28,450 bases of DNA from a virus (Duplodnaviria; Caudoviricetes), in IMG/VR virus record IMGVR_UViG_3300032116_001031, positions 1 through 28,450 of that record; one strand, given 5' to 3'. The notes under the pieces were generated by a model that was not told the DNA's origin, made no database searches, and worked only from the letters and a program-made list of their open reading frames with translations. This document shows positions 1-28,450 of the stretch, piece after piece. Each line of letters starts with the position of its first letter. Within the stretch, counting starts at the first letter, position 1. The position numbers were made by a program, and so were the translations under genes.

Positions 1-43
1 ATAAACGCGGGTGCGTGCTTTGTAGGATTGGAGCCGCCCTACC

Positions 44-1258
44 CTAGCGGGTTGCGCGTCGCTGCGCTCTGTTCAGTGGTTGCCCCGGCGCAGGGCGCTT
101 CTTGCGCGCGGTCATCCTCTCCACGAGTGGCAGCCAGGACTCCGCAAACACGAGGTCAGCGTCATAGCGCGCCATCGACTGAGCCACGGCAGCGCGGTCA
201 ATCCCTCCGCCTCGTGACTCCTCATACACCTCCTGCATAGCGGCATAGCCTGCCTCCGTGTTGGCAATGGCAAAGTATGACCCCTGGTATTCATCCCAGA
301 CGCGCTGCGCTTTGACCTTGCGCCCGTGTGGGCCCAATAGTTCAGGCTGGGCGCTGAAGTCAGTCACGATGGCTGGGACTCCGCACGACTGCGCCTCCAC
401 TACGGGAATGCCAAACCCTTCGCCCATTGAAAGCAGTAGCGTGGCGTCAGCGGCGGAATACATCTGGGCAATGGCGTCCTGCGGGATGCCGTTGCGAAAG
501 TGGACCGGGTGTGGGTATCGGACTCGGTGTGGGTCAATCCCTGCCTGCGCCACGAGGCGCGGAATGTTTACGCCCTCACTGTGCCCATTGGGCTCGGTGT
601 GCAGCATCCAGTACACATCCTTGCGGTCAGCCATCAGTGGCGCCATAACATCCACCATCTCACCAAACCCTTTGCGGACTGGAATGCGTCCACGATTGGC
701 GGCATTCGTCACGACAAGGAATGCCTCGTCAGGGATGCCCATTGCCTTGCGTGCATCCTTGCCAGTATCTTGGAACACGCTGCGGTCAATAGCGTGCGGG
801 ATGTACGCCACCTCATCTCTCGGATGCCCAGCCTCCAGCAGCATCTCCTCTCCGAACTTGCTCATCGCAATCGCAAAGTGCCGCCCATCGCTCAGAAACT
901 TGTATACCTGCGGCGGCAGTGGGTTGTGGTCAACGGGAGTCCAGCACGCCAAGTTGAGTTCCCTGAATCCATCCACGCCGTTAAGTGGCCAGAGGTCAAA
1001 GAGCACTACGCCAAACCCCGGCTCATCGTTAATCCAGGCGCGCATTGTTTCTGGCGCAGCGTCAATGCTGTAGCGCAGTAGCCCTTCTGGGAAGATGGGG
1101 TGACCGTGCGCGCAGTTCAGCATCACTTGCGCGCCGTGATTCGCTGCCACTGCAACTTCGTGCCCCGCTCCTACCAATCGATGTACGACTTGCGCCGTCT
1201 GCATCCCATAGCCTGACGGGATGTGGCAAGCGTTGGAATACCAGGCAATGCGACTCAT
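44..1258 (-). CDS. GT-B fold glycosyltransferase, family 4-like
   Basis: Start MSRIAW at 1258 follows a GAGGAGG RBS (the track ORF starting at 1417 overextends). Motifs: N-terminal PSGYG, IPHAID, RKG and the EX7E motif EGFGIPVVEAQSCGVP. Confidence 0.9.
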   Translation of the reverse strand: MSRIAWYSNACHIPSGYGMQTAQVVHRLVGAGHEVAVAANHGAQVMLNCAHGHPIFPEGLLRYSIDAAPETMRAWINDEPGFGVVLFDLWPLNGVDGFRELNLACWTPVDHNPLPPQVYKFLSDGRHFAIAMSKFGEEMLLEAGHPRDEVAYIPHAIDRSVFQDTGKDARKAMGIPDEAFLVVTNAANRGRIPVRKGFGEMVDVMAPLMADRKDVYWMLHTEPNGHSEGVNIPRLVAQAGIDPHRVRYPHPVHFRNGIPQDAIAQMYSAADATLLLSMGEGFGIPVVEAQSCGVPAIVTDFSAQPELLGPHGRKVKAQRVWDEYQGSYFAIANTEAGYAAMQEVYEESRGGGIDRAAVAQSMARYDADLVFAESWLPLVERMTARKKRPAPGQPLNRAQRRATR

Positions 1259-1268
1259 CTGACCCTCC

Positions 1269-1583
1269 TCACTTGTGCTTCGTGCGTCTGCCGTGACACC
1301 TTCTGCATAGTACAGCCAGCCTATGCTCGGGCGCAAGTAGCACTCCGCCTCGGCTGATAGGGTCAAGGTGGTCCACGGTGAGGTCGGCAGTCGTGCCGCA
1401 AATCTCGCACCAGCCACGCTTGCGCCGGAGTTGGGCGCTCAGTTTGCGCCACGCGGTGTCGGCATACGGGCTGACCCCTTTGTTGCGGGAATACTTCGCC
1501 AGCATCTCTGCGCGGTGCGCCTTGCATCGATTGCCCATTGAGGTCAGGGCTCCGCAGTCAATACACGGGCGCTGGAATGTCAC
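1269..1583 (-). CDS. HNH endonuclease (HK97 gp74-like packaging-associated)
   Basis: CxxC motifs, LTVDHLDPISRGG, and LCRRCHGRRT. Position near the genome end is typical of cos phages. Confidence 0.9.
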   Translation of the reverse strand: MTFQRPCIDCGALTSMGNRCKAHRAEMLAKYSRNKGVSPYADTAWRKLSAQLRRKRGWCEICGTTADLTVDHLDPISRGGVLLAPEHRLAVLCRRCHGRRTKHK

Positions 1584-1990
1584 GAGCGTGGGAAGTCTGG
1601 CAACGGAATACTTGGTGCGAGGAGGATGGAGAGGTGGTCCACGAGGCGCTCTGTCTGCATCTCATACTGCCTGTCAAACACTGCCCAGGCGAGTTTGCCC
1701 AGAGGCTCCTCCATCGCCTCTACGGTGTGGTCAAGCCGTGCGGTCAGGAGGTGAAGCATCTCGTGGGTGAGCACCTCTCGCTGCCGCTCAGGAGATTGGG
1801 CCCAAAAGTCGTGGCTGACTCTCAACTCGGCAGTCTTGGCAACTTCGCTCGGGTTGATGTCCGCCCACGCTTCCACATCTGACGCCTCTTGCGCAATGGT
1901 GACGCGCCACTCGGCAACATTCAGCGCGCGCTGGAGGTCGGCAACATACTCCTCAAGTGCCTCCCATTTGGTGCGCTTCTGTGTTGCCAT
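1580..1990 (-). CDS. Putative zinc metallopeptidase-like protein (HEXXH)
   Basis: EVLTHEMLHLL motif with a downstream E (QTERLVD). GAGGAGG RBS. GTGA overlap with the HNH gene. Confidence 0.65.
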   Translation of the reverse strand: MATQKRTKWEALEEYVADLQRALNVAEWRVTIAQEASDVEAWADINPSEVAKTAELRVSHDFWAQSPERQREVLTHEMLHLLTARLDHTVEAMEEPLGKLAWAVFDRQYEMQTERLVDHLSILLAPSIPLPDFPRS

Positions 1991-2008
1991 TGGGCCTCCT
2001 CAATAAGT

Positions 2009-2093
2009 TGGTGGAGCGGGCGGGGAGTCGCACCCCGCGTTTGCGGTGCTCAGGCTGTGCCTATGTTGAGCCATCCGCCATCTGCGCCGCCCC
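2009..2093 (-). ncRNA. tRNA-Ala-like / tmRNA tRNA-like-domain mimic RNA (85 nt, encoded CCA)
   Basis: Minus strand reads GGGGCGG...GCGGGG TGCGACT CCCCGC CCGCTCC A CCA. This gives a 7-bp acceptor stem with G3-U70, discriminator A, CCA, and a T-arm with a 7-nt loop. It is intergenic, with a TACACT -10-like box at 2099-2104. Confidence 0.75.
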
Positions 2094-2106
2094 AGGAGAG
2101 TGTAGT

Positions 2107-2137
2107 GCTGGCTGATGGGAGGACACCACCAGCCAGC
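2107..2137 (-). terminator. Hairpin after the 2142 stop codon, just upstream of the tRNA-like RNA
   Basis: GCTGGCTG / CAGCCAGC 8-bp inverted repeat extended by TGG/CCA. No strong U-tract. Confidence 0.4.
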
Positions 2138-2141
2138 GTAG

Positions 2142-2531
2142 TCATCGCGCATCGTCTGCCGAGAGTGGCAGGCGTCGTGCTGCGCTTGGGCTCAGTTCTA
2201 GTGGGCTCACGCCACGGAGCGGGCAGATAGCGTCTGGGCATAGGGCTGGCTCATCCTCGGAGCCGCCGCCCGTACACACGCGGCACATCTCGTCAATGGC
2301 GTACCTGTAGATGCGAATCTCTTGACGAATGCCGCCCGTGATGCTCTCCGTGCCGATGGCTTTGAGTTTCACCCATTCGATGTCCTCCAGGGATGGCAAC
2401 ACTCCGCCAAAGTAGCGCTCTCGCATCCAGTGCACCGTGCGCCCGTGGTCAGGCATCAGGGAGAACAACTTGTTTGGCTTGATGCTTAGTGTTGACGCCC
2501 ATACACGAGTCGCTGCACGAAACTCGTCCAC
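2142..2531 (-). CDS. Hypothetical protein with C-terminal Cys cluster (start uncertain)
   Basis: CRVC...CPDAICPL zinc-finger-like end. The first plausible start not buried deep in the upstream gene is GTG at 2531. Confidence 0.55.
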   Translation of the reverse strand: MDEFRAATRVWASTLSIKPNKLFSLMPDHGRTVHWMRERYFGGVLPSLEDIEWVKLKAIGTESITGGIRQEIRIYRYAIDEMCRVCTGGGSEDEPALCPDAICPLRGVSPLELSPSAARRLPLSADDAR

Positions 2532-2917
2532 GATGGTTTGCGTGTCGGCATCTCGCTGATGACCACCCGCACCACGCCGTGATGCAAAGGCGCGAGGTCC
2601 ACCATTGCGTGTGGACTTATGTCGATTGCCCTGCTCTTGTTTGTCCATACCCTCCTCAAGTCTTTGGCGCATCTGCCGCACCAATCCACTACCTGTACCA
2701 CCGTGCACCGAGCCCGGTCATCTGCTCTGCAGACTCGCAGTGTATAGGGTTTGTCACCCCAGCGCCAGGAGCCCACTGCCGCATAGTGCGTGATGCCCTG
2801 CCTCGTGTACCACGAGGACTGCCCGTTGCGCTCTGCGTCATACCACGATGCGACACCCACCTCTGGCACTCCTGACGGTGTAAGCGTCAATGCGAGTGCG
2901 AGGAGGAGCGCCATCAT
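2486..2917 (-). CDS. Secreted double-psi beta-barrel protein (RlpA/expansin/barwin-like), possible lytic transglycosylase
   Basis: Hydrophobic N-terminus, GVASWYD, VQVVDWCGRC, RAIDISPHAM, GVVRVVI. Confidence 0.8.
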   Translation of the reverse strand: MMALLLALALTLTPSGVPEVGVASWYDAERNGQSSWYTRQGITHYAAVGSWRWGDKPYTLRVCRADDRARCTVVQVVDWCGRCAKDLRRVWTNKSRAIDISPHAMVDLAPLHHGVVRVVISEMPTRKPSWTSFVQRLVYGRQH

Positions 2918-3285
2918 TCTCTTGGAGCCTCCTTGCCGAACCAGGCAATGAAGTCATCCAGGTCAAGCACAATCATCGTCCTGCGCCTGCCTCCTGCTCC
3001 TGGTGAATCGCCAACCACAAGCGCTGCTAACTGGTCACCCTTGACGGGAATAGTTCGCAGCCACGAGTCCAGGCGCTCAGGGTATGACTTGCCTACCTTG
3101 CACTGAATCGCAATCCAGTCGTTAGCAACATCTTGCTTGCCACCAAACTGCCCCACGCGTTGGGCCCCAATACGCTTTGCGACTTCGCGCTCAAATGCGT
3201 TGCCACGAGCGCGCGCATTCTTGCCGCGCCTGCTCTTAGCGGGGTCAATCATCTGGCGCGTTGCCTCATCCTTGAAGTGCCCCAT
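2914..3285 (-). CDS. PD-(D/E)XK nuclease, putative Holliday junction resolvase (Hjc-like)
   Basis: RGNAFEREVAK...QDV...IQCK pattern. Confidence 0.75.
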   Translation of the reverse strand: MGHFKDEATRQMIDPAKSRRGKNARARGNAFEREVAKRIGAQRVGQFGGKQDVANDWIAIQCKVGKSYPERLDSWLRTIPVKGDQLAALVVGDSPGAGGRRRTMIVLDLDDFIAWFGKEAPRE

Positions 3286-3572
3286 CAGATGAGCCTTGCC
3301 AGGATTGCCGTGCCGCCGTCGCTCAGGGTGAACCTACTCTGCTGCAACTCCATCACGCCGTGTTTCACGAGGTCGGCATTGGTCTTGCGATTGCCGATGC
3401 CCTCATACAAGAAAAACCAGCCGTCAGGCGCAACGGCATCCGCGTAGCGCTGCGAGAGAATGCACCACGCGCGGCCACTTGAACCGGGCTCCTCACACCA
3501 CGCATCAGCGCCGTCCTGTACGGCAATGACGCGGTCATCCAGGAATGGTGCTGGGCGCTCGATGCGACTCAC
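3285..3572 (-). CDS. Hypothetical protein
   Basis: GTG start at 3572 overlaps the upstream TGA (GTGA). The stop overlaps the next ATG. Confidence 0.65.
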   Translation of the reverse strand: MSRIERPAPFLDDRVIAVQDGADAWCEEPGSSGRAWCILSQRYADAVAPDGWFFLYEGIGNRKTNADLVKHGVMELQQSRFTLSDGGTAILARLI

Positions 3573-3754
3573 TTGACACACCCTCGGTGATACCAGCACC
3601 ACCGCGTCTGGCGTCGCGTGCCCGCATAGGCAATCGTCTTGACGCGCCAGGCATCTCGCAGGGCGCTGAGCGTTCCTCCGCAGGAGTCGCACTGTGTTGC
3701 CGTGAACACTGGCTCTCTCCTGGGCCCACCGCGCTGTGTTTTTACTGCTGCCAT
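3569..3754 (-). CDS. Small zinc-binding hypothetical protein
   Basis: CDSC ... HRGC motifs. GGAG RBS. Confidence 0.6.
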   Translation of the reverse strand: MAAVKTQRGGPRREPVFTATQCDSCGGTLSALRDAWRVKTIAYAGTRRQTRWCWYHRGCVK

Positions 3755-3924
3755 AAGGTGCTCCTTGTTATCCAGACGATGGTGGCAAGCGCCAGCATCA
3801 GGTATAGCGTACCCGCTGTGGCGCTGCCGCGTCGTGACGCCTCAGGCAGCGACACCGCTACCAGGAGCGCCATCACGAGGTGCGCCGCTGCAATCACGAC
3901 GCCAATGCTATCCCAGCCGCTCAT
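3742..3924 (-). CDS. Small two-helix membrane protein
   Basis: MSGWDSIG start at 3924 with ATGA overlap. Two hydrophobic stretches. Confidence 0.65.
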   Translation of the reverse strand: MSGWDSIGVVIAAAHLVMALLVAVSLPEASRRGSATAGTLYLMLALATIVWITRSTLWQQ

Positions 3925-4133
3925 CCGCGCACCTGCCCGAGAATAATTGCCAAGCGCTCGCAGGCAAGTTCCACCGCCTTGTCGGTTGTCCCAGCCGTGA
4001 ATGTCAACTCCTCTCCCATAGAATCCTCCAGCACCACCGTGAATCCTTGCGGGCTCCATAGCACGCTGTCGTACCTGTAGCCGAGCATTGCCGCTAGTGT
4101 GCCGAGATTCTCCAGCGTGTATTCGCCAGTCAT
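3921..4133 (-). CDS. Hypothetical protein
   Basis: GAGGAG RBS. ATGA coupling at both ends. Confidence 0.65.
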   Translation of the reverse strand: MTGEYTLENLGTLAAMLGYRYDSVLWSPQGFTVVLEDSMGEELTFTAGTTDKAVELACERLAIILGQVRG

Positions 4134-4690
4134 AGGCTCTCCTCGTCAATCCGGTCCACGAGTTGCCAGAATGCGCGCTCTGCCGTCAGGTCAGTCGTGT
4201 CAATCTGGATGTCGAATGGCGCTGCCTTCCAAGCCTGCTCCGTGATGTCGTGCGTTGCAACGAGGCCACCGATGCGTTGCGCCCTGACCTCTGCCGAGGC
4301 GTGGACGCGCACCAGGAGGAGTTGCGGGTCAGCAGACTTCAGATACTCCGCCTCACGAGGCAGTCGCACATCGTCAATGACCACGCTGTACCCCATCTTG
4401 GTCAGGTCAAAGTAGTCGCGCCTCCAGACGCGCAGCCAGAAGTCGTTGTCAACCTCTCGGAGCGCTGCGCCAACATCCTGAAACAACTCACGCCCTGTTA
4501 GCGGGGTTGCGCCCGAATAGCGCTGCACCGTCAGTGCCTCACGCTTGCCGAGGCTAGGATAGGCAAGGCGGGTCACCTCCTTGATGGCGTCTGCAATCCC
4601 GTGTCGCTGGTATCCGCGGAACTCCACCAACTGTTCCGCCAGGGTGGTCTTGCCCGAGCCCTGGGGCCCAATGAGTGCCACGCTACGCAT
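4130..4690 (-). CDS. Deoxynucleoside monophosphate kinase (T4 gp1-like P-loop kinase)
   Basis: Start MRSVALIG at 4690. Walker A GPQGSGKT, then IADAIK, RELFQDVG, VVIDDVR, HDITE. Confidence 0.85.
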   Translation of the reverse strand: MRSVALIGPQGSGKTTLAEQLVEFRGYQRHGIADAIKEVTRLAYPSLGKREALTVQRYSGATPLTGRELFQDVGAALREVDNDFWLRVWRRDYFDLTKMGYSVVIDDVRLPREAEYLKSADPQLLLVRVHASAEVRAQRIGGLVATHDITEQAWKAAPFDIQIDTTDLTAERAFWQLVDRIDEESL

Positions 4691-5066
4691 AGTTGTTCTC
4701 CTCATACCAGGCGCGGACAAATGCCCGCAGTTCGTCCAGTGTATCTCCCACCTTCCGAGCCGTGTCAACCCCATCCTCCGCCCAGCCCATAATCTGCCTG
4801 ACCTCATAGACACGAGTGCCGTGTTCGTCCTGCTCTCCCGTCACGAGGAGCACCGTGAACCCCGGACTCCGCGCCAGGGCTCGGAGGAGAATGCGCTGAC
4901 CCTCCTTGATGCTCTCCTCTGGGCGCTTCCACTCCTGTACAAGAAATGCGTTGCCCCTCTCTGCTATCAAGTCCAAGTTGCTGAAGCCCCACCTCGGGTT
5001 TGATTCGATGAGCCCGTCCAGGTCGGTGGTGTCGATGTGCGGAGCAAACCTGTTCCTCATCGTCAT
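4683..5066 (-). CDS. Hypothetical protein, restriction-endonuclease-like fold
   Basis: SNLDLIAE...LVQEWK resembles a (P)D...EXK core. Confidence 0.5.
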   Translation of the reverse strand: MTMRNRFAPHIDTTDLDGLIESNPRWGFSNLDLIAERGNAFLVQEWKRPEESIKEGQRILLRALARSPGFTVLLVTGEQDEHGTRVYEVRQIMGWAEDGVDTARKVGDTLDELRAFVRAWYEENNYA

Positions 5067-5509
5067 CGGACTCCTCCTCTCAGGATAATCTCGCCAACTC
5101 GCATTGGGCTCTTAGAATAAGTGTCTATCTCTTTCTCTCTCTCTTTCTCTTTCTCTTTCTCGGGGTGTTTCTTTTGCGTTTCATTTGCGTTTCTTTGAGC
5201 CTCTCTGAAGCGTGAAACACGCTGTGCTCGTGTCGGGTCTACTTGATGTTTTGACCAGTTTGCGACAAAAACTGAATCGGAAGTTGCAAGAATCAACTCT
5301 GATTTGACAAGAGTTTGGATGTGCTTGTGGTACTCCTTTGGCAATAGCGCCTTGAGATGCGCCAGGCTCTGGAACTGACCCTGTGGACGCTGCCGCTTGG
5401 CCCGGGTCAGCACCTTGATGTATGTGAGTTGGGCGAGTTTCGGCAGGACTGCCACCTTGCCGTCCTCATCCCATCCCGTGCTCAACTTAATCCAACTGCC
5501 GTTGCTCAT
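5063..5509 (-). CDS. Putative phage replication initiator / replisome organiser-like protein
   Basis: N-terminal WIKL...DGKV, then NWSKHQ, RAQRVSRFR and an EKEKEKEREKE linker typical of phage initiators. Lies downstream of the recombination genes. Confidence 0.6.
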   Translation of the reverse strand: MSNGSWIKLSTGWDEDGKVAVLPKLAQLTYIKVLTRAKRQRPQGQFQSLAHLKALLPKEYHKHIQTLVKSELILATSDSVFVANWSKHQVDPTRAQRVSRFREAQRNANETQKKHPEKEKEKEREKEIDTYSKSPMRVGEIILRGGVR

Positions 5510-5668
5510 TTACTCCTCCTCACAGTCATACATTTGTTTGTCGCAGTTCGTGCATTGTGCTACGAAACAGCCCTGCTCGTGTCCTGCTTTCTCGCAATCC
5601 CTCCACTCAAGCAGAGTGTCTGGATGGCATTCCTCCTGCTTGTCATCCTGTTGATTCTGTATTGCCAT
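5510..5668 (-). CDS. 52-aa Cys-rich protein missed by the ORF track
   Basis: AGAGGAGG RBS, then MAIQNQQDDKQEECHPDTLLEWRDCEKAGHEQGCFVAQCTNCDKQMYDCEEE. Its TAA abuts the next ATG. Confidence 0.7.
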   Translation of the reverse strand: MAIQNQQDDKQEECHPDTLLEWRDCEKAGHEQGCFVAQCTNCDKQMYDCEEE

Positions 5669-5702
5669 TTGACCTCCTCTTGTCCCGCTGGTGCGGGTTA
5701 TT

Positions 5703-5732
5703 GGGAGGCGGCAGACTGCGCCACCGCCTCCC
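5703..5732 (-). terminator. GC-rich hairpin after the annealase gene
   Basis: GGGAGGCGG (5703-5711) pairs with CCGCCTCCC (5724-5732). Confidence 0.5.
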
Positions 5733-5750
5733 GTGTGCTAGTGGGCCCAC

Positions 5751-6494
5751 CTAGAATGGCAACTCCTCTAGAGATTCCTCTGGAACCATACGAGGCTTGG
5801 ATGGAGCGGGTGTGCCGCTTTGCGCCGCAACCCACTTGGCGCTTGGCTTGTCCTTGCACCACGAGCCGTCAGGAGCCTTGTGGCTTGCCGCCCAGAATGG
5901 GTTGTATGGCTTGCCCGTAGCCTTGCTGACGCCTCCTGGCTTCAGGCTCCAGGACTCTCCGTGAGAGCACGCCCCTTCGCCTGCCGTATCCGCAAAGAGC
6001 ATTGCTGCCTTGAGCGCCAACTGCGCATCGTCGCTCAGGGTGCTTGCAGAATCCCCTGCAATGGGTGTAGGAGCCACCAGGACGGGCGTTTGACCCTTAT
6101 TGGGTGTCTGAGTACCCCCCTGGCTCTTATCAGGGCTGTATAGGCTCCTGCCCACCCCTATCTGCGCCGCGCACCTGCGGAGCGCGTCCGAGGCTGCGGA
6201 CTTCAGAGGCTCGTCATCCTGGCTGCTGTTGGGATAGCCGAAGTCCTGCCGCATCGTGGTCTTGCCGTCAACCACGATGATGAGGTTGCCGTGTACCACG
6301 CTCCGTGCGGGGTCAGCCACCTTGACCTCAAACTGCCAACCTGCGATGCCGAGGACATCGTCAAGCCGCTGTGCGACTGCCCGTGCGTCTGCGTAGGTGA
6401 ACACGAGTCCACCACGCCCCGGTCGCTGCTTTAAGTCCTTGCCATCGAATGGCGCTGCGAGCGCCTGTGCGGTTGTCTGCTTCTCGGTTGTCAT
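5751..6494 (-). CDS. sak: Rad52/22-family single-strand annealing protein (Sak-like)
   Basis: FTYADARAVAQRLDDVLGIAGW and LKSAASDALRRCAAQIGVGRSLY. C-terminal EELPF (SSB-like tail). Confidence 0.85.
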   Translation of the reverse strand: MTTEKQTTAQALAAPFDGKDLKQRPGRGGLVFTYADARAVAQRLDDVLGIAGWQFEVKVADPARSVVHGNLIIVVDGKTTMRQDFGYPNSSQDDEPLKSAASDALRRCAAQIGVGRSLYSPDKSQGGTQTPNKGQTPVLVAPTPIAGDSASTLSDDAQLALKAAMLFADTAGEGACSHGESWSLKPGGVSKATGKPYNPFWAASHKAPDGSWCKDKPSAKWVAAQSGTPAPSKPRMVPEESLEELPF

Positions 6495-7435
6495 TCTCCG
6501 ATTCCCTCATGCTTAAACTTGAACACCCGCGCACCAGGAGTTTCCTTGGTGTACGCATTTACAATCTCTGCCGCAGGCTTGATTGCCTCCAGCAAGAGTT
6601 TGTAGTCAACTGTCTGGCGTGGCTTGCTCTGCTTCCAGGTTGCTTGCCAGCCGTTGCCAACGATGCCTTGCTTCGCACCGATAGCCTCCTTGAGTCCGAT
6701 TGCCAGATTGTCCACCTCCTGTTCCAGCAGTTTCAGTTCATAACTGCGCTCTGAATACAACGCTGCGAGTCGGTCAATGCTCGCATCTGCTTGGGCCCAT
6801 TCCTCACTCTCCTGCGGAGTGACGAGCGCCAGTGCCTTTGCGTCCTGACCTGTCAGGGGCGGAGGAGTTTCTGACGCGAGCATCTCCATAAACTCCTGCG
6901 CCTTGTTAAACAACTCTGACTGATACTTCCAGTCAGCCTTGACGCGCTCAATGCGGAACACGAGCCCACCGAGGAGCACTGCGATGTCGCACCACGGCGC
7001 GTCCATAATCCACATCTGCCACTGCACCTGCGCCACCACCTCTGGCGGCACTGGATACATTGACCAGCGTGGTGAGGCGCTTGTCTTAATCTCTACGAGC
7101 CCCGGTTCACCTACCACCGTGCGGTCCAGGCTTCCCATCACCCACGGGATTGCCTTCATCCGCACGATGCCGTTTGAGCGCTTAAGTTTGCGCCCTGTTT
7201 CAATCTCATAGAATGTTGCGACTGCATCCTCCAGGATGATGCCCCGTTGGGCCGCTGCGCCCGCTGGCTCTGGCTCATACTTGCCCAACTTCTCTGCCCA
7301 GAGTTGGTATGGAGTCTTGTAGGGGTTGAGCCCTGCAATGACTGATACCTCGGTGGCTGTGATGCCACCCCTGCGCAGTGCGAACCACTCTGGGCTCCGC
7401 TGCGCTGCCTTCACGAACTCGTACTGCTTGCTCAC
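6491..7435 (-). CDS. YqaJ-like viral recombinase / lambda-exonuclease family
   Basis: EWFALRRGGITATE, GIILED, GSLDR, LVEIKT, QVQWQM. Confidence 0.92.
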   Translation of the reverse strand: MSKQYEFVKAAQRSPEWFALRRGGITATEVSVIAGLNPYKTPYQLWAEKLGKYEPEPAGAAAQRGIILEDAVATFYEIETGRKLKRSNGIVRMKAIPWVMGSLDRTVVGEPGLVEIKTSASPRWSMYPVPPEVVAQVQWQMWIMDAPWCDIAVLLGGLVFRIERVKADWKYQSELFNKAQEFMEMLASETPPPLTGQDAKALALVTPQESEEWAQADASIDRLAALYSERSYELKLLEQEVDNLAIGLKEAIGAKQGIVGNGWQATWKQSKPRQTVDYKLLLEAIKPAAEIVNAYTKETPGARVFKFKHEGIGE

Positions 7436-7626
7436 TTGACCTCCTCCTTTGCCTGCTTCAATAACAACCGTGCCTCATCGAGCCTGAAGCCACCCTCTGG
7501 CTTGTAGATGTCCACCAACCTCTGGTAGTGGCGCACCTTGCAAGGTGGGCAGAGTCGCTGCCCGATTTGAGGCTTGACCTCTGACTGCTGCTTTGCCTCG
7601 CAAACGAGGCATTTCCATCGAATCAT
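7432..7626 (-). CDS. Small zinc-finger protein
   Basis: CLVC...CPPC. Coupled overlaps on both sides. Confidence 0.6.
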   Translation of the reverse strand: MIRWKCLVCEAKQQSEVKPQIGQRLCPPCKVRHYQRLVDIYKPEGGFRLDEARLLLKQAKEEVK

Positions 7627-7973
7627 TCTGCCTCCTTTGCGCCTTCAAGCGCCGCGTCCACTGCGTCCTGGGCGTAGTGCTCGGCAATCTCTCGCCAGTC
7701 CACGCGCCCGAGCGCCGTCCCAACGATGTCACCGAGGAGTCCTTTGTGCTCTCCCAAGTCCTCCGTGATGCGCTCCTCCAGCCAGTCTGCGAGTTTGCCC
7801 GTGACCTCGTGTAGCAGGTCATCGTCGGCTGGCATCAACTCCTCGGCAATCTCGTCTGCCTGTTCCGATACCCCGAGGCTGCCGCCCGCATAGCCGTCGT
7901 TGTCAATCCAAAGACTGACCAGCCAGGTTTCTTTGTTCGTCCATCCGTTGTAGGTCGTGTCCTGTTCCGTCAT
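7623..7973 (-). CDS. Acidic hypothetical phage protein
   Basis: YNGWTNKETWLVSLWIDND and VDWREIA motifs. Strong GAGGA RBS. Confidence 0.7.
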   Translation of the reverse strand: MTEQDTTYNGWTNKETWLVSLWIDNDGYAGGSLGVSEQADEIAEELMPADDDLLHEVTGKLADWLEERITEDLGEHKGLLGDIVGTALGRVDWREIAEHYAQDAVDAALEGAKEAE

Positions 7974-7992
7974 CTTGTCCTCCTCTCTCTGC

Positions 7993-8076
7993 TTACGCCA
8001 TCGAGCCCAGTGCTAGGAATAGCACCATCGCGATTGCCCAAACTGCTACTGCTAGTGCCTCTGCGAGCGTTGTCAC
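7993..8076 (-). CDS. 27-aa single-pass membrane peptide missed by the ORF track
   Basis: GTG overlaps the upstream TGA, with a GGAGG RBS. Sequence MTTLAEALAVAVWAIAMVLFLALGSMA. Confidence 0.6.
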   Translation of the reverse strand: MTTLAEALAVAVWAIAMVLFLALGSMA

Positions 8077-8258
8077 TTTGCGCCTCCCTTCTTTGCCTTC
8101 TTGCTCTTTGTAGGCCCACCTGCCCCGGTCATAAACTCCTGCGCAATGCGGCGCTCCAGCGCCGCTGCGATTCTCTGCCCCAGGTCGCTGTCCTCGGACA
8201 GAATCTGGAGATGCGGAATGTTCGTGTCCAAGAGTGCGAACTTCTTTGGCTTGCTCAC
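8073..8258 (-). CDS. Small basic hypothetical protein
   Basis: GTG start at 8258 (MSKPKKF) after GGAGGAGG. GTGA overlap. Confidence 0.65.
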   Translation of the reverse strand: MSKPKKFALLDTNIPHLQILSEDSDLGQRIAAALERRIAQEFMTGAGGPTKSKKAKKGGAK

Positions 8259-8491
8259 TTTGCCTCCTCCTTCACTTGCTGGTACGAATAGATGACCGTG
8301 TTCACTCGCTCCTTCTCGCAAAGGATGCAAAGTGGCGTGTCGGGCAACTTCGTGAAGTGCTTAGGGTTTGCGCCGTGCTTGAATGCCTTGTCCATATGGT
8401 CAAAGCACACCACGCGCCCGTCCCTGTATTGCCAGCGTGGCTCCTGCCATCGAACGGGCGCGCCATCCGCGTGACCCTTCGCGCCGCTCAT
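8255..8491 (-). CDS. Small zinc-binding hypothetical protein
   Basis: CFDH...CILC. TAATG coupling. Confidence 0.6.
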   Translation of the reverse strand: MSGAKGHADGAPVRWQEPRWQYRDGRVVCFDHMDKAFKHGANPKHFTKLPDTPLCILCEKERVNTVIYSYQQVKEEAK

Positions 8492-8736
8492 TATCGCGCC
8501 GCCTTGCGTGTGCAGGACTTAACTGTTGCCCAGGAGAGCGCGTGCTTTTCATCTCGTGGAGCGTCACCGTTGTCGCTGTATCCGCCGTAAACATTTGCGA
8601 TTGCCTGCGCTGCTTCGCTAACGCTTTGCGCGTCTGCGATGACGGTGCGCTTTGCGAGGTCTGCGCATTCCGATGCGTGAACTGCGAACATCTTGCCGTC
8701 TGTCGTGTGTTCGCTCGTGACCTTGAACTTGCTCAT
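8491..8736 (-). CDS. First early-region hypothetical protein
   Basis: AGAGGAG RBS. Lies directly downstream of a predicted strong promoter. HASEC...SC motifs. Confidence 0.65.
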   Translation of the reverse strand: MSKFKVTSEHTTDGKMFAVHASECADLAKRTVIADAQSVSEAAQAIANVYGGYSDNGDAPRDEKHALSWATVKSCTRKAAR

Positions 8737-8791
8737 CTGTTTCTCCTCTTAGCAGCCCCACCGTCTGGTGGAGTTCCTCCTGCTGAAACGC

Positions 8792-8821
8792 ATTCTATCC
8801 GTTTCTTGGGGTTGCTGTCTA
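8792..8821 (-). promoter_or_regulatory. Sigma70/SigA-type early promoter
   Basis: TAGACA (8816-8821), 18-bp spacer, TAGAAT (8792-8797). Confidence 0.7.
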
Positions 8822-8850
8822 CACCCTATTTTGAGCACGAAACAGGGGTG

Positions 8851-8882
8851 CCCCCAGCCTGGGAGGAGGTCCAGGCTGGGGG
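8851..8882. terminator. 12-bp hairpin separating the late/metallophosphoesterase block from the early genes
   Basis: CCCCCAGCCTGG - 8 nt loop - CCAGGCTGGGGG. Confidence 0.7.
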
Positions 8883-8894
8883 GTTGCAGCACCG

Positions 8895-9098
8895 CTAGGG
8901 TGCTGCTGCGTCATCCTCCTCGGAGGCTGCCATCAGGAACTTCAGGCAGCGTGTGCAAACACTATTGGACGCAACGAGAGTGCGCCGTGGATTGACCACC
9001 ACGGGCTCCTCGTTGAATCGCCAGACGCGGTTCAGTCCACCGCACACCGAGCAGTATCCGAACAGCGACTGGTCCGGGGTGTCTAGGTCGTGAGGCAA
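8895..9098 (-). CDS. Small zinc-ribbon protein
   Basis: CSVC...CTRC. Confidence 0.6.
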   Translation of the reverse strand: MPHDLDTPDQSLFGYCSVCGGLNRVWRFNEEPVVVNPRRTLVASNSVCTRCLKFLMAASEEDDAAAP

Positions 9099-10264
9099 GG
9101 CAGCACGCGGAGGTCATCCCATCCGAATGGGCCCACCGTGAGTGTCAGGAGCCCCGCAGGTGCGACTACGCCAGCCTGCTCGGTGAACCACTGACTGCCG
9201 CCATCGAGCGCTGGCGCTTGGAAGTGCGTGCGACTCCCTGACTGCTTTACCACCAGATGGTGGTAGTGCCCCGTCAGGAGGATGTCCGCATCACCAATCG
9301 GCTGGAGCCCGAATGCCTGCTTGCCCCACCACGATTCTGCGGAGCCCCTCACCTGATGCCCGTGTGCGAGTCCAACGATGGTTCCGTTCACATCCAGCGT
9401 CAGCGTCAGTTCATTCTTTGGGAATACAAAACTGATGTGGTCATAGTCCGGGTTGGCGCGAATAATCTCAGCCACCTGTTCCATCACCGCAACATCGTCG
9501 TTGTCACCAAAGGTCGTGTACGCCTTGCCGCTCTGCCTATTCTCCCCGTGGTTGCCTGGTACTGCTGCGACAATAATGCGAGGCGCGAATGTTGCCCAGC
9601 GCGTGAGCGCCTTCACCAGAATGCGGCGCAGCACTGTGGTCTGCTCTCTCCTGTCCAAGTCAGCCTGGAATGCTTGCATCGCATAGTGCCCCGAGCAGGA
9701 CTCAAACAAGTCACCGAGCCCTACGACAACCATCTTGTCAAGTGGGCGTCCCAACTTGCGCAACTCGTGCCAGCGCTGTTCCACCTCGTTAATGCCTGAC
9801 AAGAATCGGGTGACGATACCAGCGGAGCCTCCGCCCTCACCCTTGCCCATCTGGAAGTCGGAGAGCGCGACAATCATTGCCATCTCGCCGTCCAGCGTCG
9901 CAACCTTCTTTGGCTTGTGACGCTTAATCTCCTCCATCAGCGCGGCGAAGTCAGCGCCCAAAGGTGCACGCTTCTGCACCACCTTGCCCTTCCACTGCCG
10001 ATTCAGGATGCCGCCAGGGTCACCCCACACATTAAACAGGACGGGCTCCACGACTGCAAACTGCGCCGGGTCAAGTCCCCAGACTTTCAGGATGGCATCC
10101 CAGTCTGGTGCGTTGTCGGCTGGCATCGCCGTGGAGGTGATAGTGCCCTGCTTGCCGTCCCACGACACGCCAGGCTCCCAGCCCTCGGGGTGCTCTCGTT
10201 TGGGCCTCTTAGCGCTTTCAATCTCTTGCTGTACTGCGAGAATCTCGCGCAACTCTTTGTTCAT
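9083..10264 (-). CDS. Calcineurin-like metallophosphoesterase (Mre11/SbcD-like fold)
   Basis: SDFQ, GDLFE, PGNHGE, AHGH and GHYH motifs. ATG at 10264 overlaps the upstream TGA. Confidence 0.85.
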   Translation of the reverse strand: MNKELREILAVQQEIESAKRPKREHPEGWEPGVSWDGKQGTITSTAMPADNAPDWDAILKVWGLDPAQFAVVEPVLFNVWGDPGGILNRQWKGKVVQKRAPLGADFAALMEEIKRHKPKKVATLDGEMAMIVALSDFQMGKGEGGGSAGIVTRFLSGINEVEQRWHELRKLGRPLDKMVVVGLGDLFESCSGHYAMQAFQADLDRREQTTVLRRILVKALTRWATFAPRIIVAAVPGNHGENRQSGKAYTTFGDNDDVAVMEQVAEIIRANPDYDHISFVFPKNELTLTLDVNGTIVGLAHGHQVRGSAESWWGKQAFGLQPIGDADILLTGHYHHLVVKQSGSRTHFQAPALDGGSQWFTEQAGVVAPAGLLTLTVGPFGWDDLRVLPCLTT

Positions 10265-10467
10265 CGTGAGCACCCGCAGTCACCGCGTCGGTGTCGGTTC
10301 ACATTGAACTGGCGCCAATCGATGCCCTTGCCCGAGAGCCAAACCTCAACCGCCTTGCCCGTGATGTCCCTGCGCTCCAGCGCAGCGTCCAGCGCAGACT
10401 TATCCGAGGCGCTCAGCCCCAGGAGTTGATACTTGCAAGGTGGACCCTTGCGCACCTTTGTGTCCAT
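10261..10467 (-). CDS. Small hypothetical protein (HRRGDCGC end), coupled to the phosphoesterase
   Basis: AGAGGAG RBS. ATGA overlap. Confidence 0.65.
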   Translation of the reverse strand: MDTKVRKGPPCKYQLLGLSASDKSALDAALERRDITGKAVEVWLSGKGIDWRQFNVNRHRRGDCGCSR

Positions 10468-10508
10468 CTCTCCTCCTCTGCGCGGGCTGACTACTGCCCG
10501 CTCACCTC

Positions 10509-10537
10509 ATCGTCAGGGATGGCTCCGCGCCTGTCAA
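10509..10537 (-). promoter_or_regulatory. Predicted promoter for the phosphoesterase operon
   Basis: Perfect TTGACA (10532-10537), 17-bp spacer, GACGAT (10509-10514). Confidence 0.5.
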
Positions 10538-10863
10538 GCCCCTAGTTTGTTCCGATACACGGCAGCCTCAACCGCGTTGCCGATTGCCTCCTCATCCAGG
10601 CGGATGCCACGCTTGGCGCACTCAGCGCGCACGAGCGCAATAGCGGCTGCCTTCTTGTCCTCTCCTGCCTTGCTCTTGAGCGTCTGCTCCACCGAGGCAA
10701 CCGTGGCTGCGGCAATGCGCTCCAGCATCGCGTAGTGCTCCGCCGCCATCCGTGCCTTCAGGTATCCGATGACCGCATTGGCAAGCCAGCCCAGGGCTCC
10801 GATGACCACTGGCACGAGCGCCACGATGAGTGCGTTGATGAGGTCGCTGACGAATGGGTCCAC
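10534..10863 (-). CDS. Holin, LL-H family-like
   Basis: One N-terminal TM helix, then IAAATVASVEQ...GEDKKAAA...AVEAAV. Confidence 0.8.
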   Translation of the reverse strand: MDPFVSDLINALIVALVPVVIGALGWLANAVIGYLKARMAAEHYAMLERIAAATVASVEQTLKSKAGEDKKAAAIALVRAECAKRGIRLDEEAIGNAVEAAVYRNKLGA

Positions 10864-10865
10864 TG

Positions 10866-11438
10866 CTATGCCTCCTTGCGGCTGACAACTATCATTGCGG
10901 GTGGCGTGGAGAATCCAGCCTGCCCCTTTGAGTCACGGAGCGTCCTGACCTGCTCCGGGGTTGCGGAGCGCCCAGGCTTGCCCTCCTGCATTGTAGGACA
11001 TGCATACTGCCAGCCTGTGCCGTCGTGCGCCAATACAACCCAATGCCCGTATGACGCCAGCGGCTGCTTGCGCCAATAGTCGCGTTGCCACTTGGAGCGC
11101 AGCGGCTCATCGACTGAGCGCTGACTTGCCTGGATGTTGAGGATGAGCGCCGCGCCGCCCTTGACCTCGTTGCTGGCTTGGCTCCAGTCATACACGATGC
11201 GTGCCTTCAGCCCGAGAATCTTGGCGGCATCTCGGACTTGGGCCGCGCTCGTGCCCTCTGCTCCGGTCGCTGTGTCGCGCCTACCTGCCTGCTCACACGC
11301 CTTGTGCGCCTGTTTCGTGGATGTATTCACGCCCAGATAGGTGGCAGCCGTGGCAACGCTTGCTGGTCCGCAGTCATCCATCGCCTTGACTCCGAGGCGC
11401 TCCGCCAGCCCTAACTGAGAGCGCACGACAAGGCTCAC
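10866..11438 (-). CDS. C39-like cysteine peptidase, putative endolysin
   Basis: SQ...DDCGPASVA and GHWVVL. Located between two holin-like genes. GTG start at 11438. Confidence 0.75.
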   Translation of the reverse strand: MSLVVRSQLGLAERLGVKAMDDCGPASVATAATYLGVNTSTKQAHKACEQAGRRDTATGAEGTSAAQVRDAAKILGLKARIVYDWSQASNEVKGGAALILNIQASQRSVDEPLRSKWQRDYWRKQPLASYGHWVVLAHDGTGWQYACPTMQEGKPGRSATPEQVRTLRDSKGQAGFSTPPAMIVVSRKEA

Positions 11439-11620
11439 TTGCCCTGCCCCTGCATCCACGCCAAGAGCCCACCGAGCCCGCTCACGCCCAGGAGCGCAAT
11501 CACGAACTTTGCCAGCCGATACGCGCCACGGGACTCCGCCAACTCAACCTTAATGTCGGCAAGGTCACGCTCAATGCGGTCCAGGCGCTTGAGAATCTCC
11601 GTGCTTTGGCTTGCGGTCAT
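11435..11620 (-). CDS. Coiled-coil plus C-terminal TM protein (XhlA/holin-like)
   Basis: RLDRIERDLADIK followed by FVIALLGVSGLGGLLAW. Confidence 0.65.
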   Translation of the reverse strand: MTASQSTEILKRLDRIERDLADIKVELAESRGAYRLAKFVIALLGVSGLGGLLAWMQGQGK

Positions 11621-11928
11621 TATGCTTCAGGCTCCGGCTCAGGCAGCGGCTCTGGCTGCGGTTCGCCAAGCATAGCAACTGGCTCCTCAATCACCTCGCT
11701 CGTGCTGTCAATAATCTCAGGCTGAGGTGGTGGATTGAACTCGCCGTCAGCGTAGGTGCCGCCAATCCAGACTGGGGTGTCTGCATACACCTCAATGATG
11801 GCCACCGCGCCGAACAACGCAGCATAGTCGCGCAGAAACTGCGCTTGCGCGGCTGCATCCAGCGTGCCAATAATGACTTGCACCACGATGCCGTCAGAGT
11901 TGATAAATGCGTATCGTTTATGCGACAT
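11620..11928 (-). CDS. Tail fibre-associated small protein (chaperone-like)
   Basis: YAFINSDGIVVQVII...WIGGTYADGEFNPP, directly after the fibre gene. Confidence 0.6.
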   Translation of the reverse strand: MSHKRYAFINSDGIVVQVIIGTLDAAAQAQFLRDYAALFGAVAIIEVYADTPVWIGGTYADGEFNPPPQPEIIDSTSEVIEEPVAMLGEPQPEPLPEPEPEA

Positions 11929-13612
11929 ACATCACCGTAATGAATCCGTCGGAGCCGTTGCCAGCAGTTCCTGTGATTGTGAATCTTGATTCAGTTCTAT
12001 TCACTCGGACACCGCCGCCACCACCACCGCCGCCTCCGCCGCCAAATCGTCCATCACCGCCGCTCCCAGCCGTCCACGTTCCTGCGGTGACAGTGCCGCT
12101 TGTTCTTACCCACTGCGCCCTGCCGCCACCTCCGCCGCCAGCAGTTGCAGTTCCAGTGTTTAGGGCGTAGATGCTGATGTCGTTGATGTTAGTGTCTATA
12201 CCATCACCAGCCGCGCCTCCGCCGGAATAACTTGAACCCCCACCAGCCTTCACGCCAGTTGTCCCAGCCGTGAATGACACGCTCCCAGCACCACTAAACG
12301 TAAATGAATAGGATGGCGTCCCACCACTAAGCCCACCAGTTGATGGGAGCGTATAACTCAGACCATTTGCAGAAAAGGCCATCGCGGCGCTCGTACCAGC
12401 AGATGCGGAACCAGATAATCGTGCTGGCGCGCCACCACCAGGAGCAAGTTGCTGTAGACCGAAAACGGTGCTGGTCGCTGCTGCCCCAGCACTTCCACCG
12501 CCGCCAGTCACGGTACCGGATAGGATAGTCCCCCCGCCTCCACCGCCAGGAATGTTTAGATAGGAGCCAAATGTGGTTGCGCCGCCATTAGCACCGGCAA
12601 TGGGGTTGATGGTTATTGAAGTTCCAACATAGTTGAAACTAGTTCCTCCCCCAGCGCCACCTGCACCAATCCCAACAGAAACGCTACCAACATCTGCAAC
12701 ATACAAATCCTTGATGATTGCCCACGCGCCTCCGCCGCCGCCGGAACCGCCAACCCCAGCACCATCCACTGTTGAAATGACCATTCTGCCACTTGCTCCG
12801 CCGCCTCCAGCACCGTATCCAGCGACAGCAACCAGATAATCAACTCCGGTTGGGCGCGTCCAAGTGCCGCTGCTTGTGAATGTTTCCGCGATGAGCAGTC
12901 CGCCACCGCCACCAGCGGCTGCGCTTGAGGTTTGCAGCAGAAGACTGTTGATGTGAACTTTGACAGTGCTAGTCACGGCTGCCGTCGTAGTCAGCGCAAA
13001 GGTCAAGTCGACATACTGAGCCGATGCGTCAACGATGGCCGTTCCAGCGGTGGTGAACCCGCTGAGTGAGGTCCAGGTCGCATTATCAGCCGCCGTGCCG
13101 ATGGTGTATGAACTCAGGCTGTTTCCAGCAGCGTCAAAGTATTCAGCGCCGAGCGTCATTGCCCACTGAGTCGTGCCCGAGTATGAGTTGACCTTCTCAA
13201 GACTTGCCAGGGCTTTTTGTCGCAGGTCAAAGTTTGAGTCGTTGAGCAGGTAGGAGCGAGTCTTGATGGTGATTGAATCGCTGGCTGACCCTGCGGTCGG
13301 GTCAATCTCAAGCGCCCAGGTCTGGGTCGTTTCGTCAAAGACAGTGGTTGGCACGATGCGCCCTTCGCTCAAGTCCTCAACGCTCCAGTAAGGCAGCGCA
13401 TTGGCGTTGTCTACGATTGGAGCGGATGGGTCAGGCGGCAGGATGTTGAAGGATGGATTGGGCAGGAAGTAGAGCGCCTGCGAGCGCGCCGCAATGCCGA
13501 GCGGCGAAGCACCGAAGTCGGTGTCTGCCGTGACGATTGGATTGCCGTTATCGTCAAAGACTCCGCCTGAGTTATTTGCTACGAAGTCGCCATCTGAACC
13601 GATGCGAGGCAC
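11918..13612 (-). CDS. Tail fibre / receptor-binding protein with glycine-rich C-terminal domain
   Basis: Beta-sandwich-like N-half, then FTSSGTWTRPTGV...GAGGGGASG...GNGSDGFITV. Confidence 0.8.
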   Translation of the reverse strand: MPRIGSDGDFVANNSGGVFDDNGNPIVTADTDFGASPLGIAARSQALYFLPNPSFNILPPDPSAPIVDNANALPYWSVEDLSEGRIVPTTVFDETTQTWALEIDPTAGSASDSITIKTRSYLLNDSNFDLRQKALASLEKVNSYSGTTQWAMTLGAEYFDAAGNSLSSYTIGTAADNATWTSLSGFTTAGTAIVDASAQYVDLTFALTTTAAVTSTVKVHINSLLLQTSSAAAGGGGGLLIAETFTSSGTWTRPTGVDYLVAVAGYGAGGGGASGRMVISTVDGAGVGGSGGGGGAWAIIKDLYVADVGSVSVGIGAGGAGGGTSFNYVGTSITINPIAGANGGATTFGSYLNIPGGGGGGTILSGTVTGGGGSAGAAATSTVFGLQQLAPGGGAPARLSGSASAGTSAAMAFSANGLSYTLPSTGGLSGGTPSYSFTFSGAGSVSFTAGTTGVKAGGGSSYSGGGAAGDGIDTNINDISIYALNTGTATAGGGGGGRAQWVRTSGTVTAGTWTAGSGGDGRFGGGGGGGGGGGVRVNRTESRFTITGTAGNGSDGFITVMYVA

Positions 13613-15693
13613 TACTTTCCACCCCCCTTGATGATGTTGCCGAGGTCATTTGGACTGCGCCGATTGAATGTGATTGTAATAATCTGCGTGAAACTGCCAG
13701 GCTCCAGCGTCCAGTCTACCTGCTCGATGCGATACAAGCCAGACAGCCCGAGTTCAGCGCTCACGATGCTGACCCATTGCCCAGGCTCCCACCGCTTCTG
13801 GAGCGCATAGGTGCTTGCGCCGGTCTGATAATAGCCAGCCGAGAAGCCGAGATTGTTATGGGCCGCCGTTCCTGCTCCGCGCAGCACGAATGTCCCTGTG
13901 AGGAGTGGCTTGTGACGCTCAAGGAAGTACGACTTCGCCGCACGCACAACCTGCGCTGACGGACTCGCGGCAGCCGTCGGATAGTCCACGGCATCGTCAA
14001 AGATTGGCGCGTTCTTGCGCTCGGTATACCCAACGCCGGTGTAGTTCAGCACCTTCGTGACGCTCTGTCCGCTCTGCGCGCTGACTTGAAATAGTGCTTG
14101 CTTGGTGGTCTGATGGTCATAACTCAGGCTGAGGCTGTATGGGTAGATGGTGGCCGCACCTGTGGTGGTGTCTGGCGTTGCCGTTCCAGTCGTGATGATT
14201 TTGTATGGAGCCGTCGCGTAGGTTGGCTGCGCTGTCGCATCAACAAGGCCGTAGTTCAGCCTGCGCGATAGGTCAATGAAGTAGCGGCGCTGCTTCGTAT
14301 CCTGACCACCATAGACTTCAACAATCGAGTCAAGCACTGAGCGCAGCGTTCCAACTGGGATTGCGATGCCAGCATCATTTGCAGCATCTACCGCCGAGAC
14401 AATCTTTGTCGTTGTTCCAGTTGCAAGCAGCCGTTGAACAGCTGGCACCTTGGTCTTGTATGAGTTTACAATGCGCAGCACCTTTCGCACGGCATCTCCC
14501 TCGTCCTCTCCACCTGTAATCGGGATGACTGTCTGCGATTGCGTTCCTCCAACTGGAGTGATGGTGGCCACGCCGCGAATCTCTCCTCCGCTGAATGTCT
14601 GAACGTTGTCCAGCGCGCTGCTCAACTTGACTTGAAGAACGGTGTTGCTCACCTTTGTCACGCTTGAACCTGTGAATACCGTGTTGATTTGATTCTCTGC
14701 CTTCGCGCTCGTTGCGCTCACGCCACGAATCTCAACGGTGTCACCGCTGCTCAATCCGTGCGACGCGCCGCTCGTGATTTGGATTTGCACCAACTGCTTG
14801 CTCTTTGACTTGAGCGCAATCGAGGTGATAGTGCGCCAGTTATCTCCCTCTGCGTTGCTGCCTGAGTTGGCGTAGGTGAACTGGTCATCCGCAGGCGTGC
14901 CGTTGATGGTGAAGGTTCCATTGAACGAGGTTCCCGCGCCACCAATGACACCAGCAATCTTGACCTGCTGCCCGATAGCATAGCCGTGGTCGGTGCTCGT
15001 CGTGACTGTAGTCGTGTTGCTCACGCGGTCAAAGCCACCTTCTCCCTCTGGCGAGCGTGATTGCACTGGCTGACCAAAGACGACCAACTTGTCAAGGATG
15101 GTGTTGACATCCTCAAGGCTGACATCAGCAATCGTGCCTTGCCCTGAGCCGTTAAGTTGCGCCGAGATGTCCGCAATAATGCCGATGAAGTACAGGTCGG
15201 CATCGGTCGGGGTTGTTCCAGTGTCTACTTTGTAAAGCCTGACGCGAGCCTGGTCTGGGATGAGGCTGAACCACGGGCCATCACTTGGCGTGTCGTCCTG
15301 ACGAATCTGCAGCGCCATCCTCGTTGCCTGACCATCTCCTGCCGCAGACAGATTGAGTGAATCCGTCTGAACATAAAGCGCAGCCTGCCTGTTTTCGCTC
15401 GTATAGTTTAGTAGAGGATTCAGCACATCTTGGCTAATGCAGGCACTTCCAATCGTTCCAGTCCCTGCGTTGCCTGCTGAGGTGTAGGTGAACGCGCTGC
15501 CACTTGTCACGGTGACGGCATAAACGCCATTCATTGAAGTGCCAGCGGAGCCAGTTGCCGCTTCCATTTGGATGTACGCGCCTGTTGTTAGTCCGTGTGG
15601 ACTAGCCGTTGTGACCGTGACCGTGCTACTCGTACGACTTGCCGAGGCGATTTGCGGCAGGTCAATCCATAGTTGGAATGGAGCCGTTGCCAT
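13612..15693 (-). CDS. Tail tip/hub protein with three FCCH-like beta-barrel repeats
   Basis: Follows the tape measure. Repeats: VTTASPHGLTTG, VTTSTDHGYAIG, ITSGASHGLSSGD. C-terminal PGQWVSI...YRIEQV hub-like end. Confidence 0.75.
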   Translation of the reverse strand: MATAPFQLWIDLPQIASASRTSSTVTVTTASPHGLTTGAYIQMEAATGSAGTSMNGVYAVTVTSGSAFTYTSAGNAGTGTIGSACISQDVLNPLLNYTSENRQAALYVQTDSLNLSAAGDGQATRMALQIRQDDTPSDGPWFSLIPDQARVRLYKVDTGTTPTDADLYFIGIIADISAQLNGSGQGTIADVSLEDVNTILDKLVVFGQPVQSRSPEGEGGFDRVSNTTTVTTSTDHGYAIGQQVKIAGVIGGAGTSFNGTFTINGTPADDQFTYANSGSNAEGDNWRTITSIALKSKSKQLVQIQITSGASHGLSSGDTVEIRGVSATSAKAENQINTVFTGSSVTKVSNTVLQVKLSSALDNVQTFSGGEIRGVATITPVGGTQSQTVIPITGGEDEGDAVRKVLRIVNSYKTKVPAVQRLLATGTTTKIVSAVDAANDAGIAIPVGTLRSVLDSIVEVYGGQDTKQRRYFIDLSRRLNYGLVDATAQPTYATAPYKIITTGTATPDTTTGAATIYPYSLSLSYDHQTTKQALFQVSAQSGQSVTKVLNYTGVGYTERKNAPIFDDAVDYPTAAASPSAQVVRAAKSYFLERHKPLLTGTFVLRGAGTAAHNNLGFSAGYYQTGASTYALQKRWEPGQWVSIVSAELGLSGLYRIEQVDWTLEPGSFTQIITITFNRRSPNDLGNIIKGGGK

Positions 15694-16998
15694 TTATCTG
15701 TTTCGTCCGGTGTTTCTCGTTGCAGTTGCAGTTCGTGCCGCTGCACCATACTTGTAGGCAAGTTCGGATTGTGCCTTTGTACCAATCGTCAGGCTGACCG
15801 GGGCAACGCCATAGCCGCTCGTGTATCCGCCTCCGCCCATCGAGCCTCCTCCGCCAGTTCCAGCGCCAAGCCCGTACACCGTACTGCCCGATGCGGCAGC
15901 CTGTGCCGCAGCCTGCTTCGCCTGCGCCTCTGGCGTGCTGACTTTATTAAGCGCATTGACTACGGCAGTGATGTTGTCAATGAGCCACTTGAGCGCATCA
16001 AAGAATGGCTTGGCAATTGCAAATGCAACCTTGATTGCCTCACCTAGCATCTTGAAGGCAAAGGCAAGTGCACCCTCACCGTCACCCCAGAGTGCGCCGA
16101 TGAGGTCAGTCACCGCGCCGAATACTCCGCCCACCGCGTCAACGACTTCGCCAAAGGCAGGCGCAAGGTCATCAAGCAATGGGCCCACAACCTTGCCGAT
16201 TGAGTCGGCAACTCCGCCCTTGCCAGCGAATGCGTCTGCCACTCCAAAGATGATGTCGCCAAGAGTGTCAAGCGCCGGGGTCACCATCGGCAGAATCTTG
16301 TCGGTCAAGAATCCGAGTGCCTCGTTGACGGCTGGCAGGAACTTCGCGCCGAATGCCTCAAACTTCTCGTTGAGGTCAATCTGCGCTGCCTCAAACTTAC
16401 CAGCGGTGCTGTTCGCAATCTCCTCCGCCACGCCTTGATACTTCTCGTTAGCGGCAGTCAAGATGTCCTGCAACTTCGCGCCCTTCTTGACTTCAATGCC
16501 GAGCGTCTGCAATCCACGAGTGCTTCCCTGCGCGCCCTTGCCGAGTGCCAACATCACGGAGGCGAGTGGCTTGCCCGTAGCGGCAGAGATGTTGGCGGCA
16601 ACTGCGTTTGCCTTGAGCAGCGCATTCTGATTCTTGAAGAATCGGCTGCCCACCTCAAGCCCATCGCGCACCTCATCGTCTGTGATGCCAAGGCGCTGCA
16701 TCGCCTTGATTTGCTCGTCCACCTTTGGCCCGAGTTGGTCCAGGTTGTATCCGCGTGCTTTCAGCGCCGCGTTGAGCCTGATTGTTGCCTTCTCATCCTC
16801 CGCTGCGCTCTTAATAGCCGCGAGCGTGAATCCCGCAATAGCAGTCACGGCTGTTGCCGCAGCCGCCCCAATCGCCTTGAATGCGCTAATAGCGTTTGAC
16901 TTCATTGAGCCAAAGGACTTGCCTACGCCCTTGAGCACCTTGCTTGCGGCATCTTTGGCAACAACCGCAAATACTGCCTGACCATTTGCCGATACCAT
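15694..16998 (-). CDS. Tape measure protein (short, 434 aa)
   Basis: N-terminal AKDAASKVL, Ala/Gly-rich helices with periodic aromatic residues, position in the tail operon. Confidence 0.85.
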   Translation of the reverse strand: MVSANGQAVFAVVAKDAASKVLKGVGKSFGSMKSNAISAFKAIGAAAATAVTAIAGFTLAAIKSAAEDEKATIRLNAALKARGYNLDQLGPKVDEQIKAMQRLGITDDEVRDGLEVGSRFFKNQNALLKANAVAANISAATGKPLASVMLALGKGAQGSTRGLQTLGIEVKKGAKLQDILTAANEKYQGVAEEIANSTAGKFEAAQIDLNEKFEAFGAKFLPAVNEALGFLTDKILPMVTPALDTLGDIIFGVADAFAGKGGVADSIGKVVGPLLDDLAPAFGEVVDAVGGVFGAVTDLIGALWGDGEGALAFAFKMLGEAIKVAFAIAKPFFDALKWLIDNITAVVNALNKVSTPEAQAKQAAAQAAASGSTVYGLGAGTGGGGSMGGGGYTSGYGVAPVSLTIGTKAQSELAYKYGAAARTATATRNTGRNR

Positions 16999-17004
16999 CA
17001 GTGA

Positions 17005-17562
17005 CTACCTCCGCCTGAATCGGGTGAGTTTATGTCTGAACACACTATCATTGAAGTATCTCTCCACCGTGGCATAGAATGCGTCCATCATCTTGGCCCG
17101 GTTTGTAGGATTCTCCGCCGTCTGCGTCACGAATGGGCGCGCCTGCACAGTCGCACTTCCGCCCTTCTGAACCAGCGACTTGCCCGCTGCGACATCCGCC
17201 CAACTGATGCCCTTCACCGCCTTGTTCGTGCCGAGGCGTGTCCGATGCCCAGAGGTCACAAAGTATCTGTACCACGCGCCACGCGGGTCAGCACGATTGC
17301 GCCCAGGGCGTGGGCCCACCGTCGCAGACGGGCGTGAGAATCGCCCAGCCTTGGCGCCGATGGAGCGCTGGAGCCTCCCTGACTTAACGGGCGCTGCTGA
17401 CTTCAGCGGGTTGACGAGAGTCCGAACCGCGTTGAGGGATGCGACTGCAAGCAGTTTGTTGTAGGCGCGTGGGTTGGAACCCTCAATGAATCCCAACTCA
17501 AATGCGCGCATCGAATCCTCTGGCACATACTTGACTTCAACGGTGCCCGGAGTTGATGCCAC
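17005..17562 (-). CDS. HK97 gp10-like tail completion/neck protein
   Basis: APVKSGRLQRSI, WYRYFVTSGH, ARPFV. Confidence 0.75.
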   Translation of the reverse strand: MASTPGTVEVKYVPEDSMRAFELGFIEGSNPRAYNKLLAVASLNAVRTLVNPLKSAAPVKSGRLQRSIGAKAGRFSRPSATVGPRPGRNRADPRGAWYRYFVTSGHRTRLGTNKAVKGISWADVAAGKSLVQKGGSATVQARPFVTQTAENPTNRAKMMDAFYATVERYFNDSVFRHKLTRFRRR

Positions 17563-17753
17563 TATCTGCCTCCTTTGGGTTGCAGGTCAGCCATAAGCAT
17601 AAATGTTCGCTGGAAGTCACCAGCATCCCATTCCATCACTTCGTGTGGTGGAATGCCAAACTCTTTGCCGATAAGGTGCGCCATTATCAGCGGGTGAGGC
17701 GAGATGGAGCGACCTGCCGCCAGCCTCTGTGCGTCAAGCCTCAGCGTGGGGGG
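17562..17753 (-). CDS. Tail assembly chaperone, frameshifted C-terminal extension (gpGT-like)
   Basis: -1 frame ORF overlapping the chaperone end at the C CCC CCA heptamer. IGKEFGIPPHEV motif. Confidence 0.7.
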   Translation of the reverse strand, partial: PPTLRLDAQRLAAGRSISPHPLIMAHLIGKEFGIPPHEVMEWDAGDFQRTFMLMADLQPKGGR

Positions 17754-18031
17754 AGTGCTGCCACTGCCTCCGACCACTTGCTGATGGCATCGCTCAGCGC
17801 GTCCATCGGTGCGTCCAACACCGAGGCTGCTGGTGCGCCGCTCTCGTCCAGGAAGTTGTGCTTGACGATGAGGCGCTCAACCGCTGCGAGTGAGCGCTCA
17901 ACGCTGCCGCTCTGGAGTTCAATAAACACACGCGCTGGAATGCCGTCTGCCTTCATCGTTGCTGTCCAACCCTCGTATGGGCTGGACAGCACGATGTCGA
18001 CTGTACGCGCTTGTACTTTTGCCTGACTCAT
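17741..18031 (-). CDS. Tail assembly chaperone (gpG-like)
   Basis: Directly after the tail tube gene. GAGGAGG RBS. Confidence 0.75.
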   Translation of the reverse strand: MSQAKVQARTVDIVLSSPYEGWTATMKADGIPARVFIELQSGSVERSLAAVERLIVKHNFLDESGAPAASVLDAPMDALSDAISKWSEAVAALPPR

Positions 18032-18058
18032 CTTGCCTCCTCTGCTATTGCTTCAGAC

Positions 18059-19066
18059 TTACGGCAACGCCGCCAAGTCGCTGTTCACCAAGATGCGCAA
18101 TGACTTCGCCGTGACCGGGTCATACACGAGTGTGCCAGTGACGGCCATCGTGGTGAGCCCATCCTCAGCGCCAGCCATCTGCTGTACTTCAGTTGGCACA
18201 ATCATCGCCATAATGTGCGCGCTGTATGTGCCGTTGCTCCAGGAGAGTCGCACGCCTCGTGGCGTCGCTGCCTGGTATGCGTCATACCACGAACTGACTG
18301 CCGAGGAGGTGCTGCTCACCGTCATCGTCAGGCTGCCCGTGAATGGGCCGCTCTCCGCGTGTGTGCTGAAACTTGTCGTGCCAGCCAAGTATGACTGGCG
18401 CAGGATACCTGCATTGAACTCCAGGCTGAAGTCAAGCAGATACTCATATGCCGTGCCGTCAGCAGTTCCTGGGAATGCCGTGCCGTGCTGGTAAGCATTC
18501 CACAAGCGCCCAGCCATAAATGGGCTGGTTGGCGTGCCCTCTGCGAGCGTCGCGCTGTTCTTTGCAATCGTCTGCGCGAACAGGTTTGCGCTCAGGTTCG
18601 TGAGCCCGCTGCGGTCTGCCGCAATCGTGATGGACTCCGCCAAGCAATAGTTGGCAACATACTGCTGTACGCCATCCGTGGCAACAAGGCTGTATGAAGT
18701 CGGGTTGTTTGCCGCCGTCATCGAGTAGTCATAGTCCCACTCGTATGGCGCAGCCGTACCAGCCACGGTGTCAGTCTTTGTCATTGACAACCAGATTGGC
18801 AACTCACCTACGCTGATGGCTGGAACTGTTGCGCTGAGCGTTGGCTCAACGCTGACGATAGTTCCCGTTGTTGCGATGAGTGGATTGCGGAGCGCCACGC
18901 TGCGCTCTGCTCCCAACTCAATCGTCGTGCCGTTGGTGATGACTCCTGTAGGGGTCACCAGCATCTTGCGCCCACCGCTTGTTAGGGTTGGCGTAGTGCC
19001 TGGGGTGGCCTCCTTGAATGCCACCAGTTTGCTGAACAAAACATTGCCTGCGCTGGCTGCTGGCAT
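18059..19066 (-). CDS. Major tail tube protein
   Basis: KEATPGT N-terminal motif, Thr/Ser-rich beta protein, position before the chaperones. Confidence 0.8.
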   Translation of the reverse strand: MPAASAGNVLFSKLVAFKEATPGTTPTLTSGGRKMLVTPTGVITNGTTIELGAERSVALRNPLIATTGTIVSVEPTLSATVPAISVGELPIWLSMTKTDTVAGTAAPYEWDYDYSMTAANNPTSYSLVATDGVQQYVANYCLAESITIAADRSGLTNLSANLFAQTIAKNSATLAEGTPTSPFMAGRLWNAYQHGTAFPGTADGTAYEYLLDFSLEFNAGILRQSYLAGTTSFSTHAESGPFTGSLTMTVSSTSSAVSSWYDAYQAATPRGVRLSWSNGTYSAHIMAMIVPTEVQQMAGAEDGLTTMAVTGTLVYDPVTAKSLRILVNSDLAALP

Positions 19067-19290
19067 CAGTCATTCTCCTTGTCATCTGCTTGCGCCGCTG
19101 GTGCGGCATTGTTTACCCGCTCTGCAATCCCTGAGGCAATCCACGCTTCTGCTAGGACTGCTGGTGCGTTGATGATACTCCCATCAGTTGGGAGCCCACC
19201 CACGAACTCGCCCGCTGGCAGGGAGCCCGGAACATACCTGACTGCAATACGGCTGACGATGTTGTAGTTGACTTGCTTACGCGCTGGCAT
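19066..19290 (-). CDS. Small virion-associated hypothetical protein
   Basis: GGAGG RBS. Coupled to its neighbours. Confidence 0.6.
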   Translation of the reverse strand: MPARKQVNYNIVSRIAVRYVPGSLPAGEFVGGLPTDGSIINAPAVLAEAWIASGIAERVNNAAPAAQADDKEND

Positions 19291-19720
19291 TAATAGCCTC
19301 CACTGATGACACTTGAATCTCTGCGCTGATAGTCAGGTACTCCTGGTCAGCCCAAACATCTGTTCCGATTGTAGTGCTAACAACGCTTGCCTGCGCAACC
19401 GCGTCCGTGCCGTTAAGGGTCACCCCGTCAATCAACGAGTCCCGCAACCAAGTCCGCCACGCCATCAAGTCCTGATACTTGCGCGCCAGGTCAGCCTGTG
19501 GCTGGATGTAAATGGTTGCCGTGAGGGTCAGCGTGACTTGTCGATTGGCTGCGCCGTAGGCAACCGCATCACCCGCTGGAATAATCACGCACGCTGGCAC
19601 GACTGGGAGGTTGTCGGGAGGATAGGCGTGCACCGCGCGCAGGGCGTATCCGCTTGGAGAACTCTTTGCGAGGAGGTGGGCCGCTAGTCCAGAGATGATG
19701 GTGGCGTCGTTGAAACTCAT
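19277..19720 (-). CDS. Tail terminator / minor neck protein
   Basis: YPPDNLPVVPACVI...TLNG pattern. Position after the connector. Confidence 0.65.
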   Translation of the reverse strand: MSFNDATIISGLAAHLLAKSSPSGYALRAVHAYPPDNLPVVPACVIIPAGDAVAYGAANRQVTLTLTATIYIQPQADLARKYQDLMAWRTWLRDSLIDGVTLNGTDAVAQASVVSTTIGTDVWADQEYLTISAEIQVSSVEAINASA

Positions 19721-20325
19721 CGCGCCAAGCCTTCACGCTTACGATACTGCTCAAGCAGAACCTGCGCCTCTGGATGTAGCGCTCGCGTCTGGCGGAGGAT
19801 GCCGCCCAAGTCTTGCGAGCCGATAACACCAAACGGTGAGGTGCGCGATGACCAGACTGCGCCAGCCTGAATGATTGCCGCTTGCTTAACTGCGGTTGGA
19901 ACTGCTGGCCATCCGAATACGCCAACAACCTTCACGCCCAGATACACGCCCGCAGGGAATGCGCGCGGAGCAGCAGTGCTCGTGTCAATCTCGGTGTACG
20001 GCCAGCCATCGAGTGCCGCGTTGCGAGGAGCCAGGACGAAGTCCGTGCCCGCTGTCCAGGTTGTTTCATACACGCCGTCTGCGTTGTCATCTGTCTGAAG
20101 TGTCGTGACGCTCACGAGGTCATCGGTGAGGACATACGACCACTCACTTGCCGTGTAGTAGCGCGTTTCAGTCGCAGTTCCAAACCCCTGCCTCCGGTCT
20201 GTGTAGTTGTCAATCAGCGCATCGGTTGCGTCCAGGACGGATTGCAGCGCCGTATCGTCAGTGGTGTCGGCAGTGCCAATCCCGATGGCACTCTTGAACT
20301 CGGCAAGCGTTGCGTATGACATCAA
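19717..20325 (-). CDS. Head-tail connector (gp6/gp15-like adaptor)
   Basis: YATLAEFKSAIG...IDNYTDR and GWPAVPTAVKQAAIIQA. Confidence 0.85.
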   Translation of the reverse strand: MMSYATLAEFKSAIGIGTADTTDDTALQSVLDATDALIDNYTDRRQGFGTATETRYYTASEWSYVLTDDLVSVTTLQTDDNADGVYETTWTAGTDFVLAPRNAALDGWPYTEIDTSTAAPRAFPAGVYLGVKVVGVFGWPAVPTAVKQAAIIQAGAVWSSRTSPFGVIGSQDLGGILRQTRALHPEAQVLLEQYRKREGLAR

Positions 20326-20609
20326 ATGCCTCCAGTTTGTAGGACATAGACTTTTTGCAGTGACCCGTCAGATGATACCCCATACACCTTCGCACCTTCA
20401 GGCAGATACATCTGAAACTCGTCACCCTTCGTCAGCAAGAATCCGTTGGCTGCGGTCACATCGTTGTTGCCAACGAGGACATCCTTGCTGTTGCTGCCGT
20501 CTGCGTGAATGTGTAGTTGCGAGCCTCCGCCGTTGCCCACCCCTAGCAGTACGGGCGTGCCGTCAACCTGGAACTGAGCGCTGCGGATGCGCCCACCCAC
20601 TTCAGTCAT
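20322..20609 (-). CDS. Small beta-sandwich virion protein (possible decoration protein)
   Basis: All-beta pattern VLVGNNDVTAANGFLL...VYGVS. Lies between the capsid and connector genes. Confidence 0.55.
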   Translation of the reverse strand: MTEVGGRIRSAQFQVDGTPVLLGVGNGGGSQLHIHADGSNSKDVLVGNNDVTAANGFLLTKGDEFQMYLPEGAKVYGVSSDGSLQKVYVLQTGGI

Positions 20610-20856
20610 TCTTGCCTCCTGGAGCCCCGCTGAGGCGCGTCCTGATGACGGTGGCTATCTCTATGCCCTCTGACCATTCTCGTGGCTCTCCGTTGCTCTG
20701 AGGGGCAAATGCGGAGGATTCTGGAAGCGCCTGCGCCAGCCCGTGGGCAAGGAGCGCTTGGGCCTCCTCCTCTGGCAAGTCGATGACGCCACCCCGAGGT
20801 GGCCAGCGCTTGCCGTCACGGCTGCCCGCAATGTGCTGCAACATTCTCACCAACAT
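20602..20856 (-). CDS. Small post-capsid hypothetical protein
   Basis: Start MLVRML at 20856 after CAGGAGG. Confidence 0.65.
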   Translation of the reverse strand: MLVRMLQHIAGSRDGKRWPPRGGVIDLPEEEAQALLAHGLAQALPESSAFAPQSNGEPREWSEGIEIATVIRTRLSGAPGGKND

Positions 20857-20873
20857 CTTGCCTCCTGAATAGT

Positions 20874-20906
20874 GCAGGGAGGCTGAGCCCAGCCCAGCCT
20901 CCCTGC
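20874..20906 (-). terminator. Hairpin attenuator/terminator after the major capsid gene
   Basis: GCAGGGAGGCTG / CAGCCTCCCTGC 12-bp stem with a weak U-tract. Confidence 0.7.
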
Positions 20907-20928
20907 GTGTCAACTAACTCTTTATGAG

Positions 20929-22086
20929 TTAGGCAACATTGGCGGACTTGAATGACTTGACTGCGCTTGCCTGGGCAAGACCAGTCGCGCCACGGACTTC
21001 CACCTTGTACGAAACAAGACCCGTGTTCCACGCAAACTCGCGTGAAACATCAACTCGCACGCCGCCAACAAGCGCCGTGTAGATTTGCCCGAGGTCACCG
21101 AACAGGATTGAACCTGCGGTGTCATCGGTGAGGTCAATAAGCGCTGCGGAATACACTGGCGCTCCGAGGAGTCGGTCAGGGTTGTTCGCATCGCCTGCGC
21201 GGAAGATTGGCTGACCCGTTGTATCAACGAGCCCGGTCACGACACCAAGCGTGGTGTCATTCATCAACCAACCAGCCTTTGGCGCTCGTCGGTACACCTG
21301 GTTTACAGATGCCTTCAACTTCGCAAGGTCGGTGTAGTTTGGATTGACCGTGGTGCCCGAGCCCGTCACGCCAGCACCTGCGGCAGCGGCAATCGCCGTA
21401 CCAGCAAACGCACCGTGCGCAACTGCAACTTCTGCACCGCACTTGTCGGCAATCATCCCAGCCAGGTCAAACACCGCATCCTCAACAAGTTCCTCAGAAA
21501 CCTGAATGATGGTTGCGTACTTGACTGGTGTGAGGGACAGCGCGCTGAGCGTGCCGTCGGACTCGGTGATGGTGCCAGCCTCAGCAACGCTACCTGCGGT
21601 GCCGAGAGCAGTGACTCGTGGGAACTGGATGTTGTTGCCGTTGGCAACACGCACCACAGTGATAATCCCTGGGTCAAGGAATGGGTTGAACTGAGCCGCA
21701 ACAACATTCACGCGGTCAGCAATCGTGACCGGGTTGCCGAGTCCTGTGGACTTGGTGACATCGCGGAACTCAAACATCTTGCTGCCGCCGTTGCGCCCGA
21801 GAGCGCGCAGTTCAGCAACTTCATCGCTGTCTGACTTCTCAACCTTTGGAGCGATGACGGCAGCGAACTCTGCGCGCGCCGCATCAGCAGCGCTGCGAGC
21901 CTCAGCAGCATCCTTCTCCGAGCGAATGGCGGCAGCAATCGTGCTGGCCTCATTCGTGAGAGCCTCAAAGCGCACCTGCGCTTCGCCCTCAAGTGCGGCA
22001 CCCTTCTCTGCGAGGTCAGCAACAATGCTGGTTGCCTCGGTGAGGAGTGATGCACGCTTTTCGTGCAACTTCTTTACATCAGCCAC
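20929..22086 (-). CDS. Major capsid protein, HK97 fold with N-terminal delta (scaffold) domain
   Basis: Coiled-coil N-terminus, VAEAGTI, VSEELVED, WLMN, RLLGAPV, ILFGDL. Confidence 0.95.
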   Translation of the reverse strand: MADVKKLHEKRASLLTEATSIVADLAEKGAALEGEAQVRFEALTNEASTIAAAIRSEKDAAEARSAADAARAEFAAVIAPKVEKSDSDEVAELRALGRNGGSKMFEFRDVTKSTGLGNPVTIADRVNVVAAQFNPFLDPGIITVVRVANGNNIQFPRVTALGTAGSVAEAGTITESDGTLSALSLTPVKYATIIQVSEELVEDAVFDLAGMIADKCGAEVAVAHGAFAGTAIAAAAGAGVTGSGTTVNPNYTDLAKLKASVNQVYRRAPKAGWLMNDTTLGVVTGLVDTTGQPIFRAGDANNPDRLLGAPVYSAALIDLTDDTAGSILFGDLGQIYTALVGGVRVDVSREFAWNTGLVSYKVEVRGATGLAQASAVKSFKSANVA

Positions 22087-22188
22087 TTTGGGCCTCCTTG
22101 TCTACTCTTGTTTGTTTCTGCTCAACCCAGGTGGGATGGCTGCTGCGCGGGCTCACTCGATGGTGGCGGGGCGCTGCCTCGTGACCCT

Positions 22189-23685
22189 TCAGAGCGTTTC
22201 AGTGGTCAGTTGCTCAAGCACCAACTTCGCCTTGGCAACGCTGGGGTCAATCCCAGCACGCTTTGGCGCGAGTGTTTCGCGCACCTGGTCCACTACCTGG
22301 AGTTCATCCTCGGACAACTCTTTGGCTGCCTTGATGGACTCCAGCGTTGACATTAGGCGCTCAGCGTCAACGCCAATCTTGTCGGCGGACAACTTGCGCA
22401 CAGCGGTGAGCCCTAGCGTCGCAGGGTAGGCAGGAGTCTGCCCAGCGCTCAGCACGCTCACCTCAAAGAGATTCACTTCACGAATGGTGCGCTGGTCACC
22501 AGCCCACTCATCGCCATTCTTTGGCACAGCAAACCCAAATGACATTCCCATTGCCGCAGCCTCGTGCGTCAACTTGCTGATGACGCTTGCAGCGTCCGGG
22601 TCAGCGGGGTCAAGTTTCGCCTCTACGCGGAGCCCGCGCTCATCCTCTTGCAAGGAGAGCCGCCCGCTGGCAGTCGTTGCCAGGGCGCGTGATTCGTCGT
22701 GCCCGAACAGGAATGAGATGACCTTGTTGCCAGCGACTGCTCGGCTGAGCGTGCGCTTGAATGCGCCAGGAGCGATGACCTCGGTGAATGGGAGACCAGC
22801 AGACGGCTGGTTAAACAGCGCCGCGTATCCCGTGAATGTCTTTTGTCCAGACTCATCCTCAGTCACGCTGAAGTCACCCATTGGCAGTGCGCGTGTTTCC
22901 AACTCTTTCACATCAAACCTCTCTGCTGTGGCATTGATAATGCCGTCTGCCCATCGTACAACGCGGTCAGCGCTCTGCCCATCAGTTGGGTCCACGCCCC
23001 ACAGGTATGCGGCCACCGCGCCCGGTCCAGGGAAGTCCTCGTTGTCAGGGTCGCTGTTGCGTGGCACATTCTCCCAATCGATGCGGTGGCGGAGAATCCA
23101 GGCGCGCATTCGCATCACCTTCTCATCCTCAACCTTGCCTGCACGAAGTTGTCGCGCCTCCTCCACGGTCGCAGGCTTGAGCCCGTCACCGCTGAGTCCA
23201 GCCTCGTGATACTGCAAGCCACGAGCAGCGGCATCCTGGATGTACTGCGGAACATCCACGAGCACGCGCATCTCGTCATCTGTTTCGTCATCGGCAGTTA
23301 GTTCCATCGCCTCGTCTGGCGTGTATGCCTTAATGCCCATACCCTCTGCCGTGGCTCGTGCGTCAGCGTCGTTGTCGACAAGGAACTCCAACTCATCGCC
23401 ATACTCCTCTTGCAACTTGCTGTACTTGTACCCCTTGAATGCTTCCGCAACCGCAGGGCTGCTCTGCTCGTTGAAGTCCTGCAAGTGAATCTCCGAGAAT
23501 GGCACGCTGTTGTCGCGCAGCCACTTCTCTGTTTCGTCAAGCCTGCGGATTGGTCGTGCGCTTACAACGATGACCTCGTCACCGCTATCTTGCACATAGG
23601 ACTTCAGCCAATCGATGTATGGCTGGTTTGGCGTATCGCCGCTTGTTGTGAGCGTGCCGTCAATGTCAGTGATGATGTACGACAT
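22189..23685 (-). CDS. HAD phosphatase + unknown domain + HK97-family prohead protease fusion
   Basis: N-terminal DIDGT, VVSAR, K and VDND HAD motifs. C-terminal FTGYAALF, FTEVIAPGAF, GHD, MSFGF, EVSV, PAY. Confidence 0.9.
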   Translation of the reverse strand: MSYIITDIDGTLTTSGDTPNQPYIDWLKSYVQDSGDEVIVVSARPIRRLDETEKWLRDNSVPFSEIHLQDFNEQSSPAVAEAFKGYKYSKLQEEYGDELEFLVDNDADARATAEGMGIKAYTPDEAMELTADDETDDEMRVLVDVPQYIQDAAARGLQYHEAGLSGDGLKPATVEEARQLRAGKVEDEKVMRMRAWILRHRIDWENVPRNSDPDNEDFPGPGAVAAYLWGVDPTDGQSADRVVRWADGIINATAERFDVKELETRALPMGDFSVTEDESGQKTFTGYAALFNQPSAGLPFTEVIAPGAFKRTLSRAVAGNKVISFLFGHDESRALATTASGRLSLQEDERGLRVEAKLDPADPDAASVISKLTHEAAAMGMSFGFAVPKNGDEWAGDQRTIREVNLFEVSVLSAGQTPAYPATLGLTAVRKLSADKIGVDAERLMSTLESIKAAKELSEDELQVVDQVRETLAPKRAGIDPSVAKAKLVLEQLTTETL

Positions 23686-24878
23686 TATGGTTGTGGCTCC
23701 TGTCCTATTGTGCCGATGTTTAGTGGCTTCCAGTATTCATCGCCGTCTGGTCCAATCCCTGTCCTATCCTCCAGGGCGCGCACCTCGTTGATGCTCAGGA
23801 ACCCGTTGTTCAGCGCCGTCGCGTAGGAGTTGTAGCGCTCCTGCGTTGTTGCGCGGAGGAGCCCGTCAACATTGAACTTCAGGAATGTGCGCTCAGCGCC
23901 TGGAACCAGCCGTTGGAATGCCGCCTCAAGTCGCGCTACGAGTGGGCCCAATCCGAGGCGGAGCCATTCGATGCTGATGACTTCCACGCTGGCGTATGAC
24001 GAGTTGCCTCCAGGATACTGGAGCAGGTGCAGCGGCACGCCGTAGATGCGCGCGATTGCCTCAACGCCATAGTGCATTGTCTCCACGAGTTGCAGGTCAG
24101 CAATCTTGACGCTCATCTGCGAGTAGTCAGCGCCGCCCGTCAGGACTGCTACGCGCCACGCCCGGTCCACGCCCTCGTGCCTGCGCGCAAAACTATCTCG
24201 GAGCGTCTGCGCTTGTTCCTGCGTCAACTCTCCTGGAACCTTGACCACGCCGCCCACCGTTGCGCCCTGCTCATAGAACTTAGCGCCAAAGAGTTGCGTC
24301 GCAGAGGCAAGTCCAAGCGTGACGCGGTGGTGCTCTACGGGATTCAGTCCACGCTGATTCTCTCCTGTCGCAAACAGCGGGATGTGCACGATGGAGTCAG
24401 CACCGAGTGTCGATGTGCCCTCTCGCGTGGTCACCTTGTATACGGGCTCACCCATTGGTCCAGAGAGAATCTCCACCTTCTGCGGGTCAAGCACTCGTGT
24501 TTCAACGACATTGTCGGAGGAGTCGCGTAGCGCCAGGATGAATGCGTTGCCGTCAAGTAGCAGGCTGCTGACCACTCGGTGCTTGAAGTCAAAGGATGTG
24601 CGGTTGGGATTGTTAGGCTCGGGAACATCCATCCATCGTGGTCGTGGTCGGTATGGTCTGCGCTGCCCATCCACCCTGATGTATGTATCCCACGGCAACG
24701 AGGCAATCGTGTCTGCATACAACTTGACGGCTGCATACAACGCGCCAATGCTTGTCGCATTCTCCTCGTTGATGTGAACCCCTGCTGTTTTTTGTGGCAA
24801 GTCGGATGGCCACCACGGTGATACCACTCGCTGCTCCTCGGTTTGTTCACGCCCCAGGATGCGGTCAATGATTCCCAT
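23685..24878 (-). CDS. Portal protein, HK97 family
   Basis: IASLP, LLLDGNAF, IARIYGVPLHLL, SINEVRALE. Confidence 0.95.
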   Translation of the reverse strand: MGIIDRILGREQTEEQRVVSPWWPSDLPQKTAGVHINEENATSIGALYAAVKLYADTIASLPWDTYIRVDGQRRPYRPRPRWMDVPEPNNPNRTSFDFKHRVVSSLLLDGNAFILALRDSSDNVVETRVLDPQKVEILSGPMGEPVYKVTTREGTSTLGADSIVHIPLFATGENQRGLNPVEHHRVTLGLASATQLFGAKFYEQGATVGGVVKVPGELTQEQAQTLRDSFARRHEGVDRAWRVAVLTGGADYSQMSVKIADLQLVETMHYGVEAIARIYGVPLHLLQYPGGNSSYASVEVISIEWLRLGLGPLVARLEAAFQRLVPGAERTFLKFNVDGLLRATTQERYNSYATALNNGFLSINEVRALEDRTGIGPDGDEYWKPLNIGTIGQEPQP

Positions 24879-24887
24879 CTGCTCTCC

Positions 24888-26399
24888 TTACAACTCAATC
24901 AACTGCACCGCAGCCGCAGGCTTGGGGCCCACCGCTGTGGAGAGTGTACCAGCACGACTGTGTGCCATTATCGCTGCCACGAATAAGTCAATGCGCTTGA
25001 GGCTATTCCGCGCCTCCTTGCGAACCATCAGCCCGTTGCGTGAATAGTATGGCGTGGCATTTCCTGCGTGCCGCGCAAGTCGTGGGTCACCGTCGTGCTT
25101 GATGCTCCCATTCACCACGGCATCATACATCGCGCTTGTTGCTGGCACCATACGGGATGGTGTCTGCGGGAACTCCACGACGGGCAAGCCCATCTGTTGC
25201 CACGCCTCCATCGAGCGCTGCCACCTAAACGGGTCGCAGACAATCTCGCGCACATCGTGGGACAAACAAATGCCAGTCATCGCAGCCTCCACCTCCTCTA
25301 CTGGTACGCGCCAAGTGAGCGCATCGTCCAGTCCACGCTCCCAATGTCCTAGCACGAACAGCGCCTTGTCGCTGATACGACACGCCACGATTGCGGTGGA
25401 GTCGTTGCTGAATGAGCCGTCAAAGCCAATGACGATGGGGTCAGCCTTGTCCAGTTTAAGTGTCTTGTCCTCCAGCGCCTCCCAGGAGCCCTGCGGCAAG
25501 AATGACTCGCTGCTCGTCACCCAACGATTCAGGCGCTTGGTTTCATACTCGTCACGCGGCAAGGAGCGCGCAGCGGCGGCAAAGTCCTCTGGGTCAAGGA
25601 AGTCACCATAGGCTGGATTGGCTGCGGCTGCCGCCTCTGGTGTATTCCATTCGACATCCTCCGGCGCAGCAAACCACCTGAAGTAAAAAGTGGGGTCATC
25701 CACTTCGCCACTCTTGATGCGCTGCCCGTATTGCCAGAGGGTGTAGCAGAGGCTGAACTCTCCACGGCTGTTCATCTTGGCTCCAGCCGTTGAGATGCCG
25801 AGCACTAGCGGATTGCGTCGTGCGCCCGAGCCCAGGTTCACGGTTGCCCATAGTTTGTCATCGGGCTGAATGTGCACCTCGTCAAAGATGACGGTGCTGA
25901 AGTTGTACCCCTCTGCGCGTGAAGCATCGGCTGATAGCACGCGCAGCACGCTGCCTGTTTCTGGGTACTCAATCACATCCCTGAGGGTGTGAAGTTTGCG
26001 CGAGAGAATCGGGTCAAGTTCCACCATCCTGGCGCACTCTCGGAACACGATGCGCGCCTGAGCCCGGTCACCCGCAACGATGGCAACCTCAGCGCCCACC
26101 TCGGTGAACAACGAATACAACGCAATGCCCGATGCCAGGATGCTCTTGCCATTCTTGCGTGGCATCATCAGGAGCCCGCGCCGATACCTGCGCCGTCCAT
26201 CCTTGCGCAACTCAAAGATGTCGTTGAGAATCTCCTTCTGCCACGGGCGCAGTTGCATTAACTGACCAGCGCCGTCACCTTTGCTTAATCGGCAGAATGA
26301 TTCTATGAACTCCGCAACCAGTGGCCCCTCTGACTTAGGCGCGGCGCGCCGCCTTGATGATGGCTTCAAGTTTGGCTGTGGCGCTGTTTGCTTGTCCAT
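24888..26399 (-). CDS. terL: Terminase large subunit
   Basis: LRPWQ, PRKNGKS Walker A, IFDEVH Walker B, GFDGSFSND nuclease motif, RIDLFVA. Confidence 0.97.
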   Translation of the reverse strand: MDKQTAPQPNLKPSSRRRAAPKSEGPLVAEFIESFCRLSKGDGAGQLMQLRPWQKEILNDIFELRKDGRRRYRRGLLMMPRKNGKSILASGIALYSLFTEVGAEVAIVAGDRAQARIVFRECARMVELDPILSRKLHTLRDVIEYPETGSVLRVLSADASRAEGYNFSTVIFDEVHIQPDDKLWATVNLGSGARRNPLVLGISTAGAKMNSRGEFSLCYTLWQYGQRIKSGEVDDPTFYFRWFAAPEDVEWNTPEAAAAANPAYGDFLDPEDFAAAARSLPRDEYETKRLNRWVTSSESFLPQGSWEALEDKTLKLDKADPIVIGFDGSFSNDSTAIVACRISDKALFVLGHWERGLDDALTWRVPVEEVEAAMTGICLSHDVREIVCDPFRWQRSMEAWQQMGLPVVEFPQTPSRMVPATSAMYDAVVNGSIKHDGDPRLARHAGNATPYYSRNGLMVRKEARNSLKRIDLFVAAIMAHSRAGTLSTAVGPKPAAAVQLIEL

Positions 26400-26820
26400 C
26401 GATGTCTCCTCTCAAACCAACTCGTGCCGCTGGAGTCAGCCCTAACTCACGCGCATACTTCTTGACGGCATCTGCGTTGTCCCGAACAATCTGGTGGAGT
26501 GGATTCTTGACGAACTCTCCGCCACGCCCCTTGATGAGTGGGCCAGTCTTGTTCAGCATACTCTCTGCCTCCAGGTAGCGTGCGAGCGCCTCACAGTACA
26601 ACCGCAGTAAGTCCTTGTCTGCTGAGGTCAGGACACCCGTTGGGCCCAATGCGTCAATGACCCTCTCCCAGATAGCACGAGCATCGTCACGCAGGTCAGG
26701 CGGAGGCGTAAGTAGGCCACCTGCTGGGATTGGCTCGGCATAGTTGATGACGCTCGGGCGTGTTTCGCCAGCAAGAATCTTGAGCCTGGTTGGCTTTGGC
26801 GCTGGCCCTCGTGTGCCCAT
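26335..26820 (-). CDS. terS: Terminase small subunit, P27 family
   Basis: GPAPKPT, YCEA, KNPL, ELGLTPAAR. Confidence 0.93.
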   Translation of the reverse strand: MGTRGPAPKPTRLKILAGETRPSVINYAEPIPAGGLLTPPPDLRDDARAIWERVIDALGPTGVLTSADKDLLRLYCEALARYLEAESMLNKTGPLIKGRGGEFVKNPLHQIVRDNADAVKKYARELGLTPAARVGLRGDIDGQANSATAKLEAIIKAARRA

Positions 26821-26823
26821 CGC

Positions 26824-27711
26824 TCACTCTCCTTGCTTCTGTTCGTCATCCTCATAGCGCATCCCGTACTCGTTGGGCTCCGCTGGAATGCTGAGCCCTG
26901 GTTTGCGTCGCAACTTATTGCGCTTGAATGGAGTGTAGTCGACATAGTGATGCCATCTCCCAAAGCGCCAGACAATCTTTGACACATCTGGGTGTAAGTC
27001 CACCTGCATCTTGGACTTAGGCAGCGTGCCTTCTTTGGCGTAGAACTCTGCGGTGTTCCCACCCTTGACTGTCTGCGTGCGGAGTTTCATTTGCAGGAAT
27101 GCGTTGAACTGTACCGTGCACCAACCATCTTTGAGCATTCGCAGGCTCAGGTCGGTGTCCTCGTTGTATCTGCCGCGCCACCGATACGGCACATCATTCC
27201 TGATGAGGTTGCACGAGTAGATGCGGGTGTTCAGGGCAAAGGGTGGCTGCTTGCTCTTGCGACTCGCAAACATAAAGTAGTTGGGCCCACTCATTGCCAC
27301 ATTGTCGTAGCGGTCAACGAAGTCCTCCATCGCAGCGAAGATGGCGCCAGTCTTGGCTGGCACCTTGAAGTTGCGGTTGAGCCTAAAGAATCCGTCAATG
27401 TTGTCATCCATCACCCAGTGGCTTGTTGCCCCGGACTTGATGGCGTGGTCCCACGCAAAGTTGCGCGCTGGACCTGGCCCCTTGCTCTTAGTCATTCCGA
27501 GGTCATCGCAGGGGTCATAATCAACCTGGTACTGCTTGTCAAGAACTAGCAGCGTCGCAGACGAGTCCACTTGCCGCGCATACTCATCGTGCTCCTGCTC
27601 CTCAACAACGATGTAGTGCGGCACGCCCATCTCGTGCAACGAGCGACTCGTCAGGCGAGAGTCTGCTCTGCCTTTGCTGACGATGTATAGCGGGTGCTTA
27701 GGATTTGTCAT
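26824..27711 (-). CDS. GT-A fold TET-associated (TAGT)/GREB1-like glycosyltransferase
   Basis: YIVSKGR, ARNFAWD, WVMDDNI (DxD-like), NEDTDLSLR, KGGNT. Start is 27711 or 27717. Confidence 0.8.
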   Translation of the reverse strand: MTNPKHPLYIVSKGRADSRLTSRSLHEMGVPHYIVVEEQEHDEYARQVDSSATLLVLDKQYQVDYDPCDDLGMTKSKGPGPARNFAWDHAIKSGATSHWVMDDNIDGFFRLNRNFKVPAKTGAIFAAMEDFVDRYDNVAMSGPNYFMFASRKSKQPPFALNTRIYSCNLIRNDVPYRWRGRYNEDTDLSLRMLKDGWCTVQFNAFLQMKLRTQTVKGGNTAEFYAKEGTLPKSKMQVDLHPDVSKIVWRFGRWHHYVDYTPFKRNKLRRKPGLSIPAEPNEYGMRYEDDEQKQGE

Positions 27712-28342
27712 CGACATAACGCTTGGTGACCAGTCTGCCAATCTCTGCCTCTGGGAACCAGATGCTGCGAGTCTTGGGGGTCAGCGTTTGTCCAACCAAC
27801 TTGGAGAATGCTTCCAAGTCCTCTGGCGTATTGAAGTGGACGATGACTTGCTTCCACGAAGTCTGGTCATCCTGCGTGAACTCTGGCATCCCAGCCCACT
27901 CTGCGAGGCGCTCGGTGGCTGACATTCCGCTGCCGTCGTTGCCGAGATTGCTGAGGACATTTGTCAACTCTGCCGAGTCCGTGGACACCTCCGCCAATAG
28001 TTCAGCGAGTTTCTCCTTGTCTGTTCCAGCGAGTGCAGCCAACGGGTCAAGCGTCGCAAGCACCAGCGCCTCCTCCTCTGGACTCAAGTCGACATACGCC
28101 ACTGGGATTGTTGCGGCATCCTCTCTGAGCGCAAGGCTGACGCGCATATGCCCGTCCACCAGATGACCCGTCCTGCGGTTGACGATGACTGACTGCACCC
28201 AGCCCACCTGGTCTAGTACGCCTTTCATCGCATCCTGCTGTGCCTTTGGATGGATGCGCCAGTTCGCTGGGTTTGCGAGCAACTGGTCCGGAGCCTCCTC
28301 ACCGTGTCCAACGATGCGTGACTTGAAGTCAATGCCTGACAT
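27698..28342 (-). CDS. ParB/Srx N-terminal domain protein
   Basis: NPANWRIHP, GWVQSVIV, LVDGHMRV. Start MSGIDF at 28342 after CAGGAGG. Confidence 0.85.
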   Translation of the reverse strand: MSGIDFKSRIVGHGEEAPDQLLANPANWRIHPKAQQDAMKGVLDQVGWVQSVIVNRRTGHLVDGHMRVSLALREDAATIPVAYVDLSPEEEALVLATLDPLAALAGTDKEKLAELLAEVSTDSAELTNVLSNLGNDGSGMSATERLAEWAGMPEFTQDDQTSWKQVIVHFNTPEDLEAFSKLVGQTLTPKTRSIWFPEAEIGRLVTKRYVDDKS

Positions 28343-28382
28343 TATTCCCTCCTGCTTTGGGCCCACTGCTCGGGCTCGTCTG

Positions 28383-28411
28383 ATGGTAGCACCAACCAGA
28401 ACCCATCGCAA
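28383..28411 (-). promoter_or_regulatory. Predicted promoter for the ParB-TAGT-terminase operon
   Basis: TTGCGA (28406-28411), 17-bp spacer, extended TGn-TACCAT (28383-28388). Confidence 0.6.
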
Positions 28412-28450
28412 AACCAAAACCAAACAACCTCTCCGCGTGTACGCGGGACA

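Follow-up and report, generated by a model that had tools for sequence, protein, structure and literature searches.

The window, by which we mean the whole stretch of 28,450 nucleotides analysed here, is a 96%-complete genome of a tailed phage. On its minus strand it carries an 85-nt gene for a tRNA-like RNA with the marks of alanine identity, which is flanked by a 12-bp hairpin on one side and by the ribosome-binding site (RBS) of a gene for a HEXXH protein on the other, followed by HNH and glycosyltransferase genes. The features of the locus are as follows:

2142..2708, minus: upstream ORF with a Cys-rich C-terminal end (part of the context)
2107..2137, minus: 12-bp hairpin with the loop NNUCCUC, a separate element kept with or without the RNA gene
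2099..2104, minus: TACACT, candidate -10 hexamer 5 nt upstream of G1 (putative promoter)
2009..2093, minus: 85-nt alanine-marked tRNA-like RNA gene, consisting of a tmRNA-type tRNA-like domain (TLD) only, with a 7/6 acceptor-T helix and a short D-loop (from sequence, fold and covariation)
2087..2093, minus: 5' strand of the acceptor stem, GGGGCGG, with the G3 of G3·U70 (from fold and covariation)
2079..2086, minus: stemless 8-nt D-loop CGCAGAUG, with the elbow dinucleotide A11-G12 and without a UUCG-type SmpB-contact stretch
2043..2078, minus: helix 2, closed and interrupted, with a short distal hairpin, variable in the family (from fold and covariation)
2039..2042, minus: linker AAAC, the counterpart of GGAC in tmRNA, with the final AC kept
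2020..2038, minus: T-arm with the 6-bp stem GCGGGG/CCCCGC and the loop UGCGACU, which has G55 (from fold and covariation)
2009..2019, minus: 3' strand of the acceptor stem, CCGCUCC, with discriminator A73 and encoded CCA (from sequence)
1995..2001, minus: RBS GAGGAGG of the downstream gene, 7 nt past the CCA (from sequence)
1580..1990, minus: downstream 136-aa HEXXH protein with a weak SprT-like match (E 0.0023, below the cut-off)

The 85-nt sequence quoted in a preliminary description of the locus is exact at 2093..2009 on the minus strand, and the architecture drawn there was recovered in both the minimum-energy and the centroid folds, with a 7-bp acceptor stem (G3·U70, A73 and CCA), an unpaired 8-nt D-region, a single interrupted helix, a 4-nt linker and a T-arm. 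Two features had gone unremarked, namely that the T-stem is 6 bp long and that the T-loop is UGCGACU, with a G at position 55; acceptor and T-stem together make 13 bp (7 + 6, hereafter 7/6). Just 36 nt, closed by a hairpin, separate the D-loop from the linker, and they contain neither a tag reading frame nor a pseudoknot ring. The description had also set the RNA apart from canonical tRNAs, and on this point the fold, ARAGORN and Rfam agree: there is no cloverleaf, with neither a D-stem nor a 7-nt anticodon loop, ARAGORN run on the whole window made no call, and Rfam at positions 1-6000 (E up to 10) gave no match to tRNA, tmRNA or Y RNA, nor to RF02544, the family of mitochondrial and plastid tmRNAs without a CDS. 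Taken alone, the fold is modestly better than chance (z -1.93, with 6 of 200 shuffles equally good), and our own covariance model scores the window RNA at 80 bits, the RNA being one of its training sequences.

A stricter initial search pattern for the element gave zero matches. With a pattern for the T-loop and the 3' end, 81 viral loci were retrieved; in 78 of them, with lengths of 46-143 nt, the 5' acceptor strand pairs and the T-stem is 6 bp long; the AC of the linker precedes the T-stem in the folding matches, though it lies outside that pattern. All scans combined gave 7/6 relatives in about 100 viral contigs, representing 80 distinct sequences of 46-143 nt, many of which are near-copies from one freshwater phage family, with several positions fixed by the search patterns. 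Complete pairing was imposed by the script filter, so that the kinds of pairs are informative and the percentage paired is not. Compensatory changes, which the preliminary description had proposed to look for in relatives, were found among 43 distinct sequences of 82-85 nt, where both sides had changed in 12 of 25 pairs and 92.8% of the cells pair, as against 38-54% in slid controls and with none of 500 shuffles as high, given that the sequences are related and that the shuffle count is not a probability. Helix 2 was fixed by no pattern, and its main helix shows changes on both sides in six of nine pairs. When the acceptor was left free in the pattern, 65 of 74 loci folded in register, all of which (30 distinct sequences) keep G3·U70 and A73; among the other nine, two turned out to be 3' ends of a tmRNA-like gene of 356 nt and the remainder do not fold in register.

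The D-loop dinucleotide covaries with position 55 of the T-loop. Among the 80 distinct 7/6 sequences, the combination AG/G was seen 59 times and GG/U 19 times, with two exceptions, and when counted by the 35 types of acceptor and T-stem the corresponding figures were 18, 15 and two. The rule is also obeyed by 77 of 80 TLD-only genes with a 5-bp T-stem (7/5), these being the distinct sequences kept among the matches listed after alanine tRNAs and long genes had been dropped. Such covariation is what is expected for the contact at the tRNA elbow, from which we infer a similar contact in three dimensions. The 3' ends of 67 short-loop sequences are ACCA (50), ATCA (14) or AACA (3), a distribution partly fixed by the pattern, and our covariance model gives 61-84 bits to the short-loop members of 75-85 nt and 36 bits to the gene of Mycobacterium phage DS6A. 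We consider the 85-nt element to be almost certainly a real RNA gene.

The shortest members of the family, at 46-57 nt, consist solely of acceptor, elbow loop and T-arm and have no helix 2. Minimal forms of this kind were located at L120:1501-1546(-), L072/L098 (47 nt), L160:246-297 and L163:1501-1557(-), and the one in L160 is preceded by a clear TTGCAA/TATAAT promoter. One viral contig (L330 and L331) has the RNA gene twice, in slightly differing versions and once on each strand, which may be an assembly artefact.

A 6-bp T-stem was at one point taken for a phage novelty, an idea that was ruled out when such stems proved to be common in the tmRNAs of Chloroflexota and in full-length phage tmRNAs; early patterns had overlooked these because the acceptor was fixed. 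The 7/6 helix is present in 23 of 44 parsed chromosomal tmRNAs of Chloroflexota and in all eight from small genomes, and the 47-nt phage form has the same acceptor and T-stem as one chromosomal tmRNA (141 bits). Among the Chloroflexota tmRNAs (L553, L557-L616), 6-bp T-stems, which give a 13-bp acceptor-T helix, are mixed with 5-bp stems within one class, and some of these tmRNAs have unusual T-loops; in one Chloroflexota genome, an EF-Tu-like gene (L553:1572-2765(-)) is convergent with the gene for the chromosomal 7/6 tmRNA. Viral full-length tmRNA-like genes of 295-426 nt with 6-bp T-stems were seen in L137, L140, L141, L143, L151, L157, L158, L168 and L468, with 117 bits on RF00023 for the one in L140.

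A further difference between the phage RNA and the host-type tmRNA lies in the D-loop. A loop of the YCGAC type is present in 59 of 59 chromosomal tmRNAs of Chloroflexota (53 identified by script and six by eye), whereas the UUCG/YYGAC-type stretch is kept in four and missing in 75 of the 80 phage 7/6 sequences, the window RNA being one of those without it. The loops can be arranged in a series, from NGUGG-UUUCG-AC in the chromosomal tmRNAs through the intermediate CGUAG-UAUCG-AC in a 356-nt phage gene with tmRNA-type ends to CGYAG-AY in the short-loop subtype, and the short-loop RNA is likely to be derived from the end of a host-type tmRNA. A search with the short D-loop fixed and either T-stem allowed gave folding matches that were all 7/6 (seven of 151 loci failed the filter and one long match was spurious). 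The related idea that a 7/6 helix forces a short loop, which held at first for 67 of 68 sequences, was weakened by the four 7/6 sequences that keep the long loop.

The SmpB-contact stretch of the D-loop corresponds to U16-G19 in E. coli (YUCGAC). In E. coli tmRNA, U17, C18 and G19 are described as contacting SmpB, with Trp122 of SmpB in a pocket formed by A15, U17 and A334 and with binding dependent on G19 (PMC8363625). The missing stretch suggests that the short-loop 7/6 subtype binds SmpB weakly or not at all, and the statement in the preliminary description that the RNA has the layout bound by SmpB does not hold for this subtype. It could be that the invariant A13, G15 and linker AC represent a compact remnant of the SmpB site. 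The family keeps the features required by readers of the top half of tRNA, AlaRS, RNase P and EF-Tu among them, and drops those required for decoding and trans-translation. The central claim of the description, a phage-borne RNA with alanine identity elements that is unable to decode, is supported by the covariation, the acceptor-free search and the comparison with chromosomal tmRNAs.

The genomic context of the RNA gene is variable. Among 51 viral loci with the HEXXH gene, 12 have the RNA element upstream, of which one is a near-copy with a compensatory change, ten differ in sequence and share the fold, and one is a 47-nt form; the HEXXH gene is present without the RNA gene in most of these loci and is thus not a required partner. 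The RNA gene is cleanly missing in L002, the HEXXH protein of which is 87% identical, and no copy was detected by pattern or covariance model in any of five sister phage genomes, four of them at least 90% complete. A quick tree of a neighbouring protein gave five gains or losses of the RNA gene, one of which stems from a row (L334) that was mislabelled 'none' and does have the RNA. The RNA gene is optional cargo. In two loci, it is part of a tRNA array, between tRNA-Tyr and tRNA-Met with 2-nt spacers, and in unrelated phages it is found between terminase genes or ahead of terminator-like hairpins; within the phage family of the window it usually lies 4-12 nt ahead of an RBS. A sigma-70 scan upstream of the 85-nt RNA gave no full promoter, and of 41 distinct leaders, 13 have the motif TAnnnT at 4-7 nt upstream of G1, compared with 0-3 in 15 control windows.

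The hairpin that precedes the HEXXH gene in loci L001-L051 has a covarying stem of 12-13 bp and a fixed loop NNUCCUC(C), which is complementary to 5-8 bases of the downstream RBS. This suggests either a pseudoknot of the anti-Shine-Dalgarno type or a small RNA by which such sites are blocked; Rfam gave no match for the hairpin at positions 1-6000. A 97-nt form of the RNA gene that lies between terminase genes (L062:1501-1597(-), L076:1429-1525) has a pyrimidine loop of 17-19 nt with CUCCUC, so that a second sequence resembling an anti-SD is associated with RNAs of this class.

No partner gene for the RNA was found by co-occurrence in 16 genomes or by family scans of the window proteins. The sole protein cluster tracking the RNA in the 16 genomes is the upstream ORF (10 of 11 carriers, none of five others), which follows the clade, and the partnership is broken by L002, where the coding sequence for the C-terminal end of the ORF is retained together with the hairpin, the TACACT box and the RBS, all without the RNA gene. 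This ORF is conserved, is replaced by a different protein in the sister clade, and matched no Pfam, PHROG or NCBIfam family, with Atlas leads below 0.9 only. The 6-bp T-stem makes a Chloroflexota host plausible. Matches to the terminase in Chloroflexota are at 44-45%, in three of 401 genomes, next to 43.6% to an actinobacterial phage, and the window glycosyltransferase had no match at E 1e-35 in the 401 Chloroflexota genomes. Genes for a TET-associated glycosyltransferase, a ParB-like protein and a GT4 glycosyltransferase lie at positions 26824-28423 (minus) and 44-1417 (minus) of the window, which suggests hypermodification of DNA or of the cell surface.

The reading that we favour, with a probability of about 0.4, is that the RNA acts in trans as a charged, non-decoding decoy for host proteins that read the T-arm, the acceptor stem and the CCA. 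The RNA would be transcribed from a promoter just upstream, or released by RNase P and 3' trimming from a longer precursor, and then charged with alanine by the host AlaRS. EF-Tu may bind the charged RNA, which, having neither SmpB nor an anticodon, would fail to be accommodated on the ribosome and could accumulate without miscoding. It might then absorb a defence effector directed at tRNA or tmRNA, such as a tail-cutting nuclease or a CCA-modifying toxin, and thereby spare the translation that the phage needs. AlaRS is described as recognising G3·U70 and A73 independently of the anticodon (PMC3968760, PMC3985003), and alanine identity would for this reason be the simplest route to a charged RNA that is unable to miscode.

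Several observations argue for a decoy. The parts that are kept (G3·U70, A73 and the elbow) match such a job, whereas those that are lost served trans-translation, and the position between tRNA-Tyr and tRNA-Met with 2-nt spacers points to a free RNA product. The absence from all five sisters and the gains and losses on the tree resemble the pattern of an arms race. A precedent for the kind of effector that would be decoyed is Cas12a3, which is reported to bind the T-arm, acceptor stem and CCA of tRNA and to tolerate the loss of the other arms (PMC12851939), although the target here is putative. A phage anti-CRISPR is reported to involve fragments of t(m)RNA (PMC11662646), and tmRNA is the predicted target of CoCoNuT systems, via SmpB-like domains (PMC11090510). 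The decoy idea in the preliminary description was directed at tRNA nucleases in general; it stands for factors that read the acceptor, T-arm and CCA, and falls for anticodon nucleases. A point against the decoy reading is that alanine identity is not strictly needed in a decoy for general CCA cutters. More tentatively, we suggest that the family as a whole, down to the 46-nt form, may constitute a distinct class of phage small RNAs, in which the alanine-accepting end of host tmRNA has discarded the SmpB site and provides charged, non-decoding decoys against a defence that attacks acceptor ends.

The main rival of the decoy reading is SmpB titration. According to this explanation, which we find rather unlikely, the RNA would inhibit trans-translation as proposed for DS6A, by binding SmpB through a compact site or by competing with tmRNA for AlaRS and EF-Tu, so that phage proteins made from broken messages would escape tagging. 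A published TLD-only RNA that inhibits tmRNA, perhaps via SmpB (PMC4131195, see also PMC11915505), provides a precedent with a mechanism different from a decoy, and the tmRNA ancestry of the short-loop RNA fits as well. All 44 aligned sequences of 82-85 nt have the same A13, G15 and linker AC, which counts against the decoy if these nucleotides are indeed a remnant of the SmpB site, and SmpB is encoded in five of five Chloroflexota genomes tested and in none of five phage genomes. However, the long loop is kept in DS6A and in 59 of the 80 7/5 TLD-only sequences among the matches listed and is missing in 75 of the 80 7/6 sequences, and the forms of 46-57 nt dispense with helix 2. Sequestration of SmpB, which had been among the proposals of the preliminary description, is weakened by the absent contact stretch, as is the proposal of rescue without tagging.

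A role in cis is improbable, in which the RNA would be a tRNA-like 5' leader or a processing signal, by which the downstream mRNA is matured or the anti-SD hairpin is uncoupled from the RBS. The arrangement in the window would suit such a role, with the RNA flanked on one side by the RBS and on the other by a conserved hairpin, the loop of which could base-pair with this RBS, and with a candidate -10 box 5 nt upstream of G1; the usual position 4-12 nt ahead of an RBS in this phage family also fits it and speaks against the decoy. Yet relatives have other neighbours in unrelated phages, and some are part of tRNA arrays or are followed by terminator-like hairpins, L002 does without the RNA gene while retaining the signals around it, and a processing signal would need neither G3·U70 nor A73.

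Slightly less probable still is a function on the ribosome itself, either in tag-free rescue, with nascent peptides taken over from stalled ribosomes and released, as in the case of the mitochondrial CDS-less tmRNA, or in premature termination as a natural aminoacyl-minihelix. Here the elbow and CCA are intact, and tmRNAs without a CDS are described as persisting in mitochondria and some plastids, with a form of about 65 bp in Mallomonadaceae (PMC11915505). Entry of tmRNA into the A-site is, however, described as dependent on SmpB (PMC3985003, PMC3968760), the contact loop for which is missing, and none of the five phage genomes supplies an SmpB gene of its own. It is very unlikely that the RNA serves as a dedicated donor of alanine to a tRNA-dependent transferase in modification of the cell envelope or DNA: a phage enzyme is reported to modify DNA using charged tRNA (PMC13219725) and the window phage encodes the GT4 and TET-associated glycosyltransferases, but scans of the window proteins gave no GNAT, Fem or MprF family, and the only cluster that tracks the RNA in the 16 genomes is the upstream ORF, which one carrier lacks and whose distribution is that of the clade. 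A remnant without function, for instance an attP site or a displaced ssrA fragment, is already disfavoured and highly improbable, for although the RNA resembles tmRNA ends and is dispensable, both acceptor strands and the covariation of stems and tertiary contacts are retained, the 96%-complete genome has no match to tyrosine integrase (PF00589; serine integrases checked via Pfam scans only), and the four matches to a narrow G55 pattern in 185,579 prokaryotic genomes all lack the fold.

If the decoy reading is true, phages use RNA in counter-defence against effectors that cut or modify the tails of tRNAs, and if it extends to the class as a whole, the family provides both an RNA anti-defence factor and a natural gene for an aminoacyl-minihelix. 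More generally, tRNA-like genes without an anticodon, which are missed by ARAGORN and in the short-loop subtype also by Rfam, leave a common phage cargo unannotated. Full tmRNA, the TLD with the SmpB loop, the TLD without it and the minimal form of 46 nt represent a natural series in which SmpB binding is set apart from charging with alanine and from the shape of the elbow. The family thus makes it testable why phages carry TLD-only RNAs, a question that dates from the single case of DS6A.

The preliminary description regarded the RNA as a candidate for an undescribed system, which went too far, since a TLD-only tmRNA of phage DS6A has been published (PMC4131195, PMC11915505) and genes of this sort are frequently seen in viral contigs. 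Hudson et al. (2014; PMC4131195) list 'Mycobacterium phage DS6A (TLD only)' and report that tmRNA is inhibited by a similar molecule, which perhaps titrates SmpB, and the DS6A form is described together with CDS-less plastid and mitochondrial forms in PMC11915505. For the short-loop 7/6 subtype, we found no account in the literature searched, with most subscription papers outside the reach of that search, and the 'standard, no CDS' set of nine sequences in PMC11915505 may include an entry similar to it. The 7/5 pattern of the DS6A type was present in at least 120 viral stretches, with an estimated 550 or so in IMG/VR; these genes (L169-L288) are mostly overlooked by ARAGORN and have a recurring A-rich bulge and a short hairpin in helix 2.

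Like the DS6A gene, the window RNA is a phage gene of about 83-85 nt with G3·U70, A73, a stemless D-loop, the AC linker, a T-arm, no message and a closed helix 2 that ends in a short hairpin. Unlike the window RNA, which is 7/6 with an A/G55 elbow and no UUCG stretch, the 83-nt gene of DS6A has a 7/5 helix, U55 and a long D-loop of the SmpB type, AAUGG-UGGUCGAC, and RF00023 scores four DS6A-like 7/5 genes at 54-73 bits and detects none of six short-loop 7/6 genes. With the full-length tmRNA of Chloroflexota (ssrA, RF00023), the RNA shares the 7/6 acceptor-T helix, the AC before the T-stem and the alanine marks, with the NGUGG start of the D-loop as a further likeness, but it has no pseudoknots, tag frame or UUCG loop stretch. 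The CDS-less tmRNAs of mitochondria and plastids (RF02544) are likewise TLDs without a message; they are organellar, the mitochondrial form being reported with SmpB, and the window RNA has no RF02544 match. Acceptor identity, T-loop, elbow and occurrence in phage tRNA arrays are shared with tRNA-Ala, in contrast to the missing D-stem and anticodon arm, the 6-bp T-stem and the negative ARAGORN result. The YrlA Y RNA, described as a tRNA mimic (PMC4201824), also has a tRNA-like elbow, whereas the window RNA ends in an acceptor stem and CCA, has no Rfam match, and is not accompanied by a Ro60 family among the proteins scanned. Judged by its sequence, the short-loop 7/6 RNA is a relative of the TLD-only tmRNAs, but we do not file it as a plain member of the DS6A type because it lacks the SmpB-contact loop.
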